In this document: in pieces, positions 1 through 64,000 of the stretch
How the letters are laid out: each line of letters begins with the position of its first letter
Position numbering within the stretch: position 1 is the first letter of the stretch
DNA from: Pirellulales bacterium
GTDB lineage: Bacteria; Planctomycetota; Planctomycetia; Pirellulales; PALSA-1355
Direction: 5' to 3'
DNA: 64,000 bases
NCBI GenBank assembly: GCA_963733035.1
Contig: CAVTBU010000007.1
Coordinates: 1 to 64,000, forward strand
Position numbers and translations under genes: made by a program
The notes under the pieces: generated by a model
Databases searched by the model: none
Told to the model about the DNA's origin: nothing
What the model saw: the letters and a program-made list of their open reading frames with translations, nothing else

Positions 1-959
1 ACGGTCAGTCCTTCGGGCACATTGGCTTCCAGCCAGGTGGCCAGCTTCGGCGCGGTGGTCTGGTACTTCTGAACCAGCACGTCCAGTTGCCGCTCGGCCT
101 CGCCGCGATCGGGCGCGTCCCACACGCCGCGCAGATCGCGAGCCACCTCGCGCCGCATCGGCAGTTTCGGCACGTAGTGCAGCGCGTTTTGCATCAGGTG
201 GAACTGGCAGCGTTGCCAAGGGACGCTGGGGAAGCAAGCCCGGCGTGCCTGGCCCAGCCCGGCGTGATCGTCGCTGGTGATCAGCCGCACGCCGTGCAGA
301 CCGCGGTCGATGAGCGAGGAGAGGAACGAACGCCAGTGCACCTCGGCCTCGGAGAGCGAGACGCTGACTCCCAGGATCGAACGCCGGCCATCGGGCGTGA
401 CACCGATCGCGATCAGCACCGCGCAATCGACGACGCTGCCGCCGTGGCGAACTTTTTCGTAACGGGCATCGAGGATCAGGTACGGCGTCGCGCCCAGCGG
501 CCGCTTGCGCCAAATCTCCAGCTCGGCATCGAGCTGCTCGGCCGCCCGGCTGACCTGCATGCTGGAGACCTCACAGCCGCACAAATCGCGGGTGATCTCG
601 GCCACCTTGCGGGTGGAGACGCCTTGCACGTACATCTCGGCCAGGGCCAGCTTCAAGGCCCGTTCGCTGCGTTCGCCGCGTTCGAGCGCCGACGGGTAGA
701 ACTCGACGCCACGGGTTTGGGGCACCTGCAAGTGTAACTTGCCGAGACGGCTGGTGATGGTCTTGGGCTTGAAGCCGTTGGCATAACCGAGTCGCGTTTC
801 GGTGCGTTCATAAGGGGAGGCGCCCAGCACCGCGGAGCGTTCGAGCTTCATCGCTTCGTTGAACAGGGTTTCGAGTGCCTGAGCCATGCCTTCGAATCCG
901 TGCTCGGCCAGGAGGTGGACAACTTCGTCACGGGCGTTAGATTGATCGTGGTGGGCCAT
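1..959 (-). CDS. IS256-family transposase (3' end runs off the window)
   Basis: Manual translation from ATG at 959: MAHHDQSNARDEVV...EMYVQGVSTRKV...YLILDARYEKVR...LITSDDHAGL...WQRCQFHLMQNAL. These are Mutator/IS256 DDE motifs. It is absent from the ORF track because there is no stop inside the window. Confidence 0.93.
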   Translation of the reverse strand, partial: MAHHDQSNARDEVVHLLAEHGFEGMAQALETLFNEAMKLERSAVLGASPYERTETRLGYANGFKPKTITSRLGKLHLQVPQTRGVEFYPSALERGERSERALKLALAEMYVQGVSTRKVAEITRDLCGCEVSSMQVSRAAEQLDAELEIWRKRPLGATPYLILDARYEKVRHGGSVVDCAVLIAIGVTPDGRRSILGVSVSLSEAEVHWRSFLSSLIDRGLHGVRLITSDDHAGLGQARRACFPSVPWQRCQFHLMQNALHYVPKLPMRREVARDLRGVWDAPDRGEAERQLDVLVQKYQTTAPKLATWLEANVPEGLT

Positions 960-1149
960 GGGGGCGAACTCCTTTCGTTTTGCGTAGAGAACAAAATCAA
1001 AAGGAAACCACCTTGGCCCACCCCTTTCAAGCTCGTCGCCGCGTGTGAGGCCTGGCTCCGCTTCGGCTCGCTGACGCTCGCCTTCGCTCCGCCAAGCCTC
1101 ACACGCGAATTCCTTGAGTGCTGTTTACAGAAGAAACGTTACACCAACC
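1..1149 (-). mobile_element. IS256-family insertion sequence, left part
   Basis: Transposase plus an IS256-like terminus (minus strand GGTTGGTGTAACGTTTCTTCTGTAAACAG) near 1121-1149, directly abutting a truncated host gene. The end is approximate. Confidence 0.7.
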
Positions 1150-1444
1150 GAAATTGTCGTCAATCAACGAACGAACACTAGAAGAAGTCGCCGCTGGCTC
1201 GTTTGTTTATTCAGCGGTGTTCCTGGTCGAAGGTGTTGGGCTGTGCCTCAGAAGGCGATGGGCTGAGTTCTTTACCATTGGCATAACCGGCTCGCTTTTG
1301 CCAGTCGAGTTCTACGAGTTATTTCACCACCTGAGGCTGGCAGGCGCTATCATCACGCTCGCGAACGTCGCCATCTTGTGGTATCTGATCGTTCAATTGA
1401 TCACGGGTAGCAACGGCCAAGCTAAAGTCGGGCCGGCGACCTAA
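1150..1444 (+). pseudogene. C-terminal part of a DUF2127-like membrane protein cut by IS256
   Basis: ...YSAVFLVEGVGLCLRRRWAEFFTIGITGSLLPVEFYEL... resembles DUF2127. No native start; it begins at the IS end. Confidence 0.7.
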
Positions 1445-1760
1445 ATCCTGACAATCTCAATCGTGTGCTGGAAAACGTTCAAGTGAAATCTCAAGCTGAA
1501 TTATCATTTCGCAGTTACGAAACAAGATCGCACGAAATATCTGCTGTCGTGCGGAATACGCACAGTCGTAAGCTTGACGACGTGCCGTTTGGACACAACG
1601 GCCAGGAACGGACATTACAACGCCGAAAGGAGCTAAAGAGCGGGCTTTACTCAAGGCATCTCGAAACTAACTAATGATGATACGAGGCCTTCATGCTGAT
1701 TGGTTTCGCTCGTGAAGCCCCGTAGCGTTTCAGCACTTTCGGACATGGAGGTAGACGGCC

Positions 1761-1961
1761 ATGCTTATCCTTTCGAGAAGACACGGGGAATCAATAGTCA
1801 TTGACGGACGCATCTTAGTGACGGTTACTGCGGTGGCGGGAAAGTCCGTGCGGCTCGGAATCCAAGCACCGCGAGAAATCCCTGTATACCGAAGCGAGAT
1901 CGACCAAAAGCTTCGAGATTCTGTTCCAGCTCTCCCTGTCCACCAAGGAGTGGCAGAATGA
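1761..1961 (+). CDS. csrA: Carbon storage regulator CsrA
   Basis: MLILSRRHGESIVIDGRILVTV...VRLGIQAPREIPVYRSEI; GGAGG RBS upstream. Confidence 0.93.
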   Translation: MLILSRRHGESIVIDGRILVTVTAVAGKSVRLGIQAPREIPVYRSEIDQKLRDSVPALPVHQGVAE

Positions 1962-2248
1962 TTGTCCGGGCGCCGAGCCAGGTTGATTGCCAGCCTGCTA
2001 TCTCTTGCGAAATTGCAGCAGCTGCCGAAGCTCGTCTTCGGGAAAGCCCGCACACGGCACTACGAGGCATTTCCTGCAAAGCCGAACAAGGCGTGCTGAT
2101 CCTTGAGGGTCGCTTGAAAACCTTCTATCACACGCAAATGGCACAAGAGATCGTCGGGGGAATTGAGGGCGTCGTGCAGGTGGTCAACCGAATCGAAGTC
2201 GTCAATTCGAACCAGAAATACTCGGACAACAAGGCTGCTTCAAGGTAG
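1958..2248 (+). CDS. BON-domain protein
   Basis: GVLILEGRLKTFYHTQMAQEIVGGIEGVVQVVNRIEV BON signature; ATGA overlap with csrA. Confidence 0.85.
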   Translation: MIVRAPSQVDCQPAISCEIAAAAEARLRESPHTALRGISCKAEQGVLILEGRLKTFYHTQMAQEIVGGIEGVVQVVNRIEVVNSNQKYSDNKAASR

Positions 2249-2874
2249 TCGGCTACCTTCGCTGCACATCACGGTGAAAACACATCACAAATCGTTGATG
2301 ATTCGGTTCATATGTCCACCCAAGGTCACGCTCTTTCCAGGATGGGGCAAGGCCGTGAATTGGACGTTGTTACGGCTGGTGGAGGTCAAGGAGGACGACT
2401 TTTAATTTGGAGCTACTGAATCAGCAGAGTACGCTGAAGCGCAGCCCAATAAGCGGAATCCAGACCAGATACCGATTGGCAAGTCGATCGCCAGGCCAAA
2501 GAGTGCAAACGTGGTCGGGCAGGCGCCACCTGTTGTCTATCGCATCAGCGCCGACGACATCATCGAGGATGTCAACGACGCCTGGGCTCGGTTTGCAATT
2601 GAGAATGATGCGCCAGCTTTGGCGACAGAGGTAATTGGCAGGTCGTTGTGGGACTATATCAACGGACTGGACGTAGTTCACATCTATCGACTTCTGCTCG
2701 CTCGTGTCAGAGCCAAGAAGATTAAGGTGGACCCCAACTGTTGGACAGTTTTGGGGCTTGGATAAGATGTAGGTCGCCGGGTCTGGCGGCCCGTGAGACC
2801 TCTCACGGGTCTCGCGCGGCCGCGACGGCTGACGACGGTTTGGGTTCCGTTTGATTCTCCTCTTTAACCCTGCC

Positions 2875-3675
2875 TCAACAGGGATTTGAGCGCCGAACGT
2901 TTCGCGCTGTTTTCTGCCCGTACAACTCGGCCGGCGTGCGGTAGCCGAGGGCCTGGTGGATTCGTCGCTGGCAGTAGAACTCGAAGTAGCGGGCCAGCGA
3001 TTGCTCCGCCTCCCAACCATCGGCGTAGTCCCGCAGGTACACCTCCTCGTACTTCACGCTCCGCCACAGCCGTTCGATGAACACGTTGTCGAGCGCCCGA
3101 CCGCGACCGTCCATCGAGATCGCCACGCCACACTTCTCCAATCGGCCCGTGAAGGCCGCCGCCGTGAACTGGCTTCCTTGATCGCTGTTGAAAATCTCCG
3201 GGCGCTTGGTGGCCAGTGCCTCGTCGAGTGCTTCCAGGCAAAATCTTCCTTCGAGCGTGTTCGACAACCGCCAGGCCAACACGTAGCGACTGAACCAGTC
3301 CATCACCGCCGTCAGATACAAAAAGCCGTGGCGCAACGGAATGTACGTGATGTCGCTGGCCCACACCTGGTCGGGCCGCGTAATCTCCAGATTCCGCAGC
3401 AAATACGGGTAAATCTTGTGTCCGGCGGCCGGGCGCGTGGTGCGTCGCTTGACGCCCACCGCCTCCAAACCCATCAACCGCATCAGTCGCTGAGCATGCT
3501 TGCGATTGATGCCAAGCTCGATCGCCATCTTGCGGCTGCCGTAAAACGGCGTTTGCAAATACTGCTCGTCGATCCGCTTCATCAGCGCCAGGTTCTCGGC
3601 CGTCTCGCCGCTCGGCACGTAATACCGGGTGCTGCGCGGCAGGCCGACCAGCTCGCACTGTCGGGCGATACTCAA
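2875..3675 (-). CDS. IS3 OrfB (DDE integrase core)
   Basis: WASDITYI, FNSDQGSQF and DNVFIERLWRSVKYE motifs. Confidence 0.95.
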   Translation of the reverse strand: MSIARQCELVGLPRSTRYYVPSGETAENLALMKRIDEQYLQTPFYGSRKMAIELGINRKHAQRLMRLMGLEAVGVKRRTTRPAAGHKIYPYLLRNLEITRPDQVWASDITYIPLRHGFLYLTAVMDWFSRYVLAWRLSNTLEGRFCLEALDEALATKRPEIFNSDQGSQFTAAAFTGRLEKCGVAISMDGRGRALDNVFIERLWRSVKYEEVYLRDYADGWEAEQSLARYFEFYCQRRIHQALGYRTPAELYGQKTARNVRRSNPC

Positions 3676-3712
3676 CGGGGCGTGATGGGTGTCGATGCAT
3701 CTTCGCTTGGCC

Positions 3713-4000
3713 TCAGGCGAGCTCGGCAGATTTTTTTTTCAACCACTCGACCTCCATCTTCAAGCGGCCGATCTGCTCGTAAAGTTCCTGCTCGCCCGCC
3801 GACTGCTCGTCGCGTCGCGCGCGGCCGTCCTCGAACAGTCCGGCCGCCTGCTCCAAGAGCTGCTTCTTCCAGGCCGTGATCTGGCTGGCATGCACACCAA
3901 ACTCGCTAGCCAACTGGGCCGTCGTTTTGTCGCCCCGGACCGCCGCCAACGCCACCTTGGCCTTGAACGCCGCTCCAAACACCCGCCGCTTCCGCGTCAT
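3713..4000 (-). CDS. IS3 OrfA (HTH); joined to OrfB by -1 frameshift
   Basis: MTRKRRVFGAAFKAKVALAA...LYEQIGRLKMEVEWLKKK; A9 slippery run at the end of orfA. Confidence 0.93.
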   Translation of the reverse strand: MTRKRRVFGAAFKAKVALAAVRGDKTTAQLASEFGVHASQITAWKKQLLEQAAGLFEDGRARRDEQSAGEQELYEQIGRLKMEVEWLKKKSAELA

Positions 4001-4654
4001 GCTGGCACACTCCTGATTCGGTCGTCTCCGCACCCGGAAACCACACCTTATCAGCGCGCCCAGTTTTTGGGGTCCACCTCAGATCTCAGCAACATTTCCG
4101 TTTCGTTGCGATTCGCCTGAGCGTTACCGACGAATGCGGCTGACTGTTGTTCCCCTTGAAAGAGATCAAATCGAATTCCGAGCCATCCTTGACTCGGTAG
4201 GATTTCACGCAGAGATAATGGACCTACTTCGCCCTGGCGTAAGAACTGAGCCGGCGATGTGTGTGCAAATGTGCGCATTGTGTAAGCGCATCGATATCGA
4301 TGGCAACTGGAAACCGCTGGAGGAAGCAATCAAGAAGAAGCGGCTCTTCCTCCGAGAACCGTTTCCACGACTCACACAAAGCATTTGTGATGCGTGCGAA
4401 GTCGAGTTAGCCAAGCTGGCCTGATGCTTTCCTTGTCATCGTGCTTCGAAGAGGCTGACAAGCAAATCAGGTCTGCACGCATGCCTTCGTCTGCCATACC
4501 CTTCCGCTCCCGATATCCATTGCCGTCAGCTTCCCGCCCTAAGCAGAGCCCGTGTCGAGGCAGATCAAATGCCCGAGGTCGAGTACATCAGTCTGCGGAG
4601 TGTGCCCAACGACGGCGATCTTTCCCGAGCAATGCGGCCGCGGCACCGAATCCC

Positions 4655-4819
4655 TCATCGATAGCCACCTAAGCGTTCGTCCATCCTGCCGATCCCTTTG
4701 TCCACGTAATCGCCGAGCGGGATGATCGTGTCGTCGGGTTGTGGATCAATTGCCTTGCGAATTGAGGCAAGAGCGTCCGAGCAGCCGTGAAGGTCGCCGA
4801 TTGCGATGGTGCGGGGCAT
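4655..4819 (-). pseudogene. Truncated metallophosphoesterase (PPP-type phosphatase N-terminus)
   Basis: Manual translation MPRTIAIGDLHGCSDAL...IIPLGDYVDKG then a stop after 54 aa; the GNHE motif is absent. Confidence 0.8.
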
Positions 4820-4837
4820 CATCTTCAATCATGGGGG

Positions 4838-5395
4838 CTAGTTCGTGATCTCTCTGACAATCCAACACGGGTTTCCAGCGCAGAATACATTTGCTGGCAG
4901 GTCTCTCGTGACCACACTTCCTGCCCCGATCACGGACCTTGAGCCGATTGTCACGCCGGGACAGATGATCGCTCCCCCGCCCACCCAGACATCGGACCCG
5001 ATCTCGACTGCCTTGCCAAATTCCTGCGTTCGGCGACGTTCAGCATTCATCGGGTGGGTGGCCGTGTAAATCTGCACCGCCGGACCGAATTGGCTGAAAT
5101 CGCCGATACGCACTTCGCATACGTCAAGAACGACGCAGTTGAAGTTGAAAAACACCCGCTCGCCTAGATGAATATTCGATCCGTAGTCGCAGCAGAAAGG
5201 TGGCTGCATCCAGACAGACTCGCCGCCACTCCCGAGGAGTTCAATCAGGATGTGGCGGCGAGTTTCTTGGTCATCCTCACGGGTGGCATTCAAATCCTGG
5301 CACAAGTTCCGTGTTCGGATTCTGGCTGCAATCAGTGCCGGGTCGAGGGGATCATAGAGTTCCCCGGCTAGCATCTTTTCTCTTTCGCTCGGCAC
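4838..5395 (-). CDS. maa: Sugar (maltose) O-acetyltransferase, hexapeptide-repeat family
   Basis: EREKMLAGELYDP, CDYGSNIHLG, IGSDVWVGGGAIICPGVTIG, GNPC. Confidence 0.9.
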   Translation of the reverse strand: MPSEREKMLAGELYDPLDPALIAARIRTRNLCQDLNATREDDQETRRHILIELLGSGGESVWMQPPFCCDYGSNIHLGERVFFNFNCVVLDVCEVRIGDFSQFGPAVQIYTATHPMNAERRRTQEFGKAVEIGSDVWVGGGAIICPGVTIGSRSVIGAGSVVTRDLPANVFCAGNPCWIVREITN

Positions 5396-5416
5396 GATTC
5401 CGGCCCTTCAATAGGT

Positions 5417-6495
5417 TCAGCGAGAAACGTCGCCTCGATGAACCCCTCGGCATAAGGCGAAGTCTACGCTTCCCGCCACGATGTGTTGCACCAGATTGTA
5501 GAAGATGATCGGCAGCATCACGCGTGGATGATCTGCCAGAGCCATCGACGCTAGAACGAGCCCAGTTCCGTTGTTGTTCATTCCGAGCCCGAAAACCAAC
5601 GCAGCCTTTTCGGAGCGATCAACCTTGAGTATCTGGGAAACCAGCCACCCGGACGCAAAAGCAACCACGCAAAGCGAAGTGCTTATCGTCAGCGTAACCA
5701 GCAAGAAGTCTAGATCAGGGCTCCGCACGGCTTGAGGAAGGGAAATGGATGCATTCGAGTAGTTCAACACAAGCAACACGATTGAGTTGATCAACTTCAA
5801 ATATGGCTTTGCAGTTGCCACTCGTCCTGATCCCAACGCCCCATGCAAAACGATTCCAAGGATCGATGGCAAAACGACGGCAATCAAAAGGAATGCTCCG
5901 CTGCCGGATTGGGCCAGCTCGTGCAAGTCGTCAGAGTAGTCGCCCGTTGTCATAAATCCGACTGAATGCAACCCGACCGGTGTGGTCAGCGGACTCACGG
6001 CAGTAGTCAACAGGATAAGTCCGAGGCTCAAAGCCATGCTGCCATTGGCGTTCTGGGACCACGCTGTGGACGAGCCGGCAATGGGCATCGAGGCGACCAG
6101 CGCCAATCCCATGAGAATGTTCTGCACCTCGTCAGGATTGTGCCAAAGCCGCATGGTCTGTGCCACAACAAAGATGAACGTGACGGGCACGACCAAATTG
6201 GCCAACCCACCGAGAAGCAGCGTGGTGGCACTATGCTTCAGGTTGCCCAGCTTGGTCAGGTCGATTCCCAGTCCAGCGTTCAATAACAACAAAGCAAACT
6301 CATCGGCAAGGACACTTTGGTGCCGACAACGGGCACCGTACCGAAAGCGACATCCTTGATCCAAATGCCGATGCTTGGGGCGAGCGCCGCCAAGCCATAT
6401 GACCCGAGCAGAAACCACAGCAGATTCCTGTGCACAAAGTCCGAAAGTTGCGCAATTGCCGCTGGATCACGGCCTCCGTGCGCTTGCTGCTTCAT
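5417..6495 (-). CDS. Bile acid:sodium symporter (BASS) family transporter, frameshift near 6290
   Basis: N-terminus in ORF 6280..6537 (MKQQAHG...LLWFLLGSYGLAALAP), body in 5417..6418 (MPIAGSSTAW, GMNNNGTGLVLA); many hydrophobic TM segments. Confidence 0.8.
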
Positions 6496-6585
6496 CTGTG
6501 AGGCTCCGTATAATGCAATCGGGAATGCGCCAAGCATTCACAATGAATGGTGAGAATCCCACTGAATACTAGGCAACGAGTCCGC

Positions 6586-6603
6586 TTTTCATGTTGTTTT
6601 CAT
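6586..6603 (+). promoter_or_regulatory. Putative OmpR/PhoB-family binding box
   Basis: TTTTCAT-gttg-TTTTCAT direct repeat with 11-bp period, upstream of the PepSY-RR-HK operon. Confidence 0.5.
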
Positions 6604-6691
6604 CTTCGATCGCTAGACTTCTTCTCAGTCATGAATAACGTCGTTCCGGTTGCCGGCACGATCCGAAAGTGAAAGCAGAAAAGGAGAAAGC

Positions 6692-7249
6692 ATGATCCTC
6701 AGGAATTTAGGTGGACTGATCTTGGTCGGCGTGTTGAGCTGCATCGCTTGGAATGCCAATGGAGCGGAGGAAAAGGAGGTCGAACTGAAACTGGCCGACT
6801 GCCCAGCAGCCGTCCAAAAGACTCTCACGCGTGAGGCTCACGGTGCAAAGATCAAAGAGGTCGAAAAGGAAACTGAAGACGGCGAAACCGTCTACGAGGC
6901 AGAGGTAAAGATCGACGGGAAGGAATACGAAATCGAGGTCGCTCAAGATGGGACGCTGCTAGAGAAGGTGCTTGACGAGGATGAAGACGACGAGGATGAA
7001 GATGAAGAAGAGGAAGAGGTCAAGCTCTCGGACTGTCCAGCAGCCGTCCAAAAGACTCTCAAGCGTGAGGCTCACGGTGCCAAAATAAAAGAGGTCGAAA
7101 AGGAAACCGAGGATGGCAAGGCCATCTACGAGGCAGAAGTCAAGATCGACGGAAAGGAATACGAAATCGAGGTGGCCCAGGACGGGACGCTGATTTGCAA
7201 GTCGCTCGACGAAGACGATGACGAGGAGGAGGAAGAAGACGACGAGTAG
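6692..7249 (+). CDS. Secreted tandem PepSY-like/BLIP-like domain protein, highly acidic
   Basis: AAGGAG RBS, signal peptide, two near-identical domains (DCPAAVQKTL.REAHGAKIKEVEKETEDG...YEIEVAQDGTL), each followed by a D/E tract. Confidence 0.85.
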   Translation: MILRNLGGLILVGVLSCIAWNANGAEEKEVELKLADCPAAVQKTLTREAHGAKIKEVEKETEDGETVYEAEVKIDGKEYEIEVAQDGTLLEKVLDEDEDDEDEDEEEEEVKLSDCPAAVQKTLKREAHGAKIKEVEKETEDGKAIYEAEVKIDGKEYEIEVAQDGTLICKSLDEDDDEEEEEDDE

Positions 7250-7844
7250 ACACATCGGCGCTTTTCCATTGCGGTTACAATGCCGGGATCAGAGAAACAT
7301 CTGGTCCCGGCTTTTTATTGCAGGCCAGCGATGCGAATCCTGTTGATTGAAGACTTTGAACTGTTGCGAAACTCCATCGCACAGGGTCTGCGTGAGGCGA
7401 GCTTTGCTGTCGATTTAGCGGCCGAAGGGGAGGCAGGGCTTTGGTATGCCAAGACAAACGACTACGATGTGATCATCCTCGACCTCATGCTCCCCCGAAT
7501 TGACGGATTGAGTATCCTCAGGAGTCTTCGTCAGGAAGGGAAATTGACTCACATTCTGATCTTGACGGCCAAAGATACATCCCAGGACCGGATTACGGGG
7601 CTGGATTCGGGAGCTGATGATTATCTGGTCAAGCCATTCGTCTTTGCAGAACTATTGGCCCGAGTGCGGGCGTTGATCCGTCGCAAATACGATGTCAAGT
7701 CGCCGGTAATCCGCATTGCGGACCTCGAAATCGACACGACCACTCGCTCGGCACGTCGAGATGTGAGGTGGACCCCAAAAACTGGGCGCGCTGATAAGGT
7801 GTGGTTTCCGGGTGCGGAGACGACCGAATCAGGAGTGTGCCAGC

Positions 7845-8132
7845 ATGACGCGGAAGCGGCGGGTGTTTGGAGCGGCGTTCAAGGCCAAGGTGGCGTTGGC
7901 GGCGGTCCGGGGCGACAAAACGACGGCCCAGTTGGCTAGCGAGTTTGGTGTGCATGCCAGCCAGATCACGGCCTGGAAGAAGCAGCTCTTGGAGCAGGCG
8001 GCCGGACTGTTCGAGGACGGCCGTGCGCGACGCGACGAGCAGTCGGCGGGCGAGCAGGAACTTTACGAGCAGATCGGCCGCTTGAAGATGGAGGTCGAGT
8101 GGTTGAAAAAAAAATCTGCCGAGCTCGCCTGA
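7845..8132 (+). CDS. IS3 OrfA
   Basis: Same protein as copy 1; A9 run at 8106-8114. Confidence 0.93.
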   Translation: MTRKRRVFGAAFKAKVALAAVRGDKTTAQLASEFGVHASQITAWKKQLLEQAAGLFEDGRARRDEQSAGEQELYEQIGRLKMEVEWLKKKSAELA

Positions 8133-8169
8133 GGCCAAGCGAAGATGCATCGACACCCATCACGCCCCG

Positions 8170-8982
8170 TTGAGTATCGCCCGACAGTGCGAGCTGGTCG
8201 GCCTGCCGCGCAGCACCCGGTATTACGTGCCGAGCGGCGAGACGGCCGAGAACCTGGCGCTGATGAAGCGGATCGACGAGCAGTATTTGCAAACGCCGTT
8301 TTACGGCAGCCGCAAGATGGCGATCGAGCTTGGCATCAATCGCAAGCATGCTCAGCGACTGATGCGGTTGATGGGTTTGGAGGCGGTGGGCGTCAAGCGA
8401 CGCACCACGCGCCCGGCCGCCGGACACAAGATTTACCCGTATTTGCTGCGGAATCTGGAGATTACGCGGCCCGACCAGGTGTGGGCCAGCGACATCACGT
8501 ACATTCCGTTGCGCCACGGCTTTTTGTATCTGACGGCGGTGATGGACTGGTTCAGTCGCTACGTGTTGGCCTGGCGGTTGTCGAACACGCTCGAAGGAAG
8601 ATTTTGCCTGGAAGCACTCGACGAGGCACTGGCCACCAAGTGCCCGGAGATTTTCAACAGCGATCAAGGAAGCCAGTTCACGGCGGCGGCCTTCACGGGC
8701 CGATTGGAGAAGTGTGGCGTGGCGATCTCGATGGACGGTCGCGGTCGGGCGCTCGACAACGTGTTCATCGAACGGCTGTGGCGGAGCGTGAAGTACGAGG
8801 AGGTGTACCTGCGGGACTACGCCGATGGTTGGGAGGCGGAGCAATCGCTGGCCCGCTACTTCGAGTTCTACTGCCAGCGACGAATCCACCAGGCCCTCGG
8901 CTACCGCACGCCGGCCGAGTTGTACGGGCAGAAAACAGCGCGAAACGTTCGTGCGCTCAAATCCCTGTTGAGGCAGGGTTAA
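8170..8982 (+). CDS. IS3 OrfB (DDE)
   Basis: Same motifs as copy 1; C-terminus differs because of a 1-bp indel near 8952. Confidence 0.95.
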   Translation: MSIARQCELVGLPRSTRYYVPSGETAENLALMKRIDEQYLQTPFYGSRKMAIELGINRKHAQRLMRLMGLEAVGVKRRTTRPAAGHKIYPYLLRNLEITRPDQVWASDITYIPLRHGFLYLTAVMDWFSRYVLAWRLSNTLEGRFCLEALDEALATKCPEIFNSDQGSQFTAAAFTGRLEKCGVAISMDGRGRALDNVFIERLWRSVKYEEVYLRDYADGWEAEQSLARYFEFYCQRRIHQALGYRTPAELYGQKTARNVRALKSLLRQG

Positions 8983-9367
8983 AGAGGAGAATCAAACGGA
9001 ACCCAAACCGTCGTCAGCCGTCGCGGCCGCGCGAGACCCGTGAGAGGTCTCACGGGCCGCCAGACCCGGCGACCTACATCTTATCCAAGCCCCAAAACTG
9101 TCCAACAGTTGGGGTCCACCTTAATGGCCAAGACATCGAATTAAGTGCACGAGAGTTTTCTCTGCTCGAACTGCTGGCTTCCAAAACAGGTCAAATCGTA
9201 TCTCGCACAGAGATTTGGGAGCACGTGTATGAGTTTGATGCTTCCGCCGAAAGCAACGTGATCGATGTGTTCATACGCCGACTACGGCGCAAGATTGAAC
9301 AACCTCACCTACCTCGGATCATCCACACACGCCGTGGTCACGGGTACCTCCTGGGAGAGAGTGAGTG

Positions 9368-10816
9368 ATGCATTCATTGCGATCACATTTGCTAGTGCGA
9401 ACGGCGGCGCTCCTGGCACTGACCCTTTCGGTTGCGGCGGTGGCCATATATGTATTAATGCGAGCCTCGCTGCTGTCTGAATTCGATAAAGCGCTTCTGG
9501 TTGAAGCCCGATATATTGCCTCGCAGGTTGAGCAGTCAGGGCACGACTTGAGCCTTGAATTCGAAATCGGAGAGCTTCCCGAATACGCCCGGGCGACGCA
9601 TCCGCATTACTTTCAGATATGGAGCCAAGATGGAAAGGTCCAGGCAAAGTCTCAATCGCTGGGTAGCGAAAACCTAGTACAGCCAAGCGTCAGGGACCAA
9701 GCACCTGAGTTCAAGATGGCCGTTCTGCCAAATGCCTTGTCGGGGAGGCAGGTGGCGATGAGGTTCAAGCCTCGGTTGGATGACGAAGGAACAAATGGGC
9801 AGACTGCTCGCCAGCACATGTCCGTTGTCGTGGCGAAAGACACCACCGACCTCGAATCAACGCTTCGGACGCTGGGCCTACTCCTGTTGTGCGTCAGCAT
9901 GATTACCATCGTCGGCAGCATCGCCCTGCTGGTCAGCATCGTGAAGAGAGGCCTCAGGCCGCTGAACACGTTAGCGTCATCAATCGAACGAGTTGGCGCA
10001 AATGATTTGTCGGAGCGAGTGGAACTGAAGGGTGCCCCCACGGAAATGGTTCCCGTCGTCCAACGTCTGAACGATCTACTCAAACGTCTGGACGCCACAC
10101 TCGCCAGAGAGAAAGCGTTCACGGCAGATGTGGCACACGAACTGAGGACACCATTGGCCGGATTGCAAACCGCTCTGGAGGTGAGCGCAGGACAGAACCG
10201 TGAGCCGAACGAGTATCGACGAACAATTGAGCAATGCCTGCGAGTCACAGAGCGAATGCGTGCCATGGTAAACGATTTGCTGACGATGGCCCGTGCCGAA
10301 TCTCGACAGTTGGCAGTCGAGACCGAGCCCGTTGAAATCGGTGAGCTATTGCAGGAGTGCTGGATGCCATTTGAGTCGGTGGCCAAGGCGAAGTCGCTCG
10401 ACGTGCAATGGAGACAAGAGCAGGACTGTCCGTATCGGATTGATCGTGAAAAGATGAAACTGGTTCTCCAGAACCTCTTTGAAAACGCCGTCACCTATGT
10501 GGATAGGTCGGGCTGGATTCGCACGACCGCAAAGCGCAAAGGACCGATTCTCGAAGTCACCATATCCAATAGCGGCTGCGATCTGCGGGTAGGCGATACG
10601 GCCCATCTTTTCGAACGGTTTTGGCGTAGTGACAAGGCACGCTCAGAAGCAGCCTTGCATTGTGGACTCGGACTTCCACTGTGCCAAAAAGTGATGGAAG
10701 TTCTCGGTGGCTCCATTGATGCCGAGACCTCGGACGGCGTGTTCACGGTTCGAGTCGCTATTCCAGTGTTGTCCGAACAGATGATGGACGTCGAAGCGTC
10801 CGCGCGCGCGCGATAA
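9368..10816 (+). CDS. Membrane sensor histidine kinase (HAMP-HisKA-HATPase)
   Basis: Two TM segments, FTADVAHELRTPL, NLFENAVTY, FERFWRSDKAR, GLGL. Confidence 0.95.
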   Translation: MHSLRSHLLVRTAALLALTLSVAAVAIYVLMRASLLSEFDKALLVEARYIASQVEQSGHDLSLEFEIGELPEYARATHPHYFQIWSQDGKVQAKSQSLGSENLVQPSVRDQAPEFKMAVLPNALSGRQVAMRFKPRLDDEGTNGQTARQHMSVVVAKDTTDLESTLRTLGLLLLCVSMITIVGSIALLVSIVKRGLRPLNTLASSIERVGANDLSERVELKGAPTEMVPVVQRLNDLLKRLDATLAREKAFTADVAHELRTPLAGLQTALEVSAGQNREPNEYRRTIEQCLRVTERMRAMVNDLLTMARAESRQLAVETEPVEIGELLQECWMPFESVAKAKSLDVQWRQEQDCPYRIDREKMKLVLQNLFENAVTYVDRSGWIRTTAKRKGPILEVTISNSGCDLRVGDTAHLFERFWRSDKARSEAALHCGLGLPLCQKVMEVLGGSIDAETSDGVFTVRVAIPVLSEQMMDVEASARAR

Positions 10817-11044
10817 GAGATGGATTCGTGGACACAGGTGCCACGGAATCACGGCATACCGCCGGTCAACGACGCGAAAGTGGAAAGTCTCTGAACCCAA
10901 TGTTTGGCACAAGTGCAAGCATCTATTCGAATTGCTTTGGCCTGATCATCAAATCCCTGTGCGTCCCTCCGGTTTCTCGAAGGACGCCACTGGACTCGCC
11001 TCTAGGACCCAGCTTTCACCACGAGACCGGAGCCGTGATTGTTG

Positions 11045-12217
11045 CTACGAGACCGTCGCCGCCACAATGGCCTTGAATACGGCGTGGGGTGCCAGTTCCG
11101 GCCGAGGCGGGAACAGCAGGCCAGAGGCCTGCCGTAACAACCAGGATAGAGTTCGTCCCACACCTCGGCCATAGATATAGCGGCGGTTGCCGGAACAGCC
11201 GAGTAGGCTTTTGAATCCATCCGCAGTTTGGCCTACGTGAATAGATCGCGCGCCGGATCGGAAAGCATGATCCAGCGCCTGATAATTCAGGTTAAAATAG
11301 AGATCGGTCTCGGTACTCTGACTGTAATCCATGCCCATGAAGAGGAAGTGATAGACCGCCCCGTCGGCCAGTTCCCAGGTGAAGCCGATGGGTTGGTCTT
11401 CTCGGTAAGCCACGGTGAGGGCTAGTTGGTCGGGCAATTGCCGGACTAGCTCGAGAAAGAAGTGTTGCGACAACACTTCGAGTCTGGTCTCCGATTTCGA
11501 TGCAACTGCTTCGTAGAGGCGGTGGAACTCCGGCGTGTAGACGCGTCGAATATCGCTGATGCCCGTCAGACGCACGAATCGGCAACCAGCATTGGCGAAC
11601 TTCCGCTGCGCCCTTTTTATGTTGGTCCGATAATGGTGCTTCAAAGCAGTACAGTATTCCTCGAAGTTGGCGAAAGGTTTCTCAAACTCGTACATCGCAG
11701 GAGAATCCCCGCGGACGTAGCCCTGTTTTAACAGGCAGTCCATATCGGACCGTTCCTCCTCACCGAACTCCTTGAACACAATGATTCGTGCGCCCTCACG
11801 CCGAGCCAGCTGTCGCAGCAACAGATCAAGCTGTTCCAAGGCTCGCCGCCGATCTGCTCGCGGTGCAAAGGCCAGATGGCTTTGGCCCGCTGAAAACGGC
11901 AGACCACACATCAGGACCTTGACCTGGGTCAGGTGCGGCAGCAGTTTTCGTACCCAAGTGGCCCGGTCGCGAATCGTTGGGCTGGCCAACGAAAGCAGAT
12001 CGACAGGATACAGACACAGGCTAGCGCATGCGGCCAACATGCCGTCTTGCTCGCGAATAAGTGCGTGAAAAATACGGGCCGGGTCTGGCAGTGTCCGTTC
12101 CAGTGTGCGCAGGAAGCTGGGCTCTAGGAAGCAGGTTGGCGTCGTGCGACACACATCGTTCCAATCGTCCAATGGGACCGTATCGATCGACTCGTAGAGG
12201 CCTGTAATCGGATTCAT
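11045..12217 (-). CDS. Double-GNAT / FemAB-like acyltransferase
   Basis: FEEYCTALKHHYRTNIKRAQRK, FMGMDYS...LYFNLNYQALDHAF...IHVGQTADGFKSLLG pattern of Fem-fold GNAT proteins. Confidence 0.75.
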   Translation of the reverse strand: MNPITGLYESIDTVPLDDWNDVCRTTPTCFLEPSFLRTLERTLPDPARIFHALIREQDGMLAACASLCLYPVDLLSLASPTIRDRATWVRKLLPHLTQVKVLMCGLPFSAGQSHLAFAPRADRRRALEQLDLLLRQLARREGARIIVFKEFGEEERSDMDCLLKQGYVRGDSPAMYEFEKPFANFEEYCTALKHHYRTNIKRAQRKFANAGCRFVRLTGISDIRRVYTPEFHRLYEAVASKSETRLEVLSQHFFLELVRQLPDQLALTVAYREDQPIGFTWELADGAVYHFLFMGMDYSQSTETDLYFNLNYQALDHAFRSGARSIHVGQTADGFKSLLGCSGNRRYIYGRGVGRTLSWLLRQASGLLFPPRPELAPHAVFKAIVAATVS

Positions 12218-12302
12218 GGGTCACCTGATGAGAATGAGGGCATCGAGACAAAACCGACGTTGGAGCACGAGTTCGCGTGTCGCAAGGTATTGTCATCGCG
12301 CC

Positions 12303-14972
12303 CTAAACAAACACTGGGTACTCTCTCCGTCTCCATTCCTCCAAGGGCTGCCCGAAGCTGCGCAACTGTGCGACTTCGAAACCGTACCGGTCCGCGAGCG
12401 ACCGCAGCAGTTGCAGCGTTTCCGGGGCCAAGTCCGTTCCGATACTGGTATCGTGGAGGTGTCCGGCCAGGGTGAGCATCATCGTTTCCGCCATGCACGC
12501 GTAGACCAAGCCATTGCCCAGCCCAAACTGACTCAGGATCGACCTAGCCGGTATGGCAATGATGCCCCCATCGATGACGAGGACGTCCGGCCGAACGGCT
12601 GCAACTTGTCGGCTTACGTTGGCGGGGCGCGACACATCGCACACGACCGCGTGTGGCTGAAGGTCTTCCGGCCCGATCAACGTGTCCGTGCCGCTGGTCG
12701 CCGTGATAACCAATCGGGCTCCTTGCACGGCTGACTTCGTGTCTTGCGTCAGGACCAGCCAGCCAGTGCGCTCGAGCTGGGCGATCAATTCGTCCTTGGG
12801 GCACGGCAGGTAATCAAGCAACCTGGCGGCGAAAGTATCCGGCTTGAAGTTCACGCCCTCGGCTGCGCGTCCAGCGACGAAACCAACCAAGTCAGCAGCT
12901 CGTGCCAACAGCCGTTCGCGGACATGGCCGCTCGATGACTTGGGATTGCCGACCAGGGTCAGCCGGCCCACGTCCCCGGCCAGCATCAGCGCCATGGCTC
13001 GACCGATGGCACCAGTAGCTCCCAGGACGGCAGTATTGGGTGGGCCGTCCTCGCGGTTTCCGGCGATGGCCACCGCCTTGCGAGCCGCCTCGGCCGACGC
13101 GACGGCAGCGTAGGAATTGCCGGTGGTGACCGGCACCCCCTCGCCCGCAACGGCTCGGCCGCCCAGCGTAACAATGGAGGTAAAAGCGCCCAGCCCAACC
13201 ATCTCGGCACCTCGGTCGCGGGCCAGATGGACCGCGCCGCGGACATAGGCGGCCGCATCCTCCCTCCGCATCCCCGCGAGCTGCTCCGCTGTCCTGGGTA
13301 AAGTGATGAACTCGCCATAAATCGTCTCGCCGGTTGTCGCGACCACACAGCCATGGCTCACTACGAACGGGTTCGCCAGATCGGAAACCTTTCGGACCAC
13401 CTCTTCCAGCGAGTGATCGTCCAAATATGCCAATGACGAGTCGAAATCAACGGCATTGCTGTAATCCAGTGGGTGCATCAAAAAGGCAAAGCGACGCTCG
13501 GCAGGGCGGGGCTTGACCTGGACCCACGGCTCTTTCGGCGGGGTCACCCACACCACCGGCTGAGCTTGGCCCTCGATAATTGACGCCAGGATGCGACCCG
13601 TGTCGCCGGTCGAAAATAGTGCGAGCGTCCTGTCCAGGGCACTCAGTAGCCGTTCGCACTGCGGCCAAGTCATGGTCAGCGCCGGCTCGATGCGGATCAC
13701 CGACTTGCCGTTCAGCGTTGGAGCGACGCGGACCCCTTCGACGTTGAGCATGTAACTCGCGAATAGCGGAGTAAGGAACTCTTGTTCGAGAGCGACTCCC
13801 ATCAGGCTCCCCGGCCAAAGAAGCCGGTCGCCAGCGAATCGAATTCCCAGCAGGAAGCCCCGCCCGCGTACTTCGGCGATTACCTGGGGATAGCGGCGCT
13901 GCAATTCGCGCAGGCCCTCCTTGAGCCTGGCTCCATCGCGCTCCACACGGCGAATTAGGGCGTTGTCGTCACTCGTCAGCATCTGCAGCGCGGCCAGTCC
14001 GGCCCGACACGCGAGTGTATTCGCCGCGAAGGTAGAGGAATGCCTCAAGGCGAAACTCTCGGTATAAGCTGACGCAGTACACAGCATCGCGCCGATCGGC
14101 ATCAGGCCGCCACCCAGCGCCTTGGCCAATGTCATTACGTCCGGTTGGACGCTATCCGTCATGCAGGCAAACATCTCGCCGGTTCGTCCCAGACCCGTTT
14201 GGATCTCGTCGAAGACCAGAAGGACACCGGCGTGCGTACAGAGGTCGCGCACTCGCGCCAGGTAGCCCTTAGGCGGCACGACGATGCCGCCCTCGCCTTG
14301 AATTGGCTCGACCAGAAAGGCGGCGTAGTGGCCGGGACGAGCCTCCAGCTCATGACGTAGCGCCTCGACATCGCCATACGGGATGGTGTGGAAGTCACTG
14401 CTGGGAGCGCCGAATCCATCCTGGTAATGCGGATTGCCGGTGGCGGAAAGGGCCCCGAGCGTTTTACCGTGGAAGCTGTTGCTCGCGGACAGAATGCCCA
14501 TACGGCCAGTCGCGATCCGGCACAGCTTGATGCAGGCCTCAATTGCCTCGGCACCACTGTTCGCAAAGGTCACATAGCGCAGGTTTGACGGACCAATGGC
14601 CAACAACCGCTCGGCCAACTCACCGGCCGCGTCCAGAAGAGCAGGTTGCGTGAAGCTCGGTTCACCGGTCCGCTGCACCTCCAGCAGGCTCTGCCAGATT
14701 TCGGGGGGGTTGAAGCCAAACGGCAGCGCTCCATAGGCGGCGATGCAGTCGAGATAGCGTTGGCCATGATCGTCGATCAGCTCGCAGCCTTCCCCGCGCA
14801 CGAATCGCTTGTCCAGCCACAACCTGTCCAGCAGATTCGTCAGGTGAGGATTGACGCAGCGAGCGAACGGGTGCGATCCACTCTTCGCTGTATCGAGAGA
14901 AGGCTGGTTTGTCGTCAGCCGCTTCGTCTCGCCAGCCAGTTCGGGCAGAACCGCGAACGGTGAACTAATCAT
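12303..14972 (-). CDS. Class III aminotransferase fused to an acyl-ACP reductase-like domain
   Basis: N-terminal NSGAEA, FHGKT, EPIQGEGG, DEIQTGLGRTG, TLAKALGGG; C-terminal FAFLMHP, GLGAFTSIV, TTGNS, GATGAIG, YACMAETM. Confidence 0.88.
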   Translation of the reverse strand: MISSPFAVLPELAGETKRLTTNQPSLDTAKSGSHPFARCVNPHLTNLLDRLWLDKRFVRGEGCELIDDHGQRYLDCIAAYGALPFGFNPPEIWQSLLEVQRTGEPSFTQPALLDAAGELAERLLAIGPSNLRYVTFANSGAEAIEACIKLCRIATGRMGILSASNSFHGKTLGALSATGNPHYQDGFGAPSSDFHTIPYGDVEALRHELEARPGHYAAFLVEPIQGEGGIVVPPKGYLARVRDLCTHAGVLLVFDEIQTGLGRTGEMFACMTDSVQPDVMTLAKALGGGLMPIGAMLCTASAYTESFALRHSSTFAANTLACRAGLAALQMLTSDDNALIRRVERDGARLKEGLRELQRRYPQVIAEVRGRGFLLGIRFAGDRLLWPGSLMGVALEQEFLTPLFASYMLNVEGVRVAPTLNGKSVIRIEPALTMTWPQCERLLSALDRTLALFSTGDTGRILASIIEGQAQPVVWVTPPKEPWVQVKPRPAERRFAFLMHPLDYSNAVDFDSSLAYLDDHSLEEVVRKVSDLANPFVVSHGCVVATTGETIYGEFITLPRTAEQLAGMRREDAAAYVRGAVHLARDRGAEMVGLGAFTSIVTLGGRAVAGEGVPVTTGNSYAAVASAEAARKAVAIAGNREDGPPNTAVLGATGAIGRAMALMLAGDVGRLTLVGNPKSSSGHVRERLLARAADLVGFVAGRAAEGVNFKPDTFAARLLDYLPCPKDELIAQLERTGWLVLTQDTKSAVQGARLVITATSGTDTLIGPEDLQPHAVVCDVSRPANVSRQVAAVRPDVLVIDGGIIAIPARSILSQFGLGNGLVYACMAETMMLTLAGHLHDTSIGTDLAPETLQLLRSLADRYGFEVAQLRSFGQPLEEWRRREYPVFV

Positions 14973-15538
14973 TCAACCTTCTCCCTAATGCGGGCGGAGC
15001 CAACGGCTTCGGGTCAGCGCCTCTATCTCCGCAATGACGTTGGAAGCGAGTGAGAGGGCGGTTTTGCGTAGGGATTTTTTGGGAAGGAACACGTGGCTAT
15101 GACACACTCTCGCGAATGAACCAGGACCCAATGCCCGCTGAGAACGTGGCTCGCGACTGTTATCCTGACGCTGGCGAGCCGGACAGGATCGAGCGCCCGC
15201 TTCTAGGGTTAGGCTCTACTACCCGACCCGGTGCACGTCTGCCGAAAGCTCTAGACTGCAAGAGTCGGCCAAGTAAATACATAATCCCGACGAAACAACA
15301 TAGAGCATTCCGAAGCTAGCTCTTCTTGGCGGCACGGATGTAGCGGTCCTTCTGACCTTCTTCCCAAGAACTGATGCGTGGGTCATCGGTAGCAGATCCC
15401 TGTCAATTTCGTAATGTCCAGACCGGTTCGGTGTTTCCGCATTGACCTACTGGACAAGCGGTGGGTTAATCGCCGCCCCTGCAGAGCGTTTGGCTAGCCA
15501 AACTCTGCACGTGGACAAATCCTCTACGCCAAACTCTT

Positions 15539-16369
15539 TTGCAGATCACGGGCAGATGCGGAGCTCGGTTGATAAATCGCGGCGAGGCTCTCGTTTGGAT
15601 AGTGCTACTTGGCTTGATCGCTGGTTGTGCGCGATTGCCCAGGTCGGCTGAACGCCAACTCGTGGCTCCGAAGGTCGATCCAATTAGCGTGTGCTCCGTG
15701 CACGAGACGGTTACGCCCATGTCGCCCACCGATGGTCCAATTACCCAGCATAGTCGAGTCGGCGAACGAGCTGTCGAATTGGCCAATTATCGCCGGCGTG
15801 ATCGTCCCTTCAGCGGCGGCTACTCTGCTGGCATAATCGCGGGCGATCCATTCCATGGTGGCGAGACACATACCAATGATGCGGTTGGTCTGGCGATATC
15901 CAAACGGTATGGCTGGGACTTTGCTGACCATTGGGGGCTGGAAACCAAGCTGACCGACGCCTGGCTCAACAACTCAACGCGGTTCGATCCCAACATCACC
16001 CAAACCGAGCGAGCGCTCTTCTGGGATACGAGCCTACTCTATTATCCTTGGGCGGATACGATGGTCCGTCCCTACCTCACGCTAGGAGCTGGCTTGGCCG
16101 ACTTTAACGTCATCGATGAACACAACCATCACGTCAGCCGCGTGCTGGCCGATGTGCCTTTTGGATTCGGGGTCAAGTACCCGATCAATGAATGGTTGGT
16201 CGTGCGCGCGGACTTAGTAGACAACTTGATCATCGGTGGAGGCGGACTTCCCACGACGAACAACGTCGTGCTGATGGGCGGCGTTGAGATTCGCTTTGGT
16301 AATATTAGGAAACACTTCTTGCCCTGGCTTTCCGGGAACGAATCGTCCTCGTCAACCACCGAACGGTAG
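15539..16369 (+). CDS. Putative outer-membrane beta-barrel protein (start uncertain; possible lipobox LIAGC)
   Basis: Amphipathic strands: YGWDFADHWGLE, VRPYLTLGAGL, VPFGFGVKY, GGVEIRF. Confidence 0.7.
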   Translation: MQITGRCGARLINRGEALVWIVLLGLIAGCARLPRSAERQLVAPKVDPISVCSVHETVTPMSPTDGPITQHSRVGERAVELANYRRRDRPFSGGYSAGIIAGDPFHGGETHTNDAVGLAISKRYGWDFADHWGLETKLTDAWLNNSTRFDPNITQTERALFWDTSLLYYPWADTMVRPYLTLGAGLADFNVIDEHNHHVSRVLADVPFGFGVKYPINEWLVVRADLVDNLIIGGGGLPTTNNVVLMGGVEIRFGNIRKHFLPWLSGNESSSSTTER

Positions 16370-16699
16370 TTTCACTCCACCAACAACAATAATACGCATG
16401 CGCAGGCAGTCTCCGAGCGACGGTTCGGGCATGGTGCTCGGCCACGCCGGTGAAGGAATCGGGCCGGGTGCGCTGGGCGGCGATGTGAACCAGTTCTACA
16501 GCCTACACGGCGACGGGGTCAATTTTTTGTTCGCAGTCGTCCCGTTTGGCTTGCCACACTCGTTGGACATCGTCGGTCGGACAAAAGAAGCCCGCGATGT
16601 TGGCAACCCGCACTCCATTGTTGGGGTGCTCGATCGGCAGATGAAAATGGATGACATCGTGAAATGCCGATTCTTCCATCTGGGGCAAGATCATCGAAG

Positions 16700-17379
16700 C
16701 CCAGCCCGACCCCGGACCAGTGGACCAGTTCGTGGAAGTTGGTTGAGATGAAGTCCTTCTGAGAAACGAATTGGCTCGGGTGCGGCATCTGGATGTAGTC
16801 GCCGCCAGTGTGGTGGGGAAATTCCCCACGAAGTCGCACATAGAAGGCTTTGTCGCCGCCGAAATGAATCTCTGCCTTGGTCGCCTCGATTGCGGTTCGA
16901 GCAGGTTCAAAGTCAGGTTCGAGCGAAGACGGCTCGGAATCGGCACTGGCTCGAAGATGATCGACGCTTCCACCGTCCACCTGTTCGATGTTGAAGACCG
17001 TGTAGTATCGGAGGATAGGGAAGGTCTGGACCTTCTCCTCGCCGTCCTCGCCCTTCGTCCGTTTCACCTGCTTGTAGAAGACGATTTGGGTGCCCCAACA
17101 TCCAGGCTTCACGTCGCCGGGGCGCTTCTGGACCTGAGCGCCAAGGCTTGCCCATTGCTGGTAGGTGCCCCAGTAGCGGCTCACGTAGCCCCGGGACATT
17201 GCAGCCAAATCCAAAAGGATTGGATTGATGCCCGAGTAGGATCGTCGAGAGACGACGTTTGCGGGAACTCCTGCGTTCTCATTGGCACGCCAGGGTTTTC
17301 TCCAGGGAACGACGCCGTTTTTGAGTCCCTCGATGATGCGGTCGGTGATCTGCTTCTGGATTTCCGATTGGCTCGGCAT
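16700..17379 (-). pseudogene. ardC: ArdC-family antirestriction ssDNA-binding protein, C-terminally truncated
   Basis: GVVPWRKPW, YSGINPILL, WGTYQQW, YYTVFNIEQV, HELVHW; family resemblance ends just after HExxH although the ORF runs on to 16519. Confidence 0.8.
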
Positions 17380-17440
17380 GACTGGCTCCTTCTGAATGAG
17401 TCAGCCATGAGATGTACAAATAAACTATGCGTATGCCGCA

Positions 17441-17468
17441 TTGACACGGTTGGTCAGTCAAGTAGACT
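17441..17468 (+). promoter_or_regulatory. Sigma70-like promoter
   Basis: TTGACA-N16-TAGACT upstream of the Hcp-like PEP-CTERM gene. Confidence 0.4.
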
Positions 17469-17610
17469 CGGGACGGCAACAGCCACGCTGACTGAGAAAC
17501 GCTTATTAGCCGATTTCAAAGCCCGACCTTTCTGCAATTGCAGAGATGGCCGGGTTTTTTTGTTCAAGAGGGAGCTGAAACTCGCAAAGGCCACAAACTG
17601 GAGCACCTCA

Positions 17611-18498
17611 ATGCCACAATCTCGGTCAAACGGTCATCGTGCCTCGGTTGTCGTCCTTCTATGCATCTTAACCACGTGCATTTCGCCTACCGTCGTGGAG
17701 GCCACGTCAACCTATGTCTACGTCCAAAGCATCAGCGGTGGTGACTCAACGCCTGGATATCCTGGCGCAATGGCGGTGCAGTCGCTGAGCATATTTCCAG
17801 GCGGGTTCTCGATGGTGAAGAGGGTCGATTCCGCCTCGCCGCAGATTCAGTCGGACGTGATCAGTGGGACGCTTTTTCCACAGGCGAGCCTGTTGTTTTA
17901 CAACTCCACGCCCTTCGGCCAGCCGGATGCAAGCGTGAACATCAACAATGCGATTGCCAACAACTACCAGCTTCTGGGAGGAACTCCTTCTCAGGAGCGA
18001 GTTGGTTTCGATGCGACCATACCCGTCTCTATGTACCTTGATGTGCCAGGAATCACTGGCGAAAGTTCGGCACCGGGATACTCGAATCTAATGCAGATTG
18101 ACTCCTTCTCGTTGTCGGACAATAGCTTCTCGATTGTGAAGCAAGTCGATACGGCGTCCCCCGAGATTAGTATGGCGGTCACAAATGCGACATTCTTTTC
18201 GAGCGCACTTCTTCTCCTGTACGACTCGGCTCCCAGCGGTCCACCCGATGCCGTGCTCAGCCTGCACGAAGTTCTCGCCAGCAGCGTGCAGCCTGATGGT
18301 GGCGGCGACAGGCTCCTGGAGCTAGACTCCTTCAGCTTCACGTATCTCACCCCCGAGCCATCGTCTTTGGTGCTGATCGGGCTCAGCCTTGCGACGTTCA
18401 TGGCCGCGACCGGCTTCGAGATTCAAGTCCGGCGAGCGTCGCCCAACTCCTCCCAAGAGAGCGCATTGTTGCCCGAAGTGACCGCACAATCTGAATAG
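17611..18498 (+). CDS. Secreted protein with two Hcp-like domains and a PEP-CTERM-like anchor
   Basis: Signal peptide; two repeats containing I(S/T)G(G/E) and FS(M/I)VK(R/Q)VD(S/T)ASP; TPEPSSLVLIGL plus hydrophobic stretch. Confidence 0.72.
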   Translation: MPQSRSNGHRASVVVLLCILTTCISPTVVEATSTYVYVQSISGGDSTPGYPGAMAVQSLSIFPGGFSMVKRVDSASPQIQSDVISGTLFPQASLLFYNSTPFGQPDASVNINNAIANNYQLLGGTPSQERVGFDATIPVSMYLDVPGITGESSAPGYSNLMQIDSFSLSDNSFSIVKQVDTASPEISMAVTNATFFSSALLLLYDSAPSGPPDAVLSLHEVLASSVQPDGGGDRLLELDSFSFTYLTPEPSSLVLIGLSLATFMAATGFEIQVRRASPNSSQESALLPEVTAQSE

Positions 18499-18725
18499 GC
18501 TCCATGAACGTCGGAAAAGCTGGTCGTGTTGTAAGCGTTTCAGCAACGACACCCTAATCGGCGCTCTGCGTCGCCCGTCGAAACCGGGGTGGTCAGCCTC
18601 ATCCGTTGCCGATCATCACTGAAGCCGCAGAGTGCAGCCAGTGCCAAAAACGGTCGTTAGATCGGAGTTCGAAGAAACGGATGGGAGGATGCGACAACGG
18701 CTGGAAGAGGTCGATGCGGGCCTTT

Positions 18726-19064
18726 TCAGCTCGGATAGTTCTCGGCCAAGTCCTCCGGCGCGATATTACGCCAGCCAGCAATCATCGCGCTGGCTAGTTT
18801 GGCCTTGGTGGCGGCCTTGAGGCACACGTTTGTCGAGCCTCGTCGGCCCCAAGCGCCCTTCACCGGCACAAATATCTTTGGCTCGGTCCGCACAAACTCT
18901 CGCTGCTGCTTCGGTGTGAGTTTTATCACTCCCCACGCATCATCTGGATACCCTAACGTCGCAAATATCTTGTTTCCAACGCGAAAATCTGGATGTCCCA
19001 TGTGGGCGCGTTCAGAGGCGCCCGCAAGACTGAGCGCGAGGCGGCGGAATTGGTCGGCGGTCAT
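18726..19064 (-). CDS. MmcQ/YjbR-family DNA-binding protein
   Basis: FRRLALSL...HMGHPDFRVGNKIFATL...GAWGRRGST. Confidence 0.85.
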   Translation of the reverse strand: MTADQFRRLALSLAGASERAHMGHPDFRVGNKIFATLGYPDDAWGVIKLTPKQQREFVRTEPKIFVPVKGAWGRRGSTNVCLKAATKAKLASAMIAGWRNIAPEDLAENYPS

Positions 19065-19268
19065 GATAAACACCAGAAGAGACCGGAACCGGAGGGCTAT
19101 TCCTTCACCAATATGATCATACGCCAGCCGTGCCGAAAATCGGTGGTTTTCTCGGAGTCCGAAAAATCGGATGGGTTGATTGGACATCGCAGGACCGTGC
19201 TGCGACAATGTGCCGTCGAGGATGCGGGCCTACTTCTACGACGACTGCCAACAAGAAGGGATTGCGCC

Positions 19269-19367
19269 ATGGGTGACAAAGGCGGCAAGAAGGACAAAGA
19301 AAAGAGCAAAAAACAGAAGGCGATCAAGCAGGAGCAATCAGCGAAAGGGAAGAAACCGTCGAAGTGA
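19269..19367 (+). CDS. Small lysine-rich peptide (32 aa)
   Basis: MGDKGGKKDKEKSKKQKAIKQEQSAKGKKPSK with a purine-rich upstream segment. Confidence 0.5.
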   Translation: MGDKGGKKDKEKSKKQKAIKQEQSAKGKKPSK

Positions 19368-19984
19368 GTCAAGCCTCGATCGCGGAAACGCGAGAGTGGT
19401 CCCCTGCGAGGCTTGGCGGCGGCGCCGCCCAGCAACTACCTGCGGCCAAACTTGTCAAAGCTGGGCCAATGCGCGCTTCGATTTCGCGTCCCAAAGTCGA
19501 GTAGTTCCACACATATTCCCGACCCGCTGCTGACGCCCGGAGCGCTACGGGAAAAGAATTGGGGCCCCCCCCGACGGCACGACCATTCTGCCGTCGAACA
19601 GCGGCCGCCTCAGCTACTTTGTTGCTTGGTCCGTTGGCTGCTTCGATTGCGGTTCTGCTGGTTTCCGGTAATCGCCGATGACACCCTTCAGGGGGCAGAC
19701 GGAGAATGCCGGACACTGCTTGCAGCCGACTGCCAGAGCGATTGGGCAAAGAGTCATCTCAGTTTCTCCCTCGAACGACAGGGTTCAACGGCGCGCGAAC
19801 GATTCCATGGCGATTCTGATCATCCTACCAGCCTTCCGGTACAGCGGTACGCAATTCGCGCATCGTCATACGGTCGATTTTTGCGATTTCTGAGGAATTC
19901 TTGGGTTATCGCCACAGAGTCTGCCCTGCGGGTGACGGTTATCTTTTGGAACCCGTCGAACCGGGACGATATCATGGTCAGGTG

Positions 19985-20554
19985 ATGGCTGACATCACCC
20001 GCATCCTGTCCGCTGCCGAACAAGGCGACCAGCACGCCGCCGAAGAGCTATTGCCGCTGGTCTACGAGGAATTACGACGGTTGGCCGCTTCCAAATTGGC
20101 CGAAGAGAAGCCGGGACAAACGCTCCAGGCGACGGCCTTGGTTCATGAGGTGTACATCCGCCTTGTCGACACCAGACAGGCACAGCGGTGGAACAGCCGG
20201 GGGCATTTCTTTGCCGCAGCCGCCGAAGCCATGCGGCGAATCCTGATCGAGCAGGCGCGTCACAAGCTCACCGAAAGGGCCGGAGGCAAGGCTCAGCGCA
20301 TAGACTTTTCGGCCATCGAAGGGGTGCTACCCGACGCCGGCGTTGACCTGCTGGCCTTGAACGACGCGCTCGATAAGCTGGCCGTGAAGGACGCGCGCAA
20401 AGCCTTGCTTGTAAAGCTGCGTTTTTTCGCCGGCCTGACCGTTCAGGAGGCCGCCGAGTCGCTGGGAATCGCGGCGTCAACCGCTGACGCGGATTGGGCT
20501 TATGCACGAAGCTGGCTTCGAGTCGCGATGTCGGCCGACTCCGAGCCGGACTGA
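19985..20554 (+). CDS. ECF sigma factor, planctomycete STK-associated type
   Basis: LLPLVYEELRRLA, TLQATALVHEVY, HFFAAAAEAMRRILI, DWAYARSWL. Confidence 0.93.
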   Translation: MADITRILSAAEQGDQHAAEELLPLVYEELRRLAASKLAEEKPGQTLQATALVHEVYIRLVDTRQAQRWNSRGHFFAAAAEAMRRILIEQARHKLTERAGGKAQRIDFSAIEGVLPDAGVDLLALNDALDKLAVKDARKALLVKLRFFAGLTVQEAAESLGIAASTADADWAYARSWLRVAMSADSEPD

Positions 20555-20665
20555 GGCCCCAGCGAATTTTTCGCAAAATCTCGGTTTCCATCGGGTGATC
20601 CGCACGTTTTTCTCGCACTGACTGACAGACAATCGAGCTGCGCGCCTGCGCGGCGGGGAGATTCC

Positions 20666-23600
20666 ATGACCAATCACAAACCTGACGATGAGGCGATTTT
20701 CAAAGTCGCCCGGGAAATTAAGTCGTCCGATGCGCGGGACGCTTATCTAGAGCAGGTTTGTACGGACGACCAAGAACTTCGCGCGCGGGTCATTTCGCTG
20801 CTCCGGGTAGAAGAGGAGCAACCTTGTTTTCTGGAATCCCCGATATCGGTGATCGTCACGACTGAAGATCCCCTCACCGAGCAAGCCGGGGTGCAAATCG
20901 GCCCCTACAAACTGCTGGAGCAGATTGGCGAAGGTGGCATGGGCGTCGTCTACATGGCCGAACAGCAGGTGCCGGTGCGGCGGCGGGTCGCGCTCAAGAT
21001 CATCAAGCCGGGCATGGACTCGCGCCAGGTGATAGCCCGCTTTGAAGCCGAGCGCCAGGCGTTGGCCTTGATGGACCATCCGAACATCGCCCGAGTGCTC
21101 GAGGCCGGGACGACCGATACGGGCCGGCCGTACTTCGTCATGGAGCTGGTGCGTGGCGTGCCGATTACGGAATACTGCGACCAGGCCAATCTCTCGGTGC
21201 GGGATCGGCTGGAGTTATTCGTTCAGGTTTGCCATGCAGTGCAACACGCCCATCAGAAAGGGATCATCCATCGCGATCTCAAGCCGTCGAACGTGCTGAT
21301 CACGCTGCACGACGGCCGGCCGGTTCCCAAGGTGATCGACTTTGGAGTCGCCAAAGCCACGAATCAGCAACTTACGGAAAAAACGCTGTTTACGAACTTC
21401 TCGCAGATGATTGGCACTCCGCTGTACATGAGTCCAGAACAGGCCGAGATGTCGGGCCTCGACGTCGATACACGCAGCGACATTTATTCGCTGGGCGTGC
21501 TCCTCTTTGAACTTCTAACGGGCACGACTCCGTTCGACCGAGAGCGCCTACGCCAGGCGCCCTTCGACGAGATCCGCCGTATTATCCGCGAAGAGGATCC
21601 CCCCAAGCCAAGTGCAGCCATCGACACGCTCGGCCGAACTCGCACGACCACGACAGTCCAGCGCGCGGTCGAACCCTATCGCTTCTCGCAGCTCCTGCGT
21701 GGGGACTTGGACTGGATCGTGATGAAGGCCCTGGAGAAGGACCGCTCGCGGCGATACGTATCGGCCGATGGGCTGGCACGCGACGTCGAGCGATATTTGC
21801 ATGACGAGCCGGTCGAGGCACACTCGCCGTCCGCAATTTATCGACTGCGCAAGTTCGCACGCCGCAACCGTGCCGCGCTAATTACGGCAGTTCTGGTTTC
21901 CACCGCCTTAATCGTAGGCACGGCCACTAGTACATGGCAGGCCGTGCGCGCCTGGCACGCCGAACGCTTGGCCGACGCAGCGCGCCTCGAGGAAACTCGG
22001 CAGCGACGAATTGCTGAAGACCAGCGAAACGAGGCGGAAAAACAGCGTGGTCGGGCCGAAGCAAATTTCCAACAGGCACGCAAGGCCGTTGACGATTACT
22101 TGACTGCGGTGAGCCAGAGCAAACTGTTCGACGTGCCGGGGTCACAGCCGTTGCGCAAGGAATTACTCGACTCGGCGCTCGCTTATTACAAACACTTCAT
22201 TGACCAGCATGCCGACGATCCGACGGTCCAGGCGGAGTTGGCAGCCGCCTACCTCCGCGTCGGGGACATCACTAGCGCGATGGGCGCCAAGGATCAGGCA
22301 CTAGAGGCGATCCAGAAGGGAGCGGACGCATACGAGCACCTGGCGAACGACAGACCAGAGGTCGCGGCCTATCAAGCAGGGCTGGCCAGCGCGTTGAATG
22401 AGCGAGGCGTCGTCGAACGAGCCCTGGGACGACTGCCTGATACTGAGGTCTCCTGCCGCCGCGCTCTGGCAATCTATGAGACGCTTGCCAGGGAGTATCC
22501 AGAAGTCGACGAGTACCGGGACGGCGCTGGCAAGGCGCAGACGAATCTCGGCGTTGCACGCAGCGCGGCTGGTCGGACGGCTGAGGCGGAAGCGTCCTAT
22601 CGAAGTGCCATCGAGATCTATCAACAGTTCGTTCGCCGACACCCGGAAGTTCGCACGTATCGAGCAGATCTGGCCAATGCACTTTATCACCTCGGCCATT
22701 TGCAGCGGGCCGCGCACGAGCTAGTCGAGGCGAAAGCGTCGTTCCAACAAGCCGGCCAGGTATACGAAACGCTCGCCGCCGAGGATGACCGTGTCGCGAC
22801 GTATCTCTTGGGCGTCGCCCACGCCCAGTATAATCTCGGCATCGTGAACCGCGCGCTCGGACAAGCTACCGAGGCTGCGGATGCCAATCAGCGGGCCCGG
22901 GTGGCCTACGACCAACTTGGGAGCCAGAACCCGACGGTCGCGAGCTACAAGATTGGCCTGGCCCGATCCTGCTACAATCTCGGCTTACTGCAATCCGAGC
23001 TCGGCCAACCTGGCGAGGCTCAACAAAGCTGGATCTCCGCGGCCGCGGCCTATGGTGCTGCCGCCGAGCTTGGCTACTCGCAGGCGGCCGCATCTTCGGG
23101 ACTGGCTGACTCGCTAGCCATGCAGGGCCGCTGGCAAGACGCCGCCGACGCCTACGCCGACGTCGCGCTTGCCGGCAACCACGCCTTGAAGCCGTTGGTT
23201 CGTCTGGCCCTGCTGTATGCGGGCGCTGGCAACGACGCGGAATATCAGGCGACATGCGCAGAGCTTCTGCGACGATACGGCGAGCAGGCGAATGCCCTTG
23301 ATGCGCTGTCGATCGCCGCGGCTTGCACGATCGGCGAGCACGCCGTTGAGGATCTGCCTAAGGCGATCGAGATCGCTCAGAGAGCCGTGGTGTCTGATCC
23401 GGACAACCCCGCTTGCCGCGCGGCTCTTGGGGTCGCTCTGTTCCGCACCGGCCAGACAGAGAAAGCCATCGCAACACTCAAAGAGGCTCTACCGCTGCTT
23501 GCCGCGGCTGAGCAGTCAGCGCCGCAGCAACTAGACCGGATCCAGACGAGCCGCCTCGCCGCGGAAACGATCCTGGCGCTGGCGTATGACCAACAACAAG

Positions 23601-23782
23601 ATCAGCAATCGCTGGCCACGCAGATCCAGAAACTCCAGCGGCTGGTCGAAAACCAGGCAACAAGGCCTCCCAAGTACAGCGAAGGGACCGACTCCTGGCT
23701 GGTTCCACTCTGGATTCACATAGCCCAGCGCGAGCTGAGACAACTGACATCGCCTACCGCGGCGCCGGGAGAGTCGCGATGA
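20666..23782 (+). CDS. Membrane Ser/Thr protein kinase with C-terminal TPR repeats
   Basis: [28 protein letters not shown]; one TM segment; TPR-like helical repeats. Confidence 0.95.
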
Positions 23783-23912
23783 GCGCTCATAATTGGCGCA
23801 CCCGTTGCCATGGCTGGGCGGCGGCACGACTCCGCGGTCGTCGCGAAGCGCGCTCTGCTTCTAGATTTTTGGTCACCCCGAATCATTCGGCTTAACTCGA
23901 AGGACAATTCAA

Positions 23913-24941
23913 ATGAAATGGTTCCGCCTGTCGTGTCTCTGCTCGGCTGCCGTCGTACTTTCGCCGCATGTTTCCCTCGCCACTGCGTTCGAGTCAGTGG
24001 GCTACCAGATTAACGGCGAGGCAGGGTTCACGGGATCCGGTCAACCGTTTTTCGACGTGCATCTTCTCGATTCGACCGATCCGGACGCCGAGATCACGGT
24101 GGATAAAGTTTTGGGTGCGGATTTTGCCGGTGGATCCGCATCGGGGCAAGCCACTCCTCGCGCTGCCCAGGGATCGTTGGGGGTCTTTGCCACTGCAATC
24201 AGCAATTCGAGCGGATACCTGAGCTATGGAAACGCAACCGTCATATCCAAGGCGCAAATGCGCGACAATTGGACGTTCACGACGGGATTCCAGGATGGTG
24301 CCCCCCTTCATGTAATAGCGGCCTTTAAACTCGATGGCGGCCAAGACATAAATCTCAACGGCGAAGATTCCCAGGGCGGCTATGCGGATTCCGTCACCGC
24401 CATCGCGCAAACCACGCTGACCGTCAGTGGAGTGGGAGTCCTGCCAGGACCGTACTTAAATGGAGCGTACGCGTACAGCTATCGTGACGTGAACCGCGGT
24501 GATAACGACATCTATGACGGCCCGCCCCCGTATGTCTATTTCGATGCCGTGTTTCAATCCGGCGTACCAATGAGTATGCAGTTTAATCTCGAACTGAATC
24601 AAAGTGTCTCTGTGCTTAGCAACGATTACTACAGAGGTGGGTCCGCGCTTGCCGTGGGCAATTTCTCACACACACTGATCTGGGACGGCATTACCAGTGT
24701 CACGGACGAGTTTGGAAATCCCGTAAGCGACTGGACGCTCACCACCGAAAGCGGCGTCGACTACGCCCATGCCATCCAGGTACCCGAACCGTCCACCGCC
24801 GTGATACTGCTGGCTGCAATCCCGATGACGTTTCTCCTCCGTCGACGCAACTCAACCGTCGCAACTCAACCGTCGCAACCCGCCGCCGCTGACCGCTTGC
24901 GGAGTGGGCATACACAGGGCCCGCGCCGAACTTCGTCGTAG
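23913..24941 (+). CDS. PEP-CTERM surface protein
   Basis: Signal peptide, S/G/T-rich beta region, VPEPSTAVILLAAIPMTFLLRRR. Confidence 0.88.
   Translation: MKWFRLSCLCSAAVVLSPHVSLATAFESVGYQINGEAGFTGSGQPFFDVHLLDSTDPDAEITVDKVLGADFAGGSASGQATPRAAQGSLGVFATAISNSSGYLSYGNATVISKAQMRDNWTFTTGFQDGAPLHVIAAFKLDGGQDINLNGEDSQGGYADSVTAIAQTTLTVSGVGVLPGPYLNGAYAYSYRDVNRGDNDIYDGPPPYVYFDAVFQSGVPMSMQFNLELNQSVSVLSNDYYRGGSALAVGNFSHTLIWDGITSVTDEFGNPVSDWTLTTESGVDYAHAIQVPEPSTAVILLAAIPMTFLLRRRNSTVATQPSQPAAADRLRSGHTQGPRRTSS
24846..24879 (+). repeat. 14-bp tandem repeat (CGCAACTCAACCGT x2.4)
   Basis: Read directly from the sequence. Confidence 0.9.
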
Positions 24942-25119
24942 CTCCTGTCACGGCGCGAAATGCTCGGCACAAGACCCCGTCGCCTCTCGCCTGTCTTTTG
25001 GCGAGTCGGGCCAGATTGAAAACCGGTGGCTGGATTTGAACGTGGGTCAAAAGTGCCGACTTCGAGCCGTTTGTACCAAATGCTGCTCGGCGAGTCGCAT
25101 CAGTCCGTCGAATCCCTTC

Positions 25120-25343
25120 CGCACGATCCTATCGTGGCCACAATGCGCAAACTTGAACTTTTGCACGGCAGGCGAGACTGTCTAGATGTACGTCTCCTTT
25201 TGGAAAATACAGAACGCTAGAACCAACATGGTATAAGTCGGTTCCATTGTGTCCATCCCGTGAGCACCACTTTCGTCCGCGTAAATGACATAGTCGCTGA
25301 AAGCGGCTTGCGAGGCTGGCAGATTCGTGATGTTTGGATTCAT
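25120..25343 (-). pseudogene. DUF3800-like protein fragment
   Basis: Manual translation FSDYVIYADESGAHGMDTMEPTYTMLVLAFCIFQKETYI*TVSPAVQKFKFAHCGHD; internal TAG, then resemblance is lost. Confidence 0.7.
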
Positions 25344-25508
25344 GGCAACCAACTTATCACGTTAAATCATCGTTCGACATCGGCTCTCAAGAGTGCGATG
25401 CCTACGACAATGTCTGACTGGACCTGACAAACGGGCTGTTTCCCGCCCGCTGTAGAGTTTGATAGACTCGTGCCGGTTGTCTCAATTCTTCAGAATGACT
25501 GGCATCCA

Positions 25509-25784
25509 ATGAACAAGCTGAGCGAGCACGTCAAAGTTGCTGAAGCTGCCGAGATTCTCGGTGTTTCGCAGGGCACCGTACGGAGTTGGGCCGAACACGG
25601 TAAGATTCCCATGTCCCGAAATCCGGCAAACGGTAGTCGCCTCTTTCGCCGGGAAGATCTGGAGAAGCTCCTGAAGTTTAGCGGCCAAACAGGCGGGGAA
25701 ATAGTGATCGAAGGAGTGACGGCGAGCGGGCCCCTAAGAAGTCCTCCAGTTCGCCGCGATTTTCAAATCGCGGGCTCGTATTGA
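25509..25784 (+). CDS. MerR/excisionase-type HTH protein (C-terminus possibly frameshifted)
   Basis: VAEAAEILGVSQGTVRSWAEHGKIP..RNPANGSRLFRREDL. Confidence 0.75.
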   Translation: MNKLSEHVKVAEAAEILGVSQGTVRSWAEHGKIPMSRNPANGSRLFRREDLEKLLKFSGQTGGEIVIEGVTASGPLRSPPVRRDFQIAGSY

Positions 25785-26374
25785 CGTCGTATTTTCGACG
25801 TTCAAGCGCGATGTGAGTCGTGCCAGCGCCGTGCAACGACAGTCTGACGCGGACCAGTCTGGCTCGTTCAGCCGCTGATAAGATGCGCAAGAGAGACAGC
25901 TCCGAGCCATGCTAGGCAAGTGGTGGAACATGCAGTCATATGGATTTTTGGGCTGGATTTGCATGCTGGATCAGAGGAGGCGCGCGAAATTTGACTTTGA
26001 GAGTGCGCGGTCATTAGTATTGTGATAGATGACCAGCGCCGGCGTTTTTAGACCGTAAATGTGCCGCGTTGCTCATCATAGGATAGCCGCGTCTTATCGC
26101 GACCGCGATAGGCACGGTTCCGTCGAGTTTTTGGTTAGACGTATCCAGAGCACTGCCGACGAGAGGCCTGAATACGTTACGGCTGTTGATTGACCGCGTA
26201 TCACCTTGTGGTGACAAACACCAAGAAACTCCGACCGAAGCTGCAGTAGAGATAATCCAGAGCGCCGCTGATACCAAGGGGCCTGGACGAGTTGCGACGG
26301 CATTTCGCCTGCGCAGTTCGCCCAGGCCCCTTTTTTTTTGATAAAGCCACCTTCACCACCTAGGAGACGATTAG

Positions 26375-26653
26375 ATGAACCAATCCGCCAATGAAACGCA
26401 GATTTCGCTAAATGAAACGCAGGCGTCGCTCCTCGACGTCAAAGCCCTTGCGAAACTGCTTCACTGTTCACCCAGGCACATACGTCGGCTGGTCGAGTTG
26501 GGTCGGATGCCGAAGCCAGTTCGCCTCGGTACTCTTGTTCGGTGGCCAAGGCCGGCGATTGAAGCCTGGATCGGCGAAGGATGCGAGCCGGTCCGAAAAG
26601 CCAACCCGAAAAGCACCAAGGTATCGGACGTCAATAAATCGACTGCGACATGA
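26375..26653 (+). CDS. AlpA-like HTH / excisionase
   Basis: LLDVKALAKLLHCSPRHIRRLVELGRMPKPVRLGTLVRW; AGGAG RBS. Confidence 0.85.
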   Translation: MNQSANETQISLNETQASLLDVKALAKLLHCSPRHIRRLVELGRMPKPVRLGTLVRWPRPAIEAWIGEGCEPVRKANPKSTKVSDVNKSTAT

Positions 26654-26728
26654 CATCTACTGCCGCTTACCGTGTTGTTTGCGAATTACAAGGACCGTTA
26701 ATTCAATCCAGGAAAGGAGTCCGCTGCT

Positions 26729-29530
26729 ATGGCAGCAAAGAACAGCGATCTCACCGAGCTGCGCGACCAGATCATCGCGTCCCTCGATATTCCATACGAG
26801 TACAGTCAGATGGGCCTGCGGCTCGCGTCCGACAAGCCGCGATCGAGCGGCAAGATGGAAGCGTATTCCATGACCCGCGACGAGCGCAAGCCTAGCGCTT
26901 GGATCGACGCGAACACCGGCATGTACGGTGACTCGGGCCCCGGCGGCGAGTCTGGCCTGTCGATCTTCGACTTTGCCATCAAGTACGGCGGCCGCGTCGA
27001 CTTCAAGTCCGCGTTCGCTCACTTCGCCGAAAAGGCCGGCGTCGACATCAAGAAAAAGAAACGCAAGCTGCGGGAGGAAAAGCCGGAGGACAAGCTTGAA
27101 TTCCAGGAATGGGACGACGGCAATGACATCCTCGCAACAATGTGGTGCGTCAAACACAAGCAGGGCGTGACCCTCGAATCCGTCAAGGCAGCAGGCGGCA
27201 AGATCGCTTTCTATCCGTGCTGGAAGGACAAGGAAACCGGCGAGAGAAAGCGCGGCTCGCACAAGTGTATCGCGGTCCCATGCTATGTCGATGACGTGAC
27301 ATCCGCAGAGCCGGTCGCCTGGGTGCTGTACGACCTGCACAACCAAAAGTTCAAGGTGTTTCGCGGCGACGATCAAGAGCCCGACTACGTCAAGATGAAG
27401 TCCATCGGACCCACGCGGGGAGCGATGATGGGCCGCGCGGGACTGGAGCGACTGGCCGGCGACCGCAACGGCATCGAGCTAGTCTGGAAAACCGCCGGCC
27501 CTAGTGACATGCTCGCGTTGATGGCTGCGATTCCCGAGGATAAGCGGGGCTCGCACGTCGTCGTGTGCAATGCGAGCGGTGAGACCGGCGACGTACTGCC
27601 AAACAACATCGACCTGTTCGTCGGGGTCAAGGCGGCTGTGCTGCACGATGCCGACGAGGCCGGCGAGTTTGGCGCCGTGAAGTGGTGCCTGCCTCTGCAC
27701 GCTGTCAGCCAAGAGGTTCGTCACGTCCGCCTGCCGTACGACGTGACACAGAAGGGCGGCAAAGACTTCCGCGACTTTGTTGCCGAGGGGAATAACTACG
27801 ACTCCCTGTTGACTCTCTACAACGCCGCGAAGCCCTACGAGCCGCCCGCCGAACCAGGCCACGGCGACGGCAAGCCAGAAACCAGCATGGCAGCCGAGCG
27901 GCAGATTGTCGGGATGATCCAACTCGACGTGCTCGGCGAAACAGATCGCGGCGGTGTGAAGGTGTTCAGTGAGTTCCATCGCAAGGCTGACGTCATCACC
28001 GACATCGGTAGGCTGACGTTCGAGAACTTGTCTCGCATCGCTGGACCGCGCGTGCGTGAATGCGTGATGCTCAGTAGCCGCGACGAGAAGCCGGGAATGG
28101 TTCCGCTCCAGGCGGTCAAGAATGCCATCGCGCTACTGTCCGGCTACCGGCGGATCGGTGAGCAAACCGAACTCGGCGCCGGCTGCTGGTCGGGCATGAC
28201 GGAGGAAGGCATTGCGTACCCATCGGTCGTGATGGTCAACAACGGAGAGGCCGCCGAGTGGAACGGCACGAAGCAGCTTGAGCGAATCGACCACCCGCGA
28301 AGCAAGGGGCACCTGCTCGACTTCGAGAGCGCAGAGAAGCCGTGGTACGACTTCGCGAACCTGAAAAACTACATCGACAACTGTGATCGCGAGTTCGCCG
28401 TCAAGGCCATGAACGAAGCAATCTTGCTGTTTGACAAGTTCGGCTGGAAGCATCCTGCCGGGGCCTACACGACTACCGGACTGGTCCTGGCGACCTGGGT
28501 GCAGTCTCTGTGGGAGTGGCGCCCGCAGATCGCGGTCATCGGCCCCTCGAACTCTGGTAAGACGACCCTGTTCAACGTGCTCGACAAGCTATTCGGTAGT
28601 CTCACCTTGAAGTCGTCGAGTAGCACGGCGGCCGGCATCCGGCAAGCCATCAAGAATTCCAGCCGCATCCTGCTGTGCGACGAGTTCGAGGACAGCCGGC
28701 ACCGGGCGGAAGTGCTCGAAATGCTCCGCGTCAGCGGCCGGGGCGACAAGATTCTGCGAGGCACCACCAACCAGCGTGGGCAGGGCTTCGGCCTGCGGCA
28801 TATCGCCTGGGTGGCCGCCATCGAGGTCGGGCTCAAGAGGGCCCCCGACCGGAACCGCTTCATCATGCTCGAACTGGAGAAGCTGACCCACGAGCGGCAG
28901 AAAACATTCAACCCTCCGTCCGCTGCGGCGGTAGCTGATTTAGGTCAGCGCTTGCTTGCTGTCGCGATCCGCTACATCCATGACGCCCGGCCGATGGCAG
29001 TCGCCCTGAAGGACTGCCGTTTTCCAGGCGTGGACGACCGCGTAGTGGAGAGCTACGCGGTGCCCGCGGCGATGATCTCAGCCTTGCAGGGATTCAGCGT
29101 CGAGTCCGCCAAGGGGATCATGGACGAGATGCTGCAAGGCATCGACCGGGAGCAGGGCGAGATCGCCGACGAGTCCGACCTGATGCAAGCCATCCTGGCA
29201 GCCCACGTATGGTGCCGCAAAAATCAACGCACGGTTAGCCAACTAATTGCCCGGTGGAATGCGACGGACGATGAAATCAAGACCGCTTTGGGCGCATATG
29301 GCCTAAGGTACGAGCCCAGCTGGAAGAACATTGCTGCGTCATGCGGAGTGCTAATGATTGACCATAAAGTTGTGCCAGGAAAACTATTGCGCGATACGCG
29401 ATGGCAATTTCAGAGTATCGATCAGATACTTATGCGGATCGAAACTGCGATAAAGTCACGGCAGCGGATCGCAGAAGCTCCAAAATATGTAATCATGGTT
29501 CCTTTGGACAAGTTTTTAGCGGAATCCTAA
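26729..29530 (+). CDS. Primase(TOPRIM)-helicase/ATPase replication protein
   Basis: TOPRIM-like VLHDADEAG and GGKDFRDF; Walker A GPSNSGKTT; Walker B LLCDEFED; AAGGAG RBS. Confidence 0.8.
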   Translation: MAAKNSDLTELRDQIIASLDIPYEYSQMGLRLASDKPRSSGKMEAYSMTRDERKPSAWIDANTGMYGDSGPGGESGLSIFDFAIKYGGRVDFKSAFAHFAEKAGVDIKKKKRKLREEKPEDKLEFQEWDDGNDILATMWCVKHKQGVTLESVKAAGGKIAFYPCWKDKETGERKRGSHKCIAVPCYVDDVTSAEPVAWVLYDLHNQKFKVFRGDDQEPDYVKMKSIGPTRGAMMGRAGLERLAGDRNGIELVWKTAGPSDMLALMAAIPEDKRGSHVVVCNASGETGDVLPNNIDLFVGVKAAVLHDADEAGEFGAVKWCLPLHAVSQEVRHVRLPYDVTQKGGKDFRDFVAEGNNYDSLLTLYNAAKPYEPPAEPGHGDGKPETSMAAERQIVGMIQLDVLGETDRGGVKVFSEFHRKADVITDIGRLTFENLSRIAGPRVRECVMLSSRDEKPGMVPLQAVKNAIALLSGYRRIGEQTELGAGCWSGMTEEGIAYPSVVMVNNGEAAEWNGTKQLERIDHPRSKGHLLDFESAEKPWYDFANLKNYIDNCDREFAVKAMNEAILLFDKFGWKHPAGAYTTTGLVLATWVQSLWEWRPQIAVIGPSNSGKTTLFNVLDKLFGSLTLKSSSSTAAGIRQAIKNSSRILLCDEFEDSRHRAEVLEMLRVSGRGDKILRGTTNQRGQGFGLRHIAWVAAIEVGLKRAPDRNRFIMLELEKLTHERQKTFNPPSAAAVADLGQRLLAVAIRYIHDARPMAVALKDCRFPGVDDRVVESYAVPAAMISALQGFSVESAKGIMDEMLQGIDREQGEIADESDLMQAILAAHVWCRKNQRTVSQLIARWNATDDEIKTALGAYGLRYEPSWKNIAASCGVLMIDHKVVPGKLLRDTRWQFQSIDQILMRIETAIKSRQRIAEAPKYVIMVPLDKFLAES

Positions 29531-29559
29531 GAGCACGATTTGGTCGTCAACTGCTGATT

Positions 29560-29899
29560 GGAACAATGGGGAATAGGTTTGGAACAAAACTGGAACAAGA
29601 ACGGTCGCGAGGTCCGTCGATGTAACTCTCGATCTCGAAGACTTTTGCAGTCGAGTAGAAACCGCCGTGCTTGAATCTGTTCCGATGTTCCATGTGTTCC
29701 TGTTACAGAATGCGAGAGAGTGTCCTTGACTGCGGAATTCCCGGACCGACGAAACTGTAATTTAGCCAGTCCCCGACCGGAACAGGTGGAACTGTGGAAC
29801 GGCGACGAAACGACAGATGCAAGTTGTGTACAATGAATAACTTAGCGTCTTGTCTCTCTGTTCGACGCCGAAGGAACGTCGGGAGCACTCGACGGAACA
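29560..29899. repeat. GGAACA iteron-like array, putative replication origin
   Basis: GGAACA/GGAATA at 29560, 29570, 29581, 29592; inverse TGTTCC at 29678, 29686, 29695; GGAAC(A/T/G) at 29779, 29788, 29796, 29873, 29894. Confidence 0.7.
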
Positions 29900-29912
29900 T
29901 TAACTGACCCTG

Positions 29913-29948
29913 TTGACAAAAAGGAAGAAGTGGGATAAAAATCCCACT
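29913..29948 (+). promoter_or_regulatory. Promoter with overlapping palindromic operator for the HTH-integrase operon
   Basis: TTGACA (29913) N17 TAAAAA; perfect inverted repeat AGTGGGAT-AAAA-ATCCCACT (29929-29948). Confidence 0.6.
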
Positions 29949-29956
29949 AGGGCAAG

Positions 29957-30151
29957 ATGCTCTCAGACGTATTGCGAAAGAAGATTGCAGGAAGCGGGAT
30001 TCCGCTGCTGGTCCTCGAGCGGGAAACCGGGGTCCAGCGGGGATCGATCCGTCGATTCCTGGATCGCAAACAGTCATTGCGGCTCGATGCTGCTGACAGG
30101 TTGGCCGAGTATTTCGGCCTAAAACTGGTCAAAACGTCACGGAAGAAGTGA
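29957..30151 (+). CDS. Small XRE-like HTH regulator
   Basis: LERETGVQRGSIRRFLDRKQSLRLDAADRLAEYFGL. Confidence 0.8.
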   Translation: MLSDVLRKKIAGSGIPLLVLERETGVQRGSIRRFLDRKQSLRLDAADRLAEYFGLKLVKTSRKK

Positions 30152-30154
30152 ATC

Positions 30155-31831
30155 ATGGGCGCTGTTTTCAAGAAGACCTACACGAAGCCTGTGCCCGCCG
30201 GCGCTAGAATCGTCAATCGCAACGGCAAACGGCAAGCGCAGTGGCGCGACAGCAAAGGCAAGCTCCGTCGGGCCGACTTGACGACCAGCCGAGACGGCAA
30301 GGAGCGGATCCTGCTAACCGCTGGGACCTATACTGCCAAATATCGCGACGGTCAGGGTCTGCTTCGGGAGGAAACCACTGGCTGCCGCGATGAGGCCGCA
30401 GCACGCTCTGTCCTCTCCAGTCTGGAGCGACGTGCTGAGAAGGTCAGGGGGGGCCTGTTGACCGCCAGCGAAGCTGCTGCGATCGATCATCAAGAATTGC
30501 CGCTCAGCCAGCTCTTCGACGCCTACTTGGTCAAATTGCGATCGGGAGGCACTTCAGCGGTCCATCATGACAATGTTCGTCGCTGTTTGCGACGTGTCGC
30601 GAGGGACTGCAAATTCACGCGGCTCGCGAACTTTTCGCGTGAGGCACTGGAACGCTGGCTGGTCGCCGAGCAGGAAGCGGGCATGAGTGCCCGGACGCGG
30701 AATGTACACAGAGCCGCACTTGTAGCCTTCTGCAACTGGTGCGTCGAAACGAAGCGTTCCGTGTCTAATCCGTTCACCAAGGTCGCCAAGGCAGACGAAG
30801 ACCTCGACCCCAGGCGTCGACGGAGATCGCTAACGGAGGATGAGCTAGTCCGGTTGCTCGAAGCGGCGCGAAAACGGCCTCTACTCGACGCGTCGACCGT
30901 GCGACGCGGGAAGCGGAAAGGTCAGATTGCCGCCACACTCAAGGACACGACGCGTGACCGCCTGGAGCGGCTGGGTTGGGAGCGTGCCTTGATCTATAAG
31001 ACCTTGGTTCTCACGGGGCTGCGAAAGGGCGAGCTCGCATCGCTGACGGTCCAACAAGTCCGTCTGGACGCCCCCACGCCTTATCTTCTGCTCAACGCCG
31101 CCGACGAGAAAAACCGCCAGGGTGCCCATATCCCGCTGCGTGTGGACCTCGCCGATGACTTGCGGCGGTGGGTAGCCAGCATGCGGCCTGCGGGCACAAA
31201 GGAATTGCCGCCGAGCACTCCGCTCTTCAGCGTGCCGAATGGGCTGATTCGCATCTTGGATCGGGATCTGGTGGCTGCGGGCATCGCTCGGCGGGTTCAG
31301 GTTGCTCCGAACAAATGGGTGATTGATAAGCGCGACGAGCGCGGGCGCACGATCGACGTGCATGCATTGCGGCACACATTTGGTACGCTGTTGAGCGCGG
31401 GCGGCGTCATGCCACGTACCGCCCAGGCTGCTATGCGTCATTCCGACGTGAACCTGACTATGAACGTGTACACCGATCCGAAGCTATTGGACGTGGCCGC
31501 GGCCCTTGAGTCGCTGCCAGCGCTCCGGCTGCCTGCATGCCTGGATGGGCAGGAGCTACAAGGTAATGTCGAGGCACTCTCGGTGACGTCTAACGGCTTC
31601 CGAGATTCGGAGCATGCACCAACGCTTGCACCGACGACTGTCCAAACTCGACAAATGGGGGCAATCGTGGACCGGATTGCTGCCTCGGCTCATGATTGCG
31701 GCAATAACGCAGCCGTTGCCGTAGACGTCAGTGCTGACAAAGACTTACGGCCGCTGTCCGCTCTAGACAACGGCCGTCATCAAGCGAGGGTGAAGGGACT
31801 TGAACCCTCGGCCTCTAGCGTGACAGGCTAG
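30155..31831 (+). CDS. Tyrosine recombinase / phage-type integrase
   Basis: TGLRKGEL, EKNR, HALRHT, MRHSD, MNVYT catalytic set; adjacent to a tRNA 3' end. Confidence 0.95.
   Translation: MGAVFKKTYTKPVPAGARIVNRNGKRQAQWRDSKGKLRRADLTTSRDGKERILLTAGTYTAKYRDGQGLLREETTGCRDEAAARSVLSSLERRAEKVRGGLLTASEAAAIDHQELPLSQLFDAYLVKLRSGGTSAVHHDNVRRCLRRVARDCKFTRLANFSREALERWLVAEQEAGMSARTRNVHRAALVAFCNWCVETKRSVSNPFTKVAKADEDLDPRRRRRSLTEDELVRLLEAARKRPLLDASTVRRGKRKGQIAATLKDTTRDRLERLGWERALIYKTLVLTGLRKGELASLTVQQVRLDAPTPYLLLNAADEKNRQGAHIPLRVDLADDLRRWVASMRPAGTKELPPSTPLFSVPNGLIRILDRDLVAAGIARRVQVAPNKWVIDKRDERGRTIDVHALRHTFGTLLSAGGVMPRTAQAAMRHSDVNLTMNVYTDPKLLDVAAALESLPALRLPACLDGQELQGNVEALSVTSNGFRDSEHAPTLAPTTVQTRQMGAIVDRIAASAHDCGNNAAVAVDVSADKDLRPLSALDNGRHQARVKGLEPSASSVTG
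31747..31777 (-). terminator. Hairpin just downstream of tRNA-Asp
   Basis: ACGGCCGTTGTC-loop-GACAGCGGCCGT on the minus strand, followed by AAGTCTTT. Confidence 0.45.
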
Positions 31832-31858
31832 CGCTCTAACCAACTGAGCTACACCCCC
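31785..31858 (-). tRNA. tRNA-Asp (GTC), CCA not encoded
   Basis: GGGGGTG TA GCTC AGTTGGTTA GAGC G CTAGC CTGTCAC GCTAG AGGCC GAGGG TTCAAGT CCCTT CACCCTC G folds as a cloverleaf. Confidence 0.97.
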
Positions 31859-32356
31859 GATTGCACGATCCGCCAACCTGGGGTAATGGGTCCCCGTGTG
31901 CGCGGATTCGAGCTTGGAACGTCAAATTATAGCTGTCAGGCAAGCCCTCGCAAGGGCCCCGCCGCGAAGGCCGGGATGCGCAGCTGGTAGCGGTTTTCAG
32001 GGCGCCGGGACACTGCGGGGGGCGGTCAACTTGCGAGTCCTTGGTTCACTCGTCATGCGGACCCCATTCGTGAACTAGGTTTTTTACAGCGAAAAGGTGA
32101 CTACCCATGAACCTGCACAATCTATACCGGACGTTTTTCACGCGCCTCGAGCATCTCAGCTTCCAACAGTTTGCGCTGCTCGTCGTGGTGATCGTGGTGT
32201 TTGGATTCTATTGTTTGCGCGGCTTTGGCTCGCGCTCCAACTACTGACGTTCCGGTGGAGTACGATCTTCAGAAGTCACGCCCGCTGAGCCAAAAGGCCC
32301 CCCTGGCGACCGCAAACAATAACGAGGCGTCCCCCGCGCCCACGAAGGACAAGCCG

Positions 32357-33263
32357 ATGGACTTCCCAAACATTCCGCTCCCGGTGGCACTGGCCATCAT
32401 TGCTGCGCTCGGCTATATCGCCGGCCGACGTTCTCGCGTCCATGCCATTCACGAAGCCGACAAAGCCCGTCGCGAGCTGCGCCGCGCGAAGGTCGTGGCC
32501 CGCGAACTCGAACAAATTGCCGAGGGCGTTCGCAAGCATCTGGCCACGCATCATCTGAGCGTGGCGAAGTTCAAGGACCGGGTTACCCAACTCAGCGCCC
32601 ACGAACAGGAGACCGCCTGGCAGGAATTGTGTGGCGAGGCCGAGCAGATTCTCAAGCCCACGCTCCGGCTGGCCGAGCAGATCGCGCTGGCTTACGACGA
32701 AATCCGCCAACAAACCAACCAACTCATGACCTTCAGCGAAGTGCGCACCGATCCGCTGACCAAGGTGAGCAACCGCCGTTGTCTCGACGAGACACTCAGC
32801 TGGCTGTTTGCCATGCACCAGCGCTACGGCGACGCATTCTCCTTGGCCATCATTGATATCGACCATTTCAAGGAAGTAAACGACAAGAAGGGACACTTGC
32901 AGGGCGACCGCACGCTGCAGGCCGTGGCCCGGCTACTCGACGAGACGGTGCGCGATACCGACGTGGTGGCACGCTACGGTGGTGAGGAGTTCGTCGTGGT
33001 GCTGGCGCATACGGATCTTGCGGACGCCTGCCGCTTTGCCGAGCGAGTGCGCCGGCTAATCGAGGAAAAGCTCGAACTGACGATCTCGGGTGGTGTGGCC
33101 GAGGCGCTCGATGGAGACAATGCCCAGAGCCTGCTCTCGCGCCGACTCGGCGCTCTACAGCGGCAAGGCCGCGGGGCGCAATCGCATTTTCCGTCACACG
33201 GGCGTCGAGATTGAACCGATCGTGGTCGATGCCGCCGACGTGGGCGAGCCGGTCGAAGCCTAA
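32357..33263 (+). CDS. Membrane-anchored diguanylate cyclase (GGEEF), frameshift near 33140
   Basis: TDPLT, DIDHFK, RYGGEEF; the shifted frame continues ADSALYSGKAAGRNRI to a stop at 33263. Confidence 0.88.
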
Positions 33264-33462
33264 ATCGCACAGGACATCGTCCCGCCGGAAAGCTGCACCT
33301 GGTTCTCCGTCTACAAACCGATCCGGATCTCTTGGTTGCCTATCGGTTCGATCAAAACGGCAGGACCGCACTTCACCGTTGCGACCACTTCAGGCGTAGC
33401 AGTTTGGGTAGTGGCCCCAGACTTCCTCGCGCGACTCGGTCCTAACGAGGCTAGAACATCCG

Positions 33463-33567
33463 ATGTGCGAACCTGTCCTTTCCTACATTTCGCTTGGCGT
33501 TAGCGAACTTGTGGTGATTGCCGCCGCCGTGACATTGATGCTGCTGGTGCTCGCCTTCAACCGTTGA
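33463..33567 (+). CDS. Putative small membrane peptide (34 aa)
   Basis: MCEPVLSYISLGVSELVVIAAAVTLMLLVLAFNR, a single hydrophobic helix. Confidence 0.35.
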   Translation: MCEPVLSYISLGVSELVVIAAAVTLMLLVLAFNR

Positions 33568-33750
33568 ACCCCCCGCGGCGCTGGTTTCCATGACACCGGC
33601 CGACACCGAGATCGGTCGGGAATCGCTTGCGTTGACGAATCATGGGGCAATATTTAAGCTAGCCAGTGGCTCTTTGCGCAATTTGTCGGCTGCCCTTGCA
33701 TTGCTGGACGGGACTACCGACTTCACCACGAAGAAAGGGAGGGTATCGAC

Positions 33751-34074
33751 ATGCCGTTGTTCGAAGTCGAGACCGATTGCCACATCATCATCACCTGGGC
33801 CAATGACGAGGATGCCGCCACGGCGGTTGTCAATGAGGCGTATCCTAGCGATCGCGTCATCCGCCTCACGAAACGCCCCCGAGATACCTGGGTGATTTCC
33901 AAATCGGCCCTCGGAATTGCCAGTCCGACTGACGTCTGCTCGACCGCGCGCGACTGCCTGGCGAAGGCCTCGGGCGATAAAGTGCATGCCATCCGACTCT
34001 ACATGCACGAAACCGGCACCGATTTGGAGCGGGCCCGCAAAGTCATCGAATCGAACATGGTCATGGGTTGGTAA
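33751..34074 (+). CDS. Conserved hypothetical protein
   Basis: GGAGG RBS, protein-like composition (MPLFEVETDCHIIITWA...IESNMVMGW), followed by a terminator-like hairpin. Confidence 0.75.
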   Translation: MPLFEVETDCHIIITWANDEDAATAVVNEAYPSDRVIRLTKRPRDTWVISKSALGIASPTDVCSTARDCLAKASGDKVHAIRLYMHETGTDLERARKVIESNMVMGW

Positions 34075-34165
34075 CGAGACGTTCGTCACGGTTGATTCGC
34101 GGTCCGGGGCAGGCACAAGGCCGTGCCGGCCATCGGCCGCTGGTAAACCAACTTGAGACGCTCTG

Positions 34166-34221
34166 AAACAAGCCCCGCCAGGCGCGCCGTAAGGCGCACC
34201 CGGCGGGGTTTGCTTGTTTTT
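34166..34221 (+). terminator. Rho-independent terminator-like hairpin
   Basis: CCCCGCC...GGCGGGG stem followed by TTTGCTTGTTTTT. Confidence 0.55.
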
Positions 34222-34474
34222 GGTCCGTCAAATCAGCGCTTTGCACCGCCTGGATTGTGGCTCTCGCCGCACCGGCTGGGGTTACCAAAGGCCGCATAAC
34301 CCGCATCACATGCGCGGCCAAGATGGACTGTTCCGGTCTTGTTGTGCCGGCGGTCCTTTGGTTCCGGCGTCTATTGTCATGCTCCGACCTAAGTTTTTGA
34401 AGAGCAAGCGAGCCGGGTGAGCGCTCGGCTGCCGTGGACGTCGGTCAAGCCGCACCGCGCGGGGATAACGGGAT

Positions 34475-35110
34475 ATGCAATTTTGGAAGCGATACATGCC
34501 GGCGCAAGGGCGCCTGTTCTGGAGTATCGTCGCCGTGACGTGGGCGGTCGGCATTGCCAGCGGCATGTTGTTATTGGCGTGGCACGACAGTTCACCTGGC
34601 GCGGTTCAGCACGCCCCCGAAGTCTGGCCGGCCGATAGCCGAATTTCGTTGAGCGCCGAGGTCCCGACGCTCCTCATGTTCGCCCATCCGCGCTGCCCTT
34701 GCACGCGGGCGAGCCTCGGCGAACTGGAGGAGATCGTCGCGCGATGGGGTGATGCCGCGAGCTACTGGGTAATTTTCTACAAGCCGCATTCGGCCGACGA
34801 TCGTTGGGCGACGACGGACTTATACGACACGGCCGCTCGAATACCGGGCGTCCAGGTGATGCTCGACGTCGATGGCCGCGAGGCGCAACGGTTCGACGCC
34901 CTCACGTCGGGGCAGACGCTCCTCTACAACCCGCGCGGCGAATTGTGCTTTGCTGGCGGGATCACCTTTGCCAGGGGGCATGCCGGCGACAGTGACGGGC
35001 GGTCGTCGATCGAATCGATCCTGGCGCGAAAAGGCCCGGCGACATCCGAAACGCCCACGTACGGTTGTCCCATTTTGCTGCCCGGCGCGCGCGACCAACG
35101 GGAAAACTAG
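34475..35110 (+). CDS. Membrane-anchored thioredoxin-like protein (RedB-like)
   Basis: N-terminal TM, FAHPRCPCTRAS, FAGGIT..RGH.G, YGCPI. Confidence 0.7.
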   Translation: MQFWKRYMPAQGRLFWSIVAVTWAVGIASGMLLLAWHDSSPGAVQHAPEVWPADSRISLSAEVPTLLMFAHPRCPCTRASLGELEEIVARWGDAASYWVIFYKPHSADDRWATTDLYDTAARIPGVQVMLDVDGREAQRFDALTSGQTLLYNPRGELCFAGGITFARGHAGDSDGRSSIESILARKGPATSETPTYGCPILLPGARDQREN

Positions 35111-35113
35111 AAC

Positions 35114-37909
35114 ATGCCAATCGAAGTACGAAGTGATTCTGTCGAATCGATCGTCCATGCTCGGGCGGACGAGTTGCTAAATCAACATCAACAACAGCTG
35201 TACGTCCGCACGGACCGCATGCTGGCGATTCTGCTCGCCTTCGAGTGGGTGGTGGGCATCTTGGCGGCGCTTTGGATTTCGCCCCGCGCTTGGAGCGGCG
35301 GCACCAGCGAGGTGCATCCACACGTGTGGGCAGCGATCGTGCTGGCCGGTCTGGTCGACAGCCTGCCGATTGCCTTGGCCGTGTTGCGGCCTGGTAAAAC
35401 GTTGACGCGGCACGCGATTGCCGTCGCGCAGGTTTCGACGTCGGCGATCCTGATACATCTTACCGGCGGACGCATCGAAACCCACTTCCACGTTTTCGGG
35501 TCGCTGGCTTTTCTGGCAATGTATCGAGACTGGCGTGTCCTAATCACGGCGTCCACCATCGTGGCCATTGATCATTTCTGGCGGGGCATGTTTTGGCCAC
35601 AGTCCGTATTTGGCGTGTTGACTCCGGTATGGTGGCGGTGGATGGAACACGCTGGTTGGGTGGTTTTCGAGGACGTGATCCTTATCCGCGCCTGCGTGCT
35701 GGGAACGCGAGACCTGCAGGAAATTGCCTGGAACACGGCGCAGCTCGAGTCGACCAATGCGCGAATTGAGTCTCGCGTCGTTGAGCGGACGAAACAACTC
35801 CGCGCCAGCGAAGCAGAACTGCGCCAGGCCAAAAACGCGGCCGAACAGGGCAGCCGTGCCAAAGGCGAATTTCTGGCAAATATGAGTCACGAAATTCGCA
35901 CGCCCATGAACGGAATCGTCGGCATGACTGAACTGGCGCTGGGCACGAATCTGAACCCGACGCAACGGGAGTACTTGGAGACCGTCAAGTCGTGCTCGGA
36001 TGCCTTGCTCACGCTGATCAACGACATTCTCGATTTCTCGAAGATCGAAGCCGGCAAGTTTACACTCGAGTCGATCCCGTTCGACCTTCGCGACGCGGTT
36101 GGCGACACGCTGCGGGCATTCGGGTTGCAAGCGCACCAAAAGGGAATTGAACTGGCTTGCCGCGTCTCGGAGCGCGTTCCCCCGCAGGTCATCGGCGATC
36201 CGGGAAGACTGCGGCAAATTCTGGTCAATCTTCTGGGTAATGCCCTGAAGTTCACCGATCACGGCGAGATCGTCGTCGACGTGGACGTCCGGTCCGCCAC
36301 GCCCGACGCCGTCAAATTGGCCATCGCCGTGAAGGACACCGGGATCGGGGTTCCGGCTGACAAACAGCAAGCGATTTTCCGGGCGTTCGAGCAGGCCGAT
36401 CAATCAACCACGCGCGTCTTCGGCGGCACGGGGCTTGGGTTGGCGATCGTGTCGCGACTGGTGACGATGATGGGTGGTGAAATCAGCGTCGAAAGTCAAG
36501 AAGGCGCGGGCAGCACATTTCTCTTCACGGTGAACCTGGGACTGTCCAGCGTCGCGGCACATCCGGCTCGCAGGGTTCCGGCTTGTTGGGAGGGAGTCCG
36601 CGTGTTGATTGTGGACGACAATGCCACGAATCGCTCGATCCTGAGTGAAGTCCTGTCCCATTGGGGTTTCCAGACGGAGCAGGCTGATGGCGGAATCCGC
36701 GCGCTACAACTTTTGCACGAGGCGGCGAGCCAGGCAGCGCCGTTCGAGATTGTGCTGCTCGACGCGCAGATGCCCCAGCTGGACGGTTTCACGGTGGCCG
36801 AGCGTATCCTCGCCGAACCCGCGATAGCCGGTGCGACGCTCCTCATGCTGTCGTCATCGGCCTCGGAAGAAGACGCACAGCGCTGTCGTGCCCTCGGCAT
36901 CGTCGCTTGTCTCAACAAACCCATCAAACAGTCGGACTTGTTCAATACGCTCATGACGAACGCGATGGCGAACCCGGACGGTAGCCTCGCGACCGCTGCG
37001 CTGCCCGAGGACGATACCAGCGCAAGCGAACCCATCTCGGCCCGCGGTCGATCGTTGACCATCCTGTTGGCCGAAGACAATCCAGTCAACCAACGCGTGG
37101 CGCAGGAAATCCTGGTGAAGCGCGACCATGCCGTCGTGGCCGTCAACAACGGCTTCGAAGCCGTGCGGGCCGTGGCGACTCAGCACTTCGACGTCATCTT
37201 GATGGACGTTCAAATGCCGGTGATGGATGGCCTGGAGGCGACGGCGGAAGTCCGCCGCCTGGAAGCCTCGCTCGGCCGCCACACGCCCATCATCGCCATG
37301 ACAGCGCACGCGAGAAAGGAAGACCGCCAAAGTTGTTTGGAGGCGGGCATGGACGGCTACGTGTCCAAGCCGGTTAAACCGCATGATTTGCTGGCCGCGA
37401 TTGACGCCGCCGTGGCAAGCGACACCGAAAAGCCCGTTGTCACGGAGGTGCCTCGCGCAGGCGTCGGCCGCGATTTGCCCCCGCACCGCCCGGAACCTTT
37501 TGAGACGGATCGACCGGCTGAGCCGGGCACTAGCGTGGAGCACGACGCCAGTTTGACGTTGGACGACGCCATCGACATCGATTCGCTCTTGATCCGCGTG
37601 GATAACGATTGGGATCTATTGGCGGAGATCTTCGGGCTATTCATGGAGAGTTCACCGGCCTTATTGAAGGAGATCGATGCTGGCATCGCGCGCGGCGACG
37701 CAACAACCGTCGAACGGGCCACGCACGCTATCAAAGGCGCTATGCAGAATCTGGGAGCGGTTCGTGCGGCACGGGCCGCAGCCATTTTGGAAACTCAAGG
37801 ACGAGCTGGCGAATTGACGCTGGCGGAACAATCCTTCGCGCAGTTGCGCGATGAATACAACCGAATGGTGGAAGCCCTGTCCGATTATTGTCGCGGAGCA
37901 CGAACATGA
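35114..37909 (+). CDS. Hybrid sensor kinase (multi-TM, HisKA, HATPase, 2xREC, Hpt)
   Basis: [22 protein letters not shown], two REC domains, ATHAIKGA Hpt. Confidence 0.95.
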
Positions 37910-38829
37910 AGGTATTGATTGCCGACGACGAACTGACCTCGCGGCGACTGCTGGAGGCATCTTTGGCGCGTTGGGGTTACGATGTCGTGACCGCGGCCGA
38001 CGGCCATGAAGCCGCGCGCGTGCTGCTTTCGCCGGACGCGCCAAAGATGGCCGTGCTCGATTGGCTGATGCCGGGCATTGATGGCGCAACTCTGTCGAGA
38101 AATCCGCCGAAACAAGGCCGAACCGTATACGTATATTTTGCTGCTGACGGGCGCAGAGACCAGGTCGACGTCATTCAGGGGCTCGAAGCGGGCGCCGACG
38201 ACTACGTACGCAAGCCGTTCGATCCGGCTGAACTCAAGGTCCGCTTGCGGACGGGCAAGCGGATCCTGTATTTGCAGGATCAACTCATTGCCGCCCGCGA
38301 AGCGCTGCGCGATCGAGCGACGCGAGACCAGCTCACGGGCCTGTGGAACCGCGCGACGATTCTCGATCTCCTGAACAACGAGCTGCAGCGGACCCGACGC
38401 GAGGGGGCCTCCCTCGGCGTGTTGCTCGCCGATCTGGATCATTTCAAGCAGGTTAACGACACCTTCGGGCATCAAACGGGCGACGAGGTCTTGAGGGCCG
38501 TATCGCAAGCGATGGGCAAAGTGACTCGCCGCTATGATTCCATCGGCCGCTACGGCGGCGAAGAGTTCTTGATCGTGCTGCCTGGCTGCGATGAAACGAA
38601 CGCGATCAGCCACGCCGAGCGCTTGCGAGCCGCCGTGGAGAGAGTCACGGTCGCTCGACCCGAGCCCATTCGCCCAAGCATCAGTTTGGGCGTGGCAGTG
38701 TTTGGCAAAGACTGTCCGTGGGATGCGATTGACCTCATCGAGTCTGCCGACTCCGCCTTGTACCGCGCCAAGCGGTCGGGGCGCAACCGAGTTGAGCTGC
38801 AGGATGCAAATCTGCTCGGAACGCCCTGA
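37906..38829 (+). CDS. REC-GGDEF diguanylate cyclase (compensating frameshifts near 38090-38150)
   Basis: [23 protein letters not shown]; the alternative frame gives [21 protein letters not shown]. Confidence 0.9.
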
Positions 38830-39277
38830 CGGCCGTTCCGACTTGCCGGGTAAGTGTCGCGCATCAGGGCGTTGTTCGACGTTCGGGCGAATCGCCAACG
38901 ACGGACGAAATGCGCGATCGCCGCTTGCATTCCGGAAGCTGCCGCCGATCGGGCCAGGCTAACCAGGCCGAACGCGGGCAAGAGCCAGGGCAGACCTCGT
39001 GTGGCGGCGAACAACGAAGTGCAATTGTCACAGCGCAGGGCGCCACTCCGGGGCGACGATCGAGATCCCGGGCTATCGACGGACCACGTGACGCGGCACA
39101 CCGACGACGATGCTTCAGCCCGGTATACCTCGAAAGAGGGGGCGATTTTTTCCCGTGGTGCGACCGATATGCACCGGTCGAAAAGGGACTCTAGGCAATA
39201 CCATTGCTCCGCGCACTGGGCTTTCGTGGCCCGTCGGCGTCGTCGATCCTTAAACAGACCAACACAACTCGATCAAG

Positions 39278-39436
39278 ATGTTCACTGCCGTCACCTTTTG
39301 CCTGCTCGGAGCTTTTCTTGTCGTGATGTTAGTCTGGATGGTGCTGGATAGAGCGATGCAGGAACGGGAAATCAGGAAAAGCATTAACAAACTGCACCAG
39401 ACGAAGGCGGCGCGGCGAGAGCAAATGAAATCGTAA
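39278..39436 (+). CDS. Putative small membrane protein (52 aa)
   Basis: MFTAVTFCLLGAFLVVMLVWMVLDRAMQEREIRKSINKLHQ...: TM helix followed by a charged tail. Confidence 0.45.
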   Translation: MFTAVTFCLLGAFLVVMLVWMVLDRAMQEREIRKSINKLHQTKAARREQMKS

Positions 39437-39681
39437 TGACCCCGCCGTGCGTTTGCTTCGGAAGGTCGTCGAAATCGCCCAGCATCGAACGCGGGTACCG
39501 CATTGCGCGAGTCCGGAGTTTTCGCGCCGCCGTGTCGTAGCGGTTCATTACGCTGGCCCCCCTTTTTGGCAAGCGGCCTTCTCTTCTGCCTCTGCGTTGT
39601 ACGTTGCTTTCGGTGAGGCGGCGAAGAAAAGTGCGTCGCTTCGTTTCCGGGCATCACTGCGCGCGCGAGATCGATGCGCCT

Positions 39682-41355
39682 TTAGCCCCGCGTGCGGCCG
39701 AAGCAGGCCAGACACATGTCGTCGCTTTGCGGGCGTCCGCCGACGAAGAGCTTGACGTCGTCCAAGATCAGGCGGCCCAGGTCGTCGACTGATGCGGTGG
39801 GCTGGGCAAGCTTGGTGCGCAGGCGCTCGAGGCCGTACAGCTCGCTGTCGGCGTTCATCGCTTCGCTGATGCCGTCGGTGAACAGTGCCAGGAAGTCGCC
39901 TTTGTTGAAGCTGCAGCTGTATTGCTCGTATTGATAGTCGGGGTCGACGCCCAGCGGCAGGCCGGCTTGCTCGTCGCCAATTTCCTCGACGTCGCCCCGG
40001 GCGTGCCGCAGCAGTGGTGCCATGTGCCCCGCGTTCACGATGGTCAACTCGTTCGACATGCCGTCGAGCACGGCCAGCACGAACGTGACGAATCGATCTT
40101 GCCAGCCGCTACGGCTGAAGCTGGAGTTGATGCGGCTGACCGCTCCGGCCGCGGTCGGCTCGCTGGCCAGGCAATAGCGCACCTCGCCAGAAAGTTTGGC
40201 CATCAGCAGCGCGGCCGAGACACCCTTGCCAGAGACATCGCCCAGCACGACGGCCAGACGATGGTTCGACAACTCGACGTAGTCGTAGTAGTCGCCGCCG
40301 ACCTGGTTGGCCGGCTCATAGAAATCGAAGAAGTGGTAGCCCGGCAGTTGGGGCGGAGCGGCCGGTAGCAGGCCGCGTTGCACCTTGTGGGCGAGTTCCA
40401 GGTCGCGCTGGACGGCTTGTTGTTTGAGCGTGGTTTCGTGCAGTTGGGCGTTGTCGACGGCGATGGCCGCTTGCGAGGCGATGCTCGCCAGCACGTCGAG
40501 GTCGTCCTTCTGAAAGCGGTGCCGGCTATCCATGGCGTCGATTTGAATCACGCCCAGGGATTGTCCGTCGTTGTTGACCAGGGGCGCGCACATCATCGAG
40601 CGGATCCGCAAATCGGCAATGCTCTGGCTCGTATCGAACCGCGCGTCACTGGCGGCGTCCGCCGAGAGCACGGCCTCCTGGGATTTCATCACCTGATTGA
40701 CGATTGTCCGGCTGACGCGAATCTGATCTTCGTTGTCGGCGCGGCGATGCTTGACCGCCTTGGGCACCAGCACTCCCTCGGGTGTCGAACGAAGGATCAC
40801 GAAGCCGCGGTCGGCCTGCAGGAAGATTTTGAACACGCTATCGAGCAGCTTGGCGAGCACTTCGTCGAGGCTCACCGCCTTGCCCAGGTTTTGCGCGATT
40901 TCGATCATCGCCCGCAGCTTGACCTCGGGATTGACTTGCAGCCGGACGCCCGAATTGCTAGTCGAGACATCGAGCTTGGACATGATGGACGAGTTGGGAG
41001 AAATCCCTTCGTCGTCCAACAATGCCAGCGAAGCGGTTTCGGTGACCGGAATGCGATCGCTGGGCTGATCGGTGTAGAACGTGAACGAGAGATCGCAAAT
41101 CTTCAGGCGGTCGCCGTCCTGCAGCAGCTTGCGGCCGGCAATCAACTGGCCATTGACGAACGTACCATTGCGGCTATGCAGGTCTTCGACGTAAAAATCG
41201 CCGCCCTCGCGAATGATCTGGGCATGCTGGCGGCTGACGCTGGCACTTTCGAGCACCAGGTCGCAATCGGGATGCCGGCCCATGACGTTCCGTTCGCCGA
41301 GAAGCGGCAATTGGTCAGTGGCGCCGGAGGCGTTGACAGTCTGCAAAATGGCCAT
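39682..41355 (-). CDS. FHA-GAF-SpoIIE (PP2C-like) phosphatase
   Basis: GRHPDC..SVSRQHA..SRNGTFVNG; GAF; VGGDYYD, GDVSGKG, FTDGISE, SDDMC. Confidence 0.93.
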   Translation of the reverse strand: MAILQTVNASGATDQLPLLGERNVMGRHPDCDLVLESASVSRQHAQIIREGGDFYVEDLHSRNGTFVNGQLIAGRKLLQDGDRLKICDLSFTFYTDQPSDRIPVTETASLALLDDEGISPNSSIMSKLDVSTSNSGVRLQVNPEVKLRAMIEIAQNLGKAVSLDEVLAKLLDSVFKIFLQADRGFVILRSTPEGVLVPKAVKHRRADNEDQIRVSRTIVNQVMKSQEAVLSADAASDARFDTSQSIADLRIRSMMCAPLVNNDGQSLGVIQIDAMDSRHRFQKDDLDVLASIASQAAIAVDNAQLHETTLKQQAVQRDLELAHKVQRGLLPAAPPQLPGYHFFDFYEPANQVGGDYYDYVELSNHRLAVVLGDVSGKGVSAALLMAKLSGEVRYCLASEPTAAGAVSRINSSFSRSGWQDRFVTFVLAVLDGMSNELTIVNAGHMAPLLRHARGDVEEIGDEQAGLPLGVDPDYQYEQYSCSFNKGDFLALFTDGISEAMNADSELYGLERLRTKLAQPTASVDDLGRLILDDVKLFVGGRPQSDDMCLACFGRTRG

Positions 41356-41612
41356 CGAAAGGCTCGTTCGCAACGGGTTCCGCGGGGTGCCGCGCTCGGG
41401 AGGCCGCGCGCACATGTTCGGTTCTGGTCCGCCTGTCAGAGTCGTGCAGGCCGGATGCCGCAAGCAGCAGGAAACGCCCTTGGCGGCACAATCCAGCGGC
41501 CGAGGCCTATCATAATGTAAACCCGCGGCTCGCACTATGGGCCGCCCGGCGCATCAAAGTGGACGAAAACGACATTGACGTCCCGGGGGCAACTACCTAC
41601 GCTTTGCCCCCC

Positions 41613-42818
41613 ATGCATCGTCCTATCCTTACGATTCTGTATATTGCGCTCGCATCCTGCGCGGTCGCGCCGGTCGCTGGCGAAGAACCATCGCTCGCTC
41701 CCAGCGAGGGCGTGGTGCTGCTTGCCAATGGCGAGCTGATTGCGGGCAAGATCATTCCGGCCGGCGATCACTACGACGTCCATTTGGCGTCCGGCGAGAT
41801 CTGCTTGCGTCGCTCGGATGTCGCCCTGGTTTGCCGCAACGCCCAGGAGTGCTATCGCCACAAACGCGACGACATCGAGCTGGGCCGCACGAGCGACCAC
41901 CTCGATCTGGCCGAATGGTGCATTCGCAACGGGCTATTGACCGAGGCCGAGCGCGAGCTGGCCGACGCCCAACGCGCCGATCCGATGCATCCTCGTCTGC
42001 GGCTGATCGGCTCGCGACTTGAGCTGGCCAGGCAGCCGCCACCGAGTGAACCGGCGCACGCCACGGAGCAATTGGTGTCGCACTCGCCGCTCGACAGCCT
42101 GGCCCGCAATATGCCGGCTGGTACGATGGAGATGTTCACCAACACGATTCAACCGCTGCTGCTCAACTACTGTTCGAAGAGCGGCTGTCACTCCAGCCGG
42201 CAGGACGGCGGGCTGAAGCTGGAACGCGTTCACCCGCGATTTTCGGGCCGCACGACCACGCAGCGAAATCTGAAACAAGTGCTTGCCCTGATCGACCGCG
42301 AGAATCCGCCGGCGAGCAAGCTGCTGCAAGTGCCCATTCGTCCGCACGGCACAGTGGGCGTGCCGATCTTCACCGATCGCCAACACGGCCAATATCGCCA
42401 GCTTGTGGAATGGGTCTATTCGATTGCCGGCGCGCGATTGCCGACAGAACCGCCCACGCTCGCCGAGCGCACGGCGCCGCTCTTGCAGTCGATACCCGGC
42501 GCAAGCGGCCAGGTGGCGGTCGAACCAGCGGGTGCGGCCACCGCGGCCCCAGCGGAATTGTTGCCCGTGGACTTCGAAGCCGAGTTGCCGACCCCCGCCG
42601 AGCCGACTCAAGCAGGCGACTTGCCGCCGGCCTCGTCGGCCGATCAGGCCTTCACTCCCGAGCAGCTGCGTTCGATGGGCATCGATCCGTTTGCTCCCGG
42701 CCCAAGCTTCAATGCGGGGTTATCACCCGTGCAGCGAGGCGCAAAACCTGCCGCGGGCTTCACGCCAAAGGATGAGTTCGATCCGGAAATCTTCAACCGG
42801 CGATACTTCTCGAAGTAG
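41613..42818 (+). CDS. Secreted hypothetical protein (CxxxxCH motif, Pro-rich tail)
   Basis: Signal peptide; IQPLLLNYCSKSGCH. Confidence 0.7.
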   Translation: MHRPILTILYIALASCAVAPVAGEEPSLAPSEGVVLLANGELIAGKIIPAGDHYDVHLASGEICLRRSDVALVCRNAQECYRHKRDDIELGRTSDHLDLAEWCIRNGLLTEAERELADAQRADPMHPRLRLIGSRLELARQPPPSEPAHATEQLVSHSPLDSLARNMPAGTMEMFTNTIQPLLLNYCSKSGCHSSRQDGGLKLERVHPRFSGRTTTQRNLKQVLALIDRENPPASKLLQVPIRPHGTVGVPIFTDRQHGQYRQLVEWVYSIAGARLPTEPPTLAERTAPLLQSIPGASGQVAVEPAGAATAAPAELLPVDFEAELPTPAEPTQAGDLPPASSADQAFTPEQLRSMGIDPFAPGPSFNAGLSPVQRGAKPAAGFTPKDEFDPEIFNRRYFSK

Positions 42819-44706
42819 TCACTCGGGCCGCATGTCGCCCATGCCGGCACTGGCCAGGTACGGGCCGTGGGGTTCGCGCCAGTGCACCTGTGCCAGAACC
42901 TCGGCCAAGTCAGCGCGGCTGGCAGGCTTGGTAAGGTGGAAGTTGAATCCAGATTCGGTGCTCTGCCGGCGATCTTCGTCGCGCCCGTAACCGGTCAATG
43001 CGATCAGTGGCAGACCGGCGAACTCGGGCGTGCGTCGAATTCGCCGGGCGAGGTCGTAGCCGCTGATGCCGGGCATGGCCAAATCGAGAAACACGGCGTC
43101 CGTGGGCTGTTGGCATAGGAGCGCATAGACGGCGGTTGGCTGCGAGACGACCGTCACTTGTTGGCCCAGCGATCGCAGCATCATGGCCACCACGTTGCCC
43201 ACGGTCGGCTCGTCGTCGACGACCAGGATGCGATGCGGCCCCAGAACTTCCCGGTCCGCATCATGGTGCGGCAGCCGTGTCGTGGCATCGCCGAATACAT
43301 GCGCTCCGGCCGGTAGCCAAACGTCGAACTGGCTGCCGCGGTTGGGGCCGTCGCTATGGGCTTCGACGCTGCCGCCATGGAGCTCGACGAGCTTCTTGAC
43401 CAGCGTCAGACCGATCCCCAAGCCGCCCTGAGCGCGATCCAGGGTTTGATCTGCCTGCTGGAACATCTCGAAGATCTTGGCGAGCATGTCACGCGAGATG
43501 CCCGCGCCCTGGTCGCGAACACTTAGGCGCAGCGCGCTGGCCGTCGACGACGGCTGAGATCCAAATTTGACTGCCGGGTGGCGAATACTTTGCGGCATTG
43601 TTCAGCAAATTGGCCAACACTTGCGTAAGTCGCGTGGCATCACCATAGATAACGATTGGTTCGGGTGGTAAATCGATATTGAGCGTGTGCCGCCTGGTTT
43701 CAATCAGCGTTTGAGTTTCTTCGACAGCGCGCATAACGAGATCGCGAACGATGACATTTTCTCGTCGCAATGAAAGTTTGTCGCGGCTGATGCGTGAAAC
43801 GTCCATCAAGTCGTCGATCAACCGCGACATCTGTTGCACCTGCCGCTGCATGAGTTGCCGCAACTGAGCCAATTCGTGCGGATCGGATTCAACCATCGGC
43901 CACAATTCGAGCGCGTTGGCGATCGGTGAGAGCGGATTGCGCAGCTCATGCGCGAGCGTCGCCAGGAATTCGTCCTTGTGCTGGTGCGCGTCCTTGAGGG
44001 CGCGTTCGGTCTCAAGCTGTTCGGTGATGTCGGTGAGCGTGCCAAACCAGCATTCGATTTCACCACGATCGTTGCGCAGCGGCCTGGCGCGGGCCAGTTG
44101 CCAGCGCATCTGGCCATCGCGGCGCCGCAGGCGAAAGGTATCTTCCCACGGCTCGCCGCTGGCCAGTGCCGTACGCCAACGAATGAGCGTGTCGGACAGT
44201 TCGTCGGGATCGTGCAGCGACTGCCAGCCCCAGCCGATGACGTCCTCACGCCGCGATCCCGTGTAGTCATACCAGCGCTGGTTGTACCAAAACCGGTGGC
44301 CATCGGCCCGCGCGATCCAGACGAGTTGGGGGATCGAGTCCGCAAGTGTGCGAAATTGCTTTTCGGTTTCGCGGCGTCGCGCCCGGTGCAGCGCTTCGCA
44401 GAGCGCACTAATGGTCAGACCAATTGCCACGAATACGATCGCACCGAGGATATGATCGACGCGGTCGATCCGCAGCGAGCCGAGCGGTGGAACGAAAAAG
44501 TAGGCGGCCGAGGCCAGGCCCAGCGAAGTAGCCAGCACGCCGGGGCCGAAGCCGCCACGCCACGCGGCCGCCATCACCGCCAAGACGAAAGGCAGCAGCA
44601 GCGCTTGTTCATCGAGCGCCGCGTGTAGTCCGCTGCGCACGACCAACACCAGGGCAGCGCCGGCCAGGGCGATCAGATATCCCTGCCGCTTTTGCGAGCG
44701 ATTCAT
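42819..44706 (-). CDS. Hybrid sensor kinase (DUF4118-like TM, PAS, HisKA, HATPase, REC), frameshift near 43530
   Basis: FLATLAHELRNPL and NLLNNAAKYS in one frame; GGLGIGL and REC in the next. Confidence 0.88.
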
Positions 44707-44890
44707 CACGCCTCCTCACTTTCAAACACGATGAAGTTGGGGGCGGTTGGAAACAACTTCAAGGCTATCGACTCGCGCGATAAACGTCGAGCAAGCTTAC
44801 CAACTTGTCAGATTGGACGTGCAGTTGAACATGCGTCGACGAGATCTAACAAACACCGCCCCTGGACCATAGCCCGCAGCGAGGTGGCGA

Positions 44891-45262
44891 TCACGCAGTC
44901 GTTGTGAGATGTTCTTCCAGTATCGGAATCAGCTCCTGAAAGTCCGCCGGTTTTGATAGCACACGAAGTACACCGGCTTCGATAGCAGGATAGACGACGT
45001 CGATCGTCGTGTGCCCGGTCAAAAAAACTCCGGCCAGTTCCGGTTGAACAGCCCGCATTTCTCGAAACAGTTCGACACCGTTTAGCCCGGGCATTTGATA
45101 GTCGATGATCGCCACGCCGTATGCCTTCTGGGAGGCCAGTTGCAGGGCGGCTTGGCCGTTGTAGGCCATGTCGGTCTGGTAGCCGAAAGCAGACAATAGT
45201 CGAGCCATCATCGTGCAAGCGTCGCGATTGTCGTCCACAATCAGAATGGGCAGCGTACTCAT
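44891..45262 (-). CDS. Single-domain response regulator
   Basis: ILIVDD, IDYQMPGLNG, LTG, SKP. Confidence 0.9.
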   Translation of the reverse strand: MSTLPILIVDDNRDACTMMARLLSAFGYQTDMAYNGQAALQLASQKAYGVAIIDYQMPGLNGVELFREMRAVQPELAGVFLTGHTTIDVVYPAIEAGVLRVLSKPADFQELIPILEEHLTTTA

Positions 45263-45419
45263 GAAGAAATTTCCTGAACCTAGATGGGGGCGTCGCATTG
45301 CGAGAGGGGCGCTTCTAAATTCCTAATACGTCCCGCCGTGCGATCGGGTCTTGTCCAGACCGGCGGATTGCGGAATCGTAATCCCACGACGACGTGCAAC
45401 GCGCAATCGGACCTCGAAT

Positions 45420-45860
45420 TCAGCGAGATACAAGCGAAATTGCACCGCCGGCAAGCGCATCGAGAAACAGCCGGTTGCTTTCGAGCAGTTCGGCCAGGGC
45501 CAGCATCTGGTCGCGCGACAACCAGGCGAAAGATTCGACTTCGTCCGCGTTCGGCACAATCGTTGCTCTCGGATCGATCTCCCCCAGCCACCAGGCGAGT
45601 GCGACACCCCAGGGCGTCGTGCTCCGCCAGATGCACGCGCGGGGCACAATGTTGACGCCGAGTTCTTCCCTGATTTCACGCTCGAGCGCCTCCGGTTCCG
45701 ACTCGTTCTCCTCAATGCCGCCACCGGGGAAGCAATACTTGCCCGGCGCCAATACGCCCGCGGCCCGGCGAATCACCAAAAAGCGTTCTTCGCGCACGAC
45801 GACCGCCACCACGCCATGGCGGCGGATGGCCGGTTCGATTTGTTCGGGGGTACCGTGCAT
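45420..45860 (-). CDS. NUDIX hydrolase
   Basis: FPGGGIEENESEPEALEREIREELGV Nudix box. Confidence 0.9.
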   Translation of the reverse strand: MHGTPEQIEPAIRRHGVVAVVVREERFLVIRRAAGVLAPGKYCFPGGGIEENESEPEALEREIREELGVNIVPRACIWRSTTPWGVALAWWLGEIDPRATIVPNADEVESFAWLSRDQMLALAELLESNRLFLDALAGGAISLVSR

Positions 45861-45990
45861 GCAACTTGCTATCGTCGTCCGACCGTGCCCTGTTGTCGAG
45901 TGCCGCCGACTGCGGTTTACCGGATGGGGAATAGTTCAACTCCATTCGGGATCATACTTCGTGAGGGACGAACTCACCTGAGGTGAATCG

Positions 45991-46458
45991 ATGCGAGATC
46001 AGGCTGCGCGACCAGCGAATTGGCAAGTTCCGCGAGAAACGCCGCGGTGGTATGAATGGGTGATCGCCATCGTGCTAATGTTGGCGGTGCTGGGGCATTT
46101 TGTCGTTAAGCCCGCGGTCGAAGCACTGTTGCAGGGTGCAGGGCGAGTGGTGGGCTCGGTTGCCCACGGACTCTCCGTGTTCTTGCAGGCTCAATATGCA
46201 GTGGCTCGCTTCAGTATCGAGCACGACCCGCAGGTTGTCGCCTTGTTGGGACCATCGGTCGCCTGCCCGCTGGTCGATCAGGTGCAGTGGCTCGATTCTC
46301 AAGGGCGTCAGGAGTTGGCCTTCACCTTCCCCGTCGCCGGCTCTCGCCGCAGCGGCCAAGCGCACGTCATCGTTGGCAATGTCGGTGGCGAGTATCGTCC
46401 GGTGAGCATCATTGTTGAAGTTGCGGATCAGTGCGTGCTCGTGCCGCCGCTGCCGTGA
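45991..46458 (+). CDS. Hypothetical membrane-anchored protein
   Basis: GAGGTG RBS; N-terminal TM segment. Confidence 0.55.
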   Translation: MRDQAARPANWQVPRETPRWYEWVIAIVLMLAVLGHFVVKPAVEALLQGAGRVVGSVAHGLSVFLQAQYAVARFSIEHDPQVVALLGPSVACPLVDQVQWLDSQGRQELAFTFPVAGSRRSGQAHVIVGNVGGEYRPVSIIVEVADQCVLVPPLP

Positions 46459-46563
46459 GGGGGTCGTTTGGGCGCGGGTTGTTCGGCGCGGATGCCTCTT
46501 TATAATGCCTTCGATACGGTTCAGACGTTCGCTGATGCGCTGAACGGGGGCATGAGGCATTCG

Positions 46564-49380
46564 ATGACGAGCGCGGCGGAGCACAATCTTGAAACGCATC
46601 TGGAACCGTTCGGCCTGACGCGCGTTTCGGCCCGGCCAACGCGACGTGATTGAAACCGTGCTCTCGGGTCGCGATTGCCTGTGCGTGATGCCGACCGGCG
46701 GTGGCAAGAGCCTGTGTTATCAACTGCCGGCCATCGCCCGCGACGGAGTGACACTCGTCATATCACCCTTGATCGCGCTGATGAAAGATCAAGTCGACGG
46801 TCTAGTCGCCCGCGGTCTCCCAGCGACGTTCATCAACAGCACGCTGGCTCCCGACGAACAGGCGGCCCGGCTGCAGGGGATGGCGTCTGGCGAGTACAAG
46901 CTCGTTTACGTCGTGCCCGAGCGTTTCCGCAGCTCGCGGTTTGTCGAGGCGGCGCGGCAAAGCAACGTGCGGTTGTTGGCCGTCGACGAAGCGCATTGCG
47001 TCAGCGAATGGGGACACGATTTTCGCCCGGACTACGCGCGGTTGGGCCGTTTCCGGGCGCAGCTCAAGAATCCACCTACGATCGCGCTAACGGCCACGGC
47101 GACGGATGCCGTGCGCCGCGATATCGTCGAATTGCTCAATTTGCACGAGCCGGCCGTATACATCACGGGCTTTGCCCGACCGAACCTGCACTACGGCGTA
47201 CAGGTCTGCCCGTCCGATCGCGACAAGGACCGAACGCTGCTGGGCTTTCTCGAAGAGAACCCCGGCTCGGGCATCATCTACGCGTCGACCCGCAAGCGAT
47301 GCGAGGAATTGGCCGAGCGAATTGGCGAGCAGTCGGGCCGCTCGACGGTCGTGTACCATGCGGGCCTTCAGCCACAAGAACGCCGCGCGGCACAAGACGC
47401 CTTTATGCGGGGCGAACGGGAGATCGCGGTGGCCACCTTGGCCTTTGGCATGGGCATCGACAAGGCCGACGTGCGGTTTGTCGTGCACTACAACCTGCCC
47501 GGCAGCATCGAGGCCTACTATCAGGAAGCGGGCCGCGCGGGCGCGACGGCCAGCCCGCCCGCTGCTTGCTGCTGTTCGGCGGCGGCGATCGGCACATCCA
47601 CGAGTTCTTCATCGAGAGCTCGTATCCCAGTCGCGACGTCGTGCGCCAAGTGTACGAATTCCTGCGCGGCCTGGAACAAAGCCCCATCGAGCTGACGCAG
47701 CAGGAGGTCAAAGAAACCCTCGGACTGCAGATTGGCAATGAGGGCGTGGGGGCCTGCGAAAAGTTGCTCGACGGAGCCGGCGCGATCGAGCGGCTCGAGT
47801 CGAGTGAAAACATGGCGGCCGTGCGGCTGGCGAGCGACGTACCCACGCTGGTGGAGCTATTGCCGCCGCAGGCCAGGTCCAAGCGTCGCATCATGAGGGC
47901 CGTCGAACAATTGGTTGGCGCGCGCCGGCACGATTGGTGTTACTTACAACCGCGCGAAATTCTGCGGGAGCTGACCGATTTGGACAGCACCGATTTGAGT
48001 CGCCACTTGCGAGAGATGACTTCGCTGTCGGCATTCGATTACATTCCGCCGTTTCGCGGTCGGGCAATCCACGTGCCGAATCGCGAGTTGGCATTTGGCG
48101 ACATTGAGATTGATTTCGAGACGCTTGAAAAGCAGAAGGCCGCCGAGTACGAGCGGCTCGAGCAGGTGCTGCGGTTTGCCCGCGATCATCGCTGCCGGCA
48201 AAAGCGAATTCTGGAGTATTTCGGCCAGCAAGACGCCGGCAATTGCGGCAACTGCGACAACTGCCAACCGACGACGGGCGGCGGAAGTTGGGGTTCGCCA
48301 AATCAAGTCTCCGGACCCGTGCTCGACGCCGTGCGAATCGTGCTCAGCGGCGTGGCTCGCGTGTCGCAGCGCCGTGTAGGCTGCGGCAAGCAACTGTTGG
48401 CCAAGATGTTGTGCGGATCGAGCGACAAGGCAGTTCAGCGCAATCGGCTCGACAAACTAAGCACGTTCGGCCTGCTCTCGCATCTGAAACAGACCGACGT
48501 GGCCCAACTCGCCGACGCGCTGCTGTTGGCCGGGCTGCTTGAACAGAACGAAATCGAGCCGTTCCGACCGATCGTGCAGCTCACGGCCGTGGGCCTCGAA
48601 GTGATGAGCGGTCGGGCCGGCGCCGACCTGGCCCTTTCACTTCCCGACGAACTGCGACATAAACTCGATCCGAACTTGCCGCCAGAGGCGAGATCGGCGG
48701 CATCACCAGATGCCGATCTTGTCGCGCGGTTGCGCGCGTGGCGCGACACGACGCGACAGGCTCACAAGGTACCGGCCTACGTGATCCTGACCAATGCCGT
48801 GATCGACGAGTTGGCGCGCGTACGGCCCCGCACGCGAGCAGAGCTTTCGGGCGTGAAAGGGATTGGCGCCAAGAAAGCGGAGCAATTCGGCGGTGAGCTG
48901 TTGGAAATCATCGCGCCGGCAGCAAGGCAGCTCGGGGAAGAGCAAGCACCCGTGAACGACGCGAAGGGCCAAACCAGAGATGTCGAACCAGTCATGAGCG
49001 CGCAGGCAACGTTGAATGAGACCGAGCCCGTGCTCCACGTGGCGTGCGAGTCGTCGGCCGAGGCGGCGATAGCATCCAGGGCGCAGGCGAGCCACTACTG
49101 GACATGGCGACTGCTTTCGCACGGCTTCACGCCCGACGAGTGCGCGGCAATTCGCTCATTGGAGGCCGACGTGGTGCTCGATCATGCGTTGCGCACGGCC
49201 GACAGCGGCTTGCCAATCGATGCCCGCTGGTTTCTTACGGAGCAACAAATCGCTGCGATTTCGTCGGTCGTCGGTCCCGCGTTGCCGAGCCGCATTCGTC
49301 CTTTGCTGGGCAAGCTGCCACGAGGCACGCGCTACGAGGACGTGCAATTAGTCGTCAAATCACGACCATCGGCGTCGTAG
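46564..49380 (+). CDS. recQ: RecQ-family helicase (frameshifts near 46625 and 47540)
   Basis: MPTGGGKSLCYQ, VDEAHC, AFGMGIDK, YYQEAGRAG, CGNCDNC, HRDC domain. Confidence 0.92.
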
Positions 49381-49545
49381 GTGTCATTGGGCATCGGGTG
49401 ATTTTGTGGCTGTGCGCGTGCTTGAAAACTGAACGTGCCGCCCGTGCCGGCGGTTGTCGGGGTCGAAAATAGGCGCCCCGTGGGATACAATTCCCCAGCG
49501 AGCGGCGCATTGGTACGCCGCTCTTAGAGCATTCGGAGGTAACCG

Positions 49546-51555
<2,010 letters not shown>

Positions 51556-51571
51556 GCCTCGCGTCGTAGGC

Positions 51572-52902
51572 TCATCGCCGTAGGTTTTTAAGACGCTCGG
51601 GTGGCTTCGGCGTGGCGTCCAATAATCGTCCCCGAGGCAATGGCTCTTCGTGACCCGGTGGCGGCATGATGGCCGGCATCGGCAGCCAGGTGGCGAGAAC
51701 AGCCGTCTCGCGCGTCGCCGGCACGTGCACGTCGCTATTCGGTACGAGCGTTCGCACCAGGTCGACTACCGGTTGACTGAGCACCGGTGCTTCTTCTACC
51801 AGCACAAAATGCTTGTCGACCAGTAGCCCCCCTTTGGTTCCGGGCACCGCCCCGCGCAGCGTCATGCCGCCGGGCCCCATTTCGAAACCAGCGCACAGCT
51901 GTTCGTAGGGAAGCCAATTGCTGGGACCGAGGATCGCCTCGTCCGAGGCACACACGTGCAGGTGCGTTTCGGCCGACTGCACGAGCGACCGGCTGATCAC
52001 GCCCGGACCGGCGGTGAAATTGCCGGCGGCGCTTTCCAGTCGACCACCGGAAATCGTGACGCGATCCAAGCGGGCGGCGGCCAGTCCCGTGAGCTTGTGC
52101 GGGAAGGGTCGGACCAGCGAGTCGAGATCGATATCCGCCAGATCGCCACGCAATTCCGTGCGCCAAGTGCCGGCTTGTTCGATGGCCGAGGCGCGTCCGT
52201 TGAAGGTGCAACTTTTGCCCAATTGGGCCACCCCGGGCCAGATCGAGACGATCAGCGCCGCGGGAAGGGGAGTGCTGCCGGTGGAAAATTCAATCGAATG
52301 GATGAGCGTGCCCGCATGTTGGCGACGCGTGAGCACGATCTCGCAGGGCTCGGGATCGGCCGGCACTGGGGCGATCGCCCGGCGGAAGCTCAACTTGGCC
52401 AGTGCCTGGCCTTCGTCGCCGTCGAGCGCGCCGAACAGTTCCGTGTAGGTTTGATCTCCTCCGTCGAGGTGCACGGTGAGATTGTTCGCCGCGAACTGCA
52501 CGTGCTGGTCGCGGGCGGATGCACGTCCCAACTCCTGCGCAACCTTCCAGAACGCGTCGAACCGTGTGCCGTTGATGATCGCGGGAAATGGCAGCCGTAC
52601 GGTAACAGCGTCGCCACTCGTGTCGATCTCCGCGAACGGCAACCGCGCAAGCAATTGGCCGTTGTTCGGGTCGAAGAGTTCCAGGTCACGGTAGAGCAGC
52701 AGGTTTGGCCGCGGTGTGCTCACCTCCGCAAGCCGAGCGTTCCAGCCTAGCTGTGCGGCGATTGTGCGTTCGTGAACCTGACGATACCAGTCGAGCCGCA
52801 CCACGACGCTCCACGCCAGCACGGCGCACAACGGACCGATGCACAGGCGCAAAACGCCGCACGGCATAGCCGAACCTTCGTCGTTTCGTGCAGCGAGAAC
52901 AT
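51572..52902 (-). CDS. Hypothetical membrane-anchored protein (likely start MFSLHETTK at 52902, frameshift near 52845)
   Basis: Long ORF with N-terminal TM; beta-rich composition. Confidence 0.6.
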
Positions 52903-52931
52903 CCTTGTTCCCTATCGAACTCGATCGATTG

Positions 52932-54070
52932 CTACCGCTCACGCGCCATATCGGAAAACAGTTTCCAGCGAGCTTGCATTTCTTGCAGGCTGTCTCCGCC
53001 AAACTTGTCGACTAACGCACACGCCACTTCGAAGGCCACCACGTTCTCAACGATTACACTGGCCGCGCTGACGGCACACACGTCGCTTCGTTCGTAGCTG
53101 GCCTCTTCCGTCTGCTTGGTATCAAGGTTGATCGATTCCAGCGGTTTGCGAAGCGTGCTAATCGGTTTCTTGGCGGCGCGAATCACCAGTGGCTGGCCGT
53201 TGGTCATGCCGGCTTCCAGCCCGCCGGCGTTGTTTGTCGGACGGGTGTAGCCGAAGTTGGGCGATTGCTTCTGGCTCTCATCGTAGTGAATCGGATCGTG
53301 CACTTGAGAGCCCGGCCGTCGGGCCGCTTCGAACCCCAGCCCGATCTCCACTCCCTTGATTGCTTGCACCGCCATCACCGCCTGGGCCAGCCGGCCATCG
53401 AGCTTGCGATCCCACTGGGCATGCGTGCCAAGCCCGAACGGCAGGCCTTCGACCCGCACTTCGACAATCCCGCCGAGCGTGTCGCCCTCTTTGCCCTTGG
53501 CGTCGATGAGGGCCTTGATTTCATCGTCCTGGTCGGGGTTCAGGCTGTAGACTTCGCTCGTCTCGCGCAGCTTCTCTTGCTCGGCCAGGGTGCCCGGTTT
53601 TGACTCGATGGGGATGCCGCCCAGCTCAACGACGTAGCCGAACGCCGCGATGCCGAACGGCTTGAGCAATTGCTTGGCCAGCGCGCCGGCTGCCACGCGA
53701 ACGGTGGTTTCGCGGCGCTGGCCCGTTCGAGAATTGCGCGGATTGAACCTAGATATTTGATCGCGCCCGTCAGGTCACCGTGACCGGGGCGGGGACGAGG
53801 CAGATCGTCGAGCCGCTCGAGCTTGTAGTCCTTGTTGACCACTTGCAGCGCGATCGGGCTGCCGAGCGAGGTGTTGTGCCAGACCCCGCTAAGGATGTCG
53901 ACTCGATCGGTTTCGATTCGCTGCCGCCCGCCGCGGCCATAGCCCCCTTGTCGACGGCGCAATTCGCGGTCGATTGAGTCGGTTTCGATTTCGACCCCTG
54001 CCGGAAATCCATCGACCAAGGCAATCAGAGCCTTGCCGTGCGACTCCCCGGCAGTCCAGTAACGCAGCAT
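52932..54070 (-). CDS. aroC: Chorismate synthase (frameshift near 53715)
   Basis: TAGESHG, RPGHGD, LERAS, TNNAGGLEAGMTNG, ERSDVCAV. Confidence 0.96.
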
Positions 54071-54290
54071 TGCTAACTCAAACGGACTAAAAGGATTAGG
54101 TCACTAGATCGGCGCGCAATGACACCTCCGTTCGATTCTACCTTGGGGTCCGATTGGGCGATAGATCGGTTGGGGGCGTCTGGATAAACAGAGTGAACTA
54201 CGGTGACTTGCCGCAAGACACTCTTGGCCGTCCGTTGTTGGTGCGCAATGCTCCTGGGGGATCTGGCTTGCTTGCGATACATTGACGGGC

Positions 54291-55454
54291 ATGGCCAAGC
54301 CGCTCGATGCTCTCGACTTCCTAGCCCACTCGGCCAAACACCCGCCAGCTTCGGTGTGCGTCTTATTTGGCGACGAGTCGTTTCTCAAGCGGCAAGTGCG
54401 GGGACGGCTCAAGGAAATCGTGCTCTCGGGAGATGATGCCGAGTTTTCCGTGAGCGAATTCAATGGGCGCGAGTTGGAGCTGCGCGATGTGCTCGATGCG
54501 CTGTCGACGCGGGCCCTGTTCGGCGGCGGACGGCACTTGGTTATCGTCGATGAGGCCGATGACTTTATCAGCAAGAACCGACCGGCGCTGGAGGACTACG
54601 TCAAACAGCCGAAAAGCGCGTCGGTGCTGGTGCTCGACGTGAAGCAGTGGCCGGCCACCACGCGGTTGTACAAGGCGCTATCCGAGTCGGGCTTGCAAAT
54701 TGAGTGTCGCTTCCCGCCGCCGGCCAAACTGCTCAAGTGGCTTACCGCGCGAAGCGACAAGCAACACGGCGCAAAACTCGAACCGGAGGCCGCCGAGCGG
54801 TTGGCTGAAACCGTGGAAAGCGACTTGGGGCTTTACGATCAGGAACTGGCCAAGCTGGCCGCGATCGCGGGTGAGCGAGGGACGATAACAGCCGCGATGG
54901 TTGACGAGGCCGTCGGCGGTTGGCGCGCCAAGAGCGCTTGGGAAATGCTTGATGCCGCGCTCGAGGGGAACCCGGCGGCGGCGCTGCTGCAGTTGGACCA
55001 CCTGCTCGTGGCGGGCGAGGTACCGATCGCGCTCATGGCCCAAATTGGCTCCAGCCTGCGGCGTTTGGGGGCCGCGGCCAGCGTCATTTCGCAAACGGAA
55101 GCGGCGGGGCGCAGTCCTTCCTTGCGAAACGCGCTGGAGCAAGCCGGCGTCAAACCGTTTCTGCTCGGCAAAGTCGAACCCCAGCTACGACGACTGGGCC
55201 GGGCGCGCGCCGGCCGACTCTACCGCTGGTTGTTGGAGGCCGATTTGGCGCTCAAGGGTGCCAACTCGTCGCCGGCTCGCAGTCGCTTAGTGCTCGAAGC
55301 ATTGATCGTGCGGCTCTCGGCGTCGTCCCAGTCCGCCCGCCCGGCGGCAACGGCTGTTCGCGCGCGTAAAACGGGGCCATCGATCCCGGTGCGGGGTTAC
55401 AACTTCGCAAGCTGGCACGTTTCCTGCTTGTCCGGTTTTGTACGGCTCGATTAA
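54291..55454 (+). CDS. holA: DNA polymerase III delta subunit (C-terminus possibly over-read)
   Basis: LFGDESFLK, LFGGGRHLVIV, QELAKL, EADLALKG. Confidence 0.88.
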   Translation: MAKPLDALDFLAHSAKHPPASVCVLFGDESFLKRQVRGRLKEIVLSGDDAEFSVSEFNGRELELRDVLDALSTRALFGGGRHLVIVDEADDFISKNRPALEDYVKQPKSASVLVLDVKQWPATTRLYKALSESGLQIECRFPPPAKLLKWLTARSDKQHGAKLEPEAAERLAETVESDLGLYDQELAKLAAIAGERGTITAAMVDEAVGGWRAKSAWEMLDAALEGNPAAALLQLDHLLVAGEVPIALMAQIGSSLRRLGAAASVISQTEAAGRSPSLRNALEQAGVKPFLLGKVEPQLRRLGRARAGRLYRWLLEADLALKGANSSPARSRLVLEALIVRLSASSQSARPAATAVRARKTGPSIPVRGYNFASWHVSCLSGFVRLD

Positions 55455-55605
55455 TTGTTGATGAAGCAATTGCCGCCAGCCTCTTCCGCGTCCCTGGCTG
55501 TCACGGCGTCGATTGTTACCAGGCAAGAGTCTGCTTGATCGGCGGGGCGAGTGCATCGCCCCGGATCGCGCAGGACATGATTTTTGTGGAAAGGCGGGTA
55601 TCTTT

Positions 55606-55881
55606 ATGCGTTTGGCGCTCTCTGGGTTCGCGCTGGTGACTCTCTTAATGGCATCAGCGGCCATGGCCGCTCCCTGCGGCTCGGCGAAAGTGCAGGCTCC
55701 TACTGCATCGACGCCACCGGCGCCCGCGGCACAAGCACAGCGGCCGCAAGCACGTCGCAGCTATTCGTATCAAGCGCCGGCGACCACGAGCATGGGACGG
55801 TCGTACGGGTTTCAGAACCGCGTGAACCACCAATCGTTTGGGTGGCGCCGCGCCGGTTCGAAGGCACTCGGAAACTACTAG
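55606..55881 (+). CDS. Small secreted protein
   Basis: Signal peptide ending AMA; RRSYSY; C-terminal RAGSKALGNY. Confidence 0.65.
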   Translation: MRLALSGFALVTLLMASAAMAAPCGSAKVQAPTASTPPAPAAQAQRPQARRSYSYQAPATTSMGRSYGFQNRVNHQSFGWRRAGSKALGNY

Positions 55882-56105
55882 TGAGTGCGAGCTAGTTGAC
55901 ACCCAGTGCCGCCGGCTTGCCAGCCGAGCGGCAAACCTGGGAGTACGTGCGAACGCGGGCTCGGTCGTGGCTTCGAGCCGAGCTCGCGTCCGTCGTAGCT
56001 CGGCCTCTTGGCAAGACTTCTTTATTGCCGCTCGCGATTGTGCGGCGGCACTGGCCCGGGCAAAATGGAACGCGGCGAGTTACTTCATCCGAGGTTCCTG
56101 CACAC

Positions 56106-56663
56106 ATGGACGCTGCCGCCCATAGCCCCGCGCTCGCTGCTGCGCTACTGGAATCGGTACGCGGCCAATGGCGTTTGTGTGTCGAGCGTATTCGGCACTG
56201 CGAGGGGCAATTGAGTGATGAGCAACTTTGGAATCGCCACGGCGAGAACTTCAACAGCATCGGGAATTTGCTGTTGCATCTGACCGGCAACATTCGCGAG
56301 CGGATGCTGTCGGTTGTGGGCGGCCAGTCCTACCAGCGCGACCGGGCTGCCGAGTTCGCCGAACGCGGGCCGCTCCCCAGGGACCAAGTGCTCAAGCCGT
56401 TTAACGAGACGATGAGCAGGACCGACGAGTTGCTGGCCTCGCTGCCAGTCGATCGCCTGCTGGAGAGATGACAGTTTCGCATGCTGCGGGGCGACGTGGA
56501 GGCCGACGTCTTGACACTCATCCTGCAGACTTTGGTCCACCTGGCTGGACATAGCCAGGAGATCGTCGCCCTCACGCGTCGGGAACTTGGCGACGCCTAC
56601 CGTTTTCTGCAAGCGCCGCCTGAGCCTGACCGGCGTTCTGCCGGTATCGATAAATCCGTCTAG
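56106..56663 (+). pseudogene. DinB/DUF1572-family protein with an in-frame TGA at 56469-56471
   Basis: NSIGNLLLHLTGN, RDRAAEF; continues in frame to HLAGHSQEI. Confidence 0.75.
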
Positions 56664-56825
56664 GCCCAACCGGTCTGGTGCGTAGAATGACGCCGGTGGC
56701 AGGCGGGCGTGACGGCGGCGGGCGTGACGGCATTGTCGGCCCGTCAAACGTATATTCTCCGGTGGCCGTCGCCGGCCCTTTGCGGTTGATATTCGGGAAG
56801 CGAAGACCGCGAGATAATGAGATTC

Positions 56826-57701
56826 ATGACGACCGACGTGCAGACCGCCGAGAAGTTTTTGGCCTATGATGGCGATTGCCCAATGTGCATTGCCACGGTC
56901 GGGCTGCTTATTCGCTGGGGCCTGGTCCGCCAGGAGCAAACCCACGCCAACCACGACTTGGATGCCGCCGACGCCGAATTGGCCCGACAGGCGGGCATTC
57001 GCAACCAACTCGTGGTGATTGATCCGGTGACGCGTCAGACGCGCGTCGGTAGCGACGGGCTGCTGTGGATCGTCGGCGAGACGGCCGGTTACCGGTCTCT
57101 TACTCGACTGTTTTCGCTACCGGGGTTTCGGCAGTTGCTCAATTTTGGCTATCAGGCGGTTTCATATAACCGGCGGATCATCAGCCCGCCAGCGCAGCAG
57201 ATCGTGTGCGATTGCGAGCCCCAGGTGACCGTCTTTCGGCGGTTGACGCTGATGGTGCCGCTGGCGGTCCTGTCGGTGTTGATTATGGCCGGATTTGGAG
57301 CAGCCGTGTTTGTCGGTTGTGGCCTGGGCGACCCGCTTGCCGGTGTTGTGCTGATGGAAGTTGCCAGCGGCGTCGGCTGGCTGATTGCCGGCACGGCCGG
57401 CGCGACCTTGCTGCGTGGCATGCGGGGACTCGACTACGTTGGCCATCTGGTCGTAACGATGTTCGCCGGCTCGCTGGTGCTGCTGCCCGGGGCGATGGTG
57501 CTGGCTTTTCTACCACGGCCAGCCGCGGTGGCGCTGGCCGTGCTGTCGCTGATGTTCAGTTGCTCGACAATGTTCAAGATGCAGGTTCGCCGTGTGACGA
57601 GGCAATCGCTTTCGTACTTTTGGCTGTGGGGCTGGGCGCTGGTGATGCTCGCGGGGTTTGGATCAACGCTGGCGACTTTCTTTCGTCAACAGTTGCCCTA
57701 A
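56826..57701 (+). CDS. DCC1-like thiol-disulfide oxidoreductase with C-terminal TM domain
   Basis: AYDGDCPMC motif; several TM helices. Confidence 0.75.
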   Translation: MTTDVQTAEKFLAYDGDCPMCIATVGLLIRWGLVRQEQTHANHDLDAADAELARQAGIRNQLVVIDPVTRQTRVGSDGLLWIVGETAGYRSLTRLFSLPGFRQLLNFGYQAVSYNRRIISPPAQQIVCDCEPQVTVFRRLTLMVPLAVLSVLIMAGFGAAVFVGCGLGDPLAGVVLMEVASGVGWLIAGTAGATLLRGMRGLDYVGHLVVTMFAGSLVLLPGAMVLAFLPRPAAVALAVLSLMFSCSTMFKMQVRRVTRQSLSYFWLWGWALVMLAGFGSTLATFFRQQLP

Positions 57702-57767
57702 CGACCTTTGTCGCTGCCAGCGCATTGAGGCGATGACTCTCGCGCGCCGTCAAATCCTTTAACGAGT

Positions 57768-59105
57768 TTACGTCTGCGTGTCGAGCCGCAGGAAGCACCA
57801 GGCGAGGATCAAGAAGCCGGTGCCGAAGCCCGTGAGCGCCAGGCACGCCTGCGCCACCAGCGTAATATTGGCCGTGCCGGGGTTGGCAAGCAGTTGCTTA
57901 TAGGCGATCAAGGCCCAGGCCTGTGGCGTGATCAGGCTGAACTGCTTCATGTTCTCTGGCATCAGGTCGCGATCGCCCATCAGGCAGCCGCTAATGCCGG
58001 CCAGCACCAACACGAGCAGTGTGCCGTAGATGGCGACTTGGGCTTCGCTGCGCGCCACCGATGCGACGAGCAGCGCCAGCCCCATGGCCGAGAGCGATGT
58101 GGTAAAGACAACCAGCAGCAGCCACCCGGGATTGTCACCCCAACTCATGCCAAAGATGAGCTTTCCGGCAATCAACAGTAACAACCCCTGCGCCAGCGAA
58201 AGGGCAAAGCAGGGGAGCAGCTTGCCGAGAAGAATTTCGGTGCGCGACAGCGGCGCGGCCCGCAGCCGTTTGAGCGTTCCTTGGCGACGTTCGGCCACGA
58301 ACAGCCAGCCGACGGTGAGCACCAGGAAATAGGCGAACATGACCGTATACGACGGCACCAGCGTCTGGTAGCGCTGCGCCCCGCGGCCGATGATGCCGGT
58401 CGCTTTTTCCGAGCCGTAAACTGAAATCTCGGCTCCCTTGTCATCACGCTCCTCGGCACGAGTCAGCGCTTGCCAGGTCGTTCCCATCAAATTGTAGTTG
58501 GGGAACATTTTCTGCAGTGCGTTCTTGACGAACGTCCCCATTTGATTGCCGATCTTCTCAAACGCCCGACCGATCATCCAGGGGAGCACCACGCGGAGCA
58601 ACGTCACTTGCCCGACCTGCTCGATAATCGACGCGGCAGTCAGTTGCGTGGGATCGACCAGCATTTGAGCATCGAGCGCCTTGATATCGACGCCGTCGCG
58701 AAAGAGCGGATTGACGCCGCCGGGCAGGAACGAGCTCTTGGTCACCTTTTCGCTGAATTCCGGACCAAACACGATGACCGCCGCACGCTTGCCGCTGTGC
58801 ACCAGTTCTTCCGCTTCGGCCAGGGTGGGAATCACTTCCACGCGAATTCCGGCCGTCTGAGCCAGATCGCGGGCAACCGTCTTCGACCACTGGATGTCTT
58901 TTTGCGTGACCTCGTCGAAGTACGGCTGGTCCAGGTCGACAACGGAAATCCGCAGCCGGTCGTCGGGCTTCTGCCCAAAACCCTCGCCCAGCGAAACTCC
59001 CAGCACCAGGATGAAGATCAGCGGCATCGCCAGCAGCACCACGACCGCCCGCGGATCGCGCAGCAGGAGCCGCAGATCTTTCTTGGCCAGCGTCCAAACC
59101 AACAT
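57768..59105 (-). CDS. ABC-2 type exporter permease
   Basis: KDLRLLLRD, ERRQGTLKRLRAAP, ILLGK; multiple TMs. Confidence 0.92.
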   Translation of the reverse strand: MLVWTLAKKDLRLLLRDPRAVVVLLAMPLIFILVLGVSLGEGFGQKPDDRLRISVVDLDQPYFDEVTQKDIQWSKTVARDLAQTAGIRVEVIPTLAEAEELVHSGKRAAVIVFGPEFSEKVTKSSFLPGGVNPLFRDGVDIKALDAQMLVDPTQLTAASIIEQVGQVTLLRVVLPWMIGRAFEKIGNQMGTFVKNALQKMFPNYNLMGTTWQALTRAEERDDKGAEISVYGSEKATGIIGRGAQRYQTLVPSYTVMFAYFLVLTVGWLFVAERRQGTLKRLRAAPLSRTEILLGKLLPCFALSLAQGLLLLIAGKLIFGMSWGDNPGWLLLVVFTTSLSAMGLALLVASVARSEAQVAIYGTLLVLVLAGISGCLMGDRDLMPENMKQFSLITPQAWALIAYKQLLANPGTANITLVAQACLALTGFGTGFLILAWCFLRLDTQT

Positions 59106-59114
59106 GACGTCTCC

Positions 59115-60050
59115 TCAATCGCGCAGCGCGTGTCCCGTCAGGTGCAGAAACACGCGTTCCAGGTTGGGTTCGATGGTTTCCAGGCTCAACAGTTCGATGT
59201 CCATATCGTTGAGCAGCGAGATGAGGCGCATCAGGGCGCCCTTCACGTCGTGACACTCCAGTTCCATTGCGGGGCCGGCATGTCCGTTCAAGCTTACTCC
59301 GGGGATTTGCCGCAACCGCTCCTCGAACTTCGCGGAAGACTCACCCACGCGAAAGCGGATCAGCCCGTCGATCCTTTGCAGCATGGCATGTAGGTCGTCG
59401 CAGGCGATCAGGTTACCGTGGTCGATGATGCCTACGCGCGAGCAGAGCGATTGTACTTCTTCGATGTAGTGGCTTGTGTAGACGATCCCCACACCCAGGC
59501 CGGCAAGCCGCCTGACTTCCTCGAAGATGTGGTTGCGCGACTGGGGGTCGACACCCGTGGTGGGTTCGTCGAGGAGCAGCAGTTTCGGCTCGTGGACGAT
59601 GGCCGCTCCCAGATTTAACCGCCGTTTCATTCCACCAGAAAATCGCTCGACCCGATCGTGGGCCCTGTCGGCCAGCCCGATCGCTTCCAAAACATGGTTG
59701 ACGCGGTGCTCGAGTTGCTGGCCGCGAATGCCGTACAAGCTGCCAAAGAAGCGGAGGTTCTCGCGCGCATTAAGTTCGCCATAGATGGCGAGTTCCTGCG
59801 GTACGATGCCAATCTCGCGACGCAGTTGCCGGTCGCGCGTCGAGGCCTTGTGCCCCAGGATGCGGGCTTCACCTGAGGTGGGTTCCAGCAGGCAGGAGAC
59901 GATTGACAGCAGCGTGGTTTTTCCTGCGCCGTTCGGACCGAGCAGACCGAACAGTTCGCCGGCGTGGACTTCGAAGCTGACGCCGTCGAGGGCCGTGGTC
60001 TGGCCGTAGCGTTTACGAAGGTCGGTGATCTTCAGCAGGGGTTCAGCCAT
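59115..60050 (-). CDS. ABC transporter ATP-binding protein
   Basis: GPNGAGKTT, FSGGMKRR, LLDEPT. Confidence 0.96.
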   Translation of the reverse strand: MAEPLLKITDLRKRYGQTTALDGVSFEVHAGELFGLLGPNGAGKTTLLSIVSCLLEPTSGEARILGHKASTRDRQLRREIGIVPQELAIYGELNARENLRFFGSLYGIRGQQLEHRVNHVLEAIGLADRAHDRVERFSGGMKRRLNLGAAIVHEPKLLLLDEPTTGVDPQSRNHIFEEVRRLAGLGVGIVYTSHYIEEVQSLCSRVGIIDHGNLIACDDLHAMLQRIDGLIRFRVGESSAKFEERLRQIPGVSLNGHAGPAMELECHDVKGALMRLISLLNDMDIELLSLETIEPNLERVFLHLTGHALRD

Positions 60051-60241
60051 TGGGGCGATCCGTCAGCGGCCGTGAAGTGCCGCTTCGCGCGCTGGCGCGA
60101 AGGCAGTTTGCACTTTGTGCGCCAAAGTCCGCCTGTGCAACAAGCCGGGCCGGCGCGCCTACCTTAACGCCGCACGGTCGGTTGTACAAGCGCTCGGCTC
60201 GGCGCGAGTGGACCATCCCGGAAGTAAAAGCGGCGGCATGC

Positions 60242-61239
60242 TTAGCGATGGAAGTAGACCATCGCCAGCGAGCCCAGGACCAATACGATGATTAACCAGC
60301 CGTCGGGTTCGACCAATCGCACGCGACGTTCCGCCTGGTACAACTGGCCCATGATGACGACGGCAGTGACCACGATCACCGACAGTGCCGTTAGCGCGTG
60401 GGCGATGGAAACATCGGCGAACAATTGCCCCGGGTACGCCAGGTCGAGCGGCAGCAGTAGCGCCATGTTGAAGACGTTGCTGCCAAGAATATTGCCCAGT
60501 GCCAGATCTGCTGCCCCGATCCGGATTGCGGCCAGTGATGTCACGAGTTCGGGTAGCGAGGTTGACAAGGCGACGAGTGTAGTGCCAACGAACGTGCCTC
60601 CCAGGCCGCTCAATTGGGCGATCACTCCGGCGGCGTCGGCCAGGAAGGGTGCCGCAAAGACGATCACGGCCGCGGCCAACCCAAAACCGATCAAGGCTTT
60701 GGCCAGCGCCCGTGGTTCGGCCGCTTCGGAGGTCATTTCCGGATCGGCGGTATGCAGCGGCGCGCCGAGCCGCTGGTCCATATAAACCAATCGCATGCCG
60801 AGCAGGTAGGCCGAGCCCAGTCCCAGGGCGGCGACGCTGACATTGTAGAACGTCATGTTCGACCGCGTGACAATGGCCCCGCCGGCCAGTGCCGTCAGCA
60901 CGATGCTCAGCGCCCAGGCAGCGCGTGCGCCGACGAGATGCGCGACAGCGCTCGGCCCCGCGAACCGGGCAACAGATCGACGATGCCCAGGATCAGCAGG
61001 TTCATCAGGCTGCTGCCCATCAGATCGCCAACCGCCACGTTCGGCAGTCCCTTCCGCACGGCGCTGATATCGACCGACAGTTCCGGCAGCGAGGTTGCGC
61101 CAGCTAGCAGGATACTGCCGATCAGCAGGCGTCCCATCCCGGTCACTTCGGCGATGATGTCCGCAAAGCGCGAAAGAAAGGTGCCGGCCGCGACAATGAT
61201 TGCCGCCGCGATGAGAAACTGCAGGATCGCGCCCGTCAT
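60242..61239 (-). CDS. Sodium:calcium antiporter (CaCA), frameshift near 60910
   Basis: Two alpha repeats: ATSLPEL...GSSLMN and STSLPEL...GSNVFN. Confidence 0.9.
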
Positions 61240-61562
61240 CGAAGTGGATGCTCCGTGGACTCAGTGGGATTCGTCGCGTCGGCAGGTGATCCCAAGCCGC
61301 GAGGAGCCCTCAATCTAACGCAAGGCCAGCGTGCTGCCAGGGCAAGTTTTGCCGAGTTGCCGCCGCGCGCTCGGCAAACTCGCTGCCAGCCGTTCGGGGA
61401 GTGTTGCCGGAACGCAACATTTTCGAAAAAACGCGTGCCAGAGGTACTGCGGCCCGCTCCAGCCGTGGATATTTGGGCTAGGCTTTCAATGCCGCTCCGT
61501 TCCAGGCGCGGCGTTTTGTGTTTGAACCCTTCTTCGCGATTCAGCAAATCGGTAGCGTCATC

Positions 61563-62069
61563 ATGAAACCGGTGACCAGCCCTTCCAAGCGTCGCGGCGT
61601 GGTGGCAGTCGAGGCTGCCGTTGTCATGCCGCTGTTGATCATCCTGATGTTTGGCATCTGGGAGGTGGGACGCATCGTGCAAATCAAACAGGTCTTGGTG
61701 AATGGTGCCCGCGAAGGTGCGCGCCTGGCGGCGGGTGGCTACACGACCAACAGCCAGCCGGTGACCAACACGATGGTGCAACAGGCCGTGAAGGACTACC
61801 TGCAAGGGGCCGGGCTGCCGGCAGACGCCTACAATAATGCCGAGGTGACGCTAACCTGCCTGGCGGGTACCGGCTGGACGAACCCTTCCGACGCGCTGCC
61901 ACTCGATAAGTTCGAGGTGAACGTCAAGATTCCCGCAGGCACCGCTTTCGAAAGTACGCGCTGGTCATTCTTGCCGCGGTTGACCGGCGTCACCGAATTG
62001 GAAGCCGACGTGGAATGGGCTTCTCTCAACAACACAAAGATCTCGGTCGGGACTAGTTTGCCGTACTAA
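61563..62069 (+). CDS. TadE-like pseudopilin
   Basis: RRG/VVAVEAAVVMP prepilin site; NGAREGAR. Confidence 0.9.
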   Translation: MKPVTSPSKRRGVVAVEAAVVMPLLIILMFGIWEVGRIVQIKQVLVNGAREGARLAAGGYTTNSQPVTNTMVQQAVKDYLQGAGLPADAYNNAEVTLTCLAGTGWTNPSDALPLDKFEVNVKIPAGTAFESTRWSFLPRLTGVTELEADVEWASLNNTKISVGTSLPY

Positions 62070-62092
62070 CTCCAGCGGCGAGGAATTGTGCG

Positions 62093-62569
62093 ATGCGCGC
62101 CTTGTTCAAACCTTCGCGAAACACACGGCCTCGCCGTGGTGGCGCCGTGGCCGAGGCGGCGGTCGTTTTACCCATCGTGTTGATGTTCCTGATGGGCATC
62201 CTGGAATACGGCCGCTACGTGATGATGCAGCAGGTCTTGACGAATGCCGCGCGGGAAGGGGCCCACTACGCGTTGGCACACACCGAACCCTTCACGCTGC
62301 AGAACGTCACCTACGGCAACGCAACCTCCGACGTCGAAGCCAAAGTGAATCAGGCGCTGGCCGGACAACAACTGACCGGACAAACGATTCAAGTCTACGC
62401 CTCCGACGTGCAGGGCAACAATATCGGCGCCTGGACCGATACCTCGGCCGGAGAGTCGATCTGCGTCAAAATCTCTGGCACCTACAACTTCATGATCCCG
62501 CAAATGCTGCAGTTACCGTCCTCCACGACGGTGACCACCAAGGCAATCATGCGCAGCGAAGGAAACTAA
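62093..62569 (+). CDS. TadE-like pseudopilin
   Basis: RRG/GAVAEAAVVLP; NAAREGA. Confidence 0.9.
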   Translation: MRALFKPSRNTRPRRGGAVAEAAVVLPIVLMFLMGILEYGRYVMMQQVLTNAAREGAHYALAHTEPFTLQNVTYGNATSDVEAKVNQALAGQQLTGQTIQVYASDVQGNNIGAWTDTSAGESICVKISGTYNFMIPQMLQLPSSTTVTTKAIMRSEGN

Positions 62570-62634
62570 ACCACGATGCTCGGCCTGTCGGCCGCCGGCA
62601 GGTCTTCGAGCTCCGTCAACAAAGAGGCACAGCC

Positions 62635-64000
62635 ATGCAAAGCCGTCGAAACAACCGCCGCTCGGGCGTCGCTCTGGTGCTCGTGTTAGTCGCCACCATC
62701 GCGCTATTTGCATTCGTGGCCCTGGCCATCGACCTGGGCATGTTGGCCGTCGCGCGCACCCAGCTTCAGGATGCGGTCGACCTGGCCGCGATGGCGGGGG
62801 CGCGCACGCTGAACGGCGATTCGTCGGCGAACAACAACTATTCGAGCGTGAGTCCGAATGCCATTTCCGTCGCCACGGCCAATTCCGTGCTCAGCAAGCC
62901 GATCACTTCCGGCCAGGTTTCGCTGCAAATCGGCCGCTACGTCTACGTTCCCTCCAACCAGCGTTTCGAGGGCGTGATTCCCGGACCATCATCCGAAAAC
63001 TGGAGCATGGTCAGCGCTCAAGTGACGGCGAACGTCAACAACAACCTCGCCTTCGCCAAGGTGTTTAATGTCGGCAGCTCGAACATGGCAGCCACCGCCA
63101 CTGCCGTGCACCGCCCCCGCGACGTCGCGGTCGTGCTCGACTACTCGGGTTCCATGCGGTACGGCAGCACGCTGGGCCTGCCGTTTGGCAGCAGCTCGCG
63201 AACCAGCAGCAACAACCCGGATTCGCAGATTCCGCTTTTCGGTCACTATTCGAGCGGTTCGGCTGGTTTGCAGGCCACAAGTTTTCAGGCACTCTACGGC
63301 GAGGGCAATATCTCGACGACGACTTCGGATGGCCGCGGCCCGGTGATCGCCGACTTTTACACCAGCGCCGGGGGAGGACAGGCTTTTTCGCAGGCGCCCG
63401 TCAACTACGGCGCCACGCCCGGCGGCGACAATTACCTGCTGGAAGATTGGAACGGCGGCGCCAACTACGCCAAGACCGTGCAGGACATCGTCAACCAGAC
63501 GACTCGCGACACGACGTTCGAAACGCAAGGCTTCGCTGCCTACACCGGACAGCCCTTCAACGGTTACACGCAGGGGCCCGGCTACTGGGGAAAAACGTTC
63601 TTCGTTTGGCCCCCGAACCCGCTCAGCGACTGGCGGGCCATTTATTTCAACACCCAAAACAACCCCGACCTGTGGAGCACGTCGGGCAGTTGGAAGAAGC
63701 CAGCCACGATCAACTACGCGGCGATCTTGAACTTCATTAAGAACGTCGGACCGAATCCGTTTCCCAGCCGCTTGCAGTCGGGGCGAATTCTGTACTACGA
63801 CGCGATTCCCGACAACATTTCCGGATCGTGGCCTCCGACCGACCTGAATCAGCGCTTCTGGAAAGACTACATCGACTACGTCTTGGGTCTGATTCAGTAC
63901 AGCGGCAGCGGCTGGACCGTGATTACCGACCGCACCGGCTACGGCGACGACTTCACCTGGGGCTCGATCCGCATCAGCGCCAAGCCGACCGGAGCTAACG
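62635..64000 (+). CDS. TadG-like pilus-associated protein (runs off the window)
   Basis: Manual translation MQSRRNNRRSGVALVLV...ALAIDLGML...LQDAVDLAAMAGA...RPRDVAVVLDYSGSM (vWA-type DxSxS). Confidence 0.85.
   Translation, partial: MQSRRNNRRSGVALVLVLVATIALFAFVALAIDLGMLAVARTQLQDAVDLAAMAGARTLNGDSSANNNYSSVSPNAISVATANSVLSKPITSGQVSLQIGRYVYVPSNQRFEGVIPGPSSENWSMVSAQVTANVNNNLAFAKVFNVGSSNMAATATAVHRPRDVAVVLDYSGSMRYGSTLGLPFGSSSRTSSNNPDSQIPLFGHYSSGSAGLQATSFQALYGEGNISTTTSDGRGPVIADFYTSAGGGQAFSQAPVNYGATPGGDNYLLEDWNGGANYAKTVQDIVNQTTRDTTFETQGFAAYTGQPFNGYTQGPGYWGKTFFVWPPNPLSDWRAIYFNTQNNPDLWSTSGSWKKPATINYAAILNFIKNVGPNPFPSRLQSGRILYYDAIPDNISGSWPPTDLNQRFWKDYIDYVLGLIQYSGSGWTVITDRTGYGDDFTWGSIRISAKPTGAN

Follow-up and report, generated by a model that had tools for sequence, protein, structure and literature searches.

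A putative exosortase-sorted surface protein with two minimal Hcp-like domains encoded in a Pirellulales genome

The gene described here lies in a 64,000-nt stretch of DNA (the window) from a soil bacterium of the Pirellulales (contig CAVTBU010000007.1), and it encodes a protein of 295 amino acids, P0001 (Table 1). The gene stands singly and is preceded by a gap of 231 nt. The promoter-like site in this gap is weak evidence, because one such site was found versus 0.6 in shuffled sequences. The hairpin in the leader appeared in both the minimum-free-energy and the centroid folds, and an Rfam search of positions 17300–17700 gave no match. No convincing match to a sigma-54 promoter was seen by eye upstream of the gene; such promoters are described for PEP-CTERM genes of proteobacteria by Haft et al. 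(PMC1569441). Homologues align with P0001 from the leader onward, and a public gene call places the start at Met68 (P0002, 228 aa). The sequencing runs listed for the stretch were four soil-metagenome DNA entries from one study, with shares of 0.11–0.28, and no RNA data for the gene were found among the sequencing runs listed.

Table 1. Coordinates of the gene, its parts and the flanking elements in the window
Feature	Position	Strand	Basis and remarks
Probably truncated ArdC-like gene (anti-restriction), divergently oriented neighbour	16519..17379	-	ArdcN 123 bits
1.24-kb stretch in common with L005/G401 (Planctomycetota)	17290..18531	+	97.7% identity; flanks unmatched
Promoter-like site TTGACA, 16 nt, TAGACT	17441..17468	+	Consensus scan, 10/12 matches
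Imperfect palindrome/hairpin, then seven T	17519..17563	+	In leader, ~50 nt before start codon; inverted-repeat search
GGAG, Shine-Dalgarno-like	17600..17603	+	7 nt 5′ of ATG; read from sequence
CDS of 295-aa protein (P0001)	17611..18498	+	ATG at 17611, stop 18496–18498 included
Signal-peptide-like leader, residues 1–31	17611..17703	+	Basic n-region and hydrophobic core
Hcp-like domain 1, residues 34–140	17710..18030	+	PF05638 23.5 bits alone; pLDDT 92–97
Hcp-like domain 2, residues 141–245	18031..18345	+	PF05638 38.5 bits alone; pLDDT 91–98
Pro-Glu-Pro motif, residues 248–250	18352..18360	+	Conservation in alignment
Hydrophobic helix 251–269 and basic pair R274–R275	18361..18435	+	Model helix 252–273; PF07589 residues 247–264
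Twenty extra C-terminal residues 276–295, poorly conserved	18436..18495	+	Unaligned in most relatives

The earlier note on this DNA had described two alignable repeats of about 105 amino acids, each resembling Hcp and each apparently without the long loop of that protein, and all parts of this description held. The comparison of the halves 17701–18030 and 18022–18351 gave 39 identities in 92 ungapped positions (42%, E 1e-22). The whole protein scored 54.7 bits with PF05638 (T6SS_HCP in Pfam; cut-off 23.5), and either half alone also matched this profile, with repeat 2 spanning profile positions 1–122 of 129 within 104 residues. The score with TIGR03344, the TssD subfamily of NCBIfam, was 15.9 bits, which is below its cut-off of 58.9. 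The GxxGE(S/N) and K-x-D-x-A-S-P signatures of Hcp are retained in the protein. When the family profile was compared with the solved Hcp 7fcf, query positions 133–159 corresponded to chain residues 5–31 and query positions 161–237 to chain residues 54–133, while chain residues 32–53 and all residues beyond 133 had no counterpart. This confirmed that an extended loop of about 22 residues and a C-terminal hairpin, both present in canonical Hcp, are absent from each repeat.

The AlphaFold2 model of P0001 had a mean pLDDT of 86.3 and a pTM of 0.72, with pLDDT above 90 over residues 31–240. In the Foldseek comparison with the PDB, the best matches were all Hcp chains (E ~2e-7, TMt 0.55–0.74), and Hcp chains ranked top in all three PDB structure searches. 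The alignments by VIA included 1y12_C (Z 14.9, rmsd 2.0, 110 residues aligned) and 3v4h_B (Z 14.4). Domain 1 aligned with 5xhh_A (Z 14.8, rmsd 1.9, 107 residues on model positions 30–138), while tube-fold chains, such as 9b45_S (Z 9.1), aligned to model positions 139/140–250, which contain domain 2. The model thus predicts the Hcp beta-sandwich fold with its flanking helix in this protein. Solved single Hcp chains aligned to model ranges starting at residue 31 and ending at residues 204–221; in our reading of the model, strands of domain 2 appear to occupy the place of the C-terminal hairpin that is missing from domain 1. The Foldseek matches to the double-barrel proteins MrkH/YcgR were set aside, as their rmsd was 19–20. 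The fold search of BFVD gave no clear two-domain viral match, but only low TM values (TMq ≤0.26) with large rmsd.

The leader contains the basic residues R5, H9 and R10 and, after them, a window of 11 residues whose mean Kyte-Doolittle hydropathy is 2.9, and residues 9–23 form a helix of low pLDDT in the AlphaFold2 model. Cleavage would be expected after VEA, just before residue 32. A comparable leader was found in 66 of 72 two-domain relatives by the same heuristic, which, as for the tail, was our own. At the C-terminus, TPEPSS is followed by 18 hydrophobic residues and then by RR. In the alignment of 27 relatives, P248 and E249 never vary, and the conservation of P250 is 90% or more. The combination of the motif, a hydrophobic stretch and a basic cluster was detected by the heuristic in 61 of the 72 relatives. 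The further 20 residues beyond the basic pair are unusual for a PEP-CTERM tail. The score with the PEP-CTERM profile PF07589 was 17.5 bits for the protein and 20.8 bits in a six-frame scan of the genome (cut-off 20.7). With the PEP-CTERM model TIGR02595, which the earlier note had suggested, the protein scored 13.2, under the cut-off of 16. The sorting tags recognized in the 72 relatives were PEP-CTERM in 47 (E ≤0.1), LPXTG in two and VPDSG-CTERM in one, and, as judged from these matches, the PEP-CTERM tag is swapped for other surface-sorting tags within the family.

The genome that encodes P0001 contains two exosortase genes (PF09721, 215 and 195 bits), both with 152 bits against a TIGR02602 cut-off of 105.55, and PEP-CTERM was matched 96 times in it (E ≤0.1). 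A signal peptide, a TPEPSS motif with a hydrophobic anchor and sorting of the exosortase type had all been claimed from the sequence, and they agree with the export leader that the heuristic detected here and in the relatives, with the helix and the basic pair after the motif, and with a PEP-CTERM-type tail in a genome that has two exosortases. The statement that the window contains no T6SS genes could be extended to the whole assembly for the markers tried. P0001 was the sole Hcp match in its own genome, and VipB/TssC, TssF and phage sheath were not matched in the assembly, which is 92.3% complete, so that a T6SS may have been missed. In the proposed survey of carrier genomes, the exosortase part held in all six genomes checked, while the T6SS part was divided, with TssC present in two of the six. 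In this genome, which shows no T6SS machine, the Hcp fold thus seems to have been put to new use in building the cell surface. P0001 is very probably an exported cargo of exosortase that has the Hcp fold and is independent of T6SS.

The 72 two-domain relatives come from Planctomycetota, Acidobacteriota and Verrucomicrobiota, so that the family is conserved across three phyla, and dozens of relatives at 35–50% identity have kept the leader, the two domains and the PEP motif. In 62 of the 72 relatives the junction of the domains has 0–1 linker residues. A quick tree suggests that the tandem duplication arose more than once. A survey of 401 genomes of the phylum with the family profile, in which at most six candidates per genome were scored, gave a strong match only in G000 and ten further weak matches (E 9e-9 to 7e-6), nine of which lie in open frames of 164–230 aa, the size of an ordinary Hcp. 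The search for longer fused forms of the family gave one match, P0192. The complete chains carry mostly one, two or six Hcp domains; among 35 scanned proteins with at least three Hcp stretches, 29 have exactly six and none has more, although these counts are not independent, because the distant relatives were collected with only two queries. The exported six-Hcp proteins, such as P0122 and P0173, belong to Planctomycetota and were retrieved as relatives of P0001. P0122 is predicted to fold with a pTM of 0.81, and P0173 is named "type VI secretion system tube protein Hcp" by NCBI.

These features suggest how P0001 could work. The N-terminal leader would direct the protein to Sec export, and the C-terminal helix would retain it temporarily in the inner membrane, with the Arg-Arg pair on the cytoplasmic side. 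We know of no member for which the exosortase chemistry has been established. Following the model of Haft et al. (2006), Pro-Glu-Pro would be recognized by one of the two exosortases, which would lead to cleavage or to transfer towards the outer envelope or exopolysaccharide layer. The mature part of about 215 residues (32–247) is predicted to fold as two Hcp-like domains without a linker. Three such chains would probably join through the usual side-by-side interface of Hcp into a six-domain ring. For want of the extended loop and the C-terminal hairpin, this would stay a single ring or platform and not stack into a tube. At the cell surface or in the matrix, the protein would probably have a structural or adhesive function. 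We estimate at roughly 0.55 the probability of this whole reading, in which P0001 is an exosortase cargo, a rigid pair of minimal Hcp domains, extracytoplasmic, independent of T6SS and probably ringed, and we consider it the best explanation.

Taken by itself, the assembly of three two-domain chains into a pseudo-hexameric ring, as proposed in the earlier note, appears evenly balanced. The pointers to it are indirect, and they are the linker-less junction, the apparent place of domain 2 strands where the hairpin of domain 1 is missing, the six-domain chains, the predicted fold of P0122 and the apparently repeated tandem duplication. In canonical Hcp, contacts of the rings and tubes involve the extended loop and the C-terminal hairpin, and the ability to form rings may therefore have been lost with their deletion. 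The six-domain chains consist of full-length Hcp domains, unlike the cut-down pair in P0001, which counts against the ring argument. It could also be proposed, tentatively and at somewhat less than even odds, that there is a broad class of Sec-exported Hcp rings unrelated to injection, which would be made of six one-domain chains, three two-domain chains or one six-domain chain. Such rings would serve as an extracellular platform or pore-like unit, which in the two-domain family would be fixed by exosortase to the envelope or exopolysaccharide, and in which the loss of loop and hairpin would prevent stacking.

The same export and sorting could also deliver a protein that forms no ring, but serves in the envelope or matrix as a compact monomer of beta-sandwiches, for spacing or binding in the manner of Ig-like domains. 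The deletion of the canonical loop and C-terminal hairpin is consistent with such a module. One or two copies of the short Hcp module are also found directly ahead of the PEP-CTERM tail in proteins that carry further surface domains (C-type lectin in P0097, FG-GAP repeats in P0100), which is how generic stalk domains behave, and in P0037, P0045 and P0046 the di-Hcp leads into other domains rather than into an anchor. On the other hand, a linker-less domain pair predicted with high confidence would be unexpected of a generic spacer, as would the prevalence of complete chains with one, two or six domains, and the pTM of 0.81 of the six-domain relative also argues against it. We regard the monomeric module as rather unlikely, and the ring-forming exosortase cargo is retained as the preferred reading.

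The surroundings of the gene point to recent mobility. The stretch in common with G401 is 1.24 kb long, and outside it the comparison of G401 with 19.4 kb of neighbouring window DNA gave two gene pieces only, at 78–79% identity, besides short stretches, the longest of ~190 bases, and the tRNA-Asp gene is overlapped by one of these. This pattern suggests that the 1.24-kb cassette moved recently between distant genomes. A tRNA-flanked island was considered and rejected, as no tRNA was found in positions 1–30000 of the window or in L005. The neighbourhood survey of homologues that had been proposed was carried out on five related loci (L005–L009), and no conserved neighbour genes were seen by eye in their ORF lists. 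The GC content of the gene stretch is 0.56 versus 0.60 for the window, the zincin domain of the adjacent ArdC-like gene matches only profile positions 3–57 of 126, and the L005 copy adjoins an ORF judged by eye to be integrase-like. Over codons 1–268, P0001 and the L005 copy differ by two non-synonymous and six synonymous changes (dN/dS 0.11), while residues 269–284 differ through a +2/-2 indel pair.

The moved cassette, its lower GC content beside a truncated ArdC gene and the integrase-like ORF at L005 would also fit a conflict protein of the periplasm or surface, in which a mimic of a tube subunit would cap, trap or misdirect incoming T6SS tubes or phage tails, as in the decoy idea of the earlier note. 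However, PADLOC matched neither the protein nor any of its three neighbours, the PHROGs search gave nothing below E 0.04 (the best match, at E 0.047, was disregarded), and tblastn against plasmid and phage records gave no match. The loop and the C-terminal hairpin, which would dock onto a tube end, are also the parts deleted here, and no binding partner is known, so that this role appears improbable. A decaying or functionless T6SS Hcp remnant on a mobile island, with which the lack of T6SS partners in the genome, the truncated ArdC gene, the indel pair in the C-terminal tail and the public start at Met68 would agree, is still less credible in view of the intact frame with its low dN/dS, the conservation of leader, domains and PEP motif among the relatives, and the fact that, ahead of Met68, one synonymous change is all that separates it from the L005 copy.

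No description of an exported or PEP-CTERM tandem-Hcp architecture was found in the literature, and no six-Hcp proteins were found in print; the only printed mention found is a 2021 Hcp survey, which discarded Hcp genes with PEP-CTERM. The architecture is already present in databases, under automatic names and as an ESM Atlas cluster. P0001 is a real variant of a known fold for which no description was found, and its function is only proposed. Hcp is treated as a marker of T6SS, yet databases label this apparently Sec-exported surface protein and dozens of its relatives "T6SS component Hcp", and such labels inflate T6SS counts in soil bacteria. Cargo of the PEP-CTERM/exosortase system is abundant in soil and biofilm bacteria, and to our knowledge a structure or role has been assigned to very few of these proteins. 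With a fold that is predicted confidently and may form rings, P0001 could serve as a tractable model for the action of exosortase and the destination of its substrates. If the ring is true, the tail-tube fold, already used in phage tails and injection machines, would gain a third life in construction outside the cell.

P0001 has its fold and sequence family in common with Hcp/TssD, for example Hcp1 of P. aeruginosa (PDB 1y12). Canonical Hcp is a single domain of ~160 aa without a leader, which is assembled in the cytoplasm and encoded with TssB/C, while P0001 joins a leader to two domains of ~105 aa that lack the 22-residue loop and the C-terminal hairpin, ends in a PEP-CTERM tail, and comes from a genome in which neither TssC nor TssF was matched. 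It resembles PEP-CTERM cargo at the N-terminus, with its signal peptide, and at the C-terminus, with its PEP motif, transmembrane helix and basic cluster, and also in the presence of many such proteins and of exosortase in the genome. Haft et al. (2006; PMC1569441) describe PEP-CTERM genes as single genes after a long intergenic gap, as is also the case for the P0001 gene with its 231 nt, and their cargo as having "little homology to known proteins". P0001 differs from such cargo in that its passenger is the well-known fold of an injection machine, and also in its borderline HMM scores and its extra 20-residue tail. A further comparison is offered by the duplicated tail-tube protein of phage P74-26 (PDB 8ed0), which, as P0001, has two tube-fold domains per chain; 8ed0_A aligned across both model domains (model 58–246, chain 143–339), although weakly (Z 7.1, 104 residues). 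Like the P74-26 protein, the VgrG/T4 gp27 hub and T5 pb6 are tandem tube-fold proteins that form trimeric pseudo-hexamers. No VgrG or gp27 chains were among the best 50 matches of either VIA search. Unlike P0001, these tandem tube-fold proteins belong to phage tails or T6SS spikes; they are produced in the cytoplasm and contain long insertions. The six-Hcp proteins of Planctomycetota differ from P0001 in their full-length domains, joined by linkers of ~45 residues in one chain of 1,030–2,160 aa, and in having the Planctomycete extracellular N-terminal motif instead of a plain leader and no PEP-CTERM. Like P0001, they place Hcp behind an export-type N-terminus, and they combine it with surface domains.

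The window encodes, as the earlier note had stated, a protein with two Hcp-like repeats, a description that is correct because the open reading frame, the layout of its product, the gapless alignment of the repeats and the matches to the Pfam family T6SS_HCP (PF05638) agree (see the table). In the product, P0001, the two repeats share 42% identity over 92 residues in pairwise alignment (E 1e-22). T6SS_HCP matched the full protein with 54.7 bits (cut-off 23.5), and the halves scored singly gave 23.5 bits for repeat 1 and 38.5 bits for repeat 2. The public gene call, P0002 (228 aa, window 17812-18498), starts the gene at Met68, which removes the leader together with the initial strands of domain 1. 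This start is probably wrong, because relatives of P0001 align from the leader on, and because the sole difference 5′ of Met68 from the near-identical copy in L005, a 9.2-kb locus of genome G401, is synonymous. The hairpin upstream of the start codon had no match in Rfam; it could act as an attenuator or as a palindrome bound by protein, or be what is left of a terminator.

Positions of features of the P0001 gene and protein, of neighboring genes, and the set of six-Hcp relatives
Feature	Position	Strand	Remark
ORF for P0001, 295 residues	17611 (ATG) to 18498 (stop)	+	translation
Shine-Dalgarno-like GGAG	7 nt 5′ of ATG 17611	+	read from sequence
Promoter-like hexamer pair	17441-17468	+	consensus match only
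39-nt imperfect hairpin, then seven T, in 5′ leader	17519-17563	+	between promoter-like site and start codon
P0001 leader	residues 1-31		basic residues and hydrophobic core
P0001 repeat 1	residues 34-140
P0001 repeat 2	residues 141-245
P0001 tail			T-P-E-P-S-S, 18-residue hydrophobic stretch, R274-R275, 20 more residues
ArdC-like anti-restriction gene, truncated	16519-17379	-	upstream neighbor of P0001; zincin peptidase domain, profile positions 3-57 of 126
ECF sigma factor gene (PF07638), then 1,038-aa Ser/Thr kinase with TPR repeats	19901-23782	+	1.4 kb downstream of P0001 gene
tRNA-Asp (GTC)	31784-31858	-	explains 99%-identical 76-nt G401 match
Six-Hcp set (29 proteins)	outside window		P0116, P0120, P0122, P0139, P0140, P0143, P0158-P0177, P0179, P0182, P0183

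The PEP-CTERM model PF07589 scored 17.5 bits against P0001 (cut-off 20.7) and 20.8 bits in a six-frame scan of the genome, while TIGR02595 scored 13.2 bits (cut-off 16). Despite these scores at or just below the cut-offs, the defining parts of the signal are recognizable in the sequence, and P248 and E249 are invariant among 27 aligned relatives. The genome itself (6.65 Mb, 10 contigs, 92.3% complete) contains two exosortase genes, which score 215 and 195 bits with PF09721 and both exceed the TIGR02602 cut-off, and 96 PEP-CTERM matches at E<=0.1. The P0001 gene was the sole Hcp match in this 92.3% complete genome, which also gave no match for VipB/TssC, TssF or a phage-type sheath. A Sec leader together with a C-terminal membrane tail would be topologically incompatible with assembling a cytoplasmic T6SS tube. 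Sequence and genome evidence give good support to the predicted export, anchoring and T6SS independence, and the family is best filed as an Hcp fold carried as a passenger of the PEP-CTERM/exosortase system; its physiological role would follow solely from the function presumed for PEP-CTERM cargo.

Relatives of P0001 numbered 30 in a word-indexed search. Exhaustive HMMER searching of 1.84 billion cluster representatives gave 128 matches at E<=1e-3, of which 74 reached E<=1e-10 and 35 reached E<=1e-30. The family set comprised 72 proteins of 230-400 aa, each with two short Hcp domains, and several of the exceptions in the following counts are metagenome fragments. T6SS_HCP matched 71 of the 72; the sorting signals were PEP-CTERM in 47 (E<=0.1), LPXTG in two and VPDSG-CTERM in one. 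By heuristics of our own, a leader was present in 66/72, the motif, helix and basic cluster in 61/72, and an inter-domain spacing of 0-1 residues in 62/72. The genome-borne relatives came from a Planctomycetota MAG (94% identical), Terriglobales, Verrucomicrobiae, a MAG labelled Enterobacteriaceae and Tepidisphaerales. All five genomes encode exosortase, and two, G401 and G402, encode TssC. Among 401 sampled Planctomycetota genomes, the family profile matched strongly only in the genome of P0001, and ordinary Hcp was found in 98. One-domain relatives with leader and PEP-CTERM also exist (e.g., P0068, P0087, P0155). In two metagenome proteins short Hcp modules directly precede a PEP-CTERM-type tail, which would place them close to the membrane: one module after a C-type lectin domain in P0097, and two after FG-GAP repeats in P0100. 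In another metagenome protein, P0192 (736 aa), a di-Hcp part with a complete PEP-CTERM tail is in frame with a second signal peptide, a GH43 glycosidase and an F5/8 type C domain, a fusion of the anchor-to-leader type. In a quickly built tree from 156 domain sequences, with many forks unresolved, a branch with SH-aLRT 94 sets apart a side that holds 55 of the 71 first domains. The duplication in the main family is therefore old, and independent ones appear at three further points at least: the P0061 clade (97), P0128 (99) and P0145 (88).

Window positions 17290-18531 correspond to 2036-3277 of L005 with 97.7% identity, which is about 99% from 17356 onward. Megablast gave no match for the rest of the 9.2-kb locus anywhere in the genome of P0001. 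When G401 was compared with 19.4 kb of neighboring window DNA, the only matches were two gene pieces of 78-79% identity and some short ones no longer than about 190 bases, one of them overlapping the tRNA-Asp gene. A 1.2-kb cassette of the gene and its 250-nt leader thus moved recently and horizontally between distantly related genomes, because the shared stretch is 97.7% identical while its flanks are unrelated and conserved genes are only about 78% identical. The truncated ArdC-like gene upstream is probably a pseudogene or a remnant of a conjugative element; the GC content of 15.5-19.2 kb is about 0.565, versus 0.60 for the window, and the upstream neighbors in L005 resemble, by eye in the ORF list, an integrase and a small DNA-binding protein. 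The pairing of an ECF sigma factor with a Ser/Thr kinase, found downstream, is typical of Planctomycetota. Over codons 1-268 the two copies differ by two non-synonymous and six synonymous changes (dN/dS 0.11, from small numbers). Further on, +2 and -2 indels 47 nt apart (window 18414 and 18461-18462) alter all of residues 269-284, the basic region past the helix, before the frame is restored for the last 11 residues; constraint on the predicted cytoplasmic tail that follows the helix is therefore loose.

P0001 is a real gene of a real family, whose members are named in databases as "PEP-CTERM sorting domain-containing protein" or "type VI protein secretion system component Hcp". An ESM Atlas cluster of 57 members contains T6SS_HCP in 100% and PEP-CTERM in 98%. 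According to the Methods of Howard et al. 2021 (PMC8262886), Hcp genes with a PEP-CTERM signal were taken out before the Hcp tree of that study was made, and therefore the combination had already been seen and set aside. A metaproteomics paper mentions proteins with a T6SS_HCP domain and PEP-CTERM proteins, each on their own, among the extracellular proteins of granules. A full-text literature search, which had most subscription journals outside it, found no paper describing the Hcp/PEP-CTERM architecture. What is new here is the exosortase-anchored, loop-less, two-domain form of an exported Hcp protein.

An AlphaFold2 model of P0001, built from an alignment with 27 relatives, had a mean pLDDT of 86.3 and a pTM of 0.72, with pLDDT >90 across residues 31 to 240, the inter-domain junction included. 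The best Foldseek matches in the PDB were the Hcp chains 8yun, 4tv4, 5xhh, 7fcf and 1y12 (E about 2e-7 to 2e-6, TMt 0.55-0.74). VIA-align superimposed the model on Pseudomonas aeruginosa Hcp1 (1y12_C) with Z 14.9 and rmsd 2.0 over 110 residues; in its Foldseek-independent search 3v4h_B was at the top (Z 14.4), and tube proteins of phages, pyocins and eCIS came next (Z 7-10). The family profile aligned to Hcp 7fcf in two pieces (E 7.5e-7), query 133-159 to chain 5-31 and query 161-237 to chain 54-133. Hence, the extended loop of about 22 residues in canonical Hcp has no counterpart in the family, which bears out the missing long loop of the earlier note; the C-terminal hairpin, the last ~30 residues of canonical Hcp, is absent as well, which adds to that account. 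Single Hcp chains often aligned to model ranges 31 to 204-221 in VIA-align, and we read this as domain 2 strands occupying, in the model, the place of the missing hairpin of domain 1, which would make the domain pair a single, tightly packed unit.

The earlier note had also proposed that three P0001 chains form a pseudo-hexameric ring. Among 50 further proteins scanned with Pfam in two batches (16 and 34), 35 contained at least three Hcp stretches: six in 29, five in one, four in two, three in three and more than six in none, which is indirect evidence for the ring. Of the six exceptions, four appear to be incomplete (P0178 begins within the array, P0146 and P0154 have a terminus in the middle of a domain, P0137 ends off-pattern), the other two being P0180 and P0181. 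The six-Hcp chains, exported proteins of which many come from Planctomycetota, have 1,029-2,164 aa and a repeat period of about 170-185 residues. Some have the Planctomycete extracellular N-terminal motif, and their C-terminal additions vary (PKD, Big_13, cadherin/Big_9 with RTX, Calx-beta with dockerin, SdrD_B). Their name at NCBI is "type VI secretion system tube protein Hcp", and no paper on exported six-Hcp proteins was found in the literature. The single-chain model of P0122, from an alignment of 17 sequences only, had a pTM of 0.81 and a mean pLDDT of 82.6. These values are as expected of a closed, fixed arrangement of all six domains, unlike beads on a string, which suggests a single-chain six-domain ring. 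Ring assembly of P0001 is plausible, with odds that we put at about even: complete chains of one, two or six Hcp domains fit a six-position ring, while the points against it are that the six-Hcp proteins came from two queries and have common ancestry, and that they have full-length domains, whereas those of P0001 are short.
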